A DNA stretch of 64,000 nt from Parcubacteria group bacterium GW2011_GWA2_51_10. Its GTDB lineage: Bacteria > Patescibacteriota > Minisyncoccia > Phycocordibacterales > UBA2100. A model generated the notes under the pieces. That model did no database searches and had not been told where the DNA came from. It saw only the letters and a program-made list of their open reading frames with translations. Positions 1 through 64,000 of this stretch are shown here, one piece after another. A program made the position numbers and the translations under genes. Where the stretch lies: positions 2,530 to 66,529 of the forward strand of contig LCQS01000017.1 in assembly GCA_001004265.1 (NCBI GenBank). The letters are read 5' to 3'. Within the stretch, counting starts at the first letter, position 1. Each line of letters starts with the position of its first letter.

Positions 1-248
1 AACGATGACTGAACGACGTTCGCCGATTGTGAAACTATCATAAATACTGAGTGATAAGTTAATAATGTTAGTAAAAGAATGTCTGGGTCGACCCCCTTTC
101 ATGGGCGCTCCTCGGCGCCCCGGCTACACTCGGCTCTCCGAGCGGCCACAAATAATGATAGCACCCATGAGAAAGGCAGACATCGCGAACAACATGACGC
201 GTGTGGATAGCAATAGTACGATTATAGGGCCGATTTGCTATATATTTC

Positions 249-863
249 TCACAAAAGCCGCGCTTTATCCAAAAGAACTTGGTGCGGGTAGTCCAAAGTG
301 TCTCGAATGAGGCGGTCTTCTATGGTGAGCCGATACCGGAATTCGAGCGTTGAAAAAGCGCTGTAGCGGATTTCGCGGCCGAAAAGACGCTCGAGTACGC
401 CGAGCGCGGCTTCGAGGCGACCTTCATTCATATTATCTGCGACGATTATCAGGTCTGCCGGCCGTGTCGGATCTCCCATGAAGCATCCGGAGATGATGAC
501 TGCCGTAAGACGGCCCGAATTCTTGAGGACGCCGACAATATCTGCGTACCGCCCCGGCGATACTTCATGAACGAAAGCGGAAAGTGCCCGCACATGCTTG
601 AAGTCTAGATTCAAAATCCAGCCAGCTTCAACTTTCTCTGGTTTCTTTTTTGAACTTTTCCGTCCGGCCTTCTCGATTTTTTTCTTGATAATTCCTATCT
701 GTTCGAGCCCTTTCAGCTCTTTATGCGCCGCTTTCAGACTTACGCCCGCGCGCTTCGCAGCTTTTGCAGCGGTGAATGCCTGCGTTTGTTCAAAAACAAA
801 AACCCTCAAGAGCTTCCCTCGCGCCGGATTTCCTAAGAACGTACCGAGGAAGTCCTCCTTCAT
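249..863 (-). CDS. putative DNA-binding protein, winged-helix/HTH N-terminus with a C-terminal nucleotidyltransferase-like segment
   Basis: 204-aa ORF. N-terminal LLRVFVFEQ...GVSLKAAHKELKGLEQIGII looks like a wHTH, followed by a basic KK-rich linker. C-terminal ISGCFMGD...ADLIIVAD weakly resembles a minimal NTase motif. Family not certain. Confidence 0.45.
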   Translation of the reverse strand: MKEDFLGTFLGNPARGKLLRVFVFEQTQAFTAAKAAKRAGVSLKAAHKELKGLEQIGIIKKKIEKAGRKSSKKKPEKVEAGWILNLDFKHVRALSAFVHEVSPGRYADIVGVLKNSGRLTAVIISGCFMGDPTRPADLIIVADNMNEGRLEAALGVLERLFGREIRYSAFSTLEFRYRLTIEDRLIRDTLDYPHQVLLDKARLL

Positions 864-905
864 ATGCTGAATAGTACCACTGACCTTTTCCTGTCAAGCA
901 TCAAA

Positions 906-941
906 AAGTAGCGGGGCAGCAAAAACCCCGCAATTGCGGGG
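906..941 (-). terminator. rho-independent terminator downstream of rplL
   Basis: Perfect 16-bp inverted repeat gcagcaaaaaccccgc-aatt-gcggggtttttgctgc. The A-run and T-run make it bidirectional. Confidence 0.7.
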
Positions 942-1022
942 TTTTTGCTGCCTTTGTCCCGAAATTCCACTTCGAGATTACTTTGCCACCAGCCGTCGGA
1001 TCTACTGTCTTGGTAACTTTGA

Positions 1023-1460
1023 TTACTTCAAAGTTACCTTACCGCCGGCTTCTTCGATTTTTTTCTTCCAATTCTCGGCGTCTTCTTTCTTCACGCCTTC
1101 CTTCATCATCGCTGGAGCGCTTTCGACGAGATCTTTTGCCTCCTTGAGGCCAAGCCCGAGAACTTCCTTCACGGCCTTGATCACGGCGATTTTCTGCTCG
1201 CCTGCCGATGTTAGCTCGACGTTGAATTCACTCTTCTCTTCTCCGGCGCCTGCTGCGGCCGCGGCTGCCGGAGCTGCGACTGCCTGCGCCGAAACGCCGA
1301 ATTTTTTCTCGAGAAACTTCACGAGCTCATTCAACTCCAAGACCGTCATTTTCTCGACCTGCTCGACGAGCGCCTTGAATTTCGACGGGGTTTCCAATGT
1401 TTCTGTCTCAGCTGCTACGGATTCTGCCGGAGCTGCCATGTTTTCGTCAACCATAGACAA
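1023..1460 (-). CDS. rplL: 50S ribosomal protein L7/L12
   Basis: 145 aa with an Ala-rich hinge and C-terminal KEAKDLVE...GVKKEDAE...IEEAGGKV, typical of L7/L12. Adjacent to rplJ. Confidence 0.93.
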
Positions 1461-1464
1461 TTAG

Positions 1465-1503
1465 TTCGTAGTACGTAGAACGTAGTACGTAGTACGTAGT
1501 TAA
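1465..1503. repeat. heptamer tandem repeat (ACGTAGT-like x5) in the rplJ-rplL spacer
   Basis: tcgtagt acgtaga acgtagt acgtagt acgtagt. Period 7 places TAG in every frame. Confidence 0.8.
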
Positions 1504-1511
1504 AATTTCTC

Positions 1512-2015
1512 TTACGCCTGTTTCTGGTCCGCGATTGCTTTAAGGGCAATCGCAAGGCCGGCGATAGGACTATTAATTACATTCACGAACATGCCGCGCA
1601 AAATGGGAACTGGAGGAATCGTGGCAATTTCCATCATACCCTCTCTGCCGACGATTTTGCCCTCGAAGATGCCCCCGAGGATCGCGAGCTTGTCGGCTCC
1701 CATTTGCTTTGCAAAATTCCACACACGCCGCGCGGGGCCAGTAGGATCATTCGATTCTTTTGTGTCGAACGCGACCGATACTTCTCCATGAAGCGGCACA
1801 TCTTTGTGCTGAAGACCGAGCGCATCGAGCGCGCGGCGAATGAGCGATTTCTTTGCGACGATGTACGAGATGCCGTCCTGCCGGAATCCGCGCCGCATCG
1901 CCGTTTCCTCCGCGACGTTGATCTTCTCGAAATGCACAAAAACCGCCGATGAGGCGTTTTTGAATGCGTTCTCAAGTTTTGCGACGATTTCTTTTTTTTG
2001 TTCTTTTGATTTCAT
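1512..2015 (-). CDS. rplJ: 50S ribosomal protein L10
   Basis: 167 aa with the L10-like VAKLENAF...VFVHFEKINVAE...ADKLAILGG pattern. Sits upstream of rplL in the conserved order. Confidence 0.9.
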   Translation of the reverse strand: MKSKEQKKEIVAKLENAFKNASSAVFVHFEKINVAEETAMRRGFRQDGISYIVAKKSLIRRALDALGLQHKDVPLHGEVSVAFDTKESNDPTGPARRVWNFAKQMGADKLAILGGIFEGKIVGREGMMEIATIPPVPILRGMFVNVINSPIAGLAIALKAIADQKQA

Positions 2016-2020
2016 ATTCC

Positions 2021-2048
2021 GAAATAAAATGTCCCCTTTAAGGGACCG
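2021..2048 (-). terminator. hairpin plus U-run immediately upstream of the rplJ start (terminator or attenuator)
   Basis: On the minus strand, stem gtccc/gggac with a 6-nt loop is followed by attttatttc and ends 5 nt before the rplJ ATG. Confidence 0.4.
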
Positions 2049-2151
2049 GAAAATACTTCTTCTGAAGCACTTCGACCTGAACAGGGTTTACTCGTATGCG
2101 AAACCCGTCTTCTCCGGTACGCGAGTTAGTTTACTCACAATGCGAGGCGAG

Positions 2152-2373
2152 TCAATCTCCTGCGCCGACAAGCGCACGGATCGCCGCCGCGGCCTGCTCT
2201 TCCGCGCTCTGCGCCATTTCGTATTTTTGGACGCCGTATGTAACGGCGAAGCTCACGCTTATAAATACCAGAAAGCCAACGAGAAATTTGAAGAACGATC
2301 CAGTTGGACTTGGACTCATGATTAGTATTCTACATCTTTTATACGGCGATGCGCTTGTATAATGAACAGGCAT
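2152..2373 (-). CDS. small membrane protein (hypothetical)
   Basis: 73-aa ORF with one hydrophobic segment FFKFLVGFLVFISVSFAV. No homolog recognised. Confidence 0.3.
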   Translation of the reverse strand: MPVHYTSASPYKRCRILIMSPSPTGSFFKFLVGFLVFISVSFAVTYGVQKYEMAQSAEEQAAAAIRALVGAGD

Positions 2374-3202
2374 GAAAAAATATCTTATTTTGGTCTTTAT
2401 TCTCTATATCCTCTTGCAGGCCCCTTCTGTTATCAATGCCGATGAGAAAATCCCGGCCGGGTTTCCTGCGCAGTCTATTTGGACTTCGCAAGCGAGTGCT
2501 GTTGAAGGTGAGACGATAGATGTGTACGCAGCCATCCACAATGGCAGTGCGGAATCCATCAAAGGAAACGTCACATTCTCCGTTGATGGAAAATCTATTG
2601 GTTCGAAATCTTTTGAGATTTCTGCCGGAAAATCCGAACTCGTGTCAATCGCATGGAAGACGGTAGCGGGAACGCACATTATTCGCGCAAACATCGAAAG
2701 CGAATCGGGAGTGAAAAACGATCAGAGCGGCGATCTTTCCATAACGATCTCAAACGCGCCTGCTCCAACGCAGTTGGAGCAGGGCGCGCAAGTTGTTTCT
2801 GAAGCGGCTGCGAAAATTGCTTCCGCATCTGCTCCGGCAGTTGCGTCTGTGGCGCAAAACATTATTCAGGGAGCGGAAGCTTTTCGACAAAGTGGCATCG
2901 CATACGCGCAGAGAAATATGGAATCTGCAGAAAACGAGGGGGTAAAACAAGATGACGCATCGCCTGACACGCCAGCGGGGCAGAAAGAGAGCGTCGCTAC
3001 CAAAGAAGTCCCGGGATCGGTTGCAGGTGCGAAAACGTCAGGAGAAGCCCAGAATTCTGTGTTTGCAAAATTGTCCCAGCTTGCGGCACCGGCGATTCTC
3101 TTCAGTTTCGGAAACCGCGCGATTTTCTACCCGCTTCTCTCCCTACTCGCCCTCGTTATTTTATTCGTACTTGGCAGAATGGTCCGCCGCCCGCAGTTGT
3201 AG
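2372..3202 (+). CDS. secreted or cell-surface protein with CARDB/DUF11-like beta domain and C-terminal membrane anchor
   Basis: 276 aa. N-terminal signal peptide MKKYLILVFILYILLQAPSVINA. GETIDVYAAIHNGSAESIKGNVTFSVDG is CARDB-like. Ala-rich linker and C-terminal hydrophobic segment. Confidence 0.6.
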   Translation: MKKYLILVFILYILLQAPSVINADEKIPAGFPAQSIWTSQASAVEGETIDVYAAIHNGSAESIKGNVTFSVDGKSIGSKSFEISAGKSELVSIAWKTVAGTHIIRANIESESGVKNDQSGDLSITISNAPAPTQLEQGAQVVSEAAAKIASASAPAVASVAQNIIQGAEAFRQSGIAYAQRNMESAENEGVKQDDASPDTPAGQKESVATKEVPGSVAGAKTSGEAQNSVFAKLSQLAAPAILFSFGNRAIFYPLLSLLALVILFVLGRMVRRPQL

Positions 3203-3346
3203 TCCTTGCCGCGCACGCTAGGGCGCGGCGCCGTAAACCCACGGGATAATTCTATAGTTGTCGTGCGGCGGCGTTCCCGTACCAGTTTTGAAATACTCGT
3301 TGGATGCTGGGTGTTTGGTACGATGTTGGAACTTTACTGCGCTAGC

Positions 3347-3868
3347 CTAGCGTCGAAAGTCCGGGTACTTTTTTAGTTTAAATGGGATGGAAACGACGCC
3401 ATCTTTTCTTTCACGAACCGGTGATTCCTTTGCACTGTATTGAAGTACTGTAAATTGAACTTCTGACGTACTTTGTACTTTTATTTTTAGATTGACAACT
3501 TCTTTAGGATTTAACTTCTGAATTCTAAAAAGCCAAACTTTTTTACCAACCTGGTCTTTAGCCATTACTGCCACGTGGTTAGTATTCACATTCATATGCT
3601 CGACGGTTTTACCGATGGGGGTATCATCTGAGATCGTAGTGATATCAAACCCGTCAGCAGAGAGGCCCTCAACGTAGATATCGTAGAGTTCGCTGTTGAG
3701 TCTGTTGGTGATTTTTAAGTCGCGAATTTCTACCCACTCATCAGATGCATCTGACTTCATCCGTCTAGGATTAATCTTGACGGGCGAAATACCATTAAAC
3801 AGATAAACGCCCATTTTTAAGATTGCGTCAAATGTGAGATCAAATATTTTTTCGATAAAAAAGCCCAT
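3347..3868 (-). CDS. hypothetical protein (AT-rich island, 3' gene of a putative 3-gene operon)
   Basis: 173-aa ORF in a low-GC stretch. No recognisable motifs. Co-directional and closely spaced with the nuclease gene. Confidence 0.5.
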   Translation of the reverse strand: MGFFIEKIFDLTFDAILKMGVYLFNGISPVKINPRRMKSDASDEWVEIRDLKITNRLNSELYDIYVEGLSADGFDITTISDDTPIGKTVEHMNVNTNHVAVMAKDQVGKKVWLFRIQKLNPKEVVNLKIKVQSTSEVQFTVLQYSAKESPVRERKDGVVSIPFKLKKYPDFRR

Positions 3869-3920
3869 TGGTTTGTTTGCTTTTAAATGCTAGCAGGCAA
3901 AATATTTTCAGTGCATCTCG

Positions 3921-4571
3921 TTAATTTTGTTCTCTAACTAATTTTTTGTATTTACACCAGGCGCAGTTCGAGGTAGCAGTAGGAAGAACACCGGAAAGAA
4001 GCCCTGAAATTTCTTCAATTAGTCGAAAAAACTGCTGCATATCTTCTTTGACTTCAAAATATTGTGGTTGAGAAGTAAAGACCGCGCGCCCTTCCTTTAT
4101 TTCTACGGATTGTGGAGACAAGGTTACGATGCCCATGTGCTGAACTTTTCTTGGCTCACCTTCTTGCGGATTTTCGAAAGCAAACTTGTAAGCGTGCAGC
4201 TGTGAGCCATATCTTTGCAATATTTTCTCCTGAGTGCTGTCAATGATTTTGAAGTCGATCACCGTGTGTTCTCCACTCGGAGTTCTGCACAAAATATCAA
4301 ACCTTCCGCTGATATAACAATCACTGCTGGGGATGATTGTGGACTTTAACCAGCCTTCTTGTGATTCGACTATGACGTCCGGAAGGTCTGGATGAATATT
4401 CCGCATATTCATCCCAACAATGTGCGATTGAAGAAGAGAATTCATTCGCGCAAAGATACCCGGGAAAGGCATCGACGGCAGAGCCAGCCCCAGTTTAACT
4501 TTAGAGTAGTAGCAGTGTTTGCAGTCACCTAAGAGATAGCCAAAATCAGAGGGACTGAGTTTATAACTCAT
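3921..4571 (-). CDS. Cas4/RecB-family PD-(D/E)XK nuclease with a 4-Cys cluster
   Basis: 216 aa. N-terminal SPSDFGYLLGDCKHCYY resembles the Cas4 N-terminal motif. GRFDIL (motif II), VIDFK ((D/E)xK) and QLHAY (QxxxY). C-terminal CAWC completes a C...C...CxxC cluster. Confidence 0.65.
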   Translation of the reverse strand: MSYKLSPSDFGYLLGDCKHCYYSKVKLGLALPSMPFPGIFARMNSLLQSHIVGMNMRNIHPDLPDVIVESQEGWLKSTIIPSSDCYISGRFDILCRTPSGEHTVIDFKIIDSTQEKILQRYGSQLHAYKFAFENPQEGEPRKVQHMGIVTLSPQSVEIKEGRAVFTSQPQYFEVKEDMQQFFRLIEEISGLLSGVLPTATSNCAWCKYKKLVREQN

Positions 4572-4576
4572 TTTGC

Positions 4577-4744
4577 TTACGGCTCAAATCCTCCAGTTGC
4601 TTCTTTTTTCTCGCACTTGCTACACGTTCGCAACTGCTGATCTTTCCTGTCATTGGGCTCTCCGCAGGATAAACAGCGACCTTCTCTCCACGCCTCGTCT
4701 GCAAGATCTTGACCCTGGTTCGATAAATCATTCTCGTTGCTCAT
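4577..4744 (-). CDS. small zinc-ribbon protein (55 aa), missing from the ORF track
   Basis: Translated by hand: MSNENDLSNQGQDLADEAWREGRCLSCGEPNDRKDQQLRTCSKCEKKEATGGFEP. Carries CxxC...CxxC. Its stop lies 6 nt upstream of the nuclease ATG. Confidence 0.5.
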   Translation of the reverse strand: MSNENDLSNQGQDLADEAWREGRCLSCGEPNDRKDQQLRTCSKCEKKEATGGFEP

Positions 4745-5009
4745 ATAAAATAGTATTTAACCCTAATGGAACCACTGTATAACCTTTAAAATCGAAGTAA
4801 AGCTACCCGTTTTACGTTATATATTCTCGGCATATGCTGCGAGCACCAAAACACCGAGCACAAACCACCAGCGATAGTAGATCGGTCGATTATGTCCTAT
4901 TCCTATGTATCCTGGCCATCTGACTTATCCCCACCGTTGTGAGCACTAAATCCACATACTTATCCTCACCCCTTATCCACTTCACCACCGCTATTACGTT
5001 CCTCAAGAA

Positions 5010-6380
5010 CTACTTGGATTTGAGGAGGAAGGCGCCGAAGGCGCCGGAAACGAGGCTTTGGTTGTAGAGTTCGGGCGAAAATGGATCGGCAAATTTCCGC
5101 TCGGGTTCCTTGCGTGTTTCGTCGCACCAAACGCAGACAGCATCCCACGTTTTGGTCCACCAAGGTTCAGAGTAATCATCGCCAGGTGTAAAAACCTCTA
5201 CGCGCTGATCCCACGGAGTCGGCACGTACTCGCTGTCCTCGATTCTGTATTCCTGTGGCTGTTCAGTAAATGGCAGTTGCTGCTCGACCGATTCGCCCAC
5301 AGCGGGTCCGAATTCATCGTCGTTGTACGCACCGATTGGGACATCTTTATAAACATCGCCTTCGTACTCCTGCCGCGGGTTATAGAGAGGCTCTGGTGCA
5401 TTGAGAGATCCAGGAAAGAACTCATCGTCGCTGTACGCACCGATTGGGACATTTTTGTACGTATCTTCAGAATACTGCTGGTCCTGATTGTAGCGCGGTG
5501 CGACTTCCGCGCTGTCTTGGCTCCAGATATTGTTCCACAGACTGCTCCAGAATCCTTCAGCTGGCGGCTGTGGCATGGAGCCAAGGTCGTCTCCAGAAGA
5601 TGGGAACGGCGAGCTTGAGTCGTCGGTTCCCCACGAGACCGCTCTTTCCGTACCGACTGATGCGCGAGGCGGCTCGCTCCTCGAGGTAGTAAACCAGCTT
5701 GCCACGCGCTGAAAAAAACCACTCGAATCTTCATCCGGCAAGGGTTGGTATGCTTCGCCATCGGCCGGATATGGAGAATCCCAGCGCGGCTCGTCGCTGG
5801 TGACTCGCACATTCCAATTTGGAGTTCTTTCCTCAACCGGAGCTCGCCATTGTGTCTGAAGCGACCCCCACTCTCCCGGCTCGAGACCACCGGTTGCCCT
5901 TACTGTCTCAGCAATCTCACTGTTGCTTGGTCCCTCTACGCATTGGAGGTAGCGATAGTAATCATCTTCGCCAGGGTATCTATCCGCACAGGTAATATCA
6001 ATCGTACCGTATAATTGCCGCTCTACGCGCGGTGCTGCAGGTGCTTCTGCTGTTGAGATTCGATACTTTTCAGGATTATCGATGCAGTCCTTTAGTTCAT
6101 TCCAATCGCCGTTCCTTTGATATAGGTTATTGCACTCAGGATATGAAGGCGAGTTGTAATTAATTCCGGAAACTGATTTCGCAGACGTCTGTGCTCCGCC
6201 AGACGGAGCAGTGGGTACGCGCGCACCTACGCTCGGTGTTTTTTGTAGAGTGCTTGGAGCCGGAGTTGTCGCTATTCTCCGGCTGATACAGTTAGCAACT
6301 AGTGCATCTCCGAGAAGGCTTAGCCTGTTCAATAATTCCGCCGGCCCGCTTGCCAGTACTTGGCGATGCCGCAGACTCAA
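5010..6380 (-). CDS. low-complexity secreted-type protein with internal tandem repeats (possibly the 3' part of a frameshifted gene)
   Basis: 456 aa. Repeats YKNVPIGAYSDDEF / YKDVPIGAYNDDEF. No signal peptide of its own. Overlaps the 3' end of the upstream ORF by about 89 nt. Confidence 0.5.
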   Translation of the reverse strand: MSLRHRQVLASGPAELLNRLSLLGDALVANCISRRIATTPAPSTLQKTPSVGARVPTAPSGGAQTSAKSVSGINYNSPSYPECNNLYQRNGDWNELKDCIDNPEKYRISTAEAPAAPRVERQLYGTIDITCADRYPGEDDYYRYLQCVEGPSNSEIAETVRATGGLEPGEWGSLQTQWRAPVEERTPNWNVRVTSDEPRWDSPYPADGEAYQPLPDEDSSGFFQRVASWFTTSRSEPPRASVGTERAVSWGTDDSSSPFPSSGDDLGSMPQPPAEGFWSSLWNNIWSQDSAEVAPRYNQDQQYSEDTYKNVPIGAYSDDEFFPGSLNAPEPLYNPRQEYEGDVYKDVPIGAYNDDEFGPAVGESVEQQLPFTEQPQEYRIEDSEYVPTPWDQRVEVFTPGDDYSEPWWTKTWDAVCVWCDETRKEPERKFADPFSPELYNQSLVSGAFGAFLLKSK

Positions 6381-7224
6381 AATCTGCTCCTGAATCTAGC
6401 CCGGTGGGAAAGGTTTGCTGGGGCGCAGTGCTTCGCAATGGATTGCCTCCCAAGTATGTCTGATATAAACGATTCAGGCATGAATTATATGCTCTGCTCC
6501 CGATGGGATCTTCTAACGCACACGCTTGTTGAAAACTTTGGTTCGTCGCGTAATCTATATCAGGCTGAGCTGAAGGAACTGCTGGAACTGTTGAAGGTGC
6601 GGCAGGCTTTATCTGAAAACCGCGCGGCAGTGGAGCTGCCGACTTTGGACCTGCCATAACAGCCTTGAACCGGGCGTCGACTTCCGCCTGCGGAAGACCC
6701 GCGTTTACGGCATCTTGATACTCATCTGCGATTTGAAATTTGTCTTTTCCCGCAGAAGGACCGAATAAGCCGCTGCTCGGCGTATTTCGATCCAGAGCAC
6801 GGGAACGCGCCAGCGCTTCATCAACCGGAAAGGAGCTGTAAAGCGATCTATCAAGTGCTCGCGATTCTGCCAGAAATGGATCATTCCCGGGCGTATCTCC
6901 CCCATCTGCCCAGCACGAGTCAAATGCTTGCATATCATTTGGATGTTGGCTAAAACAATACTGTACGCGAGGATATTCAAACGTATCAGCCATTTCTGTT
7001 GTGCACGTACCAAGGTTTTTCCCGAAAGAACCATCGGAAATAAGCCATTGACAGTATGTATCGAGTGCCTGATCCCTTGTAATTTCCTCAGTTTCTTTAG
7101 GGCAGGTGTTCCCATAACCAAGGAAACAAAATGCCTGTGCCTTTGCGGGGATAGAAAAAACAATTACGATAAAAAGCGCAAATGAGATGACGAACAAAAA
7201 TCCCAATCGCGAGGATCGAGTCAT
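6292..7224 (-). CDS. secreted Cys-containing hypothetical protein
   Basis: 310 aa. Signal peptide MTRSSRLGFLFVISFALFIVIVFSIPAKAQA. Paired Cys residues and Pro/Ala-rich segments. Confidence 0.55.
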   Translation of the reverse strand: MTRSSRLGFLFVISFALFIVIVFSIPAKAQAFCFLGYGNTCPKETEEITRDQALDTYCQWLISDGSFGKNLGTCTTEMADTFEYPRVQYCFSQHPNDMQAFDSCWADGGDTPGNDPFLAESRALDRSLYSSFPVDEALARSRALDRNTPSSGLFGPSAGKDKFQIADEYQDAVNAGLPQAEVDARFKAVMAGPKSAAPLPRGFQIKPAAPSTVPAVPSAQPDIDYATNQSFQQACALEDPIGSRAYNSCLNRLYQTYLGGNPLRSTAPQQTFPTGLDSGADFESAASPSTGKRAGGIIEQAKPSRRCTSC

Positions 7225-7323
7225 GCTTCAATAATACTCTGATGTGGATAAATCGGGGAATTTCGTGTGGATAAAGCTGTGCAGAATCGATTTCAATTCG
7301 CAGCGACGAGTTCGAGGAAAATA

Positions 7324-8190
7324 CTACGGATTCGAATTTACGTATGCTCTAGTCTTCGCCCCAAAGTAGCCGGCCACCGGAGTGATTCCTGCTGCTTTCT
7401 GCAATCTAATTACCGCTGCGCGCGTGAAAGCGCCAAATTTGGTCGTCTCGTTTCCAGGAGAGCCGGGGCCACTCGCGGCTATGAGGTAACCATGCGCATT
7501 GAGCCAGACTTGGAGCTGCTTCACATCAGAGCCGGTGGATCCGAGCTGCAAATTGCGCGCGAAGTTTGCGCCGACGGTCGTTTGACCTGTCATTGCCGCC
7601 AACTGTGCCATGAGCGCATTGATCTGCGCGGTGAGCTGCGCAATGAGCGCGGTGCGCTGCTCTGCTGTCAGAGTACCCGTAGCTGCCGGCAGCGTTGCGG
7701 TAGTGGTAGTTGTCACCACAGGCGTAGTTACGACCGCTGTGGTGCCACCGCCGCCTCCCCCGCCACCTCCTCCGCCTCCGCCTCCGCCTCCGCCGCCACT
7801 GCCTGTAGTTGCGGCGCATGAACCGGTGTCAGGTTCGATGGTAATCGTTCTTGAATTGGTAGTTCCCTGAAAGCTTACAGATGAACTGGAGTCCGCCGTG
7901 CACGTCGAGGCGCTTATCGCCTCGGACGGCGCATTGTGCGTGATCTTATATCCATTCCCCTGCTGGATCGTTATGGAGGATCCGGACAACAGCACGAATG
8001 AGAAGTTGCCCGCATTTACCGTTATCGATTCGATTGACGCGCTGCTTCCGGATACGGAGTACGTGATGCCTCCCGCCGTGATGTTCGTATCAGTCGTAAG
8101 CGTGACATCATCTGCAGCCGCGAACGCAAGGATTGGCGCAAGCAGCGCTAGGAGCGTGCCTGTGAGAATTTTTTTCAGATTCATGGCCAT
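7324..8190 (-). CDS. secreted protein with poly-Gly/Thr linker and C-terminal putative peptidoglycan-binding (PG_binding_1-like) domain
   Basis: 288 aa. Signal peptide MAMNLKKILTGTLLALLAPILAFAAA. An 18-residue Gly run and Thr-rich region. C-terminal GSTGSDVKQLQVWLNAHGY...FGAFTRAAVIRLQKAAGI matches the PG-binding fold consensus. Confidence 0.6.
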   Translation of the reverse strand: MAMNLKKILTGTLLALLAPILAFAAADDVTLTTDTNITAGGITYSVSGSSASIESITVNAGNFSFVLLSGSSITIQQGNGYKITHNAPSEAISASTCTADSSSSVSFQGTTNSRTITIEPDTGSCAATTGSGGGGGGGGGGGGGGGGGGTTAVVTTPVVTTTTTATLPAATGTLTAEQRTALIAQLTAQINALMAQLAAMTGQTTVGANFARNLQLGSTGSDVKQLQVWLNAHGYLIAASGPGSPGNETTKFGAFTRAAVIRLQKAAGITPVAGYFGAKTRAYVNSNP

Positions 8191-8221
8191 TTTCGCTTAG
8201 AAGCTAATAATGTGTGCTTCT

Positions 8222-8908
8222 CTAGCGGACAGCCCAGAAGTTCACAGAGGTTCCGTTCAATGTCGTGTTGCCGTTATTGCTGTCCATATCCGTGTTGAGT
8301 ACACGCAGATGGACGGTCCCCGCCGTTGCACTGGACGAAGCTGCCTGAATCACGAAGCTGCTCTCGAATGAGCTTGTCGCCTGAACGAGTACTCTGTAGC
8401 TGTTCGTAAGACCCGTAGCCCCCGTGCAATCCACATATTTCGTCGTGGACGCGGTAAAGCTTGTCACGTCAGCAAACGAACAAAAGCCAAATACCATCCC
8501 ATTAATGGTGCTGACGCGATCGTCTCCGACACGTAGTGCCGTCGTCGAAGCGGCAGTCCCTATGGAGAGCGTGCCATCTATCTCGGCGTCTCCCTCAACA
8601 CCAAGCTCATCTGCGCCGACATCACCAATCTGATCGAATGTAGCGCCAGTGCCGATGCGAAGTTGCGTGAAATACGCGTTCGCGGTTACGCTGTCTGCTA
8701 CAGTGTCTCCAAACGTAAGATCTCCCCATGTCGTAACGGCCCCCGTGACTTGGAGCGTCGTTGATGCATTAATCGCGCCACCAGTAGTTATGCTCGTGCT
8801 GATGGTCGTCGCTCCTTGAACGAACGCCACAACGACAAATACTCCCGCTACGACCGCAATCGTCATGTAGGCAAGACGGCGGTCAAGAACAAACCATGAT
8901 TTCTTCAT
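8222..8908 (-). CDS. membrane-anchored Thr/Gly-rich surface protein (hypothetical, pilin-like composition)
   Basis: 228 aa. N-terminal TM segment YMTIAVVAGVFVVVAFV. Remainder is Thr/Ser/Gly-rich and beta-like. Confidence 0.45.
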   Translation of the reverse strand: MKKSWFVLDRRLAYMTIAVVAGVFVVVAFVQGATTISTSITTGGAINASTTLQVTGAVTTWGDLTFGDTVADSVTANAYFTQLRIGTGATFDQIGDVGADELGVEGDAEIDGTLSIGTAASTTALRVGDDRVSTINGMVFGFCSFADVTSFTASTTKYVDCTGATGLTNSYRVLVQATSSFESSFVIQAASSSATAGTVHLRVLNTDMDSNNGNTTLNGTSVNFWAVR

Positions 8909-9107
8909 AGTATTTTCATGTTTATGATTAAAAAAATGCCCTCGTAATATAGCGTGGCGATCCTGCGGATCTTCCGCACCATTGCTCTGATGCTACACCC
9001 CCTATTGCCCCGTCAAGCTTAGCGGGCCTTTTTTAGTGGATAACTCGCAACCAGTGCGCAGAACCGGACGATATTTAAATATTTCAAAATGACAGGAGGG
9101 ATCCGGC

Positions 9108-9806
9108 CTATTGCGATACGCGAGAAATTTCTAGATCGAGCTGCTGCATGATTTGCGTCTCTTTTATCCCTTTTGCCATATCTCTAGCTTGAGTGTAATA
9201 GGTACGCGCATTCGGTAGATCACCCTTATCTTCGAAATATCTCGCGAGCATCGTCGTAAGGTCAATGCTGCCTCGCACATCAACCTTAGATATTCCCTCT
9301 TTTAAAATCTCGATTGCAGAATCTGTGTCTTGTTTGTAGACATAGCGATACATCTCGTGCAAATCGGAATAGTTCATCGAAAGCGATGGGTTCGCCTCTA
9401 TCGCTTTACGATAGTATCGCTCTGCCGCAGGGTAGTCCTTTTTTGTATGGAAATGGTATTCGGCGATATTGTGGAGCGATATCGCATCGGATGGATTCTT
9501 CGCGACGAGGTACTCCCAAACCTCGAGAGCGCCTTCGTAGTCGTTCACCATCTTGTAGTAGATGGCGAGATCAAGCCATGCTGCGGTATTCTCGGGATTC
9601 GTCTCTATACTCTCTTTAATCTTTGCAAGGTTCTCCGTATATACCGTGCGCGCATTCTCTGCAAAATCAGCCGGGAAAACCGTTGGTCGGTCAAGCGAAG
9701 GCGGCGCATTAGATAGAAGACCCCCCGACCGAGAAAACAAGAAGGCGCCTACGAGTAAAACGATCACAATACCGACTATCACGATAAACTGATTATTTTT
9801 TGTCAT
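9108..9806 (-). CDS. TPR-repeat protein with N-terminal TM anchor
   Basis: Start placed at the internal Met MTKNNQFIVIVGIVIVLLVG. Several TPR-like repeats (AAWLDLAIYYKMVNDYEGALEVWEYLVAKNP...). Confidence 0.6.
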   Translation of the reverse strand: MTKNNQFIVIVGIVIVLLVGAFLFSRSGGLLSNAPPSLDRPTVFPADFAENARTVYTENLAKIKESIETNPENTAAWLDLAIYYKMVNDYEGALEVWEYLVAKNPSDAISLHNIAEYHFHTKKDYPAAERYYRKAIEANPSLSMNYSDLHEMYRYVYKQDTDSAIEILKEGISKVDVRGSIDLTTMLARYFEDKGDLPNARTYYTQARDMAKGIKETQIMQQLDLEISRVSQ

Positions 9807-9835
9807 GTGCGAATTGTACTGGAAAAATATTTCAA

Positions 9836-9870
9836 CGCAAAACCCCCCACTTTCTTTCGAAAGTGGGGGG
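9836..9870 (-). terminator. rho-independent terminator of the giant surface-protein gene
   Basis: ccccccactttc-tttcg-aaagtgggggg, an 11-bp stem with a U-run on the minus strand. Confidence 0.7.
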
Positions 9871-9977
9871 TTCGCATTCTCGTGTTGTCGCCACGAGGGT
9901 CTGCCTACGCCGAGGCCTCGGCAAGGCAAGGAGCGGTTCGGATATCAGCAATATGCTGAACCCGAACGGACCCTAGG

Positions 9978-12900
9978 TTACTTGGACAATGTCCATCCAG
10001 CCGTACCCGTTGATGGGAGGCCCGGGACCCCGTACCCGCTCGCCCAGTCGAGCTTCGCGCGAGCAAGTGCGCTCGTGGATTCGGTGGTCGTAGAGTTCGG
10101 AGACCAGATGAAGTTGTCGCCCGCCGATAGTGCATCGATTGTCGCCTCGTCGCTCATCAAAGTCGAGAGAGACGGGTAATCGCTGTCACCCACGAGCTTC
10201 GCGGTGATGAAGCCCGAGAATGTACCAGTACCGGCTGTGAGCGTAACATCCGCCACTACCTTGAAGTAGTAGGTCGTGCCATTCGGGATATCAAGGACGC
10301 TCGAAAGTTCGAACTCGTTGTCTCCCGTGGGGCCTACACCATCGGTGCCATCATAGATGAGACCGTTCGTGAAGCCAGGCACACCCTGCGACATTCCCGA
10401 ATCAGTGAAGGCGTAGACGTCGAAGTTCTCTACGGTAGTCGTGCCCGAAACCGAGCTTCCTGTTGACGAAGCGGCATTGATCGTGATCTCGCTCAATTGG
10501 ATACCGAGATCAGCTTGACCCATGTTTCCGCTTGCAGTGATGCTGAATCGCAAGAGCTCGATGTTCGTTCCGCCGACAAGTGTCGTCGAAGGCGAGTTGA
10601 GCTGTGCGATCGTCGGATACGAGCGGAACATACGCACGCCAGATACTGCCGTGTCGCTCGTAGTTGTGGAGCAAACCTGCGCACCTGACGATTGGCCGTA
10701 TGCCCTTGTCGAACAGCCGCCCGCAGAAACGGACGATTCCTGATCGTAGTCTACTTGGATTAAGACACCCGAGTCGCCTGGCTGGCCTGTGCCGATGTCG
10801 GCAAGGTCACCCTTGACGGTGAGTGTCTTGAAGCCGTTCGACGGAATGACCACTGTGCTGCCCGACGCGATTGTCGAGGTTGCGTATCGATCCGATCCGG
10901 AAAATGTCGCCGTACCGACCTGCGTCGCGCCATCCCACAGAGTGACCTGTACGAGGTCAGCCGGAGTGGAGCTGGCAGCGACATTGGACATAACGAGTCC
11001 AACGCGATCAAGCCGCATGTCCTCGTTGGTCCCATTAAAGCGAAGAACGCCGAGCGTCACATTGGATGTGCCGCCTGCTGCAATCGTGTAGGACGGACTC
11101 GAAGAGTCTTTCGCTACAGTGAGTGCGCCACCCGACTGAATCGTCATTGTGTTTCCATCAGTCAGAGCAGACGACGGAGTCGTCGGCGTAATCGTCGAGC
11201 CGGAAGCAACGCCAGTACCAGAGAAGGTAGTGTCGCCACTCGACGTGTTGAGATCCCATGCGAAGGCACCAGAGCTGGCGCTTCCTGGGACGTCACAGCG
11301 AATTCCTATGATCTTTGTTGCGCCTTTCGGTACAACGAGGTTCGTGGAGAACGTGAATGTCACGTCTTCATCAGAATCCGTAATTAAGCGGTTCACAGCT
11401 GTATCCGTGAGGCGCGTGGCGCCGTCAAACGCATTACAGTTGGTCGCAGCGCCACCGACGAGGGTCGTTACCTCATCCCAGTAGAACTTCGCCGACGTGA
11501 ATTTCACATCCTCTCCGGATGCTGTCGCGTTGAAGTTGTATTGTGCTACCAGTAAACCTGTCGCACCTGCAACCACGTTTTGCGCGGCCGGAGATGAGTT
11601 GATCGATACCGCTACCGAACCAGCGCGGACCGTCATGGTGTTACCCGTGACAGCCGACGAAAGCGTGGAGAGCGAGATCGTGTCTCCCGTCGTTGCGCCC
11701 TTAACCGTTGTCCAGTCTGTCGACGGAGTCGTCGAAGCCTGGATCGTGTCGGCGTTTGCGAAGTCGGTGCCAAGCTTACCCTTAAGGGTATAGATGTGTC
11801 TGCCGACGGGGAACGTTATAGTATCCGTGAACGTCACCTTTGAATCTGTCGCCGGTGATGCATCGCCGTCAACGGGACCTGCAACTACAACACCGTTTTC
11901 ATCAGTGAGCGTGACGCTCGTAATGTCTGCAGCGTTTGCATTGCCGCCGGTGATGCCGAAGTTGAAGATCGTCTGTTGGACAGTGATTCCTTCACCCTTG
12001 ACGTCAACTACGAATCCGCCTAAAGGCTGACCCGCCGTGTTTTCTGCAACGTTCTGTGCCGGAACTTCAGACGCGCGCGAAATGCTCGTGACTGTTCCCG
12101 TGTCAACGTTGATCACAGTACCACTGAAGAATGGGGTTCCAGAAGTGAACTCGGAGCCGTTGCCTGCAGTGCCGCTTTCGCTCTGTGTAGGCGTGATGCC
12201 GTGACCGTAGACTTCGCCTACGACGTAGAGATCTGCCGCCTTATATAGGTCGAAACGAACTGTTCGGTTCGGACCGCCGACAATGTCAATCTTCACCGTG
12301 AAGTCCTTGGTAGAACCCTTGGTGATTTCGATGCCATTGCCGGGGAATGTCGCCGAGTAGTACTTGCCGTCGGAAGAAACGACCATTGAGTAGTTCGTGC
12401 CGTCAACGACGGTTACTACATTTGCGAGATCGCCTGAAGAAACAGAGCCGCCCTGGTTCCATCGGATTGATTTGACCCAGACGTCCTCTGCGCTACCTCC
12501 TGTCGCGCGGACTTCCGCTGCGATGAAGCCGGTTGTTCCGATCGACTTACCTGACCCGGCTGTCGCAAGCGATGTCGTGTCAGGGTCCGAAGGACCGACG
12601 GCCATCGCGAGCGTACCGATCGTAAGTGTGCTGTTCATCGTGTGAGAAGCACCGACTATCGGAAGTGAGCCCGATACCGTTGCAGTCGTGTTGACTCCGA
12701 TCACAGAGAGTGACCCGACCTGACCCGCGTAAGAGTCGAGGCTAGAGTTCATATCAGCTGCGACAGTGAGCATCTTGGACTGGCCCGGTTGCAGTGTTAC
12801 TGCCGCATCGAGCGTCGCTTGATGATTGGAATTTAACGTCTTGGAACTGCCGATACGCATCGTTCCGTCGAGAAGAATGAGGCCTGAGAAGACTGCATCC

Positions 12901-13568
12901 TGCGCAAGGCCCGCGCGCTCGACTGTTACGCTATTTATCGTAACAGCAGCGGAGCTGTTGTTCGTGAGAGTGACGTTCGTGAACGGAACATTCGCTGCGT
13001 TTTCAGGAGCGAGCGAGTTTGCCGGCTGCATTCCTGCCATAATCGTGACGCTTCCCGTTACGGGAGGCGTTACGGGACCTGGGCCTGGACCTGGACCAGG
13101 ACCAGGAGCTACTGTGCACAAGGCATTCGCCTTTGCGCGAGAGCTCGGACCCCAGAAACCGGTTCCTGCCGAAAGGCCGACCGGCGTCAAGATGTCGGCA
13201 GCGTATTTGTTCTGGAACTTGACGACTGCCGCCCTCGTTAATCCGCCGAAGAACGACGTCTCATTGCCCACAGAACCTGGGCCGCTTACCGCGACCTGCG
13301 TGTCAGCGAACTTGTTTAGGAATTTCTGAACTTCCATGACTTCGCCTCCCGAGTCACTTTGTTTATGATTTCTCGTGAAGGTGAAGCATGAGCTCGAGGA
13401 CGCTCCTCCTTGGAGTGCCGCGAGTTGTGCCATCAGTGAATTGATCTGTGCCTGAAGATCGGAAACGCTCTGCGCTTTTGCCGGAGCGGCAAATGCAAAC
13501 GAGAGACCGATAACGAGGCCGAAGCCAACGAGCACTGTGGCAACATTTGTTGCTAATGCTTTACTCAT
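9978..13568 (-). CDS. giant (about 1200-aa) cell-surface protein with N-terminal signal/TM, PG-binding-like domain, (PG)n linker and Thr/Ser/Gly-rich beta repeats
   Basis: Start placed at MSKALATNVATVLVGFGLVIGLSFAFAAPAKAQ. LQAQINSLMAQLAALQGG plus CFTFTRNHKQSDSGGEVMEVQKFLNKF...FGGLTRAAVVKFQNKY is PG_binding_1-like. PGPGPGPGPGP linker. Paralogous to 7324..8190. Confidence 0.7.
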   Translation of the reverse strand: MSKALATNVATVLVGFGLVIGLSFAFAAPAKAQSVSDLQAQINSLMAQLAALQGGASSSSCFTFTRNHKQSDSGGEVMEVQKFLNKFADTQVAVSGPGSVGNETSFFGGLTRAAVVKFQNKYAADILTPVGLSAGTGFWGPSSRAKANALCTVAPGPGPGPGPGPVTPPVTGSVTIMAGMQPANSLAPENAANVPFTNVTLTNNSSAAVTINSVTVERAGLAQDAVFSGLILLDGTMRIGSSKTLNSNHQATLDAAVTLQPGQSKMLTVAADMNSSLDSYAGQVGSLSVIGVNTTATVSGSLPIVGASHTMNSTLTIGTLAMAVGPSDPDTTSLATAGSGKSIGTTGFIAAEVRATGGSAEDVWVKSIRWNQGGSVSSGDLANVVTVVDGTNYSMVVSSDGKYYSATFPGNGIEITKGSTKDFTVKIDIVGGPNRTVRFDLYKAADLYVVGEVYGHGITPTQSESGTAGNGSEFTSGTPFFSGTVINVDTGTVTSISRASEVPAQNVAENTAGQPLGGFVVDVKGEGITVQQTIFNFGITGGNANAADITSVTLTDENGVVVAGPVDGDASPATDSKVTFTDTITFPVGRHIYTLKGKLGTDFANADTIQASTTPSTDWTTVKGATTGDTISLSTLSSAVTGNTMTVRAGSVAVSINSSPAAQNVVAGATGLLVAQYNFNATASGEDVKFTSAKFYWDEVTTLVGGAATNCNAFDGATRLTDTAVNRLITDSDEDVTFTFSTNLVVPKGATKIIGIRCDVPGSASSGAFAWDLNTSSGDTTFSGTGVASGSTITPTTPSSALTDGNTMTIQSGGALTVAKDSSSPSYTIAAGGTSNVTLGVLRFNGTNEDMRLDRVGLVMSNVAASSTPADLVQVTLWDGATQVGTATFSGSDRYATSTIASGSTVVIPSNGFKTLTVKGDLADIGTGQPGDSGVLIQVDYDQESSVSAGGCSTRAYGQSSGAQVCSTTTSDTAVSGVRMFRSYPTIAQLNSPSTTLVGGTNIELLRFSITASGNMGQADLGIQLSEITINAASSTGSSVSGTTTVENFDVYAFTDSGMSQGVPGFTNGLIYDGTDGVGPTGDNEFELSSVLDIPNGTTYYFKVVADVTLTAGTGTFSGFITAKLVGDSDYPSLSTLMSDEATIDALSAGDNFIWSPNSTTTESTSALARAKLDWASGYGVPGLPSTGTAGWTLSK

Positions 13569-14135
13569 AGTTTTTATATTGACCTTTGTATCCCTTACCA
13601 CTTTCGGATATCCAATGGATGCGAAATTGCAACCTGTTGAAAATCCTAAAGTGGTAAGGGACCGCACACGCATTCTTTCGACGAGAATGCACGTGCGTTG
13701 TGTGTCTTCTAATAATTACACCTAATAACCGAAGACAAACTAATAATTCATACTGACACGAGCGAATCTTTTTTATTCGTGCGCCAGTAATTTGCTAGCC
13801 CCTGTTACTCGCCTTAGGCAGTACAGCGGATTAGCACCAGTAAGGAATTTTGTCATGCTGTCATTCAGCCGATGCGGGACAATATACTGAAAAATTTCTG
13901 TATCGAAGATGAAGCAAGATGAAGATAAATAGTCGTGCGGACAAAAAGCCGCATTTTTTCGTTGCACTATTCAATTATCAAAGAGCTGAAAGAGTACACA
14001 CTGCACGACGCGCATGGCTGCGGCATCTTACAGAACGCCCTTCCTTTGCCGAAAGGGCATCGCCGCAATTATATACCAGCAGCGTCTATGCTGCTTCAAT
14101 TCGCCCTCCCCCACTTTGGGGATAACTCATGAGAA

Positions 14136-14166
14136 GAAAAAACGCCCAGACTGGGCTCTTTTTTCG
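14136..14166. terminator. bidirectional rho-independent terminator
   Basis: A-run, then gcccag-act-ctgggc-like hairpin, then T-run. Lies downstream of minus-strand gene 14309..15100. Confidence 0.55.
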
Positions 14167-14308
14167 ACTCTAAGTTACCCCGAGAGAATACGCCACCGCG
14201 ACATGGCAGTCAACCCCGTCAGAATCAGGCACATTTTGGGTCTCCTCGGCAAAAGTGCCGCCTTATTGAGCCACATTGCTGGCGTCCATTGCATGCACAA
14301 TAAACGCT

Positions 14309-15100
14309 CTAGGCGAGCGAGTATTTGCTCCAACGCTTTCGACCTGTCTTCACCACGCGGCTTTTTGCAGCAAGATCGACAAGTTCCCGCTGAATCATTT
14401 TCTCGCTGTATTCGGGCAGATTTGAAGCAATATCTCTAATTCCAAATTGACCTCCGAGGCGCAATACATCTAATACTGCCCTCGCTCGCGGACTAAACTG
14501 CTCTCCCGATTCCCCTTTCAATTGGACGCCCGACTTGTCCTTTACAGTAACACTGTCCGATATGCTCCTGTCCTTTATGTCCGATATGGATTTAAGGCCT
14601 ACGCTTGCTGATCTATCAGAATGGACAATTTGTCCTTCGACAGGCATAAGGTCGTCTTTTGAAATGGTAATTCTGTCCGCGAAGCCGGACCGCTGGGAGA
14701 CATTCAAGAAATTCCCCAAATCATCGAGGGCCTCAACGATCACCTCCGCATTTTGTAATGAAACGTAACCTGCGATGGTAAATGTTCTCACTAAAGAAAT
14801 GAGGTGCCGGAGTGTCGCATGAGCTCGTCGAATTCTCGTTGATCCAGAAATGCGCATGCCATCCCTGAGGAGCAATATGTCCGACAAAAGGCGGAGTGCA
14901 ACGGCTCGGGCCATTTCTCGAACTGGTTCCCCCTGAGGAACGTGATTAGATATGAGGTGTATCGCCCCTACGATTCTTTCAGCTCTTCTATAGGCTTTCT
15001 CGCCCGAGGTATTCCGGCCAAAAGGATTCGTACGGACAACGTGAGTATCGAGAAATCGCGCTATTTCATCATGCATTTTCGTGTCTCTTACGTTGTCCAT
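14309..15100 (-). CDS. hypothetical protein with C-terminal winged-helix DNA-binding domain
   Basis: 263 aa. C-terminal SPRARAVLDVLRLGGQFGIRDIASNLPEYSEKMIQRELVDLAAKSRVVKTGRKRWSKYSL resembles wHTH regulators. The N-terminal alpha domain is unknown. Confidence 0.5.
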   Translation of the reverse strand: MDNVRDTKMHDEIARFLDTHVVRTNPFGRNTSGEKAYRRAERIVGAIHLISNHVPQGEPVREMARAVALRLLSDILLLRDGMRISGSTRIRRAHATLRHLISLVRTFTIAGYVSLQNAEVIVEALDDLGNFLNVSQRSGFADRITISKDDLMPVEGQIVHSDRSASVGLKSISDIKDRSISDSVTVKDKSGVQLKGESGEQFSPRARAVLDVLRLGGQFGIRDIASNLPEYSEKMIQRELVDLAAKSRVVKTGRKRWSKYSLA

Positions 15101-15266
15101 GATGTCTGTATGAATCGATGTCCATTGGAGGTCTTAACGGACAAGATATGTACATTTGAGATTATATATCGGTCAGGAAGCGACGCAACGACCTCGACTG
15201 CGTTTCTGACTTCGCCTTCTGTGACCCTTCAAAAGGTAAGAAGAGCGCACATGGTATGATGTTCGA

Positions 15267-17525
15267 GTGAAGAAAAAAAATCGCAGTAAAAAAACGAGTG
15301 GAGCAGAAAATGATGACGAGATAGCGCACGAACGTCGAGTCAGTGGTGAAGCGCTCCGTGGAGTTTCGGCAGTTTTTTTTGTAGCAACAGCGACTTTCCT
15401 CATTCTCGCGCCGTTTGATATAGCAGGAAAGGCCGGATCGCTTCTCTACACGTACCTTTCATGGTTATTGGGCGTTGGTTATTTTCTTCTACCGCTTTCG
15501 CTCGTGCTGCTTGCGGTTTTGATATTCAAATCATTTGAAAAAAGTTTTGGAGTTATACAGCTCGCGAGTATGTTCGTTTTTTTGCTCTCCGGTTTAGGTA
15601 TGATAAATCTCGCTTTTCCGGGAGACGGAGGCGTCTTGGGCGCAGCAGTTACGAAACCTATGGTCGCGACAATCGATACGGCGGCCACCGTCATCTTTCT
15701 CGTCGCATTTACGATCGCATCGCTCGTCCTTGCGTTTGACATCCATCTCGGAGCGGTCCTTGTCTCTCTCCAAGAGCGATTGCGCGGCATTCGGAAGACC
15801 GGGGATGTTTCTGACGATATCTCACTCGCCCCAGTCATCGGATTGCCTGAAGGAATTGGGATCACAGAGGATGAAAGTCTGCGCGATCAATCAGGAGAGA
15901 GCGCCGCACCATCACCCGATACAAAGGCATTGGGCACGGACAAGTTGTGGCCCAAAAAAGATAGCGGGGATGGTTTTTCTGTTATTCTCGCGACGGGAAG
16001 CGCGTACACGCCGCCGCCCCTTTCGATCTTGAGTAAGAACAGGGGGAAGCCGGAGGTAGGTGACGTGAAGGCGAACATGAATATTATCAAGCGCACGCTC
16101 CAAAATTTCGGCATCCAAGTTGAGATGGATGAGGCATCGATTGGGCCGACGGTAACGCGCTATGCCATGAAGCCTGCAGAAGGTGTTCGACTTTCGAAAA
16201 TAGTCGCACTCCAAAGCAATTTGGAGCTCGCGCTCGCCGCTTCCCCGCTGCGTATCGAGGCGCCAATACCCGGAAAATCTCTCGTGGGAGTCGAGGTGCC
16301 GAACATATCACGGACAACGCTTGGGCTTGCACCGCTCCTGTCTGATACTGCGTTCGTGCAATCGGACAAACCTCTCCTCCTATCTCTTGGGCGTTCAATT
16401 ACAGGAATGCCTCATTTTGCGGATCTCGCGCGAATGCCACACATTCTGGTGGCGGGCGCCACGGGCGCGGGTAAGTCGGTGACGATACATAATTTTATTG
16501 TCTCAATGCTCTATCGCTGCGGACCGGAGCGTTTGCGCTTCATTATGATTGATCCGAAGAGGGTTGAGCTCACCGTATATAATTCTATACCTCATCTCTT
16601 AACGCCAGTCATCACTGACGCCAAGAAAGCAATACTCGCAATCAAATGGCTCGCAAAGGAAATGGAACGCCGCTACAACATCCTCGAGACTGAAGCAGTG
16701 CGTGACATCGCTTCGTATCATCAAAACGTCGTCGCACCGGCGCTTGAGAAAGCTGCGAAAAAAGGGAGCGAGCAAGCCCTGCCGGAGGCGATGCCGTATA
16801 TCGTGGTCATTATTGACGAACTTGCCGACATGATGTCGGCATATCCGCGCGAGCTTGAAAGCGGCGTCGTGCGCCTCGCACAGATGAGCCGCGCAGTGGG
16901 CATACATCTAATACTTTCCACACAAAGGCCGTCGGTCAAGGTCATCACCGGGCTTATCAAAGCGAACATTCCGGCTCGTGTGGCGCTCCAGGTTGCCTCC
17001 CAAATCGACTCCCGCACTATTCTCGATACGGGAGGCGCCGAAAAGCTGCTCGGGGCGGGAGACACGCTCTTCCTCTCTGGAGAGATGTCGAAGCCAAGAC
17101 GCATCCAGGCACCGTTTACATCAGAGGCAGAAGTCAAGCGTGTCGTTGCTCATATCGCTGCGGGAAGCGAGGGCATTTTGCCGAGCGAAATAGATTTCAG
17201 CGAAACAAGAAACGACACGGACTCATTATTCTCTTCGATGATAGAGAGCGATGGTGACGACGATGCACTATATGGGGAAGCAAAGCAAGCCGTCGTGGAA
17301 GCGGGCAAAGCGTCAACGTCGTACTTGCAGAGAAAATTGCGTGTCGGCTACGCACGGGCTGCGCGCCTCATCGACCTTTTGGAGGAGCGCGGCGTCATCG
17401 GTCCTGGCGATGGCGCACGACCACGCGAAATAATCGGCCTGCCTGCCGGCAGGCAGGCGCTGGACAACGCGGATGAACTTGTCGCTACCGCCGAAAAAGA
17501 AGACGGGTTTGACGAGCGATTATGA
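15267..17525 (+). CDS. ftsK: DNA translocase FtsK/SpoIIIE
   Basis: 752 aa. N-terminal TM helices. Walker A GATGAGKSVTIHNFIVSML, IMIDPKRVEL, and the FtsK motor motifs. GTG start. Confidence 0.9.
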   Translation: MKKKNRSKKTSGAENDDEIAHERRVSGEALRGVSAVFFVATATFLILAPFDIAGKAGSLLYTYLSWLLGVGYFLLPLSLVLLAVLIFKSFEKSFGVIQLASMFVFLLSGLGMINLAFPGDGGVLGAAVTKPMVATIDTAATVIFLVAFTIASLVLAFDIHLGAVLVSLQERLRGIRKTGDVSDDISLAPVIGLPEGIGITEDESLRDQSGESAAPSPDTKALGTDKLWPKKDSGDGFSVILATGSAYTPPPLSILSKNRGKPEVGDVKANMNIIKRTLQNFGIQVEMDEASIGPTVTRYAMKPAEGVRLSKIVALQSNLELALAASPLRIEAPIPGKSLVGVEVPNISRTTLGLAPLLSDTAFVQSDKPLLLSLGRSITGMPHFADLARMPHILVAGATGAGKSVTIHNFIVSMLYRCGPERLRFIMIDPKRVELTVYNSIPHLLTPVITDAKKAILAIKWLAKEMERRYNILETEAVRDIASYHQNVVAPALEKAAKKGSEQALPEAMPYIVVIIDELADMMSAYPRELESGVVRLAQMSRAVGIHLILSTQRPSVKVITGLIKANIPARVALQVASQIDSRTILDTGGAEKLLGAGDTLFLSGEMSKPRRIQAPFTSEAEVKRVVAHIAAGSEGILPSEIDFSETRNDTDSLFSSMIESDGDDDALYGEAKQAVVEAGKASTSYLQRKLRVGYARAARLIDLLEERGVIGPGDGARPREIIGLPAGRQALDNADELVATAEKEDGFDERL

Positions 17526-17737
17526 GTTTCACTGTATTCTATTCTTATCCCGGCAGCACTTTTGCAAAACGTGTTCAGATCGTATCAACGTACGCAAATT
17601 CGCAGGCAGCCGAGGCAGCGCGCTTCGCCCAGCAAGGTATGGCCTATTCGGCCACGCGCGCTGCATGTGATATAGCGGCAAAAGTGCAGCGGGATGTAAG
17701 ACTTTCTAAGCTCATTACATTCGCTAACAAAATCTAA
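17522..17737 (+). CDS. small hypothetical protein (overlaps the ftsK stop by 4 nt)
   Basis: 71-aa ORF in an ATGA overlap. No motifs. Confidence 0.25.
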   Translation: MSFTVFYSYPGSTFAKRVQIVSTYANSQAAEAARFAQQGMAYSATRAACDIAAKVQRDVRLSKLITFANKI

Positions 17738-17738
17738 C

Positions 17739-18137
17739 ATGTTACCCTACCGAGACAGCACGTTCGCGCGAATCGCATTTGGGATCTTCTTTCTCGTTGT
17801 TATTTTGTACGCATACTTCGAAGCGCGCGGATTGGTCTATGGGCCGAGAATTACAGTGCCGTCGGAGACAATGATTGTCCAGGACCCTTTTATAGAGATC
17901 ACTGGGAAAGCGGAGCGCATCGCAACGCTCGCGATGAACGGGAAAATTATCCCGGTGACGGAAGAAGGAGTCTTCGCAGAGGCCTATCTGCTCGCGCCCG
18001 GCTACAATCGTATCGCGCTTCGCGCGGAAGATAAGTATGGCAGATCGAAAGAGCGTTTCATTGAGATATTGTATGTGCCTGCCCCAATCCCAGAAGAGCT
18101 CGCCACCACAACAACTGCCGCAGTAGCGCCTGAATAG
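17739..18137 (+). CDS. hypothetical membrane-anchored protein
   Basis: 132 aa with an N-terminal TM segment [16 protein letters not shown]. Confidence 0.45.
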
Positions 18138-18163
18138 TCCTTGGGTATACTGAAGCGAAAGAT

Positions 18164-19246
18164 ATGGTCCTGACAAAAAAAGAGAAAGCTCCGCCGAAAA
18201 CGACAGGCACGGGCAGCGATAAAGATATTGAACGGGCTATTTCAAACATCAAAACAAAGTTCGGCGACGAAGCCATCATGAAATTGGGCGATCAGCCCAA
18301 GGTGGATGTGAATGCGATTCCGACTGGTTCTGTGGGCGTTGACTGGGCGCTCGGTATCGGCGGTCTTCCGCGCGGCCGCATCATCGAGATTTTCGGTCCG
18401 GAGAGCAGCGGGAAAACCACATTGAGCCTGCATGTGATCGCGGAGGCACAGAAAAAGGGTGGAATTTGCGCTTTCATCGACGCAGAGCACGCGGTGGACC
18501 CTGAATATGCAAAAAAGATCGGTGTCGACATCGCCTCCCTTCTCATATCGCAGCCGGATACCGGAGAGCAGGCGCTGGAAATCGTCGAATCGCTCGTCAG
18601 GAGCGGGAAAATAGATGTCATCGTCATTGACTCGGTCGCCGCGCTTACGCCAAAAGATGAGATCGAAGGAGACATGGGCGCACAGCATGTCGGCAAGCAG
18701 GCGCGGCTCATGTCGCAAGCCCTCCGGAAGCTGACTGCAATAGTGTCAAAAACAAAAACGGTTGTCATTTTCATCAATCAGATACGCATGCAAATCGGCG
18801 TGATGTTCGGAAATCCGGAAACAACAACTGGAGGCAAAGCCCTTAAGTTTTACACATCTGTGCGCATCGACATACGCCGCATCGCGCAGATTAAAAAGGG
18901 CGATGAAACGATGGGCGGCCGGCATCGCGTGAAGATCGTCAAAAACAAAGTCGCCGCACCATTTCGCGCCGTCGAATTCGATCTCATGTACAACGAGGGC
19001 ATCTCAAAAGAGGGAGAAGCGCTCGCGCTCGGTGAGAAGCTCGGCCTCGTAGAGAAATCTTCCGGCGGCTCGTATTCGTACACGCCGAAAGGCGGCGAGG
19101 AAGTAAAGCTCGGCCGCGGCTATGACGCAGCGCGCACATATTTGCGCGATAACAAGAAAGTCGCAAACGAGATTTTCAAAGAAATCCGCAAGTCGCTCGC
19201 GAGCGGCGGTATTTCGGCGAAACCCGCTGCGGAAAATACAGAATAA
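18164..19246 (+). CDS. recA: recombinase RecA
   Basis: 360 aa. [19 protein letters not shown] Walker A and [17 protein letters not shown], canonical RecA. Confidence 0.95.
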
Positions 19247-19263
19247 ATAACTCAATCAATCCG

Positions 19264-19584
19264 ATGGAAAGCCCGACATCAAGCGAGCAATTGCCAGATA
19301 CGGTTGACCTATCTGAAGACTTTCTCAGTCTTACAAATGAAGATTTCCATGTCTGCCTCCGAAAATGGCGCAAAGTGCCACTTCTCACAATTCGCATTGA
19401 TTTATCCGATATTCAAGAGCCGAAAAAATTCGTGCATCAGGCGCAACGGCTAAAAGCGTTCCTTGAGTATAAACCAGAACAGCAGCGGCGCAGCGCAACA
19501 ATCGTCGGCCGACCAGAACAGAAGCGCTGGGAAGAAAACGCCCTCGGTTCAGGCGTGACATTTGAGCCGAAAACTGCCGAGTAA
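19264..19584 (+). CDS. hypothetical protein downstream of recA
   Basis: 106-aa ORF. Not clearly RecX-like. Confidence 0.35.
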   Translation: MESPTSSEQLPDTVDLSEDFLSLTNEDFHVCLRKWRKVPLLTIRIDLSDIQEPKKFVHQAQRLKAFLEYKPEQQRRSATIVGRPEQKRWEENALGSGVTFEPKTAE

Positions 19585-19628
19585 TCTATTTCGTTCGAAC
19601 GTTAAATGTTCTACAATACGACTCCTCT

Positions 19629-20006
19629 ATGAAAATCCGCAAAGCGGCCATCAAGGATTGGCCGGCGATAAAGAAACTTCTGTGCGAATTCCCTGATAAG
19701 TTGATGCAGAAGCATTTGCCAAAACCTTCTGCTTTTTTTGTAGCGATTGTAGATGGAAAAATCGTCGGTTGCTGCGCGCTCGACGTATATTCGAAGCGCC
19801 TCGCTGAACTCCGCAGCCTTGCTGTGACAAAGAAATCCCAGGGCCAAGGCATAGCGTCAAAGCTGGTAGCGGTATGCGTGGCTGCCGCGAGAAAAAAGAA
19901 GATCTACGAAGTCCTGGCAATATCCGGTTCAGAAAAATTTTTCGCAAAACACAGCTTCCATACATTCCATCAAGAAAAATACGCCCTCCTCAACATTTTG
20001 GGCTAA
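19629..20006 (+). CDS. GNAT family N-acetyltransferase
   Basis: 125 aa. ELRSLAVTKKSQGQGIASKLV is the acetyl-CoA binding Q/RxxGxG/A motif. Confidence 0.7.
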   Translation: MKIRKAAIKDWPAIKKLLCEFPDKLMQKHLPKPSAFFVAIVDGKIVGCCALDVYSKRLAELRSLAVTKKSQGQGIASKLVAVCVAAARKKKIYEVLAISGSEKFFAKHSFHTFHQEKYALLNILG

Positions 20007-21304
20007 TTGCTCGAACAAAGGCAGCGTGCTTTAATGCCGCCCGGAACCCCCACGTTTTGTGGGCACAAGGAGACAACAGTGATAACAAACTACCTGGCAC
20101 AAGAAACGCGCACAACATTCCGATGTATCGGATGCGGCAAAGACACCAGTCTGTTCGCTGAACGGTCCTTCAAATGTGCTGCCTGTGGAAACCTTCTGCA
20201 AGTTCATCATGAATTCCCGCGGCTGTTGCAGGGCGACATTAGTGAGCTGAAAGACGTCTTCGATCAACGCGCGGCGCCGAGACTCGATACTTTCGAAGAA
20301 CCCGACCGCATATCCGGCGTTTGGCGTTTCCGCGAGCTGGTTATGCCCTCGCTCCCGGACGAGCACGTTGTCACGCTCGGCGAAGGGATCGTGCCAATAG
20401 TCTGGGCCGGCCTTCACTTGCGGGACTGGGTGGGAGGCGACCTCGAGCTCTCGCTCATTCTCGAAGGGCAGGGACCTACAGGCTCGTTCAAGGATTTCGG
20501 CGGCACTGTCATGGTGAGCAACGCGAAAGCCGCTGGCAACCGGCGGCATATGGTGCTCGCGTCATCACAGTGCCTGGCGATTTCGACGCCTGCATGCACT
20601 TCCTGAAAGAGCTAGTCGAGAAATGGGGCGTCTATCCCGCCAACAGTATCAATCCGACACGCATCGCGGGCCATCAAGCAACAGTTTTTCTGATTGCCCA
20701 GGCCCGCGGATGGATACTGCCAGACTGGATTGCCGTGCCAGTAGGAAATGGCAGCAACAGTTCGTCGGTCGGAAAGGCGATGCGCACACTGAAAAGACTC
20801 GGCTTCGTCGAACACACGTCGCGCATTCTGGGATGCCAGGCAAGTGCAGCGGCGCCGCTTCACTCGTCGTGGACAAAGATGCTGCTTGCGAACGAGGGTA
20901 CGCCTGATCTTGACCTGTGGTGCAACACCTATCGAGCGGTAGCCGCGCGCGACACAATCGCGAACGCGATTCGAATCGGCGACCCTGTTTCTCGCGAGAA
21001 AGTCATGCGAGAAATCATCTGGTCGATGGGCGCAATGGAAGTGTCGAGCGAGGTCGACCTCATCGCAGGTATGCACGCATGCGCTCGAGACGGCTATCTG
21101 GTGTGCCCGCAGACCGGCGTGGCTCTCGCAGGCATACGGAATGCAGTTCGCAGTGGGGTGATCAAGCCCGGCGCGAATGTTGCCGTCGTTTCGACCGCTA
21201 CAGGACTCAAATTCGCCGGAGCCTACGAAAGCTGTGTGCTTGATCGTACTGAACGCGCAACGTGCGCGAGCGCAGAAGCGGTTGCTGAAGTTCTCTCCCT
21301 CTGA
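20007..21304 (+). pseudogene. thrC: threonine synthase (thrC) disrupted by an internal deletion plus frame change
   Basis: The 20007 frame encodes an N-terminal zinc-ribbon, GVWRFRELVMP...VTLGEGIVPI and the PLP-lysine motif GSFKDFGG. It then terminates. The ThrC C-terminal body (YGARVITVPGDFDAC...VSTATGLKF) continues in the +2 frame from about 20540. About 40 aa of the expected sequence after FKDFGG are missing. Confidence 0.7.
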
Positions 21305-21319
21305 TCCGCAACGGATCTT

Positions 21320-21351
21320 CGAGCGCGGCCGCGATGCTGCGCTCGTTTTTG
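21320..21351 (+). terminator. rho-independent terminator after thrC
   Basis: cgagcgc-loop-gcgctcg followed by tttttg. Confidence 0.55.
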
Positions 21352-21388
21352 TTGGACAGAGGGCATTTTTTGAATACAATGCTGCCTT

Positions 21389-21955
21389 ATGTCCATGTTG
21401 TCATATAACGAAGTTCTGCCGAAAAGAATTATCATTCTCGACGGAGAACCGTATGAGGTTCTCTCTTCATGGGTGTTTCGCAAGCAGCAAAGGAAACCGG
21501 TGAATCAGACGAAGCTTCGCAATTTGAAAACCGGCGGCATGGCGGAACACACCTTCCACGTGTCGGATAAAGCGGAGGAAGCAGAAATCGACGCATCCAC
21601 TGCGAAATTTATCTATGAAAAAAACGGCGAATGGTTCTTCCACGATTCGAAAGATAAATCGAAAAGATTCACGCTCGACAATGATCATGTCGGGGATGCG
21701 GGAAAGTACCTCAAGAGCGACACGGAGGTAGAGGTACGATGGTTCGACGAAAAACCGATACAGGTGAAGATCCCCGTCAAAATGGACCTTACGGTAAAGG
21801 AGGCACCTCCGAATACACGCGGCAACACGGCGCAGGGTGGCAACAAGGTTGTCACGCTCGAAACCGGAGCAACGCTGACTGTGCCGATGTTCGTCGAAGC
21901 CGGCGATACCGTGCGCATCAACACCGAAACGGGAGAATATGTCGAGCGTGTTTAA
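21389..21955 (+). CDS. efp: elongation factor P
   Basis: 188 aa. The N-terminal KOW-like region contains KTGGMAEHTF. Three-domain EF-P layout. Confidence 0.8.
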   Translation: MSMLSYNEVLPKRIIILDGEPYEVLSSWVFRKQQRKPVNQTKLRNLKTGGMAEHTFHVSDKAEEAEIDASTAKFIYEKNGEWFFHDSKDKSKRFTLDNDHVGDAGKYLKSDTEVEVRWFDEKPIQVKIPVKMDLTVKEAPPNTRGNTAQGGNKVVTLETGATLTVPMFVEAGDTVRINTETGEYVERV

Positions 21956-21981
21956 TTCCTTCAGCCAAGTGAAGAAATTTC

Positions 21982-22091
21982 TCCTCGCGGAGTCTCTGGA
22001 AGCGCGCGAGATTGGTTCCGCCGAAGGCGGATCGCGCGCTGAAGCTTAAGGACAAATTCCGCTGGAGAATTTGTCCGGGCTCCGCGAGGAG
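21982..22091. repeat. structured repeat element, copy A (second copy at 40798..40905)
   Basis: Outer inverted repeat ctcctcgcggag / ctccgcgaggag. Inner stem gcgcgcga...tcgcgcgc enclosing a hairpin. Perfect 10-bp stem ggacaaattc-cgctgga-gaatttgtcc. Confidence 0.7.
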
Positions 22092-22110
22092 AAATTTTCG
22101 AACGCCTTTT

Positions 22111-22311
22111 CTATTTTTGAATGTACGGAAGCAATCCCATAAACCGCGCACGCTTAATAGCCGCCTCGACTCCTCGCTGCTGCTTTGCGGTGAGTCCTGT
22201 TTTCTTGCGGCTGACAATGCGGCCATGCGGGTTCATGAACTGCCGGAGCAAGTCGACATCTTTATAATCGACGAACTGAATATCATTTTGTGTCAAAATA
22301 TTACTACTCAT
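22111..22311 (-). CDS. rpsR: 30S ribosomal protein S18
   Basis: 66 aa with DYKDVDLLRQFMNPHGRIVSRKKTGLTAKQQR, canonical S18. Confidence 0.92.
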   Translation of the reverse strand: MSSNILTQNDIQFVDYKDVDLLRQFMNPHGRIVSRKKTGLTAKQQRGVEAAIKRARFMGLLPYIQK

Positions 22312-22347
22312 ACTTGTGTCTACTTACTACTAACTACTTTCTACTAA
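22312..22347. repeat. heptamer tandem repeat (CTACTNA-like) in the ssb-rpsR spacer
   Basis: ctactta ctactaa ctacttt ctactaa ctag. Confidence 0.7.
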
Positions 22348-22797
22348 CTAGAATGGGATATCGTCCGGATTGATATCCTCTTTCGGATACTCGATCCCCC
22401 CTCCTTGAGCTTCTGCAGGTTCAGCCTCTCCGGGGCGGCGGCCGCCTGGGCCTCCGCTTGTCGAAGGGCCTCCTCCTTGCGGCCCGAACTGAACACGATC
22501 CGCAACGACTTCCGTGCGGTAATGTTTCTGCCCGTCTTTTTCCCAATTGCGCGTCTGGAGGCGGCCCTCAACCAATACCGATCTCCCTTTTTTCATATAC
22601 TGCGCGACAGTATCCGCCTGACGTCCAAAAACAACAATATTGTGGAATTCCGTCTGTTCCTGCTTTTTGCCGTCGCGATCTCGGAACACCCGATTCGTCG
22701 CAATCGAAAAGTTCACGACATTCATGCCGGACGGAAGCGCCTTTAATTCCGGGTCACGCGTGAGATTGCCGAAGAGAATGACTTTGTTGATGTACAT
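22348..22797 (-). CDS. ssb: single-stranded DNA-binding protein
   Basis: 149 aa. OB-fold, Gly-rich tail and acidic C-terminus DDIPF. Confidence 0.92.
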   Translation of the reverse strand: MYINKVILFGNLTRDPELKALPSGMNVVNFSIATNRVFRDRDGKKQEQTEFHNIVVFGRQADTVAQYMKKGRSVLVEGRLQTRNWEKDGQKHYRTEVVADRVQFGPQGGGPSTSGGPGGRRPGEAEPAEAQGGGIEYPKEDINPDDIPF

Positions 22798-22799
22798 AA

Positions 22800-22848
22800 C
22801 AGATAGCTTGTAGCTCTCAGCTTATAGTTTGTAGTTGAAAAGGCAAAG
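22800..22848. repeat. heptamer tandem repeat (AGCTTGT/AGTTTGT-like) in the rpsF-ssb spacer
   Basis: agcttgt agctctc agcttat agtttgt agttgaa. Confidence 0.6.
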
Positions 22849-22851
22849 TCT

Positions 22852-23430
22852 TTATTCTTCCGTAATTTCTTGAATGGCCTTTTCAAGATCGGCCTCTGAA
22901 ACAGGTGCTGTTGACTCCTCGGAAGGAGCCCGTCGCACTGACGATTTAATCGTATCGGTGCGCTTCACCTCGCGCAGCGTCGGCGCCTTCATACGAGCCC
23001 TCGTGTCTTCCCGCACAGTCTTCCAAATGATAAAACGCATATAGTTCGGATTCTGCTTCAGGCTTTCAGTGAGTGCCCGAACTATTGCTCGTCTTCCTTC
23101 GAATTTGATCCAGCCGAAATAGGCGCGGTCATAATCTACATTCCGCTCGCCTTCGCGCACAGAAATCGAGTATGCGAGCTTCGTCAAGGACGGCGCGCCT
23201 TCCGTGATGAACGAACCCCCTTCCTTTTCAATGACAGCGCGCAGAGCACCCACGATCTTCTCCAGATCCTCCTCTTTTACAGCCGGTGCGATATGATAGC
23301 CGATCTCGTAGATTTGTAGAGTATCATCACTTTCGTTTTTTGATGGAGCAACGTCGAGAAGCGCATCTGCACCTCCCGATACTTCAATCTCCTTTTCTTC
23401 AGATGATGTTTCGTTGGAAACTACTTGCAT
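22852..23430 (-). CDS. rpsF: 30S ribosomal protein S6 with N- and C-terminal extensions
   Basis: The core YEIGYHIAP...LAYSI... is S6-like. The conserved rpsF-ssb-rpsR order supports the call. Confidence 0.7.
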   Translation of the reverse strand: MQVVSNETSSEEKEIEVSGGADALLDVAPSKNESDDTLQIYEIGYHIAPAVKEEDLEKIVGALRAVIEKEGGSFITEGAPSLTKLAYSISVREGERNVDYDRAYFGWIKFEGRRAIVRALTESLKQNPNYMRFIIWKTVREDTRARMKAPTLREVKRTDTIKSSVRRAPSEESTAPVSEADLEKAIQEITEE

Positions 23431-23484
23431 ATGATTTGTGTAGCGAGCACTTTAACACGCCGCACAGACGCTCGCAAATTCCAG

Positions 23485-24348
23485 CTATATGCCGAACATG
23501 CGCTGGGCATTCGCAAAAATTCGTTCTGCTATTACATCGACGTCTGCCTTTCGAATCCTCGCGATTGCTCGCACAACTTCCGTGACATATAACGGTTCGT
23601 TTCGCTTCCCCCGATGCGGCACGGGAGCGACATATGGCGCATCAGTTTCTGTAAGAAGCATGTCCAAAGGTGTGTTTTGTACGACCTCATCGTAATCATG
23701 CGTGAACGTAAGAACTCCGGTAAATGAGAGTGCGAATCCCAAATCGAGAAATTGCTTTGCAATGTTCCAGTCTCCCGCAAAAAAGTGTACATCTCCCCTT
23801 ACTTTCGCATGTGACATTATTATTTCGAGCGCATCTTCGTATGCATTTCCGCCGCGGCTTATGCTTTGGCGGGCAGACCTGATATGGAGCATGAGCGGCT
23901 TGCTCACTTTGTTGGCTAGCTCAATATGCTGAATGAAAACTTCTCTTTGCACCTTTTGAGACTCCGGCTCCAATCGATAGTAATCGAGCCCGCATTCGCC
24001 TATCGCTATTGTTTTTGGCGAGCGCGCTAATTTTTCATACAGCGCCATGTCAAACACCTCGCCTCGCGATGTAAATCCGCCGGCTGGCGGACTTCCGCTC
24101 TCCCCCAATTCCTGCACGTCATGGTGCGAGCGGCTCGTATGAATCGGGTGCAGGCCGATAGTCGCGTACGCGCCGTCGAACTTTTCCGCGAGCGCTACCG
24201 CCGCCGCCGACGTATCCTTTTGCGTCCCTACGATGTTCATGATGACGCCCGCTTTTCGTGCGCGCTCCATCGTCTCGACACGGTCTCCGTCAAACGCTGC
24301 GAAATTCACATGCGTATGAGCGTCAAAGTATTTCATATAGCTCATCAT
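23485..24348 (-). CDS. tatD: TatD-family metal-dependent hydrolase/DNase
   Basis: 287 aa. FDAHTHVNF and GLHP motifs, characteristic of TatD. Confidence 0.85.
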   Translation of the reverse strand: MMSYMKYFDAHTHVNFAAFDGDRVETMERARKAGVIMNIVGTQKDTSAAAVALAEKFDGAYATIGLHPIHTSRSHHDVQELGESGSPPAGGFTSRGEVFDMALYEKLARSPKTIAIGECGLDYYRLEPESQKVQREVFIQHIELANKVSKPLMLHIRSARQSISRGGNAYEDALEIIMSHAKVRGDVHFFAGDWNIAKQFLDLGFALSFTGVLTFTHDYDEVVQNTPLDMLLTETDAPYVAPVPHRGKRNEPLYVTEVVRAIARIRKADVDVIAERIFANAQRMFGI

Positions 24349-24390
24349 AATTAAATATCTTTATCCTAATGTTCTTAAGAACATTGGAAC

Positions 24391-25851
24391 TTATTCTTTA
24401 CGGGGAAAAAGAGTCTCGGGTTTCTTATTCGCTTTTATCGCTGCCCTGATCTTACCTGCAGTTTCAGGCATGATCGGTTCGACCATGTTGCATATAGCTG
24501 AAAGCTCATTTACGTAAAGCGCTATCATGGCTTTACCGATAACCGGGTCTGTTTTGACTACGTTAAACGCCTTCTCCTCAGCTAGCTTTCGGTCCAATCG
24601 CTGAACTGCGCTCGAGATAAAATTTGTAGCTTCATGGAATTCGAACGCGTCGAGAGCACGTGCAAAGTAATCAGGAAGCTGCGTGGCGCGATTAGGACTT
24701 GTAACTGTGATACTTACAGCGGAATTAGTTTCAGAAAGCTGCATGATCCGCGATGTTAAATTCCCGAGACCGTTTGCGAGATCGGCATTATAGGCCTCCT
24801 TAAATCGCTCCATAGTGAAATCTGAATCCTCGAAAGGATGGATGTGCCGCGCGAGGAAGTAGCGCACTGCGTCAGCGCCATAATCACCCACGAGTGCAAT
24901 AGGATCGATGACGTTGCCGAGCGATTTGCTCATCTTCTGTCCTCCGACAGTAATGAAGCCGTGGATGACTATCTGCTTTGTTGGAGGAAGACCTGCGGAG
25001 AAAAGCATCGCCTGCCACATGGCCGCCTGCTGGCGTATCTGATCTTTTCCCGCGAGCTGAAGCGCAATTGGATTCTCCACCGTTCCCCAAAACTTCCTAA
25101 AATTTGGCTCGTCGTCTGGCCATCCGAGTGTTGATATGTAATTCACCAAGGCATCAAACCAGACGAACATCACATGCGAGGGATCATCGGGTACGGGGAC
25201 TCCCCAGGGCATCTTCTCTGCGAGACGCGAGATGCTGAAATCTTCCAAACCCCGCTCGACGAATTTTTTTATCTCATTAAACCGAAATGCGGGAACGACA
25301 AAATCTGGCCTATTTTTGTACATTTCCAAAAGTTGCTCGCGATATTTTGAAAAGCGGAAAAAATAATTCTCCTCGTCAATGAGTTCAAGCTCGAGATTCG
25401 GATGCAGAGGACATCTGCCGTTCACCAATTCCGAATCGGTTTTCTCGAGTTCGCAGCCAACGCAGTACTTTATCGTGTAATTCTTTTTATAGATGTCGCC
25501 ATTTGCAAGACATCGTCGCCAGAATTCCTGCGCCGCAGCTTTGTGATGCGGATCAGTTGTCCTTATAAAAACAAGGTTCGGGAACAAGTTCAGAGCTTCT
25601 TTGAGCGCGCGGTATTTGTCCGCGCACTCATCGACATACCGTTGCGTCTCCTTCCCTTCTTCGAGAGCTTTCCGATAAATCTTGAGTCCATGCTCGTCGG
25701 TTCCCGTATTGAAGAAAACTTCATCACCCATCAAAGCTCTGTATCGCGCAAGAATATCCGCTTGAACGATTTCAAGCGCGAATCCGATGTGCGGATCCGC
25801 ATTCACATACGGCAGAGTCGTCGTGATGTAGTACGCTTTCGGCTTCTGCAT
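24391..25851 (-). CDS. metG: methionyl-tRNA synthetase
   Basis: 486 aa. LPYVNADPHIGF (HIGH region), the Zn-knuckle region, and KMSKSLGNVIDP. Confidence 0.93.
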   Translation of the reverse strand: MQKPKAYYITTTLPYVNADPHIGFALEIVQADILARYRALMGDEVFFNTGTDEHGLKIYRKALEEGKETQRYVDECADKYRALKEALNLFPNLVFIRTTDPHHKAAAQEFWRRCLANGDIYKKNYTIKYCVGCELEKTDSELVNGRCPLHPNLELELIDEENYFFRFSKYREQLLEMYKNRPDFVVPAFRFNEIKKFVERGLEDFSISRLAEKMPWGVPVPDDPSHVMFVWFDALVNYISTLGWPDDEPNFRKFWGTVENPIALQLAGKDQIRQQAAMWQAMLFSAGLPPTKQIVIHGFITVGGQKMSKSLGNVIDPIALVGDYGADAVRYFLARHIHPFEDSDFTMERFKEAYNADLANGLGNLTSRIMQLSETNSAVSITVTSPNRATQLPDYFARALDAFEFHEATNFISSAVQRLDRKLAEEKAFNVVKTDPVIGKAMIALYVNELSAICNMVEPIMPETAGKIRAAIKANKKPETLFPRKE

Positions 25852-25856
25852 GGAGG

Positions 25857-27017
25857 CTAGGTCTTGCCGTTCTTTTCAAACGCGCGCCTTTTTTGGAAAT
25901 CTTTTACGAGCTCCTGGATAGTGCCTGCCGCCGGAACAGACAGAAGCACGCCCAAAAATCCGGCGAGCTTTGCCCCGATGATAAGTGCGAGAATCACCAA
26001 AAGCGGCGGAACGCCGACGACACGCGTGACAACCAGCGGGTAGATAAGATGGTTCTCGAATTGCTGCACAATAATGTAGAGCGCGACAGTGAGAAGTCCG
26101 AGCGTCACGCCTCCGTCCACGAGCGCGATCATGACGGCCGGCACCGCCGCGAGTATGGGACCAAATACCGGAATAATTTCGAATACCGCTGCGATAACTG
26201 CCAACGTGAGTGCGTGCTTCACGCCTAAAACCGTGAGACCCAGATACACCAGAACGCCAACGATGACAGCGAGAAGCAGTTGACCCTGCATCCATAGTCC
26301 GATCTTGCGCTGCGAGCGGCGCCACAGATCGAGTGCATATTCTTGATATTTCAGCGGCGTAACAACGCGCAAAAAATCGTCAACCCCTGTTTCAACAAGA
26401 GCGAAATAAAACGAAAAGACCACGATGAGAATGAACGAGAAGACACCGCCGAAAATAGCGCTTGCCGCCTGGAACGCTCCGCCGAATGCGCCGCCGAATC
26501 CGAGCGCACTGCGAATACTCTCCATAATGGTGCTCGCGGAAATATCATTCGGGATCGGCGCTCCCACGATGCGCGCATATTCACTAAATGCGCCAAGCGA
26601 ATTTATCGCATCGAGATATGCCGGCAAAGAAGAGACGAACGTCGACAAATCTTCCAGCACCGACGGCAGAAAGAAATAGAAAATACTGAAAAACGCGGCG
26701 AACATTATAAGGTACACGAGAATCACGGAAATAAGCCGTGGGAGTTTGCGGCGCATGAGCGAACGCACTGCTGGCTCGATTGCGGAGGCGATAACAACGG
26801 CCGTTATCACAATCAAGAGAATGTCGCGAAGGTAAAAAAGAAACCACACGGCAAGCACAAGGAGGATCGTCTTTATGATCGTGCCGAAGGTTATGGAGAT
26901 AGTCTGGGGGCGGTCGTCCATAGCGACAATCGTAGCATAGTACCAATGTGAGAGCGAAAATAAGCAATAAGCAAAAGGTCCCGCGTGGGGACCTTTTCTG
27001 GGCACGAGGGCGTTCAC
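25857..27017 (-). CDS. AI-2E family transporter (PerM/UPF0118-type permease)
   Basis: 386 aa, multi-TM with the typical AI-2E arrangement. The true start may be the internal MDDRPQ. Confidence 0.7.
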   Translation of the reverse strand: MNALVPRKGPHAGPFAYCLFSLSHWYYATIVAMDDRPQTISITFGTIIKTILLVLAVWFLFYLRDILLIVITAVVIASAIEPAVRSLMRRKLPRLISVILVYLIMFAAFFSIFYFFLPSVLEDLSTFVSSLPAYLDAINSLGAFSEYARIVGAPIPNDISASTIMESIRSALGFGGAFGGAFQAASAIFGGVFSFILIVVFSFYFALVETGVDDFLRVVTPLKYQEYALDLWRRSQRKIGLWMQGQLLLAVIVGVLVYLGLTVLGVKHALTLAVIAAVFEIIPVFGPILAAVPAVMIALVDGGVTLGLLTVALYIIVQQFENHLIYPLVVTRVVGVPPLLVILALIIGAKLAGFLGVLLSVPAAGTIQELVKDFQKRRAFEKNGKT

Positions 27018-27550
27018 TTTTCGAGCGTGACGAAATAATCACGCCCGTTAAGTCTGTCATTCAACGTCCTGAAAGCCGAGCACCATGAGGCACCGTCGGG
27101 ATACATGAACCGTATCCAGGTTCTCCCATGGGAATCCGCCCACGTAACGTCCGGGAAGTACAGGTTACGCCGCGAGCCGCCGCGCTCCGACTTCTCTCTA
27201 CCCCAGCTCGTTTCGAGACAGATCTCATCGCACGCAATAAGAGCGTCAATCATGTTCGGATGCCCCAATGCGAACGATCGTATCGAACTCAGTGCGGTTA
27301 GCCCGCCCACTCCGCCGCGAGTTATTTGACGCCGGTCGCGATGACGGCGAGCACGCAAATCACCGACAAACATTTCAGCACCGCGCTTTTCGATAATAAC
27401 GTGACCACTTATCGTTTCCGCGTTTGGATTTATCGTCCAGCTCTCATCGAACTGCAGGAGTGGTGCGTCGAGATCGACTTCGACGCAATTACGGCCGAGT
27501 ATGCGTATGCGGCCTAATGCCACAAGCGCAAATTTGTCCATTGTCGCCAT
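27014..27550 (-). CDS. hypothetical protein
   Basis: 178-aa ORF in a 4-nt overlap with the downstream permease gene. No recognisable motif. Confidence 0.4.
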   Translation of the reverse strand: MATMDKFALVALGRIRILGRNCVEVDLDAPLLQFDESWTINPNAETISGHVIIEKRGAEMFVGDLRARRHRDRRQITRGGVGGLTALSSIRSFALGHPNMIDALIACDEICLETSWGREKSERGGSRRNLYFPDVTWADSHGRTWIRFMYPDGASWCSAFRTLNDRLNGRDYFVTLEK

Positions 27551-27619
27551 TGCTATCTCCTTGTGCCTCGATGTGCAATCCGAGGATTGGTTTAAGACCC
27601 AACGGCCGCGAATTATAGA

Positions 27620-28894
27620 TTATGCGAATCGTGTTGCCAAATCTGCTATCAAAACTCGTTCCTGCTTCCCCGTATCCCGATCTCGCACAGTGACCGTGTC
27701 ATCTTCGAGCGTCTGGAAGTCGATCGTGATACACGCGGGAGTGCCGATCTCGTCCTGCCGACGATAACGCTTTCCGATGTTGCCGTTGTCGTCCCACATG
27801 ATTTGCGGCACCTCTCTTTTGAGAGAAACGTAGACCTCCCGCGCTTTTGAAACGAGTTCCGGCTTGTTCTTGAGAAGCGGGAAAACCGCAGCAGAAACCG
27901 GCGCTATCTTCGGATTCAATTTCAAGTATACGCGTTTCTCGCCGCCGAGCTCGTCTTCCACGTAGGCAGCGGTAAGAATGGCAAGCACAAGGCGATCAAC
28001 ACCGTAGGACGGTTCAATCACGTGAGGACAGAACTTCTCTCCGCTCTCATCGTTCTGATACGATAGCTCGACGCCTGATTCTTTTGAATGTGCAGAGAGG
28101 TCGAAATCTGTGCGGTATGCAAGGCCAGCAAGCTCTTTGCGTCCAAATGGGAAATCAAATTCGAAATCAATGGTTCGCCGGGAGTAGTGAGCCCGCTCAT
28201 TTTCGGGGACCTCAAGCTCATGAACCAACTCTCTTGGTATGCCTAGCATAGCAATGTATCGATATGTTTCTTGCCTCCATTGCTCAAAATTACTTTCCCA
28301 CTCTTCTGGGCGCACGAAGTATTCCACCTCCATCTGTTCGAATTCGCGCGTGCGAAAGAGAAAATCGCGCGGAGCGATTTCATTTCTAAATGCTTTCCCT
28401 GTCTGGGCAATTCCAAAAGGCAGTCTCGGGTGGAATGAGTCCATTATGTTTTTGAAATTAACGAACATTCCGCCTGCCGTCTCTGGTCGCAAATACACAA
28501 TGGAGGATTCATCCCCTGTCGCACCAATGTGCGTCTTGAACATCATATTAAACTGCCGGAGGGGCCCGAACTCGCCGCCACACTCAGGGCACTTTTTCTC
28601 CACTTGATCGGGACGGTAGCGCCGCTTGCATTTCTTACATTCAACGAGAGGATCGGAAAACCCGCTCACATGCCCGCTCGCTTCCCACACTCTCGGGTTC
28701 ATTAAAATTGCCGCGTCGACGCCATACATATCATCACGCTCTTGTACGAAGAGGCGCCACCAGAGATTCTTGATGTTGTTTTTAAGTTCGATTCCGAGGG
28801 GCCCGTAATCCCACGTACCCGCGAGTCCTCCATAGATTTCACTGCCGGGATAAATAAACCCCCGACGCTTTGCCAGCGACACAATTTTCTCCAT
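27620..28894 (-). CDS. glyS: glycyl-tRNA synthetase (dimeric class II type)
   Basis: Starts MEKIVSLAKRRGFIYPGSEIYGG. Class II motifs. GDE, not alpha2beta2, type. Confidence 0.9.
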   Translation of the reverse strand: MEKIVSLAKRRGFIYPGSEIYGGLAGTWDYGPLGIELKNNIKNLWWRLFVQERDDMYGVDAAILMNPRVWEASGHVSGFSDPLVECKKCKRRYRPDQVEKKCPECGGEFGPLRQFNMMFKTHIGATGDESSIVYLRPETAGGMFVNFKNIMDSFHPRLPFGIAQTGKAFRNEIAPRDFLFRTREFEQMEVEYFVRPEEWESNFEQWRQETYRYIAMLGIPRELVHELEVPENERAHYSRRTIDFEFDFPFGRKELAGLAYRTDFDLSAHSKESGVELSYQNDESGEKFCPHVIEPSYGVDRLVLAILTAAYVEDELGGEKRVYLKLNPKIAPVSAAVFPLLKNKPELVSKAREVYVSLKREVPQIMWDDNGNIGKRYRRQDEIGTPACITIDFQTLEDDTVTVRDRDTGKQERVLIADLATRFA

Positions 28895-28924
28895 TGTTAC
28901 ACCGCTTTCACTCTGCATTGTTTG

Positions 28925-28964
28925 AGTGTACTACGTTCTACGTACTACGTTCTACTTTCTAGTT
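28925..28964. repeat. heptamer tandem repeat (TACTACG/TTCTACG-like) upstream of glyS
   Basis: tactacg ttctacg tactacg ttctact ttctagt tctacc. Confidence 0.7.
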
Positions 28965-30821
28965 CTACCTCACAACAGTAGCTTCCAAGGGCGAGAATCC
29001 CCTATCGCCGATAATGTTCGTCGTAACATCCCGCACTGCTTTTGTAACGACCGCGCCCGTGGCCGAATCAATGCCAGTGAGGGTAATTCCCTGTAAGAGC
29101 ACGGGCTCTTCGCCTATTTGACTCGTCGACGGCGTAAAACCAACCGCGATTTCCGCCCATCGGATCGGGGAGCTAATGCCAACACCGGATGCTATGTCGC
29201 CTATTCTCCACGTCAGACTGCCGTCACTTACGTTAAAGGAAATATCTTCTCCCGCTTCCGGCTTGTACATTCCGAGCGAACGCACGTAGGGCGGCATCTG
29301 TGCCGTGAGCCGGGCGTTCTGTATCGCATTCGTCGTATTGGTCACTGTAAAAAGAATCGCATACGTAGTTTCCTGATTCGCTCTCGGCGGCAGTGGCCCC
29401 GTACTGACAAAAGGGTTCTCATAATAGAGACCCTGCGCCGCAACTTCCAACTCGCTCGCGAGTTTTAATGTTTTGCTCGCTGTTGCCCGAAGATTTCCCG
29501 GCACCCCCGTTTCCGAAAGACGTTTACCGGCGGCGTTGGTGCTGATAACGATGCTCGGATTCTGAATTCCGAAGGGCAGAGGCTGCGGAACCTGGAATGA
29601 AAAGCCAACGGTGCCGCTTCCTCCCGCGGGGAGGGAGGAGAGAGAACCGCCTGTTGTGGTTTTGTCCCACAGAATTGCGCTGTCGGAAGAGCGATAGTAA
29701 CCGTCGGTCGAACGGACGCTCGCCCCGTCAATTTCGATTCCAGAAAGACGCGCGACAATTACCGCGTCGGTTATTGCCGTCGACAGATTGTTTTTCCATT
29801 CAATGGAAACATTCACCGATTCTCCGGGAGCAACGATAGTCGCCGCCTCGCGGCCTTGGGGGTTTCCGCTAAAAGACTCTCCGGGGCTTCCGCTCCCTTC
29901 TTCTTTCTGCACTGTGATAGAGAGGCTGAGGAAAGCCTGCGAAATAACCATGCGGTGCGAATAATCCGCGACTACTGTTTCCAGAATGGCGCCCCCCTTG
30001 TCCTTGCGCGTCCCGACTGATGTGCGGAATATGCGCTCGTCGCCTTCTTCTCCGGTGAGCGTGCCGCGGAGCGTCACTGACACGCGCTCCCCCGGATTTA
30101 TATTCCCCAACGCCCAGAGCCCTGGCCGCTCGGGGCGAGGATCACCCGAGCTAAATGCGAAGCCAAATGGGTAGTCAATCTTGAGAAGCACGTCATTGAC
30201 AGGTGCAGGCGCGTTCGATGCAACCGTCACTGTAAGGAGCACCTGCTGCCCAGAGACAGTCTCAGTATTGCTCTCGACGGATATCGAAAGCGACGACGAG
30301 CTAAAAACTAATTCATAATCCAAAGACGTTCCTATCGCAACTCTCCGTTCCGGTTCGTCCGTTGTCCCTGGAGCGTGCGTGCCCAAAGGAAACGTAATGA
30401 CGAGATCGGCAAGATCGAGTGCCGCACGATTGTTGTTGGTTATTACGATCTGCAATTTTGTCGGCTCGCCGCCCGCTATGCGCGTCGGCGCAGAAATAGA
30501 AATGGCAGGAGGGGTCGGCTGGGAGCCGGCGCCGATTGTAAAATAGTAGGCGAGAAACGCGACGGCGCCGATAAGAAATGCGAAGCCCGTTATGAGGAGC
30601 CAGCGTCCAATAGTACTCATCACCTTTCCGCCTACGGCTACTGCCGCCGTCGCAGGATGCGGCGGCGGCATCTCTTTGCGCCACTCTTCAGAGACGGGGA
30701 GTGACTCTTCATCCATCTCGCGCCGAGGGCGATCCTTCAGACGCGACGAAAGCGAGCGCGAATACATCGCGCGACGCAGGCGATCTATCTTTTCTTCGTC
30801 CTGTGGCGAGTTCTCCATCAC
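28965..30821 (-). CDS. membrane-anchored extracellular multi-domain (CARDB/DUF11-like) protein
   Basis: 618 aa. Cytoplasmic N-terminus, one TM (WLLITGFAFLIGAVAFLAYYF), then repeated beta domains. Confidence 0.55.
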   Translation of the reverse strand: MMENSPQDEEKIDRLRRAMYSRSLSSRLKDRPRREMDEESLPVSEEWRKEMPPPHPATAAVAVGGKVMSTIGRWLLITGFAFLIGAVAFLAYYFTIGAGSQPTPPAISISAPTRIAGGEPTKLQIVITNNNRAALDLADLVITFPLGTHAPGTTDEPERRVAIGTSLDYELVFSSSSLSISVESNTETVSGQQVLLTVTVASNAPAPVNDVLLKIDYPFGFAFSSGDPRPERPGLWALGNINPGERVSVTLRGTLTGEEGDERIFRTSVGTRKDKGGAILETVVADYSHRMVISQAFLSLSITVQKEEGSGSPGESFSGNPQGREAATIVAPGESVNVSIEWKNNLSTAITDAVIVARLSGIEIDGASVRSTDGYYRSSDSAILWDKTTTGGSLSSLPAGGSGTVGFSFQVPQPLPFGIQNPSIVISTNAAGKRLSETGVPGNLRATASKTLKLASELEVAAQGLYYENPFVSTGPLPPRANQETTYAILFTVTNTTNAIQNARLTAQMPPYVRSLGMYKPEAGEDISFNVSDGSLTWRIGDIASGVGISSPIRWAEIAVGFTPSTSQIGEEPVLLQGITLTGIDSATGAVVTKAVRDVTTNIIGDRGFSPLEATVVR

Positions 30822-30859
30822 TCAATGATACCAGAATTCTTAACTGAACCGTCGTCGTA

Positions 30860-31438
30860 TTATAAATGAGTCTCGGTGATCGCTCGATTAATCGACGCGA
30901 TAAGTGCCGGCTCCAATGCTTTTGCTTCACGCAAATGCGGCTCCGTATATGCCGTGTGCGCAAAGAGAGCGGTCCCTAAGGCTTCGGAAGAAATGTATCC
31001 GAGCGCAAAAAGAGTGCGGGCCACACACAAGAGCTCTATCGGCGCGGTAGCTGCGCGCGAAGTATTCTCCATGAGTGCAGCATGCGCGTGAGATAGAACT
31101 TCAAAAAGGTATTCGTTTGATTCCTCGCCCGCTACAAGGCGCGTAACAAGTTCTGCGATCCGCGCGAATGCGGCAATAGAGCGTGGATCCGCGCCCTCCG
31201 AACCAGAGAGGGCCCGTGCGCCGGCAAGCCGCCAACCGCCCGACCCACGCACAAGCGATACGGATGCGCGCGAATAATTTTGCACGGCGTAGCGCATTTT
31301 TGATTTTTCCGCCCGCACAGCTCGCGCTCGCGCGCGAATAAGCCCAAACTCTTTCGTGTAGAGCGCAATCGTACGATCGGCTTCTCCGCTCACACGATTT
31401 CCGAGGACAAGTGCTTCAGTGTGATATTTTTGGTACAT
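30860..31438 (-). CDS. recO: DNA repair protein RecO-like (short form, no zinc finger)
   Basis: 192 aa. N-terminal OB-fold TEALVLGNRVSGEADRTIALYTKEFGLIRARARAVR matches the RecO N-domain. Lacks the Cys4 motif. Confidence 0.5.
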   Translation of the reverse strand: MYQKYHTEALVLGNRVSGEADRTIALYTKEFGLIRARARAVRAEKSKMRYAVQNYSRASVSLVRGSGGWRLAGARALSGSEGADPRSIAAFARIAELVTRLVAGEESNEYLFEVLSHAHAALMENTSRAATAPIELLCVARTLFALGYISSEALGTALFAHTAYTEPHLREAKALEPALIASINRAITETHL

Positions 31439-31447
31439 GAGAAAACA

Positions 31448-31477
31448 GCTTCTAGCTTCTAGCTTGTAGCTTGTAGG
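31448..31477. repeat. heptamer tandem repeat (CTTCTAG x2, CTTGTAG x2) overlapping the 3' end of ileS
   Basis: The repeat encodes the last residues (...YKLQARS) of ORF 31452..32078. Confidence 0.7.
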
Positions 31478-32078
31478 ATACTTTTCCCTGATCGATCAAA
31501 AACTCATCCGGCAATGGTTCTTTGCTGAACCCGACGTTATGAACATTAACAGATGTGCAGATATCCGTTTTGTGTTTTTCAATTATAGTGCGCACATTTT
31601 CAGATACATGCAAAGATAGGTCAACTACATCTCGCGGATTGAGTCCCGCCTCTTTGCGCGCACTCTGAACTGCACGGATAAATTCGCGGACGAAGCCTTC
31701 CTCACGCAGTGCGTCCGTGAGGATCGTATCCAATTGTACTTCATCATCATTAAGATTGGGATCGAGCACGACTTCTTTTACATTCACTTCTTCAGCAATT
31801 ATTGAAAGAAGCGTATCGCGATCGCGGGAAGGCGGCAAGGCTTTGAGGGGTACCGTCAGCTTAGAAAGCGGTTGGCGCACGCGGATTTTCGCCGCGCTTC
31901 GCGCCTCGAGTGCATTCGAAACGATGCGCCGCGCTGCCGCCATTTTCGGGAGCGTCGATTCTTTGCCGAACAGCCTCGCAAAAAATGCGCGGCGGCGCGG
32001 CAAAGGCCAATCCTCCAGATGAACGCTTTCCTTCGCGCCTCCGATACCTCGATATATGCTCTCTGCAAGAAAGGGCAT
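31452..32078 (-). CDS. ileS: isoleucyl-tRNA synthetase, C-terminal tRNA-binding domain, on a separate frame
   Basis: 208 aa. MPFLAESIY...ESVHLEDWP is the IleRS C-terminal junction motif. It is in a different frame from, and 11 nt beyond, the stop of the main ileS ORF. Confidence 0.7.
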   Translation of the reverse strand: MPFLAESIYRGIGGAKESVHLEDWPLPRRRAFFARLFGKESTLPKMAAARRIVSNALEARSAAKIRVRQPLSKLTVPLKALPPSRDRDTLLSIIAEEVNVKEVVLDPNLNDDEVQLDTILTDALREEGFVREFIRAVQSARKEAGLNPRDVVDLSLHVSENVRTIIEKHKTDICTSVNVHNVGFSKEPLPDEFLIDQGKVSYKLQARS

Positions 32079-32089
32079 GAAAGGCGCTA

Positions 32090-34825
32090 TTAGTCTCGAA
32101 ACACCGAGTAGAACTTCTTTCTGCGTTGCGAGTGCGTACTGTTTGTCAGAAGCGCATCCGTCACATCAGTGATTACTTGGTCGAGACGCTCGAAGACCCA
32201 CCGATCGAGGAGATGCTCACTTTTTCTTCCTTCTGTCGTTCCATCGTATTCGGATTTATAGAGCTCGAAGAATTTATATGTGTTCCACAGAATTCCGATG
32301 ACGCGGTTGTGCGCATCGCGTACATCCTCGTCGCGAAAATTTAGATCTTCCGCCTGCATGACGACGCTTCCTAAGAGGTGGAAGCGGAATGCGTCAGCGC
32401 CGTATTGGTCGAGAAGAACTAACGGATCCGTGTAATTCCCTTTCGATTTCGACATTTTAGAGCCGTCGGCTGCGAGAATCGTTCCCGTCGAAACCACGTT
32501 GCGAAATGTGAGCCGATTGAAAAGAAGCACCCCCATCGCGTGCATATAGTAGAACCATGTGCGCGTTTGAGCTATATATTCAGCGATAAAATCGCCAGGT
32601 GCTCTTTTTTCAAATTCTTTTTGATTTTCGAATGGGTAGTGATATTCGGCAAAAGGCATCGAAGCCGATTCGACCCAGCAGTCGACCACTTCCGAAATGC
32701 GCTCATACTCCCGCCCCTCGTCGTCGGCGAGAACAAGATTATCCGTATATGGGCGATGTAGATCGAGTTCGTAATCGCGATTGACAGGTATAGGCACAAA
32801 AGGAAGCTCCTTCATTTCTCCCACCTTCGGGTATTCGCGCATTCGCCGAGCGAGAGCCTCCGCTTTTGAGTCACCTTCCGATGCGGCAACGAGCATCCAC
32901 AGCGGCGTGCCATGAGACACAATTAAAATATTTTTATTCTTGTGAGTTCTCTCGAGCTCCCACAACATCTCGCCCATTCTTCGCTTAACGTCAGTGTAGG
33001 TCTCGCCCCCTTTCGGGCCTCGCGTGAAGTGCTCGAGCCGCTCGGGAAATGCCGCCCGATATTCTGAGCGGAGCCTTCCCTCAAAAACACCAAATGCATT
33101 CTCAACAAGACGATCGTCAAAAAATACATTCTCCTCCGGAACATTAAACCTCTCCGCCGCGAGAACTGCCGTTTCTTTCGTGCGCTGGAGCGGCGATGAG
33201 TAGATTATGCTGATTTCCGCATTGAAATCCGCGAGTGATTTTCTAATCCTGTCTCTGCCGTCCGCGGTGAGGTGTATATCTGCGTCGGGATTCGAACTCA
33301 CGATATCTCGCGCATTCGAATCGGACTCCCCATGCCGCATGATGAAGTATCGATTGCCACTTTTTTTGACTCTCGCTTTTAGTTCATTAAGAGAGCCGAT
33401 GACCATAACCCTCTTGCCTCCCTTCTCTTTCCAGATCGGTAATGGAGAGGCCCAGAAGCGATTGCGCGAAATCGTCCAATCGGGAGCAGTTTCAACGATG
33501 TTCTTGAATCGTCCATGCTTCAGATGCCCTGGGATCCAGTTCACTTTCTCATTCTCCCCGAGCATTCGTTCTTTAACCTTCTGGATCTTGATGAACCACG
33601 AGGAGACGGCATTGTAAATGAGCGGTGTGCCGCATCGGTAACAGTGCGGATATGAGTGTGTGTAATTTTTCTTTTCAAAAAGAAGGCCGCGCGCTTCGAG
33701 ATCGTGTTTAATGTCACGCTCCGCGTCCTTCACATACTTTCCTCGCAAGAACGCAGGCACCTGCTCGTTATAATTCCCACTCGCGTCCAAAAGCTGCACC
33801 ATCGGAAGTCCAATTTTCTGGCCGAGCGCGAAGTCATCTTCCCCGTACATGACGGCCGTATGCACGATCCCCGTGCCCTCTTCCGTCGAAACAAAATCCG
33901 CTGCATACACTCTGAATGACTTTGGGGATCGGAGCGCAGGAATTTCAAAAAGCGGCTCATATTCGACACCGATCAATTCATCACCTTTCATTTCCTCAAT
34001 GATCTCATCGCTCTCCTCGAGAATATTTTTTGCAGCAACGAAATACCCTCCAGCTCTTTTAAAAAGCGCGTACCCGATGTCTTTCCCGATCGCAAGTGCG
34101 AGGTTTCCCGGGAGCGTCCACGGCGTTGTCGTCCATGCAAGCAGATACGTGTCTTCTGCCCATTTATAATCTTCGGGGTTGCGCATCTTGAATTTCACGG
34201 TGACTGCCTCTTCCGTGATGTCCTTGTACGTTTGATCCATCGCTATCTCCGCTTTCGCGAGCGGCGTTTCGCAATGGGTGCAGTACATGAGAACCTTGCG
34301 ACCTTCATACAAAAAAGCTCGCTCATATAATTTCTTGAGCGCCCACCAGACGCTTTCGATGTAGCTGTTATCCATCGTCTTGTAGGAATTCTTGAAGTCA
34401 ACCCAGCGGCCGACGCGCTCAACATAGCGCTCCCACTCATGCTCGAATTCCAAAACAGAGGCGCGCGCCGCTTCGTTAAACACATCAACACCAATTTTCT
34501 CGATGTCTTTTTTTGTCTTTAGATTGAGGCGTTTTTCTATCAAACTTTCTATTGGAAGACCATGGCAATCCCACCCCCACCGGCGACGCACGAAATATCC
34601 CCGCATCGTTTTGTAGCGCGGGATAACGTCCTTTATGACCGATGAGAGGAGCGAGCCAGAATGAGGAAGGCCAGTTGCAAACGGAGGCCCGTCGTAAAAT
34701 ACGAACTCGCCTTTAGGAGCGTCCTTTTTTAGAGATTTCTCAAAAACGCCGCTTTCATTCCAGAATTTCAGTACTTCTTCCTCTCGGAGCGCCGCTCCCG
34801 ATTTCTTCGAGGATTCATCCATCAT
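32090..34825 (-). CDS. ileS: isoleucyl-tRNA synthetase (type 2-like) with an inserted histidine-phosphatase-like domain
   Basis: 911 aa. GPPFATGLPHSGS (HIGH-region variant), the CP1/editing motif TTTPWTLPGN, and KMSKSKGNY. Residues about 471-685 (RHGESDSN...SPLQRTKETA...SHG) match the PGM/His-phosphatase signature. Confidence 0.85.
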   Translation of the reverse strand: MMDESSKKSGAALREEEVLKFWNESGVFEKSLKKDAPKGEFVFYDGPPFATGLPHSGSLLSSVIKDVIPRYKTMRGYFVRRRWGWDCHGLPIESLIEKRLNLKTKKDIEKIGVDVFNEAARASVLEFEHEWERYVERVGRWVDFKNSYKTMDNSYIESVWWALKKLYERAFLYEGRKVLMYCTHCETPLAKAEIAMDQTYKDITEEAVTVKFKMRNPEDYKWAEDTYLLAWTTTPWTLPGNLALAIGKDIGYALFKRAGGYFVAAKNILEESDEIIEEMKGDELIGVEYEPLFEIPALRSPKSFRVYAADFVSTEEGTGIVHTAVMYGEDDFALGQKIGLPMVQLLDASGNYNEQVPAFLRGKYVKDAERDIKHDLEARGLLFEKKNYTHSYPHCYRCGTPLIYNAVSSWFIKIQKVKERMLGENEKVNWIPGHLKHGRFKNIVETAPDWTISRNRFWASPLPIWKEKGGKRVMVIGSLNELKARVKKSGNRYFIMRHGESDSNARDIVSSNPDADIHLTADGRDRIRKSLADFNAEISIIYSSPLQRTKETAVLAAERFNVPEENVFFDDRLVENAFGVFEGRLRSEYRAAFPERLEHFTRGPKGGETYTDVKRRMGEMLWELERTHKNKNILIVSHGTPLWMLVAASEGDSKAEALARRMREYPKVGEMKELPFVPIPVNRDYELDLHRPYTDNLVLADDEGREYERISEVVDCWVESASMPFAEYHYPFENQKEFEKRAPGDFIAEYIAQTRTWFYYMHAMGVLLFNRLTFRNVVSTGTILAADGSKMSKSKGNYTDPLVLLDQYGADAFRFHLLGSVVMQAEDLNFRDEDVRDAHNRVIGILWNTYKFFELYKSEYDGTTEGRKSEHLLDRWVFERLDQVITDVTDALLTNSTHSQRRKKFYSVFRD

Positions 34826-34861
34826 CCTATCGTATCAAAAAGAGCACGAGGCGGACACTGC

Positions 34862-36523
34862 TTACATTTTTTCGGGAGCTGGAATGCCAAGCAGCCACAA
34901 TCCATTTTTCAAGGTCGAGCGGACTGCCGCCGTGAGCGCAACTTTGTGCGGTGAGCTTGTCGAACCGTCAAGGATTTGCTCCGCTGCATACCAGTGATTG
35001 AAACTAGAGGCGAACTGCAGGAGGAAGTTCGTCAAAAAATGCGGCTCGCGCGCGTCAGATGCCGCGGCGACAGCGTCGGGAAAGCGAATAAGCAGGCGTG
35101 CGACTTCATTCAGCGCTGCTTTTTCATCAATTTTCGGAGCGACTCCGGCTTCGACCGCTTTCTCTAGGATCGCACTCGCGCGCGCATGCGCGTACTGCAG
35201 GTATGGACCCGAATCGCCTTCAAGCGAGAGAGCACGCTCCTTCTCAAAAATAATATTCCGGCCTGATGCTTGTTTCAGTACCTGGTATTTGATCGCGGCA
35301 ACCGCGATATCGCGCGCGAGCTCGTCAGGATTCGCTGCCCGCGATTCCTTTGCGCGTTCCCGTGCGCGCTCCACCAACTCTTCGAGGAGCGACTCGCCTG
35401 TGATGATTTTCCCCGTGCGTGAAGACATCTTGCCTTCCGGCAGACGCATCATGCCATGTGTAAGATGCTCGATCTTGCGTGCAATATCCGGCATCAATTC
35501 TTTCATAGCCGCGAGAACAACTGCGAAATACTCCTTTTGTTCGTTCCCGGTTACCGTTATCGAAATATCGAACGGCCATGCTTCTGCCTTCATCACTGCA
35601 AGTCCGATATCTTTCGCCTCATACGTCGGGAGCCCACTGCCGGTAATGAATACGCGCGTATGTAGGCCCACCTTTTCCCCGCGAAATATCGTCGCACCGT
35701 CACTTTTTTCAAAGATTTCCGGATTCTCTCTTACGATCTCTGTCCCACGCGGCCCCGTCTCACTCTCAAAAAAATAGAAATCGAATTTTGTTCCGAGCAT
35801 TTCATACAGACGTTCGAAATGCTCCAGCGAAACCCTTCGGCCTTCTTCATAGATTTTTTGGATTGCCGCATCGGATTTCTCGTATATTTTCTTATTGAGC
35901 TCGTCTATCTCCCCTTTTGCCTGCGGATCTTCCTCATACGCAGCATTGCCTTTTGCATATGCGAGAGAGAGCGCGGGAAGATCAATTTTCTGAACATTGT
36001 CCTTTACGAGCTGCCAGATCGCTTTTGCTACATGCGGTCCTACATCACCCTGATAGTTCGCGCGCTTCAAAACCGCTCCGCTCCCTTCCAAAAGGCGCGA
36101 TACTGATTCGCCGATAGCGTTGCTCATGAGATGTCCGATGTGGAATTCCTTGAAAGGATTCGGGTCCGTGTATTCAACGAGGATGCGTCTTCCCGCAAGT
36201 AGGGAGCTCCTTCCCCATTGTTCCGCATTGGCATTTGCCTCCTTGATTGTCGCGGCAAAAAATTGAGGCGAGAGATAAAAATTGATAAATCCGGGTCCTG
36301 CTATCTCTATTCTTTCAACACCCGAAATTTCGCCGAGAGCTCCGACGATTTTCTCCGCGAGTTCACGAGGCGGCGCTCCGGCATCTTTTGCATGGGTGAG
36401 CGCGGCGTTCGTCGCATAATCGCCGCGCGCTAGATCGGCCGGATATTCTATGACAGCTTGCCCCGGCTCGAGACCAATTTTATTCAACGCATCGGCAAGG
36501 CTCCGCTCTAGAATTTCTCGCAT
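34862..36523 (-). CDS. argS: arginyl-tRNA synthetase
   Basis: 553 aa. N-terminal Arg-tRNA add-on domain, HIGH-like FHIGHL, KMSSRTG (KMSKS variant), and the DALR anticodon-binding C-terminus. Confidence 0.9.
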   Translation of the reverse strand: MREILERSLADALNKIGLEPGQAVIEYPADLARGDYATNAALTHAKDAGAPPRELAEKIVGALGEISGVERIEIAGPGFINFYLSPQFFAATIKEANANAEQWGRSSLLAGRRILVEYTDPNPFKEFHIGHLMSNAIGESVSRLLEGSGAVLKRANYQGDVGPHVAKAIWQLVKDNVQKIDLPALSLAYAKGNAAYEEDPQAKGEIDELNKKIYEKSDAAIQKIYEEGRRVSLEHFERLYEMLGTKFDFYFFESETGPRGTEIVRENPEIFEKSDGATIFRGEKVGLHTRVFITGSGLPTYEAKDIGLAVMKAEAWPFDISITVTGNEQKEYFAVVLAAMKELMPDIARKIEHLTHGMMRLPEGKMSSRTGKIITGESLLEELVERARERAKESRAANPDELARDIAVAAIKYQVLKQASGRNIIFEKERALSLEGDSGPYLQYAHARASAILEKAVEAGVAPKIDEKAALNEVARLLIRFPDAVAAASDAREPHFLTNFLLQFASSFNHWYAAEQILDGSTSSPHKVALTAAVRSTLKNGLWLLGIPAPEKM

Positions 36524-36535
36524 AAAACCATTGTA

Positions 36536-37162
36536 TTACGTCTTGCGAACCGCGTCCCACACGCGCGCGAAAACCGCTTCTGGTGCATCGTTTCGTGCAA
36601 CACGAATTATCTTCCAACCCTTTTGCCGTGCCATCGCGCGATACACACCAGCAACTTTTTTCTGATAGCTGGCATCTCTTTCGTGCCTATCTTTCTTTTT
36701 CCGGACAATATGCTTCTGCGCCTCCTCCACCGATATATCGAGATACAAAATCAAGCTCGGCTTTGGAATTGATAAATCTTTGAACTCCAACGATTCAACA
36801 AATCTAAAAAGTTTCTCGCGAGATCTGCCTGCCAGTTTCGCGCCCTGATATGCCACACTGCTCGTGTAACGATTCGAAATAACAATGCCTCTCTTCCGCG
36901 CAGCGCGAATTTTATCGGCAGCTAACGCGCGATCGAGCGAATAAAGAATAGATACGAGGTATGGAGACATCGCGAGGGGATCACCATATCGACCGCGCAG
37001 CATCGCCCCTATGATTTTTCCTACTTCTGATGAATAATCCGGAAAATCAAAAACCGTCACAGTGTGCCCTTCTTTCCGAAGCCGCTTTGCGAGCAGTTTG
37101 ACCTGTGTCGCCTTCCCAGCCCCATCGATGCCTTCAAAGACTATAAGATTGCCTTGCCACAT
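36536..37162 (-). CDS. tmk: thymidylate kinase
   Basis: Start placed at MWQGNLIVFEGIDGAGKATQ (P-loop). Also has the DRY-like motif and lid region. Confidence 0.88.
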   Translation of the reverse strand: MWQGNLIVFEGIDGAGKATQVKLLAKRLRKEGHTVTVFDFPDYSSEVGKIIGAMLRGRYGDPLAMSPYLVSILYSLDRALAADKIRAARKRGIVISNRYTSSVAYQGAKLAGRSREKLFRFVESLEFKDLSIPKPSLILYLDISVEEAQKHIVRKKKDRHERDASYQKKVAGVYRAMARQKGWKIIRVARNDAPEAVFARVWDAVRKT

Positions 37163-37250
37163 AGCGAGATTATCGGCTAATAGCGCTGCGTCGTCGATGG
37201 CGATAAACAAAAGGCTGCTTCCCAGCAGCCTTCTTCCGCAATGCTTCTTG

Positions 37251-38175
37251 TCATGCTGGCGCAAGCGGACACAGTGCCTTCGCATCGGCGATCATCGTTT
37301 TGGCGGTCGGGACAGGGCCCGCGCCCACGCCGAGCACCAAGATCGGATCACCCTCCTGATCGATGCGCACGGCATTGCCCGGGCCATGGTCAGGAACCCA
37401 GCGATCCATCGCCGTACCCGCCGGAATGTGGCAAAAACCGCCGCTGATACTCGTCGCTGAGCGGCTGCATCTCAATATCCTCTGGCCGAACCGTCTGACC
37501 GGACATCGCATGCAAAGAGGGCACATCATTAAGAATGATCGCCAACTTCTTGCGGATGTCGGAGAGCTCGCCCTGGAAAACATCGAGTGGACTCATCTCT
37601 TCACCGTCTGCTGGAGGTTCAGCGTACTTAAGGTGAATTGCCTCCCAGATTGCGGCTTCGACCGAGGATCCTTTCCAGATATCGCTCATCACCTTGCTCA
37701 GTGTCCCGTTCACCACAAGGTCGACGACGAACGGCACCGTTGGGTCGAGCCGCTCTTTCAGCTCCGGCAGGATGCGCGTACCGCCACCGACGGTCGCCGT
37801 ACGTCCGATCGTATCAAGATGCGGCCGCAGTACGTCGTAAAAGCTCGCGAACGCGGATTTGCCAGACGTCACGACTGCAATGCCCACGCCCGTTAGAGAC
37901 AAGATGTAGCGCGTCTCTGTGGACCCGTCACCACTACTTGGAATCGTAAGAAGCGCGAGCTTCACGCCATGTTTGAGACAGAACGGCCCGACAGTCATCA
38001 TGATTTCGGCTGCATCTCCGCGACGATCAAAAGTAACGGCCGCGCCAGCAAGTGGAATAAAAGCCCTGCTGGAAACTTGTGCCACTACATCGTAGCCCAC
38101 GCCGCGTGATTGCCGCGCTACTTCGAGTCCGACGTTTCCGGCACCGATAACGATTACTTTCAGTTTCTGCGTCAT
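37251..38175 (-). pseudogene. hom: homoserine dehydrogenase (hom), interrupted by a frameshift
   Basis: N-terminal part in the 37390..38175 frame carries KVIVIGAGNVG, ATVGGGTRILPEL and NGTLSKVM...KYAEP. The C-terminal NAVRIDQEGDPILVLGVGAGPVPTAKTMIADAKAL is in the 37251..37583 frame. Confidence 0.6.
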
Positions 38176-38274
38176 GATCACCCCTTCGTGTTGGAAGTGC
38201 CATTGAACAAAAATACTTACATAAGCCCGCGACACTATCCGATATTTCCTCAATCTGGTCAAGGTAGCCCGTAT

Positions 38275-38925
38275 TTAGGAAGTAATATGCTTAATAATCG
38301 AAAATGCGCGATCGATGTCCGAGTCTTTCAGAATAACGCTAAATTCAGTGCGCACCGAAAAGATCTCGACGACGCTGATGCCGTCTTGCGCTAGACCCTT
38401 CAAAATTGGATGGTATATCCCCGGAACGTTCAAGCTCTCCTCCGGCAGGCGCATCGTGATTGCCGAAAGCTTCTCCACTTTGGCTATTTTTGTTTTGCTC
38501 GCTAGAGGGCCGCGCGCAAGGAGAGCGATGTCTGCGCTCACGATCAACATTGATTCATCGAGGCCGCGGGAAAAATTGAAAAAAACGTCGCGATGCGACT
38601 TCGCGGCTTGCGAGAGCTTTTCAAGCGCTGCCGATACATCCGCAGAATTCGGAAAGGCAAATTTCACGAGGTTGGAACGAACAGTGATTCCCGTTATGTA
38701 TTTAAGCAGTTTCGATCCATATTGCGTCTGTCGCACTTTCTTCGAGAGACGGTGCAACGCCATTGATACGGCAGCGTTGGTAACTGGTTCGTACAATCTC
38801 TTTTCGACATCTGGTTTTATCGTGCGGGCTATTTCTGCATTATTCGCAAGGCCCTCCGCAATGATTTCAGAATAGAATGGCGAGTGCTGAATGATTTCTT
38901 CAACGACTTGGCTAACTGTTCTCAT
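38275..38925 (-). CDS. ACT-domain-containing protein (aspartokinase-regulatory-domain-like)
   Basis: 216 aa. C-terminal LNVPGIYHPILKGLAQDGISVVEIFSVRTEFSVILKDSDIDRAFSIIKH resembles ACT repeats. Confidence 0.4.
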   Translation of the reverse strand: MRTVSQVVEEIIQHSPFYSEIIAEGLANNAEIARTIKPDVEKRLYEPVTNAAVSMALHRLSKKVRQTQYGSKLLKYITGITVRSNLVKFAFPNSADVSAALEKLSQAAKSHRDVFFNFSRGLDESMLIVSADIALLARGPLASKTKIAKVEKLSAITMRLPEESLNVPGIYHPILKGLAQDGISVVEIFSVRTEFSVILKDSDIDRAFSIIKHITS

Positions 38926-39056
38926 TAGTTATAAAAATAACATTTTGTAATAAATCTGCAAGATTATCACAAAAACTGGCTTCGGCGGGCGCCCGATGGT
39001 ATGTTCGCAGCAGCAACAGATCCGCGCTTAAGCCCTAACGCGAAGGAGAGATAACC

Positions 39057-39272
39057 GTGGTTATACGTAAAGGAATATCGTGGGACCCAACTCCTAATCC
39101 GCCCGAGAGCGGTGAGAGTCGTTCTCGGCAGCCAGCACAAAATCCCGCGATGCAGGATGCAGTTAGGCGTGCATTCAGGAAGCCGGAATTTAAGTTCCAT
39201 TACAAGCCGTTCACCGAGGAAGAGATCGCACGCCTCGAATCGATCGGCAGGGAACTTTACCCCAACCGCTAG
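39057..39272 (+). CDS. small hypothetical protein
   Basis: 71 aa. GTG start 7 nt after a strong SD gaaggagag. Followed by a terminator. Confidence 0.5.
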   Translation: MVIRKGISWDPTPNPPESGESRSRQPAQNPAMQDAVRRAFRKPEFKFHYKPFTEEEIARLESIGRELYPNR

Positions 39273-39289
39273 GCACAATCGTGCACTAG

Positions 39290-39318
39290 AAAACCCCTGC
39301 TCGCGCGGGGGTTTTTTT
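39290..39318. terminator. bidirectional rho-independent terminator (after rplK and after 39057..39272)
   Basis: aaaac-ccccTgc-tcgc-gcggggg-ttttttt. Confidence 0.7.
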
Positions 39319-39736
39319 ATTCAGTCGAGATTCCCATCGATCGTGCGGTGCCGGCGATAATCCTCTTTGCCTGATCAATGTTGTTTGCGTTAAGGTCCTC
39401 CATTTTTTCTTTCGCAATATCTTCAAGCTGTTGCTTCGAGAGCTTCCCTACCTTCGTCTGCGGCTTGCCCGAGCCTTTTTCAAGGCCGGTTGCTTTCAGA
39501 ATAAGACGAGATGCAGGCGGCTTTTTGACGATAAAGTCGAAACTTCGATCACTGTAGACCTTCATGACAACAGGCAGAATGCTGCCAGCCATCGCTTTCG
39601 TTTTCGTATTGAATTGATTGACGAACTCGCCGATATTAACGCCTGCCGGACCAAGCGCCGTACCCACGGGCGGCGCGGGTGTCGCTGCCCCCGCAGGAAT
39701 CTGCAATTTGATGAGTTTTACTACTTGCTTGGCCAT
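39317..39736 (-). CDS. rplK: 50S ribosomal protein L11
   Basis: Start placed at [35 protein letters not shown], canonical L11. Confidence 0.92.
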
Positions 39737-39782
39737 AAAGGAGAATGGAGTATAGCGTATGACGTATAGCTGGTAAATATGA

Positions 39783-40328
39783 CTATACCCGTTGGACTTG
39801 ATCAGCTTCGAGCTCAACTGGAGTTTCGCGGCCGAACATCGGAACAAGAACCTTCACTTTCCCGCGCTCTTCGTCAATCTCGCCCACTTTTCCTTCGAGA
39901 TCCTTAAATGGCCCGTCGATGATAATGACGGCATCGTCGAGCGCAAGATCGATCGCATGCCGCACCGTCTCGCCCTCGGCGCGTTTCAGAATTTTATCAA
40001 CCTCATCTTGCGAAAGCGGCACTGCCTGATTCGCCGTTCCCACGAAGCCCGTTACTTGCGGCGTGTTACGCACAACGCTCCATGCGTCGTCCGTTGCCAC
40101 CATGTCAACGAGAACGTAGCCGGGAAATACTTTTTCGCGCACCTCGCTCTTGCGCCCACCTTTTATTTTTATTTTTTTCTCGGTCGGGACGACAACTTTG
40201 AAAATCTTGTCCTTCATCCCGAATGATTCTATGCGCTGCTTTAAGTTCCGCGCGACGGCGTCCTCATATCCCGAATAGGTATGAATCGCATACCACTGCC
40301 TTTCTGATCCGTGCGTTTGTTTACTCAT
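39783..40328 (-). CDS. nusG: transcription antitermination factor NusG
   Basis: Start placed at [22 protein letters not shown] (NGN domain). C-terminal [29 protein letters not shown]. Confidence 0.9.
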
Positions 40329-40356
40329 GGTTAGCAAAAAGTAGTTAGCGGAAAAT

Positions 40357-40665
40357 TTACTCGCTATCTCCCGCTGGAGCCGGTGCGACTCCATTTGCTC
40401 CTCCCGATATATCGAACGGAATCGAAGGGACTATTTCAATGGGCGACGTCGAGAGCGCAGGCGGCGGCGCGCTACCTTCAGGCAAAACCTCGAGTGCATT
40501 GCGCAGACCGCTCGTGAACAGATAATCGAACAGGCCGAGGTAGGCAGCCACAAGCAGGGAAAGCACTATTACAAGAATCGTATAGACGATGGTTTGAAAT
40601 CGCGTAGGCCATGCGACGTGCCGAAGTTCGCCGCGCGTGTCTTTCACATATTGGATGAGGCCCAT
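40357..40665 (-). CDS. secE: preprotein translocase subunit SecE (with C-terminal extension)
   Basis: 102 aa. Single TM TIVYTILVIVLSLLVAAYLGLFDYLF. Position upstream of nusG-rplK. Confidence 0.75.
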   Translation of the reverse strand: MGLIQYVKDTRGELRHVAWPTRFQTIVYTILVIVLSLLVAAYLGLFDYLFTSGLRNALEVLPEGSAPPPALSTSPIEIVPSIPFDISGGANGVAPAPAGDSE

Positions 40666-40667
40666 AG

Positions 40668-40696
40668 AAATAGTATGAAGTATAGGGTATGGGGTA
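40668..40696. repeat. heptamer tandem repeat (GGTATGG-like) upstream of secE
   Basis: agtatga agtatag ggtatgg ggtatgg ggtaaaa. Confidence 0.55.
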
Positions 40697-40797
40697 TGGG
40701 GTAAAATGCAAACGCCAATCTAAAAACCCCTCGCGGGGTTTCGTAAACTATACTCCCGCTTTGTGCAAAGTCAACTCCATATTAGCGAGGAGCGTAT

Positions 40798-40905
40798 GTT
40801 CTGCGGAACCTCTGGAAGCGCGCGAGGTTGGCCGGTGTGCAGCGCCGTCGCGCGCTGAAGCTAAGGACGAATTCCGCTGGAGAATTCGCCCGGGTTTCGT
40901 GGAAC
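40798..40905. repeat. structured repeat element, copy B (see copy A at 21982..22091)
   Basis: The core tctggaagcgcgcgag...cgcgcgctgaagc-aaggacgaattc-cgctgga-gaattcgccc is shared with copy A. A compensatory A-T to G-C change preserves one stem pair. Confidence 0.7.
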
Positions 40906-40924
40906 ATGCACTCCGGAGCGTCTT

Positions 40925-41746
40925 TTATTTAATTTCGTACGTCACCGTCACATTTGAGACGATTTTGTTTTCGCCGACAGGGACGTCGGGAGCTGGCGCT
41001 TTCATAGGAGCGGCAAGGGCCCGCTCGTCGCCACCCATTCCGTATGCGTAGTACGGCATGGGACCTTCACTTTCGTAGAACCCGACGACGCGCACGAGCG
41101 AGACACCGAGCGAGCGCGCCAAAACTTCCGCTTTTTCCTGCGCCTTTTTGATCGCCTTATCGCGCGCTTCCGCTTTGAGTGCATCTTCATCGTCTATTGT
41201 GAACGAGAGGCCTGAAACTTCGGACGCGCCGCGCGAACCAACACCGGAGAGAAGATCGCCGGCTTTCTTCGTGTCGCGCACTTTCACCGAAAGCGTTTGC
41301 GAGACTTGGAAGCCAGTCAAAACTTGTTTGCCCGGTGGACAAAATTCGCTTCCCGCAGGGCACACGCTTCGACTCCATTCATACTGCGGCTGAACGCTGT
41401 AGTCGGTCGTTTTAATATCCTTCTCGGGAACGCCTGCCTGCTTCAAATATGCAATGATGTCGTTCCCCTTTTTCGTCGCCACGTCTTGCGCGTCTTTTAC
41501 TTCCTTAGCGGTCTCGCGCACCGCAACGCTGAAAGTCGCTGTGTCTGGCACCGCAAAAACCTCTCCGTCGCCACTTACAGTGATCGTGTTTGTCGCAGGA
41601 ACGCCGCTTCCAATAAAACGCAGCGCCTTCAATTCGCCAACTGTAGAAACTAGGAGAAATAGCGCTAGGACGCCGAGTGCCGTCGCGGCCATCGTTCGCG
41701 GCCAATGTGTTGCCTTGATAATCTCGCGGACAGATTGTTCTTCCAT
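40925..41746 (-). CDS. SIMPL domain (DUF541) periplasmic protein
   Basis: 273 aa. N-terminal TM, then the SIMPL-like ITVSGDGEVFAVPDTATFSVAV...KAIKKAQEKAEVLA pattern. Confidence 0.65.
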   Translation of the reverse strand: MEEQSVREIIKATHWPRTMAATALGVLALFLLVSTVGELKALRFIGSGVPATNTITVSGDGEVFAVPDTATFSVAVRETAKEVKDAQDVATKKGNDIIAYLKQAGVPEKDIKTTDYSVQPQYEWSRSVCPAGSEFCPPGKQVLTGFQVSQTLSVKVRDTKKAGDLLSGVGSRGASEVSGLSFTIDDEDALKAEARDKAIKKAQEKAEVLARSLGVSLVRVVGFYESEGPMPYYAYGMGGDERALAAPMKAPAPDVPVGENKIVSNVTVTYEIK

Positions 41747-41762
41747 ATGATAATTAGCTTCT

Positions 41763-41797
41763 ACGGACTAGCTGCTAGCTTCTAGCAACTATTTCTA
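41763..41797. repeat. heptamer tandem repeat (TAGCTNC x5)
   Basis: tagcttc tacggac tagctgc tagcttc tagcaac. Confidence 0.75.
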
Positions 41798-41856
41798 ATA
41801 AATATTACAGAGCATTATACTCCTTATACTGAACGGACGATGAACTGACCACATTC

Positions 41857-42057
41857 TTACAGTCCTTCTAAAGCGCTATATGAGGATAGAAAACTCGGGA
41901 TCGCAAAAAAGAGACCGATGACTGGAAGAGCGACAGCCGCAACTGTGATGATGACGATAACCAAAATATACTTCCTCGTTTTCTCGGCCGATTCATAAAC
42001 AGCGATAATTCTTTGCTCAAGAGCAGTTAGTTTGTCTCGAAGTTCCTGATCCTCCAT
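41857..42057 (-). CDS. small membrane protein
   Basis: 66 aa. N-terminal coiled segment, then TM ILVIVIITVAAVALPVIGLFFAI. Confidence 0.45.
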   Translation of the reverse strand: MEDQELRDKLTALEQRIIAVYESAEKTRKYILVIVIITVAAVALPVIGLFFAIPSFLSSYSALEGL

Positions 42058-42090
42058 AGAATAGTTGGTTGTTAGTAGAAAGTAGTTAGT
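42057..42090. repeat. heptamer tandem repeat (TAGTTNG/TAGAAAG)
   Basis: tagttgg ttgttag tagaaag tagttag tagcatg. Confidence 0.65.
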
Positions 42091-42107
42091 AGCATGAATA
42101 ATAGCAG

Positions 42108-42539
42108 TTATCGAAGGCGATTCTTGTATAACTCTAGAAACGCCGGGAATTGCGAGTGGAGCGGCGCGGGCAGATTATTGACAGAAAACCACTCAAGCGC
42201 ATCAAATTTCTCCGGCTCACCATTCCTAACGTGAGACGGATCTATGAGAACTTTGAAATCCAGCGCGATCCAGTGCGTCGGCCGACCATCATTCGTGCGG
42301 TGCACGTCGCGATAGCCAAGAAATTCATAATCGAGAACGCGGGCGCCATACTCTTCCAAAATTTCTCTGCGCAATGTGTCCTCGATCGTGTGTCCGAATT
42401 CTAATCTTCCAGCTCCCGGATCCCACGTGCCATGTTCATCGCGGCACTTTTCACTCCGCTTGCTCAATAAAACATTGCCCTTCCCGTCATGACAGAAAAA
42501 AATAACGCTTACACCTGTGTAATCTTCTCCAACATTCAT
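42108..42539 (-). CDS. NUDIX hydrolase
   Basis: 143 aa. Nudix box GAGRLEFGHTIEDTLRREILEEYG. Confidence 0.85.
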   Translation of the reverse strand: MNVGEDYTGVSVIFFCHDGKGNVLLSKRSEKCRDEHGTWDPGAGRLEFGHTIEDTLRREILEEYGARVLDYEFLGYRDVHRTNDGRPTHWIALDFKVLIDPSHVRNGEPEKFDALEWFSVNNLPAPLHSQFPAFLELYKNRLR

Positions 42540-43237
42540 GTCGTCTCTTTGGCCGTTTCTGACTCGAAAAGCGCGCGATCTTTTTTAAAGAGCGTTTTTG
42601 CGATGTGAAAGATTGAGTACGTTATGAAATACGCTGCAACCACATCAATCGTGTAATGATAATGTCCGAGGAGTGCGGTCGTTGCGAATACTATCGAGCT
42701 TCCGATGAAGATATACCGCAGCCGCTTCTTCCTCCAAAAAAGGAGCGCGAGAAGATACGGCGCGCCCACATGACCGGAGAAAAATAGCCCGCCTCCGAAA
42801 ACCATGCGGCTCGTAACAGTCCATACCTCCACGGGCGGCGGCACGGGAAGTCCGAGATGAGTCAGCGAAATAAAAAAGGCACGAATGAGAAAATAGAGCG
42901 TGAAGCTGTGGAGCGTAAACGGGATACGTTTGGGATTCGTGATGAGAAGACTCGCCGCGAAAATGAGAAGCGCAAGCGCGCCCCATATATAAAACCAATC
43001 GACGTCGAATATCGCTATTTTATCCAATACAATGTCGCCAACAGCGTTCGTCGCTTTTTCAGTGGCATAGATCTCGGCGAAATATGCGATCGCCATGCTC
43101 GCAGCAAAAAGAATGAGCGAGAAAATCGTCGCGGATCGCGACTCCGAATGCATCCAATGATCTCGATGCCGCCGGAAAAACTCGATATGCGGCCGCGGGC
43201 GCGTGATCGGAGCTTCTACGGCTCGAATCTCATCCAT
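42536..43237 (-). CDS. PAP2-superfamily membrane phosphatase-like protein
   Basis: 233 aa, multi-TM. FSGHVGAPYL (PSGH-like) and HYHYTIDVVAAY (SRx5Hx3D-like). Confidence 0.6.
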   Translation of the reverse strand: MDEIRAVEAPITRPRPHIEFFRRHRDHWMHSESRSATIFSLILFAASMAIAYFAEIYATEKATNAVGDIVLDKIAIFDVDWFYIWGALALLIFAASLLITNPKRIPFTLHSFTLYFLIRAFFISLTHLGLPVPPPVEVWTVTSRMVFGGGLFFSGHVGAPYLLALLFWRKKRLRYIFIGSSIVFATTALLGHYHYTIDVVAAYFITYSIFHIAKTLFKKDRALFESETAKETT

Positions 43238-43260
43238 TGTGAAAAGTATATACTACCCGT

Positions 43261-43743
43261 ATGGACATAGCATTCGTGACACAACTTATCTTGCAGTATA
43301 AATACGCGCTTTTGCTACCAGCCGCCGTGATTGAGGGCCCGATCCTCACGATGATCTGTGGCCTTCTTGTCAGAACGGAATACTTGGTACTTGTCCCTAC
43401 TTTTGAGAACATCGAGCTCGTCCGCCGCATCTTCCAGCGATACGATGTCCAGATTCTCCTTTTCTCGAAGGTAACGATGGGCGTGGGATTCCCCGGAGCA
43501 ACACTGTTTACCGCCGGGCTTGCGCACGTCCCTTTTTGGCGATTCATGCAGCTTAATGCGATGGGACAAGTCGTCTGGACGGGAATGCTCATCGCGATCG
43601 GATACTTCCTCGGCAATTTCTATGTAAAGGTGAACGACATCATCGGCCTTATTTCCGCATTTGCTATTATGCTTCTCGTGCTCGTTGCATTCTGGGGCTT
43701 CGGCCGCTACGTGCGCGCGCGGCTCGTGAAAAAAATCTCATGA
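43261..43743 (+). CDS. DedA/VTT-domain-like membrane protein
   Basis: 160 aa, 3-4 TM. Conserved Gly and hydrophobic pattern reminiscent of the SNARE-associated family. Confidence 0.4.
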   Translation: MDIAFVTQLILQYKYALLLPAAVIEGPILTMICGLLVRTEYLVLVPTFENIELVRRIFQRYDVQILLFSKVTMGVGFPGATLFTAGLAHVPFWRFMQLNAMGQVVWTGMLIAIGYFLGNFYVKVNDIIGLISAFAIMLLVLVAFWGFGRYVRARLVKKIS

Positions 43744-44456
43744 TATCAATCATCATCCCCGCGCTCGAAGAAGAAAAATACATCGAAGATACCGTGCGGC
43801 AGTTCGAAAAGCTCTCATTTCCACACGAGGTCATCGTCTCCGACGGCCACAGCCACGACCGCACTGTTGAGATCTCCCGAGCATGCGCCGACAAAGTCGT
43901 CGTATTTCAGGGCGCAAGGCACAATCCTTCGATCGGCCGCAATGACGGCGCGAAAGCCGCATCGGGCGATATTTTGGTGTTTGTGGACGGGAGTGTCATC
44001 GTGCCGGATCCAGATGCTTTTTTCCGCCGGGCGCTCTCGTATTTTGAGAATGACGCTTCGTTTGTTTCCCTCTCTGTCCCGCAATGGGTCTACCCTGAAA
44101 AAGAAACGATGACGGACAAGATAATGCTCACCATCACGAACTGGGTGCTCCGCATTCAGAACAACGTTTTCAGGCGAGGTGTCGGGTCGGGAAAATTCAT
44201 GATGCTCCGCCGCAGAGCCTTCGAAAAAATCGGCGGATTCCGTGAAGACTTGGCAACGCGCGAAGATGGAGACCTTGGGCTGCGGATCTCAAAAGTTGGC
44301 CGCGCGTACTTTGATCCGAAACTTTGTATCTACTATTCGGGTCGGCGCGAGCATGCGATGGGCTGGGCGCGACTCCTGTGGATGTGGATGACAAATTCCC
44401 TCGCCGTTGCTCTGTTTGATAAATCAGTAACAGAAGAGTGGAAACCGATTCGCTAA
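43740..44456 (+). CDS. glycosyltransferase family 2
   Basis: 238 aa. ISIIIPALEEEKYIEDTV, DGHSHD, and DxD-like VFVDGSV motifs. Confidence 0.8.
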   Translation: MISIIIPALEEEKYIEDTVRQFEKLSFPHEVIVSDGHSHDRTVEISRACADKVVVFQGARHNPSIGRNDGAKAASGDILVFVDGSVIVPDPDAFFRRALSYFENDASFVSLSVPQWVYPEKETMTDKIMLTITNWVLRIQNNVFRRGVGSGKFMMLRRRAFEKIGGFREDLATREDGDLGLRISKVGRAYFDPKLCIYYSGRREHAMGWARLLWMWMTNSLAVALFDKSVTEEWKPIR

Positions 44457-44547
44457 CAGGTTTTTTTGAAAAAAAACTTGCGTGATTATATAGATTATTG
44501 TCTAATACCGCGTAGGCACTAACGCCTGAAACCCATGGAGGCGCAGA

Positions 44548-45150
44548 ATGGCGCGTCCCGTCCTTGTAATCGGGTTGTTTCTCGTAGCCCTTCAGTACAT
44601 GTTGGCCTGGCAATTCGGCTGGCTGACGACAGCGCAGATGCAAGTGCAGTTTCCTCAAGGGCCCGTGCTCCCGCTCGCGTGGCACTTCGGAATACACTCC
44701 GACTTCGTCCTGACATTCGTGCTCGCGTACATCGTCGCGAAACACGGAAGTGAATGGACAATGGAGCATTGGGCGATCGCACTCTTCGTTGCGGCGGTCG
44801 TCAGCGTAGCGCTGCATGTGTTTGTGTATGCGGCTGGGACGATACCGGAAGCGCACGTGCAGGGTGGCCGCGTGACCAGTGTCGGATGGGTACATGCGCT
44901 CTATGCGGTAGGTGCGTTTGCGATTCTGGCGTTGTTTTATATAGCCGCGACACATCCGACAAAATGGGAGCTCATCGGCATAAGTACGTACCTCGTTGTG
45001 CACGTCTGGTTGAGCTGCCATTTTATCCCAGCGCTTTTCCTCAAGGATTACACGAGGGAGGCACTAACGAGCAGCTTCGGATGGCTCGCACTCGCCGGAA
45101 CCGCCGCGCTCGTCACGCTTCTATCGTGGTGGCGCTGGCCAGCCGAGTGA
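44548..45150 (+). CDS. hypothetical integral membrane protein
   Basis: 200 aa with about 6 hydrophobic segments. Confidence 0.5.
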   Translation: MARPVLVIGLFLVALQYMLAWQFGWLTTAQMQVQFPQGPVLPLAWHFGIHSDFVLTFVLAYIVAKHGSEWTMEHWAIALFVAAVVSVALHVFVYAAGTIPEAHVQGGRVTSVGWVHALYAVGAFAILALFYIAATHPTKWELIGISTYLVVHVWLSCHFIPALFLKDYTREALTSSFGWLALAGTAALVTLLSWWRWPAE

Positions 45151-45197
45151 CAGCAACAGATGGACAAACGTCGGGACTCCGTGTGCCCGGCGTTTTT

Positions 45198-45920
45198 TTA
45201 TAACCGCGCGTCTGTGTAGCGGGCTGTGAGCGGCTTGCGGCGCGCGACGACAGAGATGTAATTCGCCATGTATGTAAAAAGCGTGCGCACAATGCCGTCT
45301 GCCAGCAGGCGTCGTGCGGATGTGAAAATAAAAAAATCATTTCGGAATAAGCAGACCCCGTGTTTTGATAGTCGCCGTCCGAGATCCGCATCCTCTCCAT
45401 AAAACGATATCGCTCGGTCGAATCCACCAATTGCGGCAATAGCGTCTCTTCGCGCAATGAAATTACCACCTAATATCAGAAACCCTGTCGTAACTGAAGT
45501 GGCAGGTAAAATTATGAACTGGACGATTTCAATAACGCGACGAAGCGCGTGTGGACCATCGTGATATTTCACGGGACCACTCAACGCGATAGCCTCGGGA
45601 CGCTTTGATATGTGGCCGAGCGCGGCCGAAAGCCAGTTTGAATGAATCAAGCAGTCTGCATCAATGTATGCAACCCATTCTGAATTTGAAGCTTCAAGCC
45701 CTGCCTGCCTTGCGTGGGTTAGGCCCTTTCTATCTTCGCGCACGACACGCACGCCACGGCCCTCATACTCTCGTGCGATAGCTCCCGTGCGATCGACAGA
45801 TGCATTGTCCACGACGATTATTTCCTTGAATCGCCCGCGTGAATGTGTGAGCGCGGCGTCAAGACACGCTCCAATGTATTTTTCCTCGTTATATGCGGGA
45901 ATAATTAAACTGATGTCCAT
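45198..45920 (-). CDS. glycosyltransferase family 2
   Basis: Start placed at MDISLIIPAYNEEKYIGACLDAAL. Also VVDNASVDRT and YIDADC (DxD). Confidence 0.8.
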   Translation of the reverse strand: MDISLIIPAYNEEKYIGACLDAALTHSRGRFKEIIVVDNASVDRTGAIAREYEGRGVRVVREDRKGLTHARQAGLEASNSEWVAYIDADCLIHSNWLSAALGHISKRPEAIALSGPVKYHDGPHALRRVIEIVQFIILPATSVTTGFLILGGNFIARRDAIAAIGGFDRAISFYGEDADLGRRLSKHGVCLFRNDFFIFTSARRLLADGIVRTLFTYMANYISVVARRKPLTARYTDARL

Positions 45921-46059
45921 AGCAGGGCGATCGCAGGGAATTGAACCCTGATCGAGAGCTCCACAAGCTCCAGTGTTAACCATTACACCACGATCGCCAT
46001 TAAACACTCCCTTTATATCAAATGTCGAAGGTTGGTGCGAGAAAAATATATCTATGAGA

Positions 46060-47151
46060 TTACAAGAGCTTCTCCACTCTCTCCACCGGCTCGGGAGTAG
46101 CGACAATGGTAAACGAAACGCGGCCGATAATGCGCCCGTCTTCGGTTCTCACGTTGACGCGCCATTTGCCCGGCGCAATGCTCTGTCTAAACGTGTACAC
46201 ACGGTATCCACCCGAGCGACCGCCCGTTATTGGAAAGCTGTAGCTGCCACTCTCGATCCATTCGCCTGCCTCCTTATCATGATATTCCCACTGATGGAAA
46301 ATTTGTGCGGAAAAATCAGCAGGAAGATACACGGCGGTGAACACATAGACACGCTCGCCGGGCGCCTTATGGAATGCTTTGTGATAGCGCAAATAGAACT
46401 CATACCATCTGCGTGGCTCCTCTTCTAAGACATACGTATCGCCCTTTTTTTGAATGCTGTGATACACGCCCGCCTCCTTCAGAGCAAGCGGGAACGGTGG
46501 AATGGCATTCGTGAAATAGAGGACATTGACGAGCAGAAAAATGGAGCCGATGACGCTAAGCACCGTACGGCGATTCTCCCGCACGAGCGCGGGAATGAAG
46601 TATTCGATGAGCCGCACATATAGCGCTATTATAAAAATGCTTAATACTCCGCCAACCACGAATGTATCCGTTTGAATTCTTGTAAGGAGAACGGGGAGAG
46701 AGAACGTTAGGAACGAAAACAGACCGAAAAAAAGAATCCCGATCTGAAACGCAAACCGGCCGTACAACTTTCGGAATCGCTCGTTGCTGATCAGCAGGAG
46801 CGCGAGTGCGACGACGAATATCCAACTGACAGCGAGCGCCGCGCTCTGACTGTAGAGAATGACAAATCCGCTAAAGAGACCGCCGAAAGCAAACTGAATC
46901 ACAACCGGCAAAAACGGTGCGGCAGCATTCCATACGCGCCCCAGAAGCGCGCCTGCGAGAATAAGATTGAGAAGTAAAATACCGCTGCCCGCGATCACCA
47001 GGTATCCGAAAAGAAAAAAAGCCGACCCGAGCAAATCCACATTGCGAACGATGAATGCATCGAGCGAGAACCCAATAATGAGGGTGACAGGAGAGACATA
47101 GCGCTCATACCACGTGAGCAATTCTTCGGTACTTTTTGGCAGATACCTCAT
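46060..47151 (-). CDS. polytopic membrane protein with C-terminal extracytoplasmic domain (glycosylation cluster)
   Basis: Start placed at MRYLPKSTEELLTWYERYVSPVTLIIGF. At least 9 TM segments, then a soluble C-terminal domain. Confidence 0.55.
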   Translation of the reverse strand: MRYLPKSTEELLTWYERYVSPVTLIIGFSLDAFIVRNVDLLGSAFFLFGYLVIAGSGILLLNLILAGALLGRVWNAAAPFLPVVIQFAFGGLFSGFVILYSQSAALAVSWIFVVALALLLISNERFRKLYGRFAFQIGILFFGLFSFLTFSLPVLLTRIQTDTFVVGGVLSIFIIALYVRLIEYFIPALVRENRRTVLSVIGSIFLLVNVLYFTNAIPPFPLALKEAGVYHSIQKKGDTYVLEEEPRRWYEFYLRYHKAFHKAPGERVYVFTAVYLPADFSAQIFHQWEYHDKEAGEWIESGSYSFPITGGRSGGYRVYTFRQSIAPGKWRVNVRTEDGRIIGRVSFTIVATPEPVERVEKLL

Positions 47152-47158
47152 GATTTTG

Positions 47159-47722
47159 TTATTTGTAATTCGGTGGCTGCTCGTCCACCCCAGCAGCGCG
47201 ATTCGCGAGACGTGTAAGAGCGTAAAAAAGCGAGGAGAGCCGGTTCGCATATGCGCGGCTCGACTCACTAACAATTCGATCGCCCGATTCATGGAGCGCG
47301 ACAAGACGTCGCTCGGCTCTTCGGGAGACAGCACGCGTGATATCGAGCCGCGCTGAAAGCTCCGTGCCGCCAGGAACAAGGAAACTCTTCACTTCAGGCA
47401 AAGATTTCTCAATACGCGTTATCAGTTCGCCGAGCGCCTCGACGCTCGATTGCGGCACTGATTTCTCCGCTCCTGCGACTTCCGCTTGAACGGTGAATAA
47501 ATGATCCTGCACCTCGCGTAACACTTTTACGATATCGACATCGAGCAAGCTTTCGATAGGATGATTTTGCGCCTCGGTCTTGCACCAGCCAGTCAGGGTA
47601 TTCAACTCATCGAGCATTCCAAGACACTCAAAAATCGGCGACGTCTTAGAAGCCCGCTGCCCCGGCGGGCTGTCAAATAATTTCGTTGTTCCTTTATCGC
47701 CTTTGCCCGTGAAAAAAGCCAT
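47159..47722 (-). CDS. ATP:cob(I)alamin adenosyltransferase, PduO/MMAB type
   Basis: 187 aa. MAFFTGKGDKGTTKLF...IFECLGMLDELN, hallmark of PduO-type ACA. Confidence 0.8.
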   Translation of the reverse strand: MAFFTGKGDKGTTKLFDSPPGQRASKTSPIFECLGMLDELNTLTGWCKTEAQNHPIESLLDVDIVKVLREVQDHLFTVQAEVAGAEKSVPQSSVEALGELITRIEKSLPEVKSFLVPGGTELSARLDITRAVSRRAERRLVALHESGDRIVSESSRAYANRLSSLFYALTRLANRAAGVDEQPPNYK

Positions 47723-47887
47723 AAGTCAGGAAAAATCTCTCTGCCTATACAAAGAAACATAATGCACGTCTTGCCCCGTAGCCAAGTCCGAAGGATTTGT
47801 GGTACTGGGGTCCTTTCCCGGTAAAGAATGCCATGCGGCAATCATAACAAAAGGGCTGCCCGCAGCGATCAAAAAAGGAGATTGCAA

Positions 47888-48391
47888 CTATCGTATAGAT
47901 TCCGGAAGCGGGCTCATCCAAATCAGATGTTCCTCGCCGAGATATCCTCCCAAAATTGATGTCCACTGCCCGTCGAGAACCTCGCTCGAGGTAACTACGT
48001 ATGAGACTGCGCCAGCATCGCCGATCTGATCTTCAGTAATATCTATGTATCCCACACTTAAAATATTGCCATTCAAAATACCGACACCTCGCTGAATCTG
48101 GCTCTCTGCAATATGCCATTCAAGATCATATATAGAGCCGCTTCGTGCGATATATACTTCCCCCTCGTACGTCGCATCGCTCACCGGTCCCTTGCCGACG
48201 AGACGATAGACGCCTTCTCGTATTTCGCTCGCGGCAGATGCGTTTCCAAAGAACCCCGCCGGGTTTTGCATCATTCCTGAATTGAGGAACGGGGAGCGCA
48301 GAAACCATCCCACGCCAAATGCAAGAAGGACGAGAATTATTGCCGTGGGCAAAATAAGAGAACGCTCGACATGCGTATTGCTCGGCTCCAT
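47888..48391 (-). CDS. membrane-anchored hypothetical protein
   Basis: 167 aa with N-terminal TM LILPTAIILVLLAFGVGWFL. Confidence 0.45.
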   Translation of the reverse strand: MEPSNTHVERSLILPTAIILVLLAFGVGWFLRSPFLNSGMMQNPAGFFGNASAASEIREGVYRLVGKGPVSDATYEGEVYIARSGSIYDLEWHIAESQIQRGVGILNGNILSVGYIDITEDQIGDAGAVSYVVTSSEVLDGQWTSILGGYLGEEHLIWMSPLPESIR

Positions 48392-48469
48392 GATGCATTA
48401 ACTGTACATCAAATATGCCAAAGATATTTTACGAGCTGTGTATATTCTTCAACCGCTTCTATCTACGAG

Positions 48470-48553
48470 TGCGCGGGACAGGATTTGCACCTGCACGCCC
48501 TTAACGGGCACAAGCCCCTCAAGCTTGCGAGTCTGCTGTTTCTCCACCCGCGC
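48470..48553 (-). tRNA. tRNA-Leu (anticodon GAG), type II with long variable arm
   Basis: Manual fold: acceptor gcgcggg/cccgcgc, 3-bp D-stem, anticodon stem caagc/gcttg with loop ttGAGgg, 16-nt variable arm (gccc-gttaa-gggc), T-arm gcagg-tgcaaat-cctgt, discriminator A. Confidence 0.7.
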
Positions 48554-48619
48554 ATCGAAGCTTTACAGCTTCTGGCCAACTGTATCCAAAATTCTTTCGA
48601 CTTTCAATCTTTTTCTCGT

Positions 48620-49060
48620 TTATTCCGTCTGTGCTACCGCTTCAGCTTCAACTTTTTCGGGCTCGGGTTTTTCCGCCTTTTCCGCGTTCTCTATCTTCCC
48701 CTGCATAGTCATAAGACGCGTGCGGCGCAGTTGGCGGCGCGCTTCGCGCGCTACTTTCTCGCGGATGTAGTAGAGCTTCGCGCGGCGCACGCGACTCCGC
48801 TTCACGATCTCAACACGGTCTATCATTGGCGCATAGAGCGGAAATATTTTCTCCACTCCCACTCCGCTCGCGACGCGACGGACGGTGAATGTTCCCCCAG
48901 CTTCCGTACCGTGCTTGCGTGCAAGCACGAGTCCTTCAAATGCCTGAAGACGAACCTTCCCTTTTTCTTCGATCTTCTGCCAGACGCGAACAGTATCCCC
49001 CGGCCGAATGTCGAGATTTTTGCGCTCTTCAATATTTACCGACGAAATGTTTATTGACAT
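48620..49060 (-). CDS. rplS: 50S ribosomal protein L19 with C-terminal Lys/Glu-rich tail
   Basis: 146 aa. [45 protein letters not shown], canonical L19. Confidence 0.9.
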
Positions 49061-49104
49061 ACTTGAACCGGCCTGCCTGCAGACAGGCAGGCACTATAGC
49101 ATTC

Positions 49105-49383
49105 TCAATACACTATCTCAAAATCTTCGAATACTCTCGACAGATCGCGCCATTCCACTTCCACATCTGATACATGTGAGCCGAACGGGCCTTTGCGCAA
49201 ATACTCGATAAATTTTTCCAAATGGTCGGGAAAACCTTGCGCAACTATTTCGACCGTAAAATCCTGCATATTCCGCACGTAACCAACTAGTGCGAGGTGC
49301 TTGGCATGCTTCTCGGCAAAATTGCGGTACGTCACTCCCTGCACCCTGCCGCGCACGCGGCAAAGAATTTCAGCTTTCTCCAT
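49105..49383 (-). CDS. acyP: acylphosphatase
   Basis: 92 aa. VRGRVQGVTYRNF and GYVRNMQDFTVE signatures. Confidence 0.85.
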   Translation of the reverse strand: MEKAEILCRVRGRVQGVTYRNFAEKHAKHLALVGYVRNMQDFTVEIVAQGFPDHLEKFIEYLRKGPFGSHVSDVEVEWRDLSRVFEDFEIVY

Positions 49384-49384
49384 G

Positions 49385-49456
49385 TGCGCGCTGAGGGATT
49401 CGAACCCCCGACCTTTCGCGTGTAAAGCGATTGCTCTACCACTGAGCTAAGCGCGC
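49385..49456 (-). tRNA. tRNA-Val (anticodon TAC)
   Basis: Cloverleaf: gcgcgct acceptor, D-arm gctcagtggtagagc, anticodon loop tTACac, T-loop ggttcgaatcc. Confidence 0.85.
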
Positions 49457-49458
49457 GC

Positions 49459-49530
49459 TCCCCTCGGTAGGAATCGAACCTACATATCCGACTTAGAAGA
49501 TCGGAGTTCTATCCATTGAACTACGAGGGG
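49459..49530 (-). tRNA. tRNA-Arg (anticodon TCT)
   Basis: Cloverleaf: acceptor cccctcg/cgagggg (C1-G72), D-arm gttcaatggatagaac, anticodon arm ccgat-ctTCTaa-gtcgg, T-arm gtagg-ttcgatt-cctac. Confidence 0.8.
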
Positions 49531-49534
49531 TATC

Positions 49535-49612
49535 CCCTCAATCTACCATTTTGAATCCCGACGATTTTGTCGGGACCCCGACCACTTTGTGCGTCGGGGC
49601 TACGAGGGGTAT
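49535..49612 (-). other. tRNA-Arg 5' segment duplication interrupted by twin 7-bp hairpins (tRNA-like remnant)
   Basis: atacccctcgtag is repeated at 49600..49612 and 49521..49533. ttcaaaatggtaga resembles the D-region. Hairpins ccccgac...gtcgggg and tcccgac...gtcggga lie between. No T-arm, so not a canonical tRNA. Confidence 0.5.
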
Positions 49613-49674
49613 GCACATTCTATATAAATAGAGGTTTTATCCAAAGCAAAGAGCATTCATGATTGAGTCTACCT

Positions 49675-50010
49675 TCAGCGTGACGGGTCGACAACGGTTG
49701 GCGCAGATTTTTTGAGCGATTCGAATTGCGCCTCACGCGCGTTGAGGGAGTCGAGTACAGCCTGCAACCGCGAGCGATTGAATGTGCGCTCCGGTCGTGC
49801 GGGTGCCTGTTCGCTTGCCGCATCAATCGCAGTGTCGTTCGCAACGCGCATGAATTCCAGTGAACCATAGAGCGCAAAAAGGACCACGAGGAGCAACGCC
49901 ACGAGCAGAAGAGTTCGCCAATAAAAATCCGCAATCACGTGCATAGACTCTGGTTCGTGCCGAGATTCATATGCCTCACGTATGTTCGTCTGCATGTGGA
50001 ACTTTTTCAT
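49675..50010 (-). CDS. small TM protein at the end of the pilus assembly operon (PilP-like position)
   Basis: 111 aa with one TM TLLLVALLLVVLFALYG. Overlaps pilO by 4 nt. Confidence 0.4.
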   Translation of the reverse strand: MKKFHMQTNIREAYESRHEPESMHVIADFYWRTLLLVALLLVVLFALYGSLEFMRVANDTAIDAASEQAPARPERTFNRSRLQAVLDSLNAREAQFESLKKSAPTVVDPSR

Positions 50011-50573
50011 GATGGTATTTCAGACGACGTGAATACGGAGATGCGCGCGGTCAAGCGCCACAGTGCGACAGTTTTGCCAGCAGATTCATTCAACGACAAT
50101 GCTCGCTCAAGCTCGAGATTCTGAACAGAGGATGGCAGGGGCAGCGTCTCGAAAAGTTCCGCGGTACGCATAAGCGCCGCAAAGGATCCCTCTGCCTCCA
50201 CGAGAAAGCTCACTGCCCTCAACTCCGCATCCTCGGATTCTTCCCCATCGACAGGCTCGAGTGACGCCGCATTGATTTTTATTGCAACTCCGGCTGCGTC
50301 GCCAACACTTTCTATAAGCCCCGCTGCGTCGAGAACGTCGACGCGGGTCATGTCATCGAGCTGTTTGCGTAAATCCTTCGTATCCCGCGCAAGTGCCTGA
50401 AATACCATCGAGCTTTCTTCGGTCACAGTTTCCGCTTGCGCTCTTTCGAGCGCTTCGCTGCGCGCAGCATGCTGCACGCGGGTATAGAACGCAAAGAGAA
50501 CAACTGCCGCGAGAGCTCCCACAGCGCAAGAAACAGCAATCCATGAGCTCATTGTGGCCACGCGAGTACGCAT
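50007..50573 (-). CDS. pilO: type IV pilus assembly protein PilO-like
   Basis: 188 aa. N-terminal TM, coiled-coil, then periplasmic domain. Position after pilN. Confidence 0.5.
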   Translation of the reverse strand: MRTRVATMSSWIAVSCAVGALAAVVLFAFYTRVQHAARSEALERAQAETVTEESSMVFQALARDTKDLRKQLDDMTRVDVLDAAGLIESVGDAAGVAIKINAASLEPVDGEESEDAELRAVSFLVEAEGSFAALMRTAELFETLPLPSSVQNLELERALSLNESAGKTVALWRLTARISVFTSSEIPS

Positions 50574-50574
50574 A

Positions 50575-51093
50575 TCATTTCACTTGAACGCTAATCGTAA
50601 ATTTGCCTCCTTCGACTCCCAGGAGTGCGCCGACGGGAACAGAAACGCCCGTAAAGTCGCTGCTTGCCGAGAGCGCCTCGCGATATGCGCTAACTCCTTC
50701 GCGCGCAGCTTGGCCCGTAAGTAGGAGCAGCCCATCTTTAGAAGCAAAAGACAACGATTCGATCCGAACGCTGTTTGGCCGCAGTGCGAGCGCTCTCTGT
50801 ATCACCTTTGCTGGCGAAGTAGTCGCCGCCGCAACTGGCTCGATGCGCAGCAATATATTTTCCGCACGCTTGATTTCGTCGCGCACGCCGGTTTCCGGAG
50901 AATTCGGCTCGGAAGAAGCCACCTGCGATTGCGAATCAGAATATCCTGCCCACAACTCAACGTACGCCGGCACAAGCGACAGCAGAGCGAGTGCAGCAGC
51001 GCCGGTCGCAACGAGAGAACCCACCAGCATAAACCGGGCGCGATAGCTCCTCGATACGGACCGCTTTGATTCTTCCGGAAGCAGATTTGTCAT
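50575..51093 (-). CDS. pilN: type IV pilus assembly protein PilN-like
   Basis: 172 aa. N-terminal NLLPEE motif plus TM LVGSLVATGAAALALLSLV. Follows pilM. Confidence 0.55.
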   Translation of the reverse strand: MTNLLPEESKRSVSRSYRARFMLVGSLVATGAAALALLSLVPAYVELWAGYSDSQSQVASSEPNSPETGVRDEIKRAENILLRIEPVAAATTSPAKVIQRALALRPNSVRIESLSFASKDGLLLLTGQAAREGVSAYREALSASSDFTGVSVPVGALLGVEGGKFTISVQVK

Positions 51094-51101
51094 ACGTTAT
51101 T

Positions 51102-52238
51102 TTACGACCGCAGAGCAAGTCCAATGGCAGTTGCGAATTGGAAAGATGTCGGCCTGTCTATGGGTGGGATATATTCATCAAACGAGCATACGTTCCGCCA
51201 TACGTTGGGGCGATCACACGGTGCCTGCACTCGCAAGGAAATATAGTCAGCGAGCCCCTTCAGGTTAGAGCTCCCTCCCAGAAGCAGCACGCGCTCGACG
51301 GGCGTCATGCGTTCGCCCATCTCATTTCGCCTTGTATCCCAATAGTGATAATGTTTTGCCACTTCATCGGCGAGCGCTCCCGCCGCGGCAGCGAGCACCT
51401 CCCCCTTCCCTGATTTGGCGCCTCGCGTTAGGGCTAGGAGCCCCTCATTGTCTTTGAATTTCTCCGCCTCCTCGAGCGACATGGACATCTTTTCTATGAG
51501 AGTGTTCGTCATCTTCTCGCCGCCGACTGCGACAGTCGAAGTAAAAATGGGAATGCCACTCTTGAGAACGGCAAAACCTGTACGCGAACGGCCAAAATCG
51601 ACAGAGAGCGAAATCGAGTCGCCGCCCTCGGGCGAGTTAATCGCGCGCGCGATGGAACGCGCATCTAATTCAAGCGACAGCAATCCGATGCCCGCCATAT
51701 CAAATGCGGCGGCGTAGCTTTCTGCAATTTCCCGTGGAACGACCACGACGCCAATTTCCTTCGAGCCCCTCCCGTCACGCTCAGTAATCACACTAAAATC
51801 ATAAATGGCGTCATTAGGAGCAATAGGCACGCGCGTATTCAACTCGAACTCGATCATGCTCAGCACTTGGTCTCGCGGCGTTTTTTCTGGAACAGACATG
51901 CTGAAGACGAACGCACTTTCTTCAGGAAGAGAGGCATGTGCGTGCTCAATATTGCCGAGGTGCCGCTTCGCCGTGTGCAGCACTTCAGCAAGCGCCGCTT
52001 CATCATGTACGACACCTTCAACGACGACACCTTCAGCAAGCGGCTCTCGCCCGTAAGACACGACTCGACTGCCGCTCTTAAATGGCTCAAGCGCAAGCCA
52101 TTTAATCGATGCGTCGGAAATGTCTATGCCGGCCGCGCGCGGGGCTAAAAGCTTGGGCGTAGGAAACCAACGCGCGAGAGTGCGCGAAATGGTATTTGAA
52201 CCGTGAGAAGAATTTCCGGCGAGCGGAAGGAGGTGCAT
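51102..52238 (-). CDS. pilM: type IV pilus assembly ATPase-fold protein PilM
   Basis: 378 aa. Actin-like fold with GIDISDASIKWLAL and a C-terminal GGSSNLKGLADYIS motif. Confidence 0.7.
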   Translation of the reverse strand: MHLLPLAGNSSHGSNTISRTLARWFPTPKLLAPRAAGIDISDASIKWLALEPFKSGSRVVSYGREPLAEGVVVEGVVHDEAALAEVLHTAKRHLGNIEHAHASLPEESAFVFSMSVPEKTPRDQVLSMIEFELNTRVPIAPNDAIYDFSVITERDGRGSKEIGVVVVPREIAESYAAAFDMAGIGLLSLELDARSIARAINSPEGGDSISLSVDFGRSRTGFAVLKSGIPIFTSTVAVGGEKMTNTLIEKMSMSLEEAEKFKDNEGLLALTRGAKSGKGEVLAAAAGALADEVAKHYHYWDTRRNEMGERMTPVERVLLLGGSSNLKGLADYISLRVQAPCDRPNVWRNVCSFDEYIPPIDRPTSFQFATAIGLALRS

Positions 52239-52263
52239 TCGTTAATTATACAAGCCTTTCGTG

Positions 52264-52602
52264 TTATTTGATGCGCGTGCCAGGCTCCACAGAGGAATCA
52301 GGGTGCAGGAGAGCTATGCCATTTTCGTGCCCGGCGGCAAGAAGCATTCCTTCGCTCACGATCCCGCGCAACTCGCGAGGCGCAAGATTGACTACATAGG
52401 GACACTGCTTCCCAATGAGATCTTCCGGGGCTCGCCACTGCGCAATGCCAGAAACAATGACCCGACGGCCCATTGCTCCGAAATCTATCGTGCACTGAAT
52501 CAGTTTATCGGTATCAGGAACCCGCGTTGCTTCAATAATTGTCCCAACGCGGATATCTAATTTTGAGAAATCCTCATATGAAATATGCTCGTCCATATCC
52601 AT
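52264..52602 (-). CDS. tRNA-binding protein (CsaA/MetRS C-terminal-domain-like, OB fold)
   Basis: 112 aa. LDIRVGTIIEATRVPDTDKLIQCTIDFG...VSEGMLLA, typical of the tRNA_bind domain. Confidence 0.75.
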   Translation of the reverse strand: MDMDEHISYEDFSKLDIRVGTIIEATRVPDTDKLIQCTIDFGAMGRRVIVSGIAQWRAPEDLIGKQCPYVVNLAPRELRGIVSEGMLLAAGHENGIALLHPDSSVEPGTRIK

Positions 52603-52607
52603 GTATT

Positions 52608-52997
52608 TTACTTCGCTTGTCGCATATCTAAATACCTCTGCAAAATAAAAGCCGCAGCAGCAGCGTCATTGTGAGAGTCGTTTCCAGACGCATGGCGGGA
52701 CGCTTCAATCGAGCTCCACGCTTCAAACACGGGCTCGACCGGAAGTTTCGTGCGCTCTCGCAATTCCTCGGCAAATTTTTCGGCTTCGCCGGTGATGGGA
52801 TTTTCGGCGCCGCCAGTGGAGCGCGTGTCTCCCATGATGATTTTCCGCACGTTTTTTCCCGCGACTAATTTCTTTATTTGCCCTATGGTTCTTTCGTCAT
52901 TAGCAATTGTGCTTTCAGGGAAAGCGATTGATCCACTCTCATCGGAAAGCGCGATCCCAATGCGCTTCGATCCGTAATCAATGCCCATGTGTTTCAT
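52608..52997 (-). CDS. ruvX: Holliday junction resolvase-like nuclease RuvX/YqgF
   Basis: Start placed at MKHMGIDYGSKRIGIALSD (RNase H-like fold, Asp motif). C-terminal AAAFILQRYL. Confidence 0.85.
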   Translation of the reverse strand: MKHMGIDYGSKRIGIALSDESGSIAFPESTIANDERTIGQIKKLVAGKNVRKIIMGDTRSTGGAENPITGEAEKFAEELRERTKLPVEPVFEAWSSIEASRHASGNDSHNDAAAAAFILQRYLDMRQAK

Positions 52998-53020
52998 GAG
53001 CGTATAGCGTATAGCGTATA
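52992..53020. repeat. heptamer tandem repeat (CGTATAG x4) upstream of ruvX
   Basis: gcgtatagcgtatagcgtatagcgtatagc. Confidence 0.8.
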
Positions 53021-53068
53021 GCGTATAGCGCAACCAGACGGTACACGATACTGTTTTTCGATTTAGGA

Positions 53069-53479
53069 CTAGCTCGCGAGGCGGGAGGTTTTGAATTCTC
53101 CGGGCTTGAATGGCTGAAGTCGAATTATTTTCGGCGAGAGTCCTGCATCGTGTAGTTTTTTTTCGAGCCCCTCCACATACTCGCCTCTCTGATCATATCC
53201 GAGCGCGATGATTGCAGGCGCGAGTTCTGCAATGTGCGATATGTAGTCGGATTCTGCCCCAAGAACAACGGCACCCACGCTGTCTTCTTTGCGCACCATT
53301 TCAATCCGTTCTTCTTCCGAGTTTCGTGGCGGTTTTCCTTTTATTTTTTCAACAATCCTATCGCGTGCGACTGAAACGATAAGATATGGGTCAGGAGCAA
53401 GAGCGCGCGCCTGCCTAAAAAAGTCACGATGACCGTCGTGAACGATGTCAAAAGTGCCAAATACCAATATTCGCGTCAT
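53069..53479 (-). CDS. cytidylyltransferase-fold nucleotidyltransferase, archaeal RibL-like putative FAD synthetase
   Basis: 136 aa. ILVFGTFDIVHDGH (HxGH motif) and a C-terminal Rossmann-like half resembling TagD/RibL. The ATGA overlap with the riboflavin kinase gene suggests translational coupling. Confidence 0.55.
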   Translation of the reverse strand: MTRILVFGTFDIVHDGHRDFFRQARALAPDPYLIVSVARDRIVEKIKGKPPRNSEEERIEMVRKEDSVGAVVLGAESDYISHIAELAPAIIALGYDQRGEYVEGLEKKLHDAGLSPKIIRLQPFKPGEFKTSRLAS

Positions 53480-53817
53480 GCATTCATATGCGTGCGCACC
53501 GCAGCAACATCGCGCGCAAGAGCTTGCCGCATATCGGTTTCGTTTTTGAATATCTCCCGCTCCCTGATTTTTTTCAGAAGATGTATCGTGATTGTTTTAC
53601 CATACAGATTGCCGCCGTAATCGAGAAGATGCGCCTCGAGAAGTTTTTGCTCCTGATCTGCAAATGCCGCGGCGAAAAAAGATTCTTCTCTTATTTCGAC
53701 TCGCGCGGCGTAGACGCCGGTGAGTGCTGTGTCACGTAGCGGAATATTTGCTGTCGGAAAACCTAATTGCGTTCCGCGGCCCGTGCCTTTCCCCACAATT
53801 CCGGTAAATGAAAGCAT
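53476..53817 (-). CDS. riboflavin kinase (stand-alone RibF C-terminal-domain type)
   Basis: 113 aa. GIVGKGTGRGTQLGFPTANI and LLEAHLLDYGGNLYG match the bacterial flavokinase domain. Confidence 0.8.
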   Translation of the reverse strand: MLSFTGIVGKGTGRGTQLGFPTANIPLRDTALTGVYAARVEIREESFFAAAFADQEQKLLEAHLLDYGGNLYGKTITIHLLKKIREREIFKNETDMRQALARDVAAVRTHMNA

Positions 53818-53984
53818 TGTTTTTATTTAGACAAGTGACAATGGAGCGATCGCGGTGATCTCATTTGCATATTTCAAAATGTAAACTGTGTACATAATTC
53901 TTACTCAGCCACCCCTCCATCACAATTCAATCCTACTCTAACCGCAATGTATCCTCAATGCATCGGCGATATAATAGTTTGCAT

Positions 53985-54098
53985 ATGCATCGTCAGCAGC
54001 AGCATAGTGCGGGATTCGCACGATTTGAAATTCTCATTATCATTGCGACCGGTGGACTTATCGCGCTCATAATAATCGCCTCTCTTTCTGCCGCATAG
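53985..54098 (+). CDS. 37-aa hydrophobic peptide (candidate small membrane/toxin-like protein), missing from the ORF track
   Basis: Translated by hand: MHRQQQHSAGFARFEILIIIATGGLIALIIIASLSAA. A tataat box sits about 10 nt upstream of the ATG. A terminator follows immediately. Confidence 0.4.
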   Translation: MHRQQQHSAGFARFEILIIIATGGLIALIIIASLSAA

Positions 54099-54101
54099 AA
54101 T

Positions 54102-54140
54102 AAAATACCTCGCAGCAAGCTGACGAGGCATTTTATTTTT
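54102..54140 (+). terminator. rho-independent terminator after the small peptide ORF
   Basis: aaaatacctcg-cagcaagctga-cgaggcatttt followed by ttttatttttg. Confidence 0.6.
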
Positions 54141-54333
54141 GAGAACCGTCGGTTCTCAACGCTCGCTTCGCTCGCTGCTCTCCTCCACGGAGAACCGGAT
54201 GCGGTTCCCCGACCCCCTCCGCCCCTTGCGCTTTCACCCCGAAGCAGAGCTTCGGGCAACTCTGCGCATAGGATAAGGGAACGAATACTCTCTATTTCAC
54301 ATCAGCGGCTCTTTCGGAGAGCCGCGGTAATAG

Positions 54334-54834
54334 ATGATGATACAATTTGTATTGAGCGTTATGCCCGAAAATATTCCCATGATCTTGCGCTGGAGTGCGT
54401 ACGAGCACGAGCACATCGAACGCGGCAGTGATTGGTTCTGGGCTCTTGGCATCGTCGCGGTATGCGTCGCGATAACGAGCATATTGTTCGGGAACATTCT
54501 CTTCGCAATCCTCATCATCGTGGCAGCAATCACGATTGCAATCGTCGCCCGCACGCCGCCCGAACTCGTGCAATTTGAAATTTCAGATCGAGGCGTTCGC
54601 GTGGGAGGCAGACTGCATCGCTGGGATGAAATCATCTCCTTCTGGGTGGAGGACGAGCACGGCGGAGAGCCATTTCTTTTAGTCGACACCATTAAATTCA
54701 TGTCGCCGAATCTCATTATCCCTCTCCAAGATATCGATCCCGACCTCGTTCGCGCTTATCTTTCGGAGCGCGTCAACGAAGTTCCCATGAAAGAACCGAT
54801 CTCGCACAAGATTCTCGAATTCTTCGGAATTTAG
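54334..54834 (+). CDS. hypothetical 4-TM membrane protein
   Basis: 166 aa with two hydrophobic hairpins near the N-terminus. The leader contains a stable hairpin cggctct-ttcg-gagagccg just upstream of the ATG. Confidence 0.5.
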   Translation: MMIQFVLSVMPENIPMILRWSAYEHEHIERGSDWFWALGIVAVCVAITSILFGNILFAILIIVAAITIAIVARTPPELVQFEISDRGVRVGGRLHRWDEIISFWVEDEHGGEPFLLVDTIKFMSPNLIIPLQDIDPDLVRAYLSERVNEVPMKEPISHKILEFFGI

Positions 54835-54885
54835 GACCGAAAATTAGTGCCTGCACTTGGCAAATATGATACATTGCCGTGACGA

Positions 54886-54957
54886 GCCCCCGTAGTTTAA
54901 TGGATAGAATGCGAGCTTGCGGAGTTCGTGATCCAGGTCCGATTCCTGGCGGGGGCA
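54886..54957 (+). tRNA. tRNA-Arg (anticodon GCG by manual fold)
   Basis: Acceptor gcccccg/cgggggc, D-arm gttt-aatggata-gaat, anticodon arm cgagc-ttGCGga-gttcg, T-arm ccagg-tccgatt-cctgg, discriminator A. Confidence 0.7.
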
Positions 54958-55035
54958 CAAGACAAGAAAGTTTGTGTACTAATAATGGGTTAGAATAGAA
55001 AAGTCGATTTATCATTTCATTACTATTATAAAAAT

Positions 55036-55251
55036 ATGGACAGAAAACATCTCAAGTGCTTGCTATGGAAAGCGCTCTGGGGAATCAGCGTACTTTCTCT
55101 CATTGCAGCGTGGCTTTCGGTGCAAAATACCGTTTTTGGATTTAACGCGCAATTTTGGTTCTGGAACGCGCTTCTCTTTGGCATGCTGGCAATTCCGATA
55201 AAGCTCGACTGCCATTCGTGCGAAGTGTGCCAAATAGCCCCGAGAGTTTGA
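55036..55251 (+). CDS. small 2-TM membrane protein with C-terminal CxxC...C
   Basis: 71-aa ORF just downstream of tRNA-Arg and an AT-rich stretch. Confidence 0.4.
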   Translation: MDRKHLKCLLWKALWGISVLSLIAAWLSVQNTVFGFNAQFWFWNALLFGMLAIPIKLDCHSCEVCQIAPRV

Positions 55252-55385
55252 TGATAAATGGATCCTGAATATTCACAGACAGGACCGCACTCGGAGTTTA
55301 CAAAAAATTGCTTCCTGTTACTTTGATAACTGCTCCGATCTTTTCAACCTGTTGAGATCGGCTAACAATCGCAAGGAGAAAACTG

Positions 55386-55613
55386 GTGAGAACAGACGAC
55401 AAAGCGATACAGGCTGTGCGACAGGCTCGCGCAGCCTCTTGCTTGAAGGAGCTGGGCAAGAAGCGTGATGAACTCGCCCCGCTGGCGAACAAGATATCTG
55501 CCGGCGAGTTGTGCGCGAAGCAGGTAGATTGCGATATGTGCACACGCTTGGCGTCGTCGTTCAGGCGTCTGTTCGAGCGTGTTATGTCAATGGTGTCCGT
55601 AAAGAACCATTGA
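55386..55613 (+). CDS. small hypothetical protein
   Basis: 75 aa. GTG start 7 nt after SD aaggaga. Ends at a strong terminator. Confidence 0.5.
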   Translation: MRTDDKAIQAVRQARAASCLKELGKKRDELAPLANKISAGELCAKQVDCDMCTRLASSFRRLFERVMSMVSVKNH

Positions 55614-55639
55614 TATTGATCAGTCCAAGCGACTCTCTC

Positions 55640-55672
55640 AAAAACCCCCCGACGGCGGACGGGGGGTTTTTA
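55640..55672. terminator. bidirectional rho-independent terminator (rpsT and 55386..55613)
   Basis: aaaaa-cccccc-gacggcggac-gggggg-ttttt. Confidence 0.75.
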
Positions 55673-55691
55673 TTGAGTATTGGCGGAACAG

Positions 55692-55958
55692 CTACGCTCC
55701 AGTACTTCGAAGCCGTCTCGAGATACGCGATTTCATTCGCGCCGCTGTATTCTTTTTTATAACCCCCTTCTTTGAGGCCTTATCAATCGCCTTATATGTC
55801 TTTGGGAGGAGGCCTGCCGCCTCGGACATTTTTTTATCGTTTAGTAGTCCGGCAATTTCCTTCACAATATCTTTCATCGCCTTTTGTCGGCGTACATTAA
55901 AAACGTGCCTGCGAGTTGCTACACGCGCTGCCTTTTTCGCCGATTTCGTCTTTGCCAT
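55692..55958 (-). CDS. rpsT: 30S ribosomal protein S20
   Basis: Start placed at MAKTKSAKKAARVATRRHVFNVRRQKAMKD, canonical S20. Confidence 0.9.
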   Translation of the reverse strand: MAKTKSAKKAARVATRRHVFNVRRQKAMKDIVKEIAGLLNDKKMSEAAGLLPKTYKAIDKASKKGVIKKNTAARMKSRISRRLRSTGA

Positions 55959-56113
55959 ATTAGATTTTATTAACGAATGAAATGAGTTCAGCAAATCTTA
56001 TACCCAGCACCTTTCGCGAAAGGTGCTGGGTTCCCTCCCATATGCAGCCTTTGCAAAAGTAGCGGCATCGTACCTTACGTGCAGCGTTAATGCAATCGCG
56101 ATATCATTCGGGA

Positions 56114-56686
56114 ATGATCGGCTTCCTCGAAGGCACGGTAAAGAAAACATCGAGCGGCTATGCAATTGTGAGCGCAGGCGGCGTGGGATACAAAATCGCC
56201 GGCACGCGCGAGGCGCTCGCCACGCTTCGCGTCGGTGAGCGCGCTTCACTCTGGACGCATCTTGCGGTGCGCGAAAACGCCCTTGATCTCTATGGATTTC
56301 AGAGCGAGGAAGAGCTTCGCATATTCGAGCTTCTCCTTACGGTTTCCGGCATCGGGCCCAAATCAGCCCTCGCGGTCCTTGATGTTGCGACCGTCGGCTC
56401 ACTGCGCTCCGCAATATCTCAAGGCAACGCAAACTACCTCACCAACGTTTCCGGCATTGGCAAGAAAACCGCCGAAAAAATTATTCTCGAACTGAAAGAT
56501 AAAATTGGCGTCGGAGCCGAGGGGACCGTCGAATCGCTGCAGGGAGACGAAGAGGCGCTCGCCGCAATGCGCGCGCTCGGTTACTCGCAAAGCGAAGCGC
56601 GCGATGTGCTTCGCAAAGTTCCGCAGTCTACACAAGGCACAAACGAGCGCCTGCGCGAAGCGCTAAAACTCTTAGGAAGAAAGTAA
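56114..56686 (+). CDS. ruvA: Holliday junction DNA helicase subunit RuvA
   Basis: MIGFLEGTV...GYKI (OB domain I), two HhH motifs (VSGIGPKSALAVL and VSGIGKKTAEKIILEL), and C-terminal domain III. Confidence 0.9.
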   Translation: MIGFLEGTVKKTSSGYAIVSAGGVGYKIAGTREALATLRVGERASLWTHLAVRENALDLYGFQSEEELRIFELLLTVSGIGPKSALAVLDVATVGSLRSAISQGNANYLTNVSGIGKKTAEKIILELKDKIGVGAEGTVESLQGDEEALAAMRALGYSQSEARDVLRKVPQSTQGTNERLREALKLLGRK

Positions 56687-56687
56687 C

Positions 56688-57953
56688 ATGCGCTCTCTGA
56701 AGCAACTCATTGCTCGCCTGGCGCCATCATTTGTGCTCTCCCTCTACCATGTTCTCCTTGCGTTCCTCGGCGCGCTTCTCTATGGCTTTCCTTCCGAAAA
56801 ACTCACGGTCATCGCTGTGACAGGGACGAAGGGAAAATCGAGCACTATTGAATTTTTAAACGCGATACTTGAGGAAGCCGGATACAAAACAGCTCTCGTG
56901 AGTTCGATCCGCATCAAGCTCGGTGATACAAGTGAACCGAATACCCTGGGCCGCTCCATGCCAGGCCGCTTCTTTCTACAGCGATTTCTCTCGCGCGCAC
57001 TCCGCGCCGACTGCAGTGTGGCTATCCTCGAAATGACATCTGAGGGCGCGCGCCAGCACCGCCATCGATGTATCGAGCTCGATGCTTTGATATTCACGAA
57101 CCTCGCCCCCGAGCATATCGAATCGCACGGCTCATATGAAAACTATGCCAATGCGAAATTTGAAATAGCGCGCCAGCTCGTGCGTTCAAACAAGCGCTCG
57201 CGCATACTTGTTGCAAATGGCGAAGATCCCGCTGGCTTACGTTACCTTGCGCTCCCCGTCGAGCGAGCGCTTCCATTCTCGCTCTCTCTCGTTGCCCCCT
57301 TCCATGCTGATGAAAAAGGCGGGAGCTTCACGCTCGAAGGTCTCGGAATGCACATCGCGCTTCCCGGAGAATTCAGCCTCAAGAACGCGCTCGCCGCGGC
57401 CGTGCTTGCACGCACTATAGGTGTTTCTCCCGGCACCATACAGTCAGGTCTGCAAAAAGTGGAAGTGATCCCTGGAAGAGTCGAGGAGATCCGCGCGGGC
57501 CAGGATTTCTTGGTCGTCGTTGATTACGCACACACGCCGGATTCACTGCAGGCGCTCCTTACGAGCTATGGAGCTCGCAGGAAAATCTGCGTGTTTGGCT
57601 CTGCCGGTGGCGGACGCGATAGCTGGAAGCGGCCTGTCATGGGAAAAATCGCGGAAAAGTACTGCGCACGTATCATTCTGACCACAGATGACCCGTATGA
57701 TGAGAATCCGGGAAAAATAATCACAGAAATCGCATCCGGCATGAAAAACAAACCGGAAATGATCGAGGACAGGCGACTCGCCATCCGAGAAGCGCTCTTG
57801 GGCGCTCGAGTGCAGGACGCCGTTTTGATCGTCGGCAAAGGAATCGACCCGATTCACGGACCCCGCGGCGCTACATTGCCGTGGAATGACGTCGAAGTGG
57901 CACGCGAGGAGCTCACGGCACTGTTGAAGCGGCGCAGTGCACCTGGGTTATAA
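56688..57953 (+). CDS. Mur ligase family protein (MurE/MurF-like, short form with N-terminal TM)
   Basis: 421 aa. IAVTGTKGKSST (P-loop), DALIFTNLAPEHIESHGSYENYANAK (Mur ligase middle-domain motif), and C-terminal domain. Confidence 0.6.
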   Translation: MRSLKQLIARLAPSFVLSLYHVLLAFLGALLYGFPSEKLTVIAVTGTKGKSSTIEFLNAILEEAGYKTALVSSIRIKLGDTSEPNTLGRSMPGRFFLQRFLSRALRADCSVAILEMTSEGARQHRHRCIELDALIFTNLAPEHIESHGSYENYANAKFEIARQLVRSNKRSRILVANGEDPAGLRYLALPVERALPFSLSLVAPFHADEKGGSFTLEGLGMHIALPGEFSLKNALAAAVLARTIGVSPGTIQSGLQKVEVIPGRVEEIRAGQDFLVVVDYAHTPDSLQALLTSYGARRKICVFGSAGGGRDSWKRPVMGKIAEKYCARIILTTDDPYDENPGKIITEIASGMKNKPEMIEDRRLAIREALLGARVQDAVLIVGKGIDPIHGPRGATLPWNDVEVAREELTALLKRRSAPGL

Positions 57954-57967
57954 TTTTGTAAATCGGC

Positions 57968-58957
57968 ATGATTAAAAAAACTCTCTTGTTAATTCTCGCC
58001 TTTCTCATTGTTATCTTTATCTTTTTGTGGATATGGACAGGCGGCCTTTCGAAAACGTGGCAGGCGGCGCAAACTTTTCCCGGCCTCTTTAATTTTCTTC
58101 GCGGGGCAACCTCGACGATAACAGGCTTTCAACTTCCATGGCAGATGCAGTTCCCCACGGGCGCATCCATCAGTCCTGCGGGCGACGGGAACGCATCTGT
58201 CGAGCGGGATACGGAATCGTTCGAAGGTGACTACGAGAACCTGCGATCGGAGATAACAGAAGCGCAAAATTTTGGCACGCCTTCTCCCTTCCGCGGTCGC
58301 ATTCTCATCGTGGGCGCAGGCGCGACGCGCGAAAGCGATCCTGCGCGTGAATACATCGAGATCGCCGCGAGGGCAGATGTAACCGCACCAGTTGCTATTT
58401 CAGGCTGGTCTCTGCAGAGCGCCTACACGGGCGTGCGCGCATACATTCCGCGCGCAGTGCGCATCTTCGCCATGGGCGTCGTAAACCGCGATGAGCCGAT
58501 CCAACTTGATCCCGGCTCGCATGCAATAGTGAATTCCGGCGTATCCCCTGTCGGTGTTTCTCTGCGCGAGAATATATGCACCGGCTACTTGGAACAGTTC
58601 CAGGGCTTTGCGCCGCCGCTTCCAAATTCCTGCCCTATTCCGGGGACGCTCCTATCGATGACCGCAGGAAATCTTCGCACGTATGGGGAATCGTGCTTTG
58701 ATTTTCTGGAGTCTGTCCCGCAATGTACATCTCCCCTTTCGAACATTCCGCCGGATCTCTCCCCAAATTGCCGCGCATTCGTACTCAACAACCTTTCGTA
58801 CAATGGCTGCGTTAACATGAATCAATCGCGTGCAGTCTTTCTCTCCGACACATGGCGCGTCTATCTCGGCGGGAGCGCAGAGCTCTGGAGCAATCGGCAC
58901 GATGTGATCCGACTATTGGATGCGGAAGGACGAACGGTCGATGCGATAACGTACTAG
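57968..58957 (+). CDS. membrane-anchored secreted hypothetical protein
   Basis: 329 aa. N-terminal TM LLLILAFLIVIFIFLWIW and several Cys. Confidence 0.5.
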   Translation: MIKKTLLLILAFLIVIFIFLWIWTGGLSKTWQAAQTFPGLFNFLRGATSTITGFQLPWQMQFPTGASISPAGDGNASVERDTESFEGDYENLRSEITEAQNFGTPSPFRGRILIVGAGATRESDPAREYIEIAARADVTAPVAISGWSLQSAYTGVRAYIPRAVRIFAMGVVNRDEPIQLDPGSHAIVNSGVSPVGVSLRENICTGYLEQFQGFAPPLPNSCPIPGTLLSMTAGNLRTYGESCFDFLESVPQCTSPLSNIPPDLSPNCRAFVLNNLSYNGCVNMNQSRAVFLSDTWRVYLGGSAELWSNRHDVIRLLDAEGRTVDAITY

Positions 58958-58979
58958 GTAGCTTCTAGCTTCTAGGAAA
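58958..58979. repeat. heptamer tandem repeat (CTAGCTT-like) between convergent genes
   Basis: tag gtagctt ctagctt ctaggaa. Confidence 0.6.
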
Positions 58980-59432
58980 TGAGAAGAGGATGATGCCGGC
59001 GGCGACTGAAACATTCAGTGATTCCTTGTCGCCGCGCATTGGAATTTCAATGAGTTCAGCGCACTGCTCGCGCAATAACGGTGAGAGCCCTCGCACTTCA
59101 TTTCCAAAAACGAACAACGTGTTCTCGCGGACCTTGAATTTCCGATAATCAATCGAGCGCTCGTCCTGTTCCACCCCGACTATGTGCCAGCCTTCGCTTC
59201 GGAGTTTCTTGATAATCGGAGCAGGACGTTTTGAATATTCCCACGGCACAAAAGTCGTGGCGCCGAGCGCTGTCTTTGCGATTTCCTTTTGGGCGCGTCC
59301 AAATCTGTCGACGGGAAGAGGCGCGTAGCCTGAAAGATACAATTTGGAAACGCCGGCGGCATCGGCTGTCCGAAAAATCGAGCCGACATTGTGTGCACTC
59401 CGCACGTTATGCAATAAAACCGCAATCCTCAT
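58965..59432 (-). CDS. SpoU/TrmH-class RNA 2'-O-methyltransferase (TrmL-like)
   Basis: 155 aa. NVGSIFRTADAAG (motif I), LVFGNEVRGL (motif II), and LNVSVAAGIILF (motif III) of the SPOUT family. Confidence 0.85.
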   Translation of the reverse strand: MRIAVLLHNVRSAHNVGSIFRTADAAGVSKLYLSGYAPLPVDRFGRAQKEIAKTALGATTFVPWEYSKRPAPIIKKLRSEGWHIVGVEQDERSIDYRKFKVRENTLFVFGNEVRGLSPLLREQCAELIEIPMRGDKESLNVSVAAGIILFSFPRS

Positions 59433-59469
59433 AGTAAGAGACTATAGCCGCTAGTCTCCGCAAGCAATG

Positions 59470-59515
59470 GCATTGAACTTTTTGCTACAAGCTGTACGCT
59501 ACAAGCTACACGTTA
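59470..59515. repeat. heptamer tandem repeat (CTACAAG/CTACACG-like x6) upstream of the methyltransferase gene
   Basis: ctacaag ctgtacg ctacaag ctacacg ttacaag ctacgg. Confidence 0.75.
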
Positions 59516-59826
59516 CAAGCTACGGAGAAACGGCAACGATCCGCATACTCGCCGCTGCGGAAGCGGCAATCGCGATGGCGCTTTTTTTGGGCTCATGGAC
59601 TCAAATTACTGCCATTGCCGCCGCAGTTGTCGTTGCACGCTGGCTCGTCTCTCCTGCGACACGCCCTTTGCCGCGAAGCACGTCCCTCCTTGCGCTCGTT
59701 ATGTGCCTTTCGCTTTTGGTAACGGGCGCCGGCGCCCTCGCCTTTGATTTGCCCCTATAAATAATCCCCTCCGGGCTGTGCGTAATTGTCCCTTGCCGGA
59801 CGCAGTGCTCCTGCCATAATGTCCCC

Positions 59827-60990
59827 ATGAAACTCGAAAAACTGTATCGACGCGGCCCTGATGCCCACGCTGAACAGGCTAAAAAAGCCCTTCTCGATCC
59901 GATAACAGATGAACCAATCGAACTCGGCGAGCATGACCGTAAGATGTCCGACATCCTGGATAACGGCTCCGAAGAAGATCGGTTTCTGCAGTATCTAGGT
60001 TCCTTCAAAAGCGCAGGGGCTGCCAAGCTCGCACATGCACTTATGGAACGCGCTACGTTATCGACAACTGACAAGGCACTTCTTGACGGCGTCCTCTTGA
60101 AGTACAACCCAGACCGAGCGCGGATCGAAAAGGTACAAGACGCAATTGATGACGACGAGATGTTCGAGGAAATATTGCGGCTCAGTCCGCGGATTAGACA
60201 AGTAACAAGACAAGCGGATAAAGAACAGATCGTTGAAATTTTCAAGGCAGAAATAGAGCGCCTTGGGCTAAAGAACCAACAGCCTTTTGCGAAACTCGTA
60301 AAGCAGTTGAAGACAGTGCACCAAACCCTTGAGAGACCAGACGTAGCCTCAATCAACGACAGCATCGCTGACGCGCTCGCAAAATCGGGAGTTGCTGCCG
60401 ACAAATACGACGAGATCCTGACGAGCGGAGTCACGGCATCTACGCGAGCAGAATTTACGAAAGCAGCAGCGGAGCAGATGACAACATGGGAGAGTATGAC
60501 CAATTTCTTTTTTAAGTATGCAGACAAACGCGGGTCCGCACTATATGGAACAGCCTTGGAGAAAGAGCGACTTACCGCAGAGTGTGATCGATATATAAAG
60601 ATGGTCGCGAATACGCTGGCAAGAACCATAACTCCAGAAATCCAGCAGAAAATCGATCGTTATGAAATATATGGCGAAGAGATAAAGTTGGATAACCGAA
60701 ATGTAAAAACACTTCGTGACATGAAAAACACGCAGACGCAGGTAAGTAGTCGTAGAGAACAGCAGGCTCGAGAAAGTCGCTACCGACAGTATCGTGCAGA
60801 GGAAGCCCGCAAAATTGGAAAGGCTGCGAATGCCTTAGATCCTGGGGAAATAGACACGATCAGGAACGGGTTTGCCGCACAAGAGTCAGAGGAGCTGAAC
60901 AAGCGACATCGCGGCAGCGGAATTCTCGCCGCGCTTCTCTCTCTTCTGTTCGAGCCCGCCGATATTAGAAAGACGATTGAACATATATGA
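59827..60990 (+). CDS. all-alpha hypothetical protein
   Basis: 387 aa, charged/helical with no TM. The antisense 342-aa ORF is Ser-rich and rejected. Confidence 0.55.
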   Translation: MKLEKLYRRGPDAHAEQAKKALLDPITDEPIELGEHDRKMSDILDNGSEEDRFLQYLGSFKSAGAAKLAHALMERATLSTTDKALLDGVLLKYNPDRARIEKVQDAIDDDEMFEEILRLSPRIRQVTRQADKEQIVEIFKAEIERLGLKNQQPFAKLVKQLKTVHQTLERPDVASINDSIADALAKSGVAADKYDEILTSGVTASTRAEFTKAAAEQMTTWESMTNFFFKYADKRGSALYGTALEKERLTAECDRYIKMVANTLARTITPEIQQKIDRYEIYGEEIKLDNRNVKTLRDMKNTQTQVSSRREQQARESRYRQYRAEEARKIGKAANALDPGEIDTIRNGFAAQESEELNKRHRGSGILAALLSLLFEPADIRKTIEHI

Positions 60991-61232
60991 TCCCAGAAAC
61001 ACTAAGAAAAGAGCTCGATCTTTTGATTGACGCAGGAGATTTGAATGCCGTTGAAGACTTTATGGTGGAACACTTTAAAGAGATGCCGAGAGAGATGCAG
61101 GGCAGACTGCTGACTAATTGGTTTTCTGAGTCAGTTGAGCGAGAGCAAAACAAGCGAAAGCTGCAAGAAGAAGGTCTCGTCGCATTGGAAAAACTTCTCA
61201 AGATAAAGGAAGAGCTTTCAAAATCTGAATAG
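60987..61232 (+). CDS. small helical hypothetical protein (translationally coupled to the upstream gene)
   Basis: 81 aa in an ATGA overlap. Confidence 0.45.
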   Translation: MIPETLRKELDLLIDAGDLNAVEDFMVEHFKEMPREMQGRLLTNWFSESVEREQNKRKLQEEGLVALEKLLKIKEELSKSE

Positions 61233-61268
61233 AATTCGTACCTCTGTTTGGGTATAATCTAAAAGCAG

Positions 61269-61339
61269 CCCCCCATAGCTTAGTGGTAAAGCAGCTCCCT
61301 TTTAAGGAGTTGATCGAGGTCCGATTCCTCGTGGGGGGA
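61269..61339 (+). tRNA. tRNA-Lys (anticodon TTT)
   Basis: Acceptor cccccca/tgggggg, D-arm gctt-agtggta-aagc, anticodon arm gctcc-ctTTTaa-ggagt, T-arm cgagg-tccgatt-cctcg. Confidence 0.75.
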
Positions 61340-61515
61340 CTTGAACATAGTTCAAGCCCCCGCGAGGATGGGAAAGGGTCGGGAAACGGGAGTTTCCCGC
61401 GGCGGGAGGCAGCTCGCTAAGCGAACGTTGGAAAACCGAGGGTTTCCAAGGACTCTAGGAGGGACTAGCGATCCGCCTAATGGCGGACGAAATTTAAAAA
61501 TTGAAATATCACAAG

Positions 61516-62850
61516 TTAAATTCCGACAGTGACGCGGACGTAATCAGTTGCGGGAATGCCTTCGGGCGTGAGACACGAGAGAGAAAAAATTGTGTCGCCC
61601 GTAAGGGGCACTGTGGAGGCGCCTTTGAGATTCGTCGAGCCAGTCTGACTGAAACTGCCATCGGGACTCGTTACGGCGCACGTTGCGACATTTCGCCCGT
61701 ACCAGAATATTGACGTGCGTGAACCGATTGAGACAGATGCCGGCACTGCCCAGATGTCGATGGACGGCGGGAGAGATGGCGTTGTGGTCGCGGGCGTCGC
61801 AGTTTTGGGTGCAGGCGTCACAGATTTGGGTGTAGTGGCCGCTGGGCGCGCCGTCGCCTGCTGCACGGGCGCAGCAGAAGCCGCTATACCCACGCGAAAC
61901 CCTCGCGCGGAACAGAGCCCATCAAAAAGAGCGGGCGCAATCAAAGAAGTGAGAGTCGGCGTCATCCACGCGCGCACGATACACATGCGCTCGACAAGTG
62001 TTTGCGTGGAACCCGCACTGGTATTTGCCCCAAAAAATCCCGAAACCTCGACGTTGCGCGCGCCTTCGCGAACTCCCGCCTCAATCGTCGCGGCATTTCC
62101 AGAGATCCTGACGTCAGCTTTACTCCCTGCGGGAATTGTCACAACGGGAGGCACGACCGGGCCGGGCGTCGCTTGGCCCGCACTTTGATTCGCGTTCTGC
62201 AGAGTATTTAAAAGAAAATCGCTCACGTTTGGCGCGGGTGCCCGTGTTCCGCTTATGTTTGTCGGCGTACTCTGCGTCGGAGTGCGCAGCGAATTTAGAA
62301 GCTGATCTGCGGTGCTTAATCCAGTCGTACTCGAACTCGGCACGTAGACGGCACACGGATCGCTCGTCGGCGTTGATACGCGATAGTAGGAGCGACATCC
62401 GCTCTGCGAAATTTGCGTGCCCCCGCTACTTTGACTCCCTTGAAACGCAGCAGAGATGCCCCTATTTACGATTTGCCCGAGAGCGCCAGATATGACACCA
62501 CCCATGAGGCCCGTGACCCATGTCGCCTGACAAAGATTCGGACCTACGCAAATTCCTCCAGAAGGAAATCCCAAAACGGTCGCCATGCATGGCCGTCCTG
62601 CCGCCGCAGGATAAGGATTGCACTGCAGGTTGGCGGGTGATGATATTTGCGAACCGATGGCAGCACCGCCCGCGCCGCCCGAGGCCGAGCCGGCGGCACT
62701 AGGAACGAACAACCATTCGTTATTTGTCTGTTGAACCCACGTACCGCCAGGCCGCGGCAAGGGCTGAGCAGCCACAATACTCGGAATTAGCACTGCGGCC
62801 AATAACAATACGGCGACTTTCTTAATAAAAACGGATTGCATGCGTACCAA
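61516..62850 (-). CDS. secreted Ser/Thr/Pro-rich protein with C-terminal Ig-like segment
   Basis: 444 aa. Signal peptide MVRMQSVFIKKVAVLLLAAVLIPSIVAAQ. Confidence 0.55.
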   Translation of the reverse strand: MVRMQSVFIKKVAVLLLAAVLIPSIVAAQPLPRPGGTWVQQTNNEWLFVPSAAGSASGGAGGAAIGSQISSPANLQCNPYPAAAGRPCMATVLGFPSGGICVGPNLCQATWVTGLMGGVISGALGQIVNRGISAAFQGSQSSGGTQISQSGCRSYYRVSTPTSDPCAVYVPSSSTTGLSTADQLLNSLRTPTQSTPTNISGTRAPAPNVSDFLLNTLQNANQSAGQATPGPVVPPVVTIPAGSKADVRISGNAATIEAGVREGARNVEVSGFFGANTSAGSTQTLVERMCIVRAWMTPTLTSLIAPALFDGLCSARGFRVGIAASAAPVQQATARPAATTPKSVTPAPKTATPATTTPSLPPSIDIWAVPASVSIGSRTSIFWYGRNVATCAVTSPDGSFSQTGSTNLKGASTVPLTGDTIFSLSCLTPEGIPATDYVRVTVGI

Positions 62851-62865
62851 AATTATATCACTGGG

Positions 62866-63513
62866 TCACGCCACAGAAAGAGCGAATCTCAAAAGCGCAT
62901 AGTCGAGAGGAAAGTTCTGCCGCCTCGATTCGTGCGGAAGCTCGGCAAGCTCTGCGAGGAGCCGCTCGCCCCGCACTCTCTCGCGGCTGCCGACTGCGCT
63001 CGATAGAACCATTTGCTTTGCGCCCCAAAACAGGACGCCATGGAGCGCTTCGGGTTTGCCCCCGCGCGAGAGTTCCCGCTCAAGAGAAATCCACAGCGCT
63101 TTCTTATCGCCTTTCTTGAGAGCGTTCGCGAGTGCGAATACGGTTGTTTGCTCCTTTCGTTTTGCGGCATCGAATTTTTTGTATGAATGCGCATGTTTTT
63201 GAATCGTCTCTCGCGTTGCCGCATCCGTTCTTTCTTCAAACATAAAAAAATGCTCTCCTGATTGCGCGATGAACGGAAAGGCCGCAAGTAGTGGGGCGCG
63301 CATCTCCTCATTCTCGAGAACCCCATCGAAAATAACGACTCGCGCTTCGCCGAACATTCCTCTCCCGCGCAGAGCCGCCTCCAGATCGGTGAGACCGCTC
63401 GCATCCGTCACGCGCATTATCCGCGCTCCGGCTTTCCGCGACACGGCCTCCGCCGCCTCGTTCATTTCGTCGCGAGCTTTCAACCGATCAGTCCCTACGT
63501 ATACGAAAAGCAT
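62866..63513 (-). CDS. DNA polymerase III delta-subunit-like protein (HolA-like), tentative
   Basis: Start placed at MLFVYVGTDRLKARDE. The alpha-helical pattern resembles delta-subunit N/C domains. Adjacent to polA. Confidence 0.35.
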   Translation of the reverse strand: MLFVYVGTDRLKARDEMNEAAEAVSRKAGARIMRVTDASGLTDLEAALRGRGMFGEARVVIFDGVLENEEMRAPLLAAFPFIAQSGEHFFMFEERTDAATRETIQKHAHSYKKFDAAKRKEQTTVFALANALKKGDKKALWISLERELSRGGKPEALHGVLFWGAKQMVLSSAVGSRERVRGERLLAELAELPHESRRQNFPLDYALLRFALSVA

Positions 63514-63644
63514 ATTTTCTATTTTCCCACAACGCCGCGCTTGCGCCATCTGTGCGTTTGAGGGTGTCTCGCAGACCGGCGGGCCGAGAGTCAGCGCTGC
63601 GCCAGCAGCGCTAGAGCGGCGACCCGAAAACGTACAGAAGGTAC

Positions 63645-64000
63645 TTAGCGCGGCAACCGCTCCATTTTGCCCCAATCCTCGCCAATGGCGGCTTCTGCAA
63701 CGATGGGAACTCCACTCAACTCCTTTTTCGAGACGACCGTCTCCATGATATGGCGGAGCTCGTGCGCAAGGCCCTCGGCGCGGCTCTTTTCTATTTCGTA
63801 CACAAGTTCGTCGTGCACGGTGAGCACGAGTCGCGCGCTCTTCCGCAAGTTTTCTTTTTCGAAAAAAGTATCGGCGCGCACCATCGCGAGCTTGATGATA
63901 TCTGCCTGTGTTCCTTGGAGAGGCGCGTTAACCGCCATCCGCTCCGCCTGCGAACGCAGATTTGGAAGCGCCGACTTGAAGCCCGGAAAGTAACGCCTTC
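63645..64000 (-). CDS. polA: DNA polymerase I, C-terminal fragment (gene continues beyond the window end)
   Basis: NAPLQGTQADIIKLAMV...RLVLTVHDELVYEI...VPIVAEAAIGEDWG is the Pol I motif C / C-terminus. Confidence 0.85.
   Translation of the reverse strand, partial: RRYFPGFKSALPNLRSQAERMAVNAPLQGTQADIIKLAMVRADTFFEKENLRKSARLVLTVHDELVYEIEKSRAEGLAHELRHIMETVVSKKELSGVPIVAEAAIGEDWGKMERLPR

Follow-up and report, generated by a model that had tools for sequence, protein, structure and literature searches.

The 1.45-kb AT-rich patch found in the window (the whole 64,000-nucleotide stretch of DNA that was analysed) is accessory DNA of an ordinary kind and does not constitute a new defence module. The measurements support a foreign composition, synonymous sites included, and the genes of the patch are accessory and were probably acquired horizontally in a variable spot. 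The nuclease that it encodes is best read as a "solo Cas4-like" enzyme of the kind already described for CPR genomes. The features discussed below are the following.

3203-7323, no strand: 4.1-kb block that the nearest available relative lacks at the syntenic position (comparison with loci L013 and L012), holding the island and two genes of normal GC for proteins of 456 aa and 310 aa
3203-3346, no strand: intergenic stretch where the CARDB-domain gene (2372-3202, plus strand) and the 173-aa gene converge, with a GC hairpin (3208-3229) and a small palindrome (3340-3355)
3340-4790, no strand: AT-rich compositional island of 1.45 kb, an outlier in GC and tetranucleotides
3347-3868, minus strand: 173-aa protein of a rare family (hypothetical protein UY63_C0017G0010), with an N-terminal amphipathic helix (residues 2-23) and a beta-sandwich in the AF2 model
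3921-4571, minus strand: 216-aa stand-alone PD-(D/E)XK nuclease of the Cas4/RecB/AdnAB fold (PF12705-type) with a CxxC...CxxC putative metal site, from homologues, AF2 and Foldseek
4577-4744, minus strand: 55-aa ORF from the ORF list with a CxxC-X17-CxxC pattern, a putative zinc ribbon not verified as a gene; the nuclease start follows 5 nt after its end
4745-5009, minus strand: 265-nt intergenic region upstream of the island genes, with three direct GGTG(A/G)GGATAAG copies (minus strand; 4923-4989; repeat family D3)

Composition and edges of the patch

In two of the checks proposed by the preliminary description, sliding-window GC and tetranucleotide usage, the region stands apart from the rest of the window. 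Its GC content is 41.7% against a window mean of 51.9%, with a standard deviation of 2.7% among equally long windows (z ~ −3.8), and the minimum for windows of this size over the whole window lies at 3371. In a 100-nt profile, GC falls at ~3400 and recovers at ~5000. The description had estimated about 40% GC for the patch, close to the computed value, and 55-60% for the flanks, which instead have 50-52%. The tetranucleotide distance (z ~3.7) makes the patch one of two outlier regions in the window, and its dinucleotide signature has a z of ~1.8. An assembly artefact is ruled out as the origin of the patch by the identical sequence in three other assemblies of the same organism (two from ENA and one from JGI).

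Of the 57 ORF-defined genes of the window, the 173-aa and nuclease genes rank last in both GC and GC3, with GC3 values of 0.40 and 0.44 versus 0.555 ± 0.049 for the 57 genes (z −3.1 and −2.4). These values bear on an alternative in which both genes are native, passed down vertically and since lost by the relatives, and in which their low GC results from proteins rich in Lys/Ile/Asn, from low expression or from relaxed selection. The finding that the 173-aa family gene has an overall GC below that of its flanks in all four hosts agrees with such a history, as does a very low GC2 of 0.30. Its GC3 is near that of the neighbouring genes in L103 and L001; therefore, part of the AT-richness of the 173-aa gene comes from protein composition. 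However, GC3 in our window is also at its lowest in these two genes, and the nuclease gene, which lies 9 points below the window mean here, follows host GC in most other genomes (in five of them, at loci L003, L006, L007, L104 and L106, it tracks or slightly exceeds its neighbours).

The palindromes at the left edge and the triple direct repeats at the right edge, to which the preliminary description had drawn attention, both exist. On the left, the palindrome at 3340-3355 overlaps the stop codon of the 173-aa gene, the hairpins have folding energies no better than those of shuffled sequence (z between −0.4 and −0.8), and a terminator scan detected no T-tract terminator at the hairpin at 3208-3229. 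The palindromes were rejected as element boundaries, as the terminator and promoter scans and the folding gave nothing beyond chance. On the right, CTTATCC occurs at 4924, 4959 and 4972, so that three of the six sites in the window fall within 55 nt. One promoter-like match is located at 4918-4889, a number not above chance expectation, and an Rfam scan of 2500-5600 returned no RNA family. The region 4745-5009 is a possible promoter or operator, a candidate from which the island genes may be co-transcribed.

The variable site and the origin of its genes

The three minus-strand ORFs are co-directional and tightly spaced as first described, with gaps of 52 and 5 nt, a spacing compatible with co-transcription. 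The neighbouring genes encode ribosomal proteins L10 and L7/L12 as well as CARDB, PG-binding and TPR proteins. The nearest available relatives are Kaiserbacteria-like, with L10 about 60% identical (best 63%), which places the comparison at roughly the family level. L013 has convergent homologues of the 276-aa gene (8187-8966) and of the 288-aa PG-binding gene (7199-8062) with 124 nt between them, and L012 contains nothing corresponding to 2373-9108 of the window. The syntenic sites of both lack the region. The preliminary description had proposed to check whether sibling genomes lack the cassette; these relatives, however, are more distant than siblings, and the missing block is larger than the patch. 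Because the best relative is so distant, the absence indicates variability and not a recent insertion. The variable spot extends beyond the AT-rich part, as two of the genes in the missing block have normal GC. The source, the groundwater organism Parcubacteria group bacterium GW2011_GWA2_51_10, is a CPR bacterium related to Kaiserbacteria and carries the patch in a variable spot between conserved genes.

Neither integrase, transposase nor cas genes were found within ~8 kb of the patch, and no CRISPR-like repeat array anywhere in the window, in agreement with the preliminary description, which had called the nuclease an orphan Cas4-like protein on these grounds. No tRNA lies closer than 40 kb, the first one being at 45.9 kb. 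No att-like repeats bracket the patch, the repeats found being 10-18 nt long and at chance level. A tblastn search of 50,697 phage genomes with the nuclease and the 173-aa protein gave no match. A scan of IMG/VR with the nuclease alignment yielded only relatives of 26-27% identity, and a recent phage origin was rejected on this basis.

The proposal of a mobile-element remnant finds no support in these searches. In one version, a larger integrated element (prophage, ICE or transposon) would have decayed, losing its integrase and its ends, and the patch would be what is left of it. The atypical composition and the absence of the whole 4.1-kb block in a relative would fit this, together with weak matches of the nuclease to PHROG 'exonuclease' families (E 1e-5) and a 3793-aa protein that combines a Phage-tail_3 domain with a beta-sandwich domain distantly like the 173-aa protein. 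Against it stand the missing integrase, transposase, att-like repeats and nearby tRNA, the empty phage search, the low identity of the IMG/VR nucleases, and the remainder of the 4.1-kb block, which is at native GC. We consider such a remnant improbable.

The lack of mobility signatures also suits native, vertically inherited genes, as do a neighbourhood that is variable anyway and the report that solo-cas4 genes are mostly inherited vertically (Hudaiberdiev et al. 2017, PMC5704561). Yet the named best matches of the nuclease come from Woesebacteria, Levybacteria, Daviesbacteria and Berkelbacteria, and among the named top matches Parcubacteria/Kaiserbacteria are represented by the source genome itself only. 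Furthermore, neither the nuclease nor the 173-aa gene was found in 80 Parcubacteria loci (≤20 kb per genome). Vertical inheritance is thus an unlikely explanation.

Horizontal acquisition, as first proposed, is favoured by the foreign composition and by the absence at the syntenic site of relatives, but the marks of mobility that might accompany it were not found. The best matches are distant (70% identity for the nuclease, on a 43%-GC contig, and 51% for the 173-aa protein), and no donor is among them. We infer that the patch was probably gained from a lower-GC CPR donor. It resembles small genomic islets in its atypical GC, GC3 and tetranucleotide signature and in its absence at the syntenic site of (distant) relatives, and differs from them in having no integrase, tRNA or direct-repeat boundaries and in being only 1.45 kb long.

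The encoded proteins

The 216-aa protein is a PD-(D/E)XK nuclease of the Cas4/RecB/AdnAB fold, with its activity predicted from the model and the conserved motifs. The earlier assignment as a Cas4/RecB-like nuclease is right at the level of the fold: the AF2 model (pLDDT 93) matches AdnA, Cas4 SSO0001, MGME1, EXO5 and RecE in Foldseek with E values of 1e-6 to 1e-4, and the match to SSO0001 (PDB 4ic1) has an E value of 1.8e-6 and a TM score of 0.5-0.57. In an alignment of 40 sequences, the RecB-type catalytic residues D92, D106-F-K108, Q124 and Y128 are invariant, as are C17, C20, C203 and C206, and the layout C17-x2-C20 ... C203-x2-C206 is present in 120 of the 120 top homologues. Profile searches place the family in PF12705, which 32 of the 40 homologues match (best E 1e-9); for the nuclease itself, a PF12705 match is precomputed in its own database entry and a direct Pfam scan gave none at E ≤ 1. 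The PADLOC Cas4 models match only weakly and as a single protein (24 bits, E 8e-6), and a PDB profile search reached 4ic1 at E 0.7. At least 373 clusters of homologues, 50-70% identical and mostly from CPR bacteria, indicate a large family that, judging from these matches, is found mainly in CPR bacteria. At the C-terminus most of its members carry an acidic, SSB-like ...IPF tail, which the protein in our window does not have.

The 173-aa protein belongs to a much rarer family. A search of 5.8 billion proteins gave a single homologue, at 51% identity, and among 1.84 billion proteins the family has about 15 representatives; a 3-sequence alignment of the family served as the query for the metagenome-contig scan. 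Its AF2 model (pLDDT 86) finds only generic CBM3-like or mu-homology beta-sandwiches as structural matches (TM 0.35-0.41), and no viral match was significant. Scans of Pfam, PHROG and PADLOC with this protein gave no match; the scans of all three proteins also covered NCBIfam, and the nuclease matches that they gave were weak.

For the 55-aa ORF, described earlier as a zinc-ribbon protein, the reading frame and its CxxC pattern are present, the latter in 2 of the 335 small ORFs of the window. Its status as a gene, on the other hand, found no support: zinc-ribbon-type profile matches are weak (E 0.007-0.04), homologue searches detected nothing, and the ORF is not called as a gene in the three other assemblies of the same organism. 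In addition, the ORFs upstream of two nuclease homologues (L008 and L106) are not zinc ribbons. A 55-aa zinc-ribbon gene is plausible from its sequence pattern, and we take the nuclease and 173-aa genes to be the two real genes of the patch, with a possible zinc-ribbon ORF just upstream of the nuclease.

Gene association and the likely role of the nuclease

The nuclease and 173-aa genes are unrelated to each other elsewhere. In eight other neighbourhoods of the nuclease family there is neither a zinc-ribbon nor a 173-aa-family neighbour, and in three other neighbourhoods of the 173-aa family there is no nuclease. The contexts of the nuclease family vary (Obg/NucS, PolX/RM, UvrA/RsmA, HicA and LexA-methylase/ClpP), and no helicase gene adjoins the nuclease in any locus examined. 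The three-gene operon envisaged in the preliminary description, as a cassette to be sought in related genomes and phages, was therefore not recovered in any locus examined, and its 55-aa member is unique to the source genome.

The three ORFs may nevertheless be imagined to work as a single unit, either a minimal defence module or one of a mobile element, in which the 55-aa and beta-sandwich proteins sense or regulate and the nuclease executes. Their common direction, the gaps of 5 and 52 nt, a shared atypical composition and the repeat triplet upstream are compatible with such a unit, and some nuclease homologues lie near RM or toxin-antitoxin genes. For defence, however, PADLOC offers just the lone weak Cas4 matches (E about 1e-5) and no system-protein match for the 173-aa and 55-aa partners. 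The partners do not co-occur in the 8 nuclease and 3 173-aa-family neighbourhoods, the 55-aa ORF lacks a homologue and a gene call, and no close relatives occur in phages or IMG/VR. A single unit is highly improbable on this evidence; a local functional link among the ORFs is conceivable.

Cas4-family nucleases outside CRISPR loci, or solo Cas4, have been described, and solo Cas4 genes were reported to be common in CPR genomes (PMC5704561). The 216-aa nuclease shares with them the RecB-type PD-(D/E)XK fold, the catalytic motifs (D, DxK and QxxxY) and a set of four conserved cysteines, and it likewise stands alone in a small-genome CPR bacterium without CRISPR-Cas. In contrast to Cas4, its cysteines are arranged 2+2 (CxxC...CxxC) and not 1+3 (C-Xn-C-X2-C-X5-C), it has no PF01930/COG1468 match with its homologues falling in PF12705, and its similarity to Cas4 profiles is marginal at 24 bits. 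Moreover, no cas1/cas2 or CRISPR array lies beside it, unlike the Cas4 of CRISPR adaptation. In structure it comes closest (E 1.6e-6 to 1e-4) to the PF12705-type RecB-like domains of AddB, AdnA and AdnB, together with MGME1 and EXO5, and the homologues belong to the same Pfam family; it differs in being a single domain of 216 aa that is neither fused to a helicase nor paired with one.

By analogy with Cas4, AddB, AdnAB, MGME1 and EXO5, the nuclease would most likely process single-stranded DNA, trimming ends or flaps in repair or recombination. The four cysteines may hold an Fe-S cluster or zinc and so tie the two terminal helices together. We propose that the enzyme acts alone, like the products of solo Cas4 genes, and not within a defence cassette. 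Least credence is given to two bolder readings: either the trio is an undescribed minimal defence or exclusion unit that has been sampled once, or the CPR-wide nuclease family is a new solo Cas4-like repair class that joins the SSB interaction network, a connection that could be made because most members end in the SSB-like tail.

The patch itself carries little weight, as small atypical accessory patches are frequent and CPR bacteria were already known to have orphan Cas4-like nucleases. A modest value lies in the nuclease family, which is large and mostly CPR-restricted, with a non-canonical CxxC...CxxC putative metal site and an SSB-like tip in most members. This family could help to explain how DNA ends are processed without RecBCD/AddAB in reduced-genome bacteria.

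Composition and gene content of the AT-rich island

The patch at window positions 3340–4790 has a GC content of 41.7%, compared with a window mean of 51.9% (sd 2.7%, windows of equal size), and the GC minimum across the entire window, in windows of island size, lies at 3371. The preliminary description had placed its flanks at 55–60% GC; the patch is indeed low, but the flanks are at 50–52%. The island is also a tetranucleotide outlier (z ~3.7), one of two in the window, with a dinucleotide signature at z ~1.8. The other outlier in both measures (z up to 3.8) is a repetitive 1231-aa gene with a PG-binding domain (9978–13673, minus strand), kept at 43–44% identity in L012 and L013, the nearest available relatives. 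The island contains three ORFs:

3347–3868, minus strand: 173-aa protein, N-terminal helix (residues 2–23) followed by a beta-sandwich (AlphaFold2 pLDDT 86)
3921–4571, minus strand: 216-aa nuclease, RecB-type PD-(D/E)XK site and putative CxxC...CxxC metal site
4577–4744, minus strand: 55-aa ORF, putative zinc ribbon (CxxC-X17-CxxC), ending 5 nt before the nuclease start

Of the 57 genes defined by ORFs, those for the 173-aa and 216-aa proteins rank lowest in GC (0.393 and 0.430 vs 0.520 ± 0.036) and also in GC3 (0.40 and 0.44 vs 0.555 ± 0.049), indicating that the anomaly is more than an amino-acid effect. In Parcubacteria group bacterium GW2011_GWA2_51_10, a member of the CPR from groundwater, UY63_C0017G0011 has the same sequence as the 216-aa protein and UY63_C0017G0010 the same as the 173-aa protein. 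The island is not an assembly artefact because the same sequence, including the junctions, is present in three further assemblies, two at 100% identity and the third with four mismatches to the window, every one within rplL. The AT-rich observation is real.

The 55-aa ORF had no homologue in any search made and no gene call in the three other assemblies. Its CxxC...CxxC pattern occurs in 2 of the 335 small ORFs of the window, and the ORF is a plausible candidate gene. From spacing only, we infer that the island ORFs may be co-transcribed.

For the 173-aa protein, a word-indexed search of 5.8 billion proteins returned one homologue (51% identical), and a profile search run exhaustively over 1.84 billion proteins gave a family of ~15 representatives, 6 of them below E 1e-10. 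Conserved charged residues on the N-terminal helix mark it as amphipathic, unlike a classical membrane anchor. The model matched only generic CBM3-like or mu-homology structures (TM 0.35–0.41) and no viral structure significantly. P0130, a 3793-aa protein in which Fn3 repeats accompany a Phage-tail_3 domain, matched the family profile weakly and five-fold (E 1.6e-6), which suggests that the beta-sandwich may be a repeatable surface or tail-type module. In each host seen, the overall GC of the family gene is below that of its flanks, by 8–12 points in 4 of 4 (L001 528–1067, L102 5935–6510, L103 5962–6504 and the window); in L102 the gene lies within a low-GC sub-block and adjoins a 274-aa membrane protein. 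Since GC is low in all hosts while GC3 is near that of the neighbouring genes in L103 and L001, the AT-richness is partly intrinsic to the protein.

A RecB-like nuclease, probably of PF12705 type

The 216-aa protein has >373 homologous clusters, the best 120 at 50–70% identity (E<1e-67), and most of the named members belong to Woesebacteria, Levybacteria, Daviesbacteria and Berkelbacteria. A 40-member alignment showed invariant S6-P-S-D-F, C17, C20, G89-R-F-D92, D106-F-K108, Q124, Y128, C203 and C206, and the motif pattern, a RecB-type PD-(D/E)XK site plus a putative CxxC...CxxC metal site, is present in 120 of the 120 top homologues. A Pfam scan of the protein gave no match; PF12705 was matched by 32 of 40 homologues. 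The AlphaFold2 model (pLDDT 93) matched, in a Foldseek search of the PDB, the AdnA/AdnB nuclease domains, Cas4 SSO0001, MGME1, EXO5, RecE and the Argonaute-associated Cas4-like ACE1 (E 1.6e-6 to 5e-4, TM ~0.5), and weak sequence-profile matches were found to PADLOC Cas4 (E 8e-6) and a PHROG exonuclease (E 1e-5). The motifs and fold, with no cas domain within ~8 kb, bear out the earlier description of an orphan Cas4/RecB-like nuclease.

In the model, helices H18–27 and H204–215 each have one of the cysteine pairs at their start. In all 120 top homologues (family alignment A2) the cysteines are arranged 2+2, with one CxxC near each terminus, whereas the Cas4/AddB Fe-S nucleases have a 1+3 arrangement. 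By analogy with Cas4, we infer that the pairs would bridge both termini, with an Fe-S cluster or zinc between them, giving a metal-cluster-stabilised nuclease. Acting alone, like a solo Cas4, it would most likely process ssDNA ends or flaps during repair or recombination, as its structural relatives Cas4, AddB/AdnAB, MGME1 and EXO5 suggest. Of five features that define Cas4 membership, the protein lacks three: the canonical spacing of the cysteines, a match to the profile and a neighbourhood with cas genes or CRISPR. A place among the PF12705-type RecB-like nucleases suits it better than one in Cas4; the PF12705 branch is reported not to be linked to CRISPR (Hudaiberdiev et al., PMC5704561).

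Genomic context and origin of the island

The island had been read as a horizontally acquired three-gene module, possibly a minimal defence or mobile-element remnant. We compared eight other neighbourhoods of the nuclease family. They contained Obg/NucS (Woesebacteria); RRM/PolX/Type ISP restriction enzyme; an upstream PD-(D/E)XK-like ORF; an unrelated small downstream ORF (closest homologue, 70% identical); UvrA/RsmA; HicA and other toxin-antitoxin genes; a LexA-methylase fusion and ClpP; and distant IMG/VR copies. None of the eight had a zinc-ribbon or 173-aa-family neighbour, none of three further 173-aa-family neighbourhoods (L001/L002, L102, L103) had a nuclease neighbour, and tblastn with the three proteins as queries found no co-occurrence in any of the 103 loci. 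The module and defence reading is thus unsupported, as the partner genes never co-occur in the other loci examined. In L007, a 64%-GC soil contig, the ORF directly upstream of the 59%-identical homologue (3–515) carries the PD-(D/E)XK-like motif HIDFL...ILDYKPD, so that two nuclease-like genes are apparently in tandem.

Genes within ~8 kb encode no integrase, transposase or cas domain, and the window has no CRISPR-like array. There is no tRNA within 40 kb, no repeat brackets the island, and an Rfam scan of the region gave no match. The 216-aa and 173-aa proteins had no tblastn match in 50,697 phage genomes, and the IMG/VR nuclease relatives are only 26–27% identical. The mobile-element reading is likewise unsupported.

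The left-edge palindromes exist but fold no better than shuffled sequence. A GC hairpin at 3208–3229, in a convergent intergenic region and without a T-tract, may be a terminator. The right-edge direct repeats were confirmed: three of the window's six CTTATCC copies lie within 55 nt (4924–4978), and on the coding (minus) strand GGTG(A/G)GGATAAG occurs as three direct copies within 67 nt (4923–4989), in the 265-nt intergenic stretch that precedes the island ORFs, where it could act in regulation. Units of 7 or 14 nt form short tandem arrays (including TAGTACG x5.6, CTACGTT and AGCGTAT x4.6) across the window at 1462–1500, 28928–28968, 52999–53030, 22320–22350 and 59484–59523; the first (TAGTACG x5.6) is intergenic between rplL and rplJ.

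The best ribosomal protein L10 identity in the genome collection was 63%, to Kaiserbacteria-like MAGs, with no close sibling among the genomes. The CARDB-domain and PG-binding genes have convergent homologues in L013 with 124 nt between them; window 3203–7323 is therefore missing there, and L012 is without everything from 2373 to 9108. The island is absent from both sites, but these relatives are distant and the missing block is larger than the island, containing also 456-aa and 310-aa genes of normal GC. These two genes (5010–7224, minus strand, with the island on one side and the PG-binding gene on the other), likewise absent at both syntenic sites, had no Pfam match, and their products are by eye low-complexity and Pro/Ser/Asp/Glu-rich. 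The site is a variable one, where the AT-rich patch accounts for just part of what differs from the relatives.

The nuclease gene has a GC equal to or slightly over that of its neighbours in five other genomes (L003, L006, L007, L104, L106) and well under its surroundings in the window and in L105, where it adjoins toxin-antitoxin genes. This pattern is consistent with mainly vertical descent and an occasional transfer, which is what has been reported for solo-cas4 genes (PMC5704561). The contig of the closest homologue has 43% GC. In summary, the island is an ordinary accessory patch and its nuclease belongs to an already known kind.

The C-terminal tail of the nuclease family

The C-terminus of 81 of the 120 top nuclease homologues consists of [ILMF]PF after an acidic stretch (59 IPF, 13 LPF, 6 MPF). 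The tailed proteins fall within P0004–P0120; the tail is missing from the window protein and from its closest relatives, P0002 and P0003. It closely resembles the C-terminal interaction tip of SSB, DDDIPF (PMC5872125), and this likeness suggests that the nuclease family may dock onto the SSB partner network, which gives the tail some interest independent of the island.

What the first reader, a model, noticed from the sequence alone, without database searches (positions are those of the whole stretch)
3921..4744. Zinc-ribbon mini-protein translationally linked to a Cas4-like Fe-S nuclease
A hand-translated 55-aa ORF (4577..4744, CxxC-x16-CxxC) is absent from the ORF track. It stops 6 nt before the ATG of the 216-aa nuclease. 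The nuclease has the Cas4 N-terminal motif SPSDFGYLLGDCKHCYY, the PD-(D/E)XK triad (GRFDIL / VIDFK / QLHAY) and a 4-Cys cluster. Pairing a Zn-ribbon with a RecB-family nuclease is reminiscent of anti-phage or abortive-infection cassettes and phage exonucleases. The third gene (3347..3868) has no detectable homology.
Basis: partly seen in the sequence, partly recalled or inferred. Interest (0 to 1): 0.55.

Follow-up and report, generated by a model that had tools for sequence, protein, structure and literature searches.

The report
Unannotated zinc-ribbon partner of solo-Cas4-like nuclease
An unannotated 55-residue zinc-ribbon gene sits 5 bases upstream of a stand-alone Cas4-like DNA nuclease in a Parcubacteria chromosome, and its rare relatives elsewhere almost always lie next to Cas4-like nucleases too, which points to a small accessory protein for enzymes whose cellular role is still unknown.

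Summary
The 55-aa ORF (4577-4744, minus) is CxxC-x13-CxxC, not x16. It ends 5 nt, not 6, before the ATG of the 216-aa nuclease (3921-4571, minus).

**Mini-ORF.** It is a real gene. It is absent from public protein sets for this contig, but it has small homologues (47-64% identity, best E 2.6e-13). Substitutions in this frame are mostly synonymous.

**Nuclease.**
- It belongs to a large Patescibacteria family of stand-alone PD-(D/E)XK nucleases.
- The AF2 model has pLDDT 92.6. Its best fold matches are AdnA, Cas4 SSO0001, MGME1 and Exo5.
- Four cysteines are invariant, arranged 2+2 rather than Cas4's 1+3.

**New point.** In 9 of 10 independent loci the mini-protein's immediate same-strand neighbour is a Cas4-like nuclease, of at least three unrelated architectures. 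In the tenth it is ExoVII XseA.

**Limits.**
- 80 other genomes with the 216-aa family lack the mini-protein and share no conserved neighbour.
- The third gene (3347-3868) is an unrelated beta-sandwich protein.
- Nothing in this window indicates a defence or abortive-infection cassette.

**Verdict.** This is most likely an accessory zinc-ribbon subunit or regulator of DNA-end-processing nucleases. Interest is moderate.

The parts
4577..4744 (-). Unannotated 55-aa zinc-ribbon mini-protein. It has an acidic N-terminal segment (GQDLADEAW) followed by C24LSC27-x13-C41SKC44.
   Evidence: ORF. Homologues at 47-64% identity, E 2.6e-13 to 9e-06. Family alignment with invariant D13 G22 C24 L25 C27 N31 D32 K34 R39 C41 C44. 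Purifying-selection pattern in this frame. No Pfam or PDB family. Absent from public protein sets.
4572..4576 (-). 5-nt spacer (GCAAA) between the mini-protein stop and the nuclease ATG. The only GGAGG lies about 17 nt upstream of the ATG, inside the mini-ORF. This is compatible with termination-reinitiation coupling, which is inferred and not shown.
   Evidence: Read directly from the sequence. No terminator-like site between the genes.
3921..4571 (-). 216-aa stand-alone Cas4-like PD-(D/E)XK (RecB-family) nuclease. Catalytic residues are D92, D106-x-K108 and Q124...Y128. The 4-Cys site is C17/C20 plus C203/C206. It lacks the SSB-like C-terminal tail present in most of its family.
   Evidence: 373 homologues in the word-indexed search, the top 120 at 50-70% identity. 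Invariant residues. AF2 pLDDT 92.6. Foldseek PDB top hits AdnA, SSO0001 Cas4, MGME1, Exo5, RecE and ACE1. PF12705 matches 47 of 60 family members but not this copy. PADLOC Cas4 HMM E 7.9e-06.
4745..5009 (-). 265-nt upstream intergenic region, 42% GC, with one sigma-70-like match (TGGCCA-18-CATAAT, 4918 to 4889). It is the presumed promoter region of the mini-protein/nuclease transcript (inferred).
   Evidence: the number of promoter-like matches is not above the shuffled expectation. GC.
3347..3868 (-). Downstream 173-aa gene encoding an N-terminal hydrophobic helix plus a beta-sandwich. It lies on the same strand, 52 nt after the nuclease, and shares the low-GC stretch. It is not a conserved partner and is probably a membrane-anchored or surface protein.
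   Evidence: Single homologue at 51% identity, in a context with no nuclease. AF2 pLDDT 58, helix 4-23 plus 8 strands. Only generic Ig/CBM/cohesin-like matches. No family hits.

Best explanation
A two-gene module lies on the chromosome of a Parcubacteria (Patescibacteria/CPR) bacterium.

The second gene encodes a solo Cas4-like, metal-dependent PD-(D/E)XK nuclease. Its N- and C-terminal helices are stapled by a 4-Cys metal site, either Fe-S or Zn. By analogy with Cas4, AddB/AdnA, Exo5 and MGME1 it should process single-stranded DNA or DNA ends.

The first gene encodes a 55-residue zinc-ribbon protein that is co-transcribed and probably translationally coupled. I propose it is an accessory subunit. 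Its conserved acidic-aromatic N-terminal segment (G-x-D-x-A-D-E-x-W) would dock onto the nuclease. Its basic zinc ribbon (K34, R39, K43, K46, K47) would contact nucleic acid or another factor. In this way it would target or regulate the nuclease.

Shown:
- Both genes are real and conserved.
- The nuclease has the predicted fold and catalytic residues.
- The gene adjacency recurs across unrelated Cas4-like architectures.

Inferred:
- Physical interaction between the two proteins.
- Substrate and metal identity.
- Co-translation.
- Whether the cellular role is repair/recombination or degradation of foreign DNA.

The stretch has the lowest GC of the whole window, so the module was probably acquired laterally.
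For: - **Mini-ORF is a conserved coding gene**.
- **Nuclease fold and catalytic residues**.
- **Recurrent adjacency, always same strand and close**:
  - window: mini then nuclease, 5-nt gap;
  - L100: small nuclease of the same family (A1 profile E 2.6e-17), then mini, 23-nt gap;
  - L092 group: 226-aa relative (profile E 1.1e-13; PF12705 E 2e-08), then mini, 60-nt gap;
  - L098: 407-aa PDDEXK_1/Cas4 (E 4e-36), then mini, 17-nt gap;
  - L096, L101, L102/L105, L104: DUF2779 nucleases (E 1e-34 to 3e-40), then mini, 25-91-nt gaps;
  - L103: Cas4 plus RNase_H_2 fusion, then mini, 34-nt gap;
  - L091: mini overlaps xseA by 11 nt.
- **Gene order is inverted between the window and the other loci while adjacency is kept.** This argues for selection on linkage.
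- **DUF2779 proteins are described as Cas4 plus DEDD exonuclease fusions** (PMC13621843, PMC3985635). So every partner is a ssDNA or DNA-end exonuclease.
- **The window stretch 3251-4750 has the lowest GC of the 64 kb**: 42.4% against 51.8 +/- 2.7%.
Against: - None of 80 species-representative genomes carrying the 216-aa family has a mini-protein homologue within 4 kb. They share no conserved neighbour either: at most 6 of 80. The nuclease therefore does not need the mini-protein.
- Only about 10 independent mini-protein loci are known, all from metagenomes and none with taxonomy.
- No gene fusion between the mini-protein and a nuclease was found.
- No complex prediction, expression data or biochemistry is available.
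- The promoter-like site and the coupling are consensus-level inferences.
- The closest nuclease homologue (70% identity) shows no mini-protein in the about 60 nt upstream and 370 nt downstream that are available.
Confidence: 0.5

Rival explanations
1. Anti-phage defence or abortive-infection cassette. The nuclease would degrade invading or host DNA, and the zinc-ribbon protein would act as its sensor or regulator.
For: - In other loci the mini-protein closes operons of a large AAA_11/AAA_12 helicase, sometimes a WYL protein, and a DUF2779 nuclease.
- The L104 helicase matches the PADLOC candidate PDC-S37 at E 1.3e-256. The L101 126-aa protein matches WYL models.
- The window module sits in a low-GC, probably acquired stretch.
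- Cas4-family enzymes can serve defence with a partner, for example ACE1 with Argonautes (PMC12094033). ACE1 is among the fold matches.
Against: - No PADLOC system protein other than weak Cas4 models hits the window genes.
- There is no helicase, WYL or other defence gene nearby.
- The 216-aa family is a solo gene in housekeeping contexts (Obg, KsgA, UvrA, PolX) in other genomes.
- Most members carry an SSB-type C-terminal tail, typical of genome-maintenance proteins.
- PDC-S37 is an untested candidate with no literature.
- No phage or plasmid relatives.
Confidence: 0.15
2. Toxin-antitoxin-like pair. The small acidic zinc-ribbon protein would be an inhibitor (antitoxin) of a toxic nuclease encoded just downstream.
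For: Small upstream gene with a 5-nt gap to the nuclease. The mini-protein is net acidic with a strongly acidic N-terminus, read from the sequence. The pair lies in an apparently acquired low-GC stretch.
Against: - In 8 of the other 9 loci the order is nuclease first, mini-protein second. Partners there are 400-535-aa multidomain enzymes inside helicase operons.
- More than 80 genomes keep the nuclease with no mini-protein, so it is not inherently toxic.
- No significant match to toxin-antitoxin models (the one NCBIfam antitoxin hit, MntA at E 0.098, is far below its cut-off).
Confidence: 0.1
3. The mini-protein is an independent small DNA-binding regulator or unrelated micro-protein. Its adjacency to the nuclease in this window would then carry no functional meaning, being chance or generic clustering of DNA-metabolism genes.
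For: The 216-aa family normally lacks it. L091 pairs it with xseA rather than a PD-(D/E)XK enzyme. A zinc ribbon with basic residues could bind DNA as a repressor (inference).
Against: Nine of 10 independent loci have a Cas4-like gene as the immediate same-strand neighbour. This holds across at least three architectures that the A1 profile does not connect. Such genes are a handful per genome, so chance adjacency is very unlikely (inference).
Confidence: 0.2
4. The 55-aa ORF is a chance open frame and is not expressed.
For: No gene caller annotated it in three public copies of the contig. There is no clear Shine-Dalgarno sequence upstream.
Against: Homologues with E down to 2.6e-13 in 1.84 billion proteins. 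Aligned start codon and invariant Cys, Asn, Asp, Lys and Arg residues. Excess of third-position changes.
Confidence: 0.03

Closest known systems
Solo-Cas4 / Cas4 family nucleases (e.g. Sulfolobus SSO0001, PDB 4IC1; Methanosarcina mazei Solo-Cas4)
   Same: - RecB-type PD-(D/E)XK core.
- N-terminal S-x-S...C helix.
- A four-Cys site joining the N- and C-termini.
- About 200 aa in size.
- Stand-alone gene away from CRISPR.
- Solo-Cas4 is already reported as common in CPR genomes (PMC5704561).
- Fold match with probability 1.0 and TM 0.49-0.57.
   Different: - The Pfam Cas_Cas4 model does not hit any of 60 family members.
- The profile against 4IC1 gives only E 0.82.
- The Cys ligands are 2+2 (CxxC...CxxC) rather than C...CxxCx5C.
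- Most family members carry an SSB-type [DE][DE]IPF tail.
DUF2779 (PF11074) proteins, e.g. MMSYN1_0389 of JCVI-syn3.0
   Same: They have a Cas4-like N-terminal nuclease domain. They are the commonest neighbours of the mini-protein family. Their function is also unknown (PMC13621843).
   Different: They are about 500 aa with an added DEDD/RNase H-like 3'-5' exonuclease domain. The A1 profile does not recognise them. They are often preceded by a large SF1 helicase.
[quoted passage not shown]
   Same: A Cas4-family nuclease that works with a partner encoded next to it. It is among the fold matches and gives the best profile-sequence match.
   Different: Its partner is a long-A Argonaute, not a micro-protein. 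There is no Argonaute here. ACE1 is larger, at about 270 aa.
Nuclease domains of AdnA/AddB, Exo5 and MGME1
   Same: Best or near-best structural matches. AddB and Exo5 also carry a four-Cys Fe-S staple (my own knowledge, not tested here).
   Different: AdnA and AddB are domains of helicase-nuclease machines, and Exo5 and MGME1 are eukaryotic mitochondrial enzymes. The window protein is a minimal stand-alone domain.
Generic C4 zinc ribbons (eL40, L37ae, DZR_2, A2L-type)
   Same: Two CxxC knuckles about 13 residues apart. Only sub-threshold similarity.
   Different: No significant match to any curated family. The mini-protein has a family-specific acidic N-terminal segment and a C-L-x-C-G-E-P-N-D...R-x-C-S-K-C signature.

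Membership tests
Cas4 (PF01930/DUF83) | RecB-type PD-(D/E)XK catalytic motifs (D, D/E-x-K, Q-x3-Y) | tested here: met
   D92, D106, K108, Q124 and Y128 are invariant in 60 homologues.
Cas4 (PF01930/DUF83) | Cas4/RecB nuclease fold | tested here: met
   AF2 pLDDT 92.6. Foldseek match to 4IC1 chains with E 3e-06 to 7e-05 and TM 0.49-0.57.
Cas4 (PF01930/DUF83) | Significant match to the family's sequence model | tested here: not met
   No PF01930 hit for the window protein at E<=1, nor for any of 60 members at E<=0.01. PADLOC Cas4 HMMs reach only E 7.9e-06 to 0.016. Profile against the 4IC1 sequence gives E 0.82.
Cas4 (PF01930/DUF83) | Four Cys arranged C...C-x2-C-x5-C (one N-terminal, three C-terminal) | tested here: not met
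   The invariant Cys are C17-x2-C20 and C203-x2-C206. The third C-terminal Cys is absent in the window copy and present only in a subset of members (CKYRLCF).
Cas4 (PF01930/DUF83) | Binds an Fe-S cluster; 5'-3' ssDNA exonuclease activity | not testable with these tools
   Needs purified protein, with UV-vis/EPR or metal analysis and nuclease assays.
Cas4 (PF01930/DUF83) | Encoded in a CRISPR-cas adaptation module (CAS-Cas4) | tested here: not met
   No cas genes in the window neighbourhood or in homologue loci. It would be 'solo' at best.
PDDEXK_1 (PF12705) | Match to the Pfam model above threshold | tested here: inconclusive
   47 of 60 family members match (best E 1e-10), but the window copy itself gives no hit. 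The database's precomputed annotation lists PF12705 for the identical protein P0001.
Known anti-phage defence systems (PADLOC-DB 2.0) | System-specific protein models and a co-located partner set | tested here: not met
   Only weak Cas4, PDC-S26, LmuA and DruK nuclease-domain hits for the nuclease. Nothing significant for the other two genes. No defence neighbours.
Type II toxin-antitoxin pair | Conserved antitoxin-toxin gene pair with fixed order, and a toxin not found without its antitoxin | tested here: not met
   Gene order is reversed in most loci. The nuclease family occurs without the mini-protein in 80 genomes.
C4 zinc ribbon (mini-protein) | Two CxxC knuckles separated by a short beta-hairpin-length spacer, invariant across homologues | tested here: met
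   C24, C27, C41 and C44 are invariant in 11 sequences. The fold itself was not modelled, and metal binding is not testable here.

The most novel reading that the evidence does not exclude
The mini-protein is a dedicated small subunit. It physically docks onto otherwise unrelated ssDNA or DNA-end exonucleases of Patescibacteria: small CxxC...CxxC Cas4-like enzymes, 407-aa PDDEXK_1/Cas4, DUF2779 Cas4-DEDD fusions and ExoVII. It would be a previously unrecognised 'nuclease adaptor' micro-protein. It may replace the SSB-type C-terminal tail that most members of the 216-aa family use for recruitment, a tail that the mini-protein-linked copies (window, L100, L092) lack.
Probability: 0.2. Interest if true: 0.65.

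Novelty: new variant of a known kind. Interest (0 to 1): 0.45.

Why it matters
[quoted passage not shown] One DUF2779 gene is described there as quasi-essential in the minimal cell JCVI-syn3.0.

A conserved micro-protein that tracks several unrelated Cas4-like architectures gives a concrete experimental handle through co-purification, structures and activity modulation. It is also an example of functional small proteins missed by gene callers in CPR genomes.

The SSB-type tail on most members of the 216-aa family independently suggests these enzymes plug into the SSB interaction network, which is directly testable.

Tried and rejected
- **Word-indexed homologue search for the mini-protein:** nothing, not even itself. 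The exhaustive representative search was needed.
- **Viral contigs, INPHARED phages and PLSDB plasmids:** no relatives of the mini-protein or the nuclease.
- **First metagenome scan with the 6-sequence alignment:** A 3-sequence alignment worked.
- **Sequence-only PDB searches** gave nothing significant for the nuclease or the mini-protein.
- **tRNA, Rfam and repeat scans** around the low-GC stretch found no att-like repeats, tRNA or RNA element that would define a mobile island.
- **Fusion (Rosetta-stone) search** for the zinc-ribbon signature in nuclease homologues and in all six-frame ORFs found none.
- **P0126** (1179 aa) is a low-complexity repeat artefact.
- **P0129-P0132** are multi-repeat proteins. 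P0130-P0132 carry a similar CxxCGxPND...CxxC unit but have no nuclease link.
- **Third-gene structure:** low confidence (pLDDT 58) with only generic beta-sandwich matches. I rejected it as part of the module.
- **Alternative overlapping 56-aa ORF** (4561-4731, minus): rejected, because the family profile matches only the 4577-4744 frame.
- **Cluster look-up** gave no organism names for the mini-protein loci.
Full report
**Origin and setting.** The nuclease is 100% identical to hypothetical protein UY63_C0017G0011 of Parcubacteria group bacterium GW2011_GWA2_51_10. The window is therefore a chromosomal contig of a CPR/Patescibacteria bacterium. Around the finding lie:
- an HTH protein, ribosomal proteins L7/L12 and L10, and a CARDB surface protein;
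- several unassigned 228-456-aa proteins and a peptidoglycan-binding protein;
- farther away, FtsK, RecA and SSB.

No cas, restriction, helicase or other defence genes are nearby.

**Check of the observation.** The three minus-strand ORFs are exactly where stated.
- The mini-ORF (4744 to 4577) encodes MSNENDLSNQGQDLADEAWREGRCLSCGEPNDRKDQQLRTCSKCEKKEATGGFEP.
- Its knuckles are C24-x2-C27 and C41-x2-C44, separated by 13 residues, not 16.
- Its TAA is followed by 5 nt (GCAAA), not 6, before the nuclease ATG.
- The two genes are in different frames.
- The only GGAGG lies about 17 nt before the nuclease ATG. Initiation by termination-reinitiation is therefore plausible but only inferred.

**Is the mini-ORF real?** Length alone is not evidence: there are 94 ORFs of at least 30 aa in 9 kb. 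No public gene call exists for it.

An exhaustive phmmer search of 1.84 billion representatives found five small proteins of 53-61 aa. They are 47-64% identical, with E 2.6e-13 to 9e-06. A metagenome scan added eight loci, of which five contributed new sequences to the alignment.

The 11-sequence alignment shares the start position and has invariant D13, G22, C24, L25, C27, N31, D32, K34, R39, C41 and C44.

Codon-level comparison shows 25-35 third-position differences against 6-11 second-position differences over 48 codons. dN is 0.22-0.32 and dS is saturated. This is a protein-coding gene under purifying selection.

It matches no Pfam family and no PDB sequence beyond sub-threshold generic zinc ribbons.

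**The nuclease.**
- The word-indexed search returned 373 homologues. The top 120 are 50-70% identical and are mostly labelled Woesebacteria, Levybacteria, Daviesbacteria or Berkelbacteria.
- A pattern scan of GTDB species representatives found 141 genomes, almost all Patescibacteria.
- Invariant residues include S6-P-S-D-F10, C17, C20, E72, G89-R-F-D92, D106-F-K108, Q124, Y128, C203 and C206.
- The AF2 model is confident, with pLDDT 92.6 and pTM 0.88.
- Foldseek against the PDB returns the AdnA nuclease domain, Cas4 SSO0001 (4IC1, TM 0.49-0.57), MGME1, Exo5, RecE and ACE1. The PD-(D/E)XK / RecB-Cas4 fold is confirmed.

Family membership is less clean.
- PF12705 hits 47 of 60 members but not the window copy.
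- PF01930 (Cas4) hits none.
- PADLOC Cas4 models reach only E 8e-06.
- The Cys ligands are 2+2 rather than Cas4's 1+3.

I therefore call it Cas4-like, a divergent solo member of the Cas4/PDDEXK_1 clan, and not a Cas4 orthologue. Hudaiberdiev et al. already noted that solo-Cas4 genes are common in CPR (PMC5704561).

**Is the pairing meaningful?** Two opposite facts emerge.

(a) Within the 216-aa family the pairing is exceptional.
- In 80 species-representative loci no mini-protein homologue lies within 4 kb, by tblastn, profile search or motif search.
- No neighbour family recurs in more than 6 of 80 loci.
- Individual contexts are housekeeping: Obg, KsgA, UvrA, PolX.
- The closest homologue (70% identity) has different neighbours.

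(b) Seen from the mini-protein, the pairing is the rule. In the loci where it precedes its partner, the gap is to the following gene.

| Locus | Immediate same-strand neighbour | Order | Gap |
|---|---|---|---|
| window | 216-aa nuclease | mini first | 5 nt |
| L100 | C-terminal fragment of a nuclease matching the family profile, E 2.6e-17 | nuclease first | 23 nt |
| L092-95/L107/L108 | 226-aa relative (profile E 1.1e-13; PF12705) | nuclease first | 60 nt |
| L098/99 | 407-aa PDDEXK_1/Cas4 protein behind a 1530-aa AAA_11/12 helicase | nuclease first | 17 nt |
| L096/97, L101, L102/105/106, L104 | about 500-aa DUF2779 proteins | nuclease first | 25-91 nt |
| L103 | Cas4 plus RNase_H_2 fusion | nuclease first | 34 nt |
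| L091 | xseA, with a GIY-YIG gene upstream and xseB downstream | mini first | 11-nt overlap |

In the L092 group, xseB and xseA lie convergent just beyond the mini-protein. The DUF2779 genes usually sit behind a helicase and sometimes a WYL protein.

So 9 of 10 independent lineages have a Cas4-like nuclease as the immediate same-strand neighbour. These neighbours span at least three architectures that the 216-aa family profile does not connect. The tenth lineage has another ssDNA exonuclease.

DUF2779 proteins have been analysed as Cas4 plus DEDD exonuclease fusions of unknown role (PMC13621843, PMC3985635).

A genome has only a few such genes, so chance adjacency is very unlikely (inference). 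Gene order differs between the window and the other loci while adjacency is kept, which argues for selection on linkage.

**Mechanism, with the steps marked.**

Shown:
- Two real genes on one strand, 5 nt apart.
- A catalytically intact RecB/Cas4-type fold.
- An invariant 4-Cys site.
- Recurrent linkage of the mini-protein to ssDNA or DNA-end exonucleases.

Inferred:
- The pair is co-transcribed from the 265-nt upstream region and translationally coupled.
- The mini-protein binds the nuclease through its conserved acidic-aromatic N-terminal segment.
- The mini-protein contacts nucleic acid or another factor through its basic zinc ribbon, and so targets or regulates end processing.

Whether the cellular role is repair/recombination or degradation of foreign DNA is open.
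- In favour of genome maintenance are the ExoVII link, the housekeeping contexts and the SSB-type tail.
- In favour of defence are the helicase-(WYL)-DUF2779 operons, including one helicase that matches the untested PADLOC candidate PDC-S37 at E 1.3e-256.
- A toxin-antitoxin reading fits poorly, because gene order is reversed elsewhere and the nuclease is usually alone.

**Third gene.** ORF 3347-3868 has one homologue at 51% identity. That homologue sits next to a membrane protein and an unrelated 400-aa gene, with no nuclease.
- Its model is weak (pLDDT 58). It shows an N-terminal hydrophobic helix followed by eight strands.
- Matches are only generic Ig/CBM/cohesin-like folds.
- It is probably a membrane-anchored surface protein and not part of the module.
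- It does share the low-GC stretch.

**Composition.**

| Region | GC (%) |
|---|---|
| Third gene | 39.3 |
| Nuclease | 43.0 |
| Upstream intergenic region | 42.3 |
| Mini-gene | 48.8 |
| Whole window | 51.9 |

Among 1.5-kb segments (mean 51.8%, SD 2.7%), 3251-4750 is the lowest of the 64 kb. This suggests lateral acquisition, but no tRNA, repeats or integrase mark the borders.

**Side observation.** 71 of the 120 listed family members end in [DE][DE][ILM]PF. This is the SSB C-terminal motif (DDDIPF; PMC5872125). This organism's own SSB (22351-22821, minus; Pfam SSB E 1.9e-40) ends in DDIPF. The window copy, its closest homologue P0002, and the mini-protein-linked nucleases of L100 and L092 all lack this tail. 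It is an open and testable idea that the mini-protein offers an alternative means of recruitment.

**Verdict.**
- The nuclease is a new member of a known kind: a solo Cas4-like nuclease of CPR.
- The new element is the unannotated, conserved zinc-ribbon micro-protein family that tracks Cas4-like nucleases.
- The evidence for a functional link is comparative only and rests on about ten metagenomic lineages. Interest is moderate.

Noticed in passing
Homologues P0004-P0120; window 22351-22821 (-): 71 of 120 members of the 216-aa nuclease family end in [DE][DE][ILM]PF, the SSB C-terminal interaction motif. The window's own SSB (Pfam SSB E 1.9e-40) ends in DDIPF. The window nuclease, P0002 and the mini-protein-linked nucleases of L100 and L092 lack the tail. 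This suggests the family plugs into the SSB interaction network or mimics SSB-Ct.
   Followed up: partly
window 3251-4750: This is the lowest-GC 1.5-kb segment of the whole 64-kb window: 42.4% against 51.8 +/- 2.7%. It covers the third gene, the nuclease and the mini-protein. No tRNA, integrase or flanking repeats were found. It is possibly a laterally acquired stretch.
   Followed up: partly
L096 1-5177; L098 1-5162; L101 3-4180; L104 1-4180; L105 3-4180: A recurrent operon consists of a large AAA_11/AAA_12 SF1 helicase (over 1500 aa), an optional WYL protein, a DUF2779 or PDDEXK_1/Cas4 nuclease, and the zinc-ribbon mini-protein. The L104 helicase matches the PADLOC candidate PDC-S37 at E 1.3e-256. 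It could be an undescribed helicase-nuclease repair machine or a defence system.
   Followed up: partly
L091 230-2151; L092 2289-4727: The mini-protein is also linked to exonuclease VII genes. It overlaps xseA by 11 nt in L091, with a GIY-YIG gene upstream. In L092 it lies between a PDDEXK_1 gene and convergent xseB/xseA.
   Followed up: no
P0130, P0131, P0132: These larger proteins (126-328 aa) are made of 3-5 tandem copies of a similar G-L-C-x-x-C-G-x-P-N-D...C-x-x-C zinc-ribbon unit separated by basic helices. Their function and context are unknown.
   Followed up: no
L008 3-515: Upstream of the 59%-identical nuclease homologue P0003 lies another ORF with a PD-(D/E)XK-like signature (GHIDFL...ILDYKPD...QLTIYALAL). 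This may be a tandem pair of nucleases.
   Followed up: no
window 922-1040 (-): A sub-threshold Rfam match to RsmY (38 bits against a gathering score of 57, E 2e-06) lies just downstream of rplL, partly overlapping its 3' end (1023-1460). It is probably only a structured terminator region.
   Followed up: no
window 5310-5498 (within ORF 5010-6380, -): An 81-nt direct repeat at 73% identity and 108-nt spacing encodes an internal protein repeat (…Y.DVPIGAY.DDEF…). The host is a 456-aa acidic, Pro- and Ser-rich protein with no family match.
   Followed up: no
window 7324-8190 (-): A protein with a peptidoglycan-binding domain contains a run of about 20 consecutive glycines. The local GC peak is 0.63.
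   Followed up: no

Follow-up and report, generated by a model that had tools for sequence, protein, structure and literature searches.

Introduction

MITEs are defined as non-coding elements of <500 bp with terminal inverted repeats, and their transcripts are predicted to form stable stem-loops (PMC10969869). Rickettsia palindromic elements (RPEs) are known for in-frame residence inside coding genes, and a further repeat family has been described that resembles and replaces transcription terminators (PMC10969869). A full-text search found no literature on repeat or structured non-coding elements in CPR/Patescibacteria genomes. In the REP/REPIN systems, an HUH enzyme encoded in one copy is presumed to recognise the repeats in the form of single-strand hairpins.

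The present analysis concerns a structured element between efp and rpsR of Parcubacteria group bacterium GW2011_GWA2_51_10, here called copy A, and its relatives. It lies in a stretch of 64,000 nucleotides, referred to as the window. EF-P and SSB assign this stretch to the organism named, an uncultured groundwater bacterium of the Candidate Phyla Radiation (CPR). A sequence-only reading of the window had taken the element for one of two copies of a repeat family under selection for secondary structure and, possibly, for a novel small RNA. Below, the fold, the distribution and the genomic sites of the elements are described, and the readings that they allow are weighed against each other.

Structure and covariation of family 1

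Copy A lies 19 nt past the efp stop (21955) and just short of the rpsR stop codon (22111-22113, - strand; Table 1). On the + strand it forms a three-way junction in the order P1, CUGGA, P2, GAAGCUUAA, P3, P1'. The basal stem of P2, AGCGCGCGA / UCGCGCGCU (22001-22009 / 22032-22040), is invariant in copies A, B and C, and the tip hairpin of P2 reads UCCGCC-GAA-GGCGGA in copy A. The predicted fold has an MFE of -75 kcal/mol (z = -8.0), and 0/200 shuffles were as good.

Copy B is the only other family 1 copy in the 64-kb window. It is near-identical to copy A in the core and adopts the same three-way-junction fold, with an MFE of -63.8 kcal/mol (z = -4.6; 0/200 shuffles as good). Its 3' end comes close to 40925-40927, where the SIMPL/DUF541 gene stops on the - strand, and a promoter-like site of secE stands just past its 5' end on the - strand. 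The region from this promoter-like site into the secE 5' UTR (window 40718-40774 (-) and 40680-40703) has features of its own: a hairpin and T-run (AAACCCCGCGAGGGGTTTTT) follow within ~10 nt, and three CCCCATA-like heptamers come next. Judged by sequence, the hairpin and T-run may be a leader terminator or attenuator of the secE-nusG operon. The 3' arm of copy B looks like half a parS site with two central bases missing, a resemblance noted by eye only and regarded as coincidence.

A scan of metagenomes with a 19-base core pattern returned 64 loci, two of which carried the rest of the element (copy B again, L029; copy C, L041); the scan was incomplete, as it missed the L007 contig with its exact match. 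Copy C is situated on a 139-kb scaffold (L083), between the last gene of the type IV pilus operon and tpiA. Its genome is that of GW2011_GWA2_51_10, the neighbouring Pgk being 100% identical to that organism's. Copies A, B and C stand at three unrelated loci of one genome. Beside copy C, a perfect loopless palindrome of 16+16 bp (GAACGGCTCATTTGGC / GCCAAATGAGCCGTTC) occupies L083 8912-8943, with a third GAACGGCT copy just upstream; this palindrome could serve as an operator or represent a further repeat.

In the alignment of A, B and C, 17/44 pairs are changed on both sides and 97.7% of the cells are paired. None of 500 shuffles reached the observed pairing (0/500), and slid controls were 30-49% paired. 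The core segments are 85-100% identical, but outer P1 and the tip of P2 show random-level identity and are fully paired (Table 1). Peptide coding by the three copies was rejected, since their indels, at the P2 tip (lengths of 21, 21 and 29 nt) as well as within J2/3, are not multiples of three. The 5' box AGCGAGG was also considered as a genome-wide signal and is not enriched (12 occurrences vs 10.6 expected).

What the sequence-only reading had reported on structure was borne out. All sequence features that it listed for copy A are present, and the outer inverted repeat, given there as 12 bp, is in fact longer, with 18 nt of perfect complementarity (21975-21992 / 22080-22097) and 21 bp when G-U pairs are included. 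The second copy with a common core is copy B, and the compensatory A-U to G-C change in P3 between A and B is real (alignment columns 91/109), accompanied in copy B by one A-C mismatch that had not been mentioned. The inner hairpin, said to differ in sequence and to stay pairable, corresponds to the fully paired P2 tip. Random, non-compensatory divergence of further copies had been named as a sign against the proposal; with copy C added, the pairs changed on both sides speak for compensatory divergence. A repeat family with selected secondary structure is upheld by the conserved three-way junction and by these real compensatory changes.

Table 1. Members and segments of the elements. Coordinates refer to the window unless a locus is named; R2 denotes a covariance model described in the text.
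Feature	Coordinates	Strand	3' end to stop codon	Description
Copy A, whole element, family 1	21975-22097	+	13 nt (rpsR)	covariance-model match 21972-22100, 146 bits
Copy A, P1 5' arm	21975-21995	+		partner 22077-22097; 18 perfect bp followed by G-C, U-G, C-G, U-G
Copy A, J1/2	21996-22000	+		CUGGA; GGA/GCA bulge common to the superfamily
Copy A, P2	22001-22040	+		9-bp basal stem, internal loop GAUUGGU, variable tip hairpin 22017-22031
Copy A, J2/3	22041-22049	+		GAAGCUUAA; one U fewer in B and C
Copy A, P3 hairpin	22050-22076	+		GGACAAAUUCC-GCUG-G(A)GAAUUUGUCC; 10+1 bp with bulged A and GCUG loop
Copy A, P1 3' arm	22077-22097	+		directly after P3
Copy B, whole element, family 1	40790-40913	+	~11 nt (SIMPL/DUF541)	covariance-model match 138 bits
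Copy B, P1	40794-40811 / 40892-40909	+		G-U pairs valid on + strand only
Copy C, family 1	L083 8756-8891	-	9 nt (pilus gene)	
Copy D, family 2	63545-63640	+	7 nt (DNA polymerase I-like ORF)	three-way junction, conserved GA/GA internal loop in P1; 125 bits
F	L083 4688-4786	-	4-6 nt (T2SSF)	R2 ~64 bits
F86	L086 3541-3637		4-6 nt (T2SSF)	R2 ~64 bits
F87	L087 1499-1595		4-6 nt (T2SSF)	R2 42 bits; third species
G87	L087			R2 40 bits
C86	L086		~5 nt (pilus gene)	R2 31 bits, E = 1e-5; site orthologous to C
X87	L087 119-220		7 nt (T2SSE)	
J1/2 + P2 base + internal loop				identity between A, B, C 90-100%
P2 3' base + J2/3				identity between A, B, C 94-100%
P3				identity between A, B, C 85-96%
Inner P1				identity between A, B, C 75-88%
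Outer P1				identity between A, B, C 15-45%
P2 tip				identity between A, B, C 17-43%

Short forms, family 2 and searches elsewhere

Three covariance models were used, namely R1 (A, B and C), R2 (R1 rebuilt with F and F86) and R3 (family 2). R1 matched a shorter relative, F, in the same genome as A, B and C (29 bits), and F86, at the orthologous site of another species. Together with the R2 matches listed in Table 1 and with family 2, these elements define a superfamily (A, B, C, F, F86, F87, G87, C86 and family 2) that is present in at least four related genomes. Its members are 95-135 bp long, and A, B, C, F and D all lie in ~85 kb of one genome.

The short forms follow the plan P1, CUCUC, GGA/GCA bulge, GCGC-GNCG-GCGC, GAGAG, GGAGC, A/U-rich P3 with an NGCN loop, P1'. 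Family 1 is this plan with an enlarged P2. In F87 the tip stem is GGCC/GGCC instead of GCGC/GCGC, a double compensatory change. The alignment of eight members, which is fitted to the model and hence leans towards structure, has 35/44 pairs changed on both sides and 94% of its cells paired, a result reached by 0/500 shuffles.

Family 2 is represented in the window by copy D, which ends near the stop codon (63645-63647, - strand) of an ORF that we take to be DNA polymerase I-like from a reading of its C-terminal sequence only. In the closest relative (L009; EF-P 88% identical), the efp-rpsR spacer holds a three-way junction different from that of copy A, and this junction also belongs to family 2. 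Its core is 84-88% identical to that of copy D, and 5/8 outer P1 pairs are changed on both sides. Family 2 occupies different loci in the two species. Same-strand matches of R3 to F87 (28 bits, E = 2e-5) and to F (25 bits, E = 2e-4) place both families in one superfamily.

Searches further afield returned little. With the three family 1 copies, nhmmer gave nothing further in the relatives. The junction pattern gave two chance matches only in 185,579 species genomes, a collection evidently without the source genome. In viral contigs, three patterns gave chance matches inside coding sequence or none. The suggestion of the sequence-only reading that the family is new agrees with Rfam 15, which holds no match to it. 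At the gathering score the whole window contains six tRNAs only; around copy A, at E<=10, the single match is a chance one to CRISPR-DR21 (15 bits), and 61 kb of related loci (C, F, F86, C86, F87, G87 and the L009 family 2 element) gave no match at E<=1. Among small ribozymes, the hammerhead core motif (CUGANGA...GAAA) fits neither the long nor the short forms by eye, and the Rfam searches were empty for other families.

Other repeats were noted in the window. A perfect palindrome, GGCCTGCCTGCCGGCAGGCAGGC, is present in two copies, 87% identical (17432-17461 and 49066-49095), one of them at the 3' end of ftsK; it may represent another small repeat or terminator family. A long-range inverted repeat of 16 nt, its arms 112 nt apart, lies between ftsK and the gene that follows (17548-17696); the fold is branched (z ~ -2.8) and neither covariance model matches it. 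An 81-nt direct repeat, 73% identical and 108 nt apart, is found at 5310-5498, inside a 456-aa ORF without a Pfam match.

Placement and strand

In 9/9 measured members the 3' end lies 4-13 nt from a stop codon (Table 1), and this closeness is kept even where the spacers are 260-660 nt long (B, C and C86). The structured strand is antisense to the gene of that stop codon in 10/12 members, the two sense cases being G87 and a weak L016 match. Replication strand was considered as the cause of this bias and rejected, since F87 and G87 lie 1.2 kb apart in opposite orientations.

G exceeds C on the model strand in 8/8 elements tested (+0.06 to +0.18), against -0.03 to -0.07 for the surrounding window strand. 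G-U pairs outnumber A-C mismatches (17 vs 4), and all seven elements folded both ways (A, B, L009, D, C86, F and F86) have the lower MFE on the model strand; unlike the MFE, the z-scores are not always better there. The G>C bias, the excess of G-U pairs and the lower MFE together indicate that, within the terms of the models, the strand that matters is the modelled, structure-bearing one, be it as RNA or as DNA.

Occupied and empty sites

Comparison of related genomes shows that the sites of the elements are labile. The T2SSF-pseudopilin junction is filled in L083, L086 and L087 and consists of a 5-nt spacer in L088. Likewise, L083 and L086 carry an element between the pilus gene and tpiA, where L087 has a spacer of 7 nt. 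Four different contents were found at the efp-rpsR site. The present genome has family 1 there and L009 has family 2; in L089 a plain 14-bp hairpin stands between homologous flanks, and L014 carries ordinary terminators along with another insert. These differences occur between relatives with EF-P 87-88% identical. At the orthologous sites of C and C86, the 5' tail and the 5' arm of P1 are shared but the cores are different.

F, F86, F87 and G87 read in frame as extensions of prepilin leaders, adding 30-40 residues. Pseudopilin leaders mostly have 7-13 aa, ending RG|VTLID, vs 38-40 aa at the element-bearing site, where in-frame reading through the element, beginning at an ATG at the outer end of P1, accounts for the greater length. 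F, F86 and F87 constitute the first ~30 codons of the pseudopilin. Their conserved ATG is the outermost triplet of a perfect helix of 15-19 bp and stands 10-12 nt after the T2SSF stop, a placement that suggests enforced translational coupling or a mis-called start. The closing helices of these three elements can be aligned, and each is perfectly self-complementary. G87 extends the leader of another pilin-like gene in frame, in the orientation opposite to that of F87.

Most members possess perfect or near-perfect terminal inverted repeats of 15-21 bp, weaker ones being found in B, C and C86. Flanking direct repeats of 5-7 nt were detected in 4/11 members (three by automatic scan at >=5 nt, against ~6% expected, and F by reading): GGAGC(GT) at B, TGCGGAG at F, CGGAGC at F87 and CGCTCG at X87, with a CG(G/A)AGC-like motif in common. 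Elsewhere such repeats are absent or 2-4 nt long; they are short, imperfect and not always next to the helix. No transposase, recombinase, HUH or reverse-transcriptase domain was found by a Pfam scan of 20 window ORFs, and the stretches examined in the window and at the other loci, within the ~85 kb of the genome surveyed, showed no transposase, HUH or recombinase gene.

Two further observations concern related inserts. X87 has a perfect inverted repeat of 19 bp (CCGGCGGACCTTTTTGCCG), directly flanked by CGCTCG and following the T2SSE stop, and matches the family 2 model with 18.5 bits; it is the cleanest case of inverted repeats with a duplication. In the Kaiserbacteria-like loci L014 (8100-8290) and L016 (8880-9040), a structured insert beside rpsR is flanked by a second, decayed version of the last rpsR codons (LLPFIQK*). 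The superfamily hairpin GCGC-GACG-GCGC is present in the L016 insert, which gives a weak model match of 18.8 bits.

Discussion

The dispersed copies, the homologues in relatives, the labile sites, the in-frame residence, the direct repeats and the lack of a promoter suggest, as far as sequences can tell, that the elements are inserted. Our preferred reading is a lineage-specific superfamily of small non-coding, non-autonomous MITE/RPE-like insertion elements of a Kaiserbacteria-like Parcubacteria clade, a proposal in which we place about as much belief as doubt. The long closing helix P1 (15-21 bp) would take the role of the terminal inverted repeats and enclose a conserved core of two hairpins, P2 with its GGA/GCA bulge and the A/U-rich P3 with its NGCN loop. 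A trans-acting, genome-specific protein would recognise the folded core on a single strand, either DNA or RNA, and would copy or exchange the elements between sites. Reading of the core by such a protein would keep the cores uniform in any one genome while they vary from genome to genome. The outer closing helix would be specific to the site, with pairing as its sole requirement. Inserted elements would be transcribed within the host mRNA, where they would probably work as strong hairpins at 3' ends or between cistrons: copy A would do so where relatives have the efp/rpsR terminator hairpin, and F-type copies would bury the start codon of the next gene.

The sequence-only reading had treated the ends of a MITE, with terminal inverted repeats and target-site duplications, as an account that would displace its own. 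This account holds in part: the closing helix acts as terminal inverted repeats and direct repeats flank the four members given above, but the sequence of the inverted repeats is not conserved between copies. The divergence of outer P1 counts against an insertion element, since a transposase binding to terminal inverted repeats would depend on their conservation. Moreover, the P2 tip, variable yet paired inside a constant core, speaks against copying followed by decay. The perfect helices of F, F86 and F87 point to pairing that is maintained in situ, by host-level selection or by palindrome-templated repair, and not to a dead insertion. Copy-and-decay is thus left with three oddities, the paired and site-specific outer helix, the variable core hairpin and the helices perfect in situ, so that a host-level role and structure-reading mobilisation are both kept as candidates. 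Candidate host roles are a 3'-end hairpin that replaces the terminator at A and a start codon buried in P1 at F. Insertion into the loop of a pre-existing terminator was considered as the source of P1; it fits the position, but neither the variable P2 tip nor a G-U strand antisense to the terminated gene. A broader formulation, which we rate as a speculative minority view, sees the elements as CPR-specific, strand-specific folded modules whose core would be read by a genome-encoded protein and in whose P1 and P2 tip selection would preserve the pairing site by site; they would serve either as host RNA at gene ends, for processing, coupling or insulation, or as a structure-guided mobile element that rebuilds its terminal helix from local sequence.

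A host function could also be the whole explanation. The elements would then be cis-acting hairpins of 3' UTRs or intercistronic regions, not actively mobile, working as terminator, 3'-end stabiliser, RNase III site or coupling device, and they would evolve fast and be homogenised within the genome. The short distance to a stop codon in every measured member, long spacers included, speaks for this. It also agrees with copy A in the exact place of the relatives' terminator hairpin, between homologous flanks, with copy B between the SIMPL gene stop and the secE promoter, with the outermost ATG of F, F86 and F87 in its perfect helix, and with pairing kept in situ between orthologues. Conversely, the strand with the G-U and G>C bias is antisense to the mRNA in most members (see above), and on the mRNA strand the helix of B has several A-C mismatches (-55 vs -64 kcal/mol). 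By reading, no U-tract follows P1 on the mRNA strand; a scan for intrinsic terminators found no terminator-like site at A or B, where by reading neither strand is U-rich beyond P1, and ordinary intrinsic terminators occur elsewhere in the genome. Presence and absence at orthologous sites and near-identical cores at unrelated loci would in any case need spread between sites. Purely cis-acting host RNAs are in our view rather unlikely. The small RNA gene suggested by the sequence-only reading finds less room still. Independently transcribed from the structured strand and trans-acting or cis-antisense, such RNAs would bind a protein or target through the core and leave the outer helices free to covary; strong covariation, the sharply conserved core and a one-strand G>C and G-U bias typical of functional RNAs are consistent with this, and read-through from efp could make copy A. 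Three GGA motifs at unpaired or loop positions of family 1 may point the same way, being reminiscent of CsrA/RsmA-binding motifs. However, a promoter scan of the structured strand found nothing sigma70-like ahead of A or B, and the aligned 5' flanks are, by reading, without a conserved -10/-35. Near B the scan marked a single promoter-like site, that of secE (TTGACT-16-TATAGT, 40774-40747, - strand). No terminator-like site follows B, and near A the only + strand matches (22173-22194) are within rpsR, ~75 nt beyond the end of the element, which leaves the proposed gene without a usable terminator. Some members are found within an operon or within coding sequence, either orientation relative to genes occurs, and whether an orthologous site is occupied depends on the species. 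The locus of copy A is not conserved in close relatives, the cores differ between the orthologous sites C and C86, and the junction pattern revealed no family outside this organism among the species genomes searched. An independent sRNA, which we consider very unlikely, is the least supported of the RNA readings.

A different view of the same strand bias is a folded single-stranded DNA recombination site, comparable to integron attC or to an HUH/Xer substrate, with a recombinase that would read structure and a few core bases. Since such reading of one strand would result in a variable but paired helix and a fixed position after ORFs, the conserved structure and variable sequence of P1 argue for it. 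So does the strand-specific fold, which is on the strand antisense to the upstream ORF, the same relation as in the bottom strands of integron attC sites; short direct repeats at both borders, right after stop codons, fit as well. Against this stand the ends of A and B, which lack the core sites RYYYAAC / GTTRRRY, and the conserved sequence of the central core, unlike attC. No integrase or HUH gene was seen nearby, the neighbours are housekeeping genes (rpsR, secE, tpiA and the T2SSF pilus-operon gene) and not cassettes, and the elements are single, without arrays. We hold this explanation to be highly improbable.

The family shows that CPR genomes, very small as they are, carry dispersed structured elements at gene ends and even inside prepilin leaders. 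A core that stays constant beside a closing helix that differs from site to site, yet is paired in every case, is an unusual pattern and is not explained by classical MITE biology. If mobile, the elements point to a structure-reading enzyme; if functional RNAs, they would represent a new motif through which CPR bacteria control 3' ends or intercistronic regions. On either reading they can cause mis-annotation of gene starts, as in the 40-aa 'leaders'.

Comparison with known systems

Integron attC sites share with the present elements the precedence of structure over sequence, a strand-specific fold, a position directly after ORFs and similarity within a genome. Unlike attC, the elements have no R'/R'' sites, integrase or cassette array, and their central core is conserved, not their ends. 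REP/REPIN sequences with their RAYT are likewise extragenic palindromes just after genes, homogeneous within a genome and different between species. Here, however, there is no GTAG-type tetranucleotide, the fold is branched and not a doublet, and far fewer copies were seen; a RAYT or Y1/HUH domain was not found among the genes scanned in the incomplete genome. The repeat family that resembles terminators (PMC10969869) differs by its simple hairpin, in contrast to the three-way junction described here, in which no U-tract follows the helix on either strand by reading.

RPEs are closer in several respects. They too are structured repeats of ~100-150 bp, fall into several families, occur in a small, host-dependent genome and reside in frame in protein genes. 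They belong to a different phylum, differ in base composition and are presumably unrelated in sequence. In-frame cases are confined here to cleaved leader peptides, and most copies abut stop codons. To our knowledge, the contrast in conservation between core and helix has not been described for RPEs. The in-frame likeness is read as similar working, not as membership.

Prokaryotic MITEs, such as QMITE2 of Coxiella, the Correia elements of Neisseria and ERIC, resemble the present elements in their length (<500 bp), their lack of coding capacity, the inverted repeats at their ends, a dispersed and mostly intergenic distribution and the very stable stem-loops predicted for their transcripts; short flanking direct repeats in some copies may be a further likeness. 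In contrast to these MITEs, terminal complementarity is conserved here and terminal sequence is not, and an internal three-way-junction core is conserved. The present elements are also G+C-rich, not A+T-rich, with no parent IS or transposase found in ~85 kb and a low copy number in the surveyed stretch. Because the conserved terminal repeats of MITEs are lacking, the elements are filed as a variant that works like MITEs and RPEs and is a member of neither.
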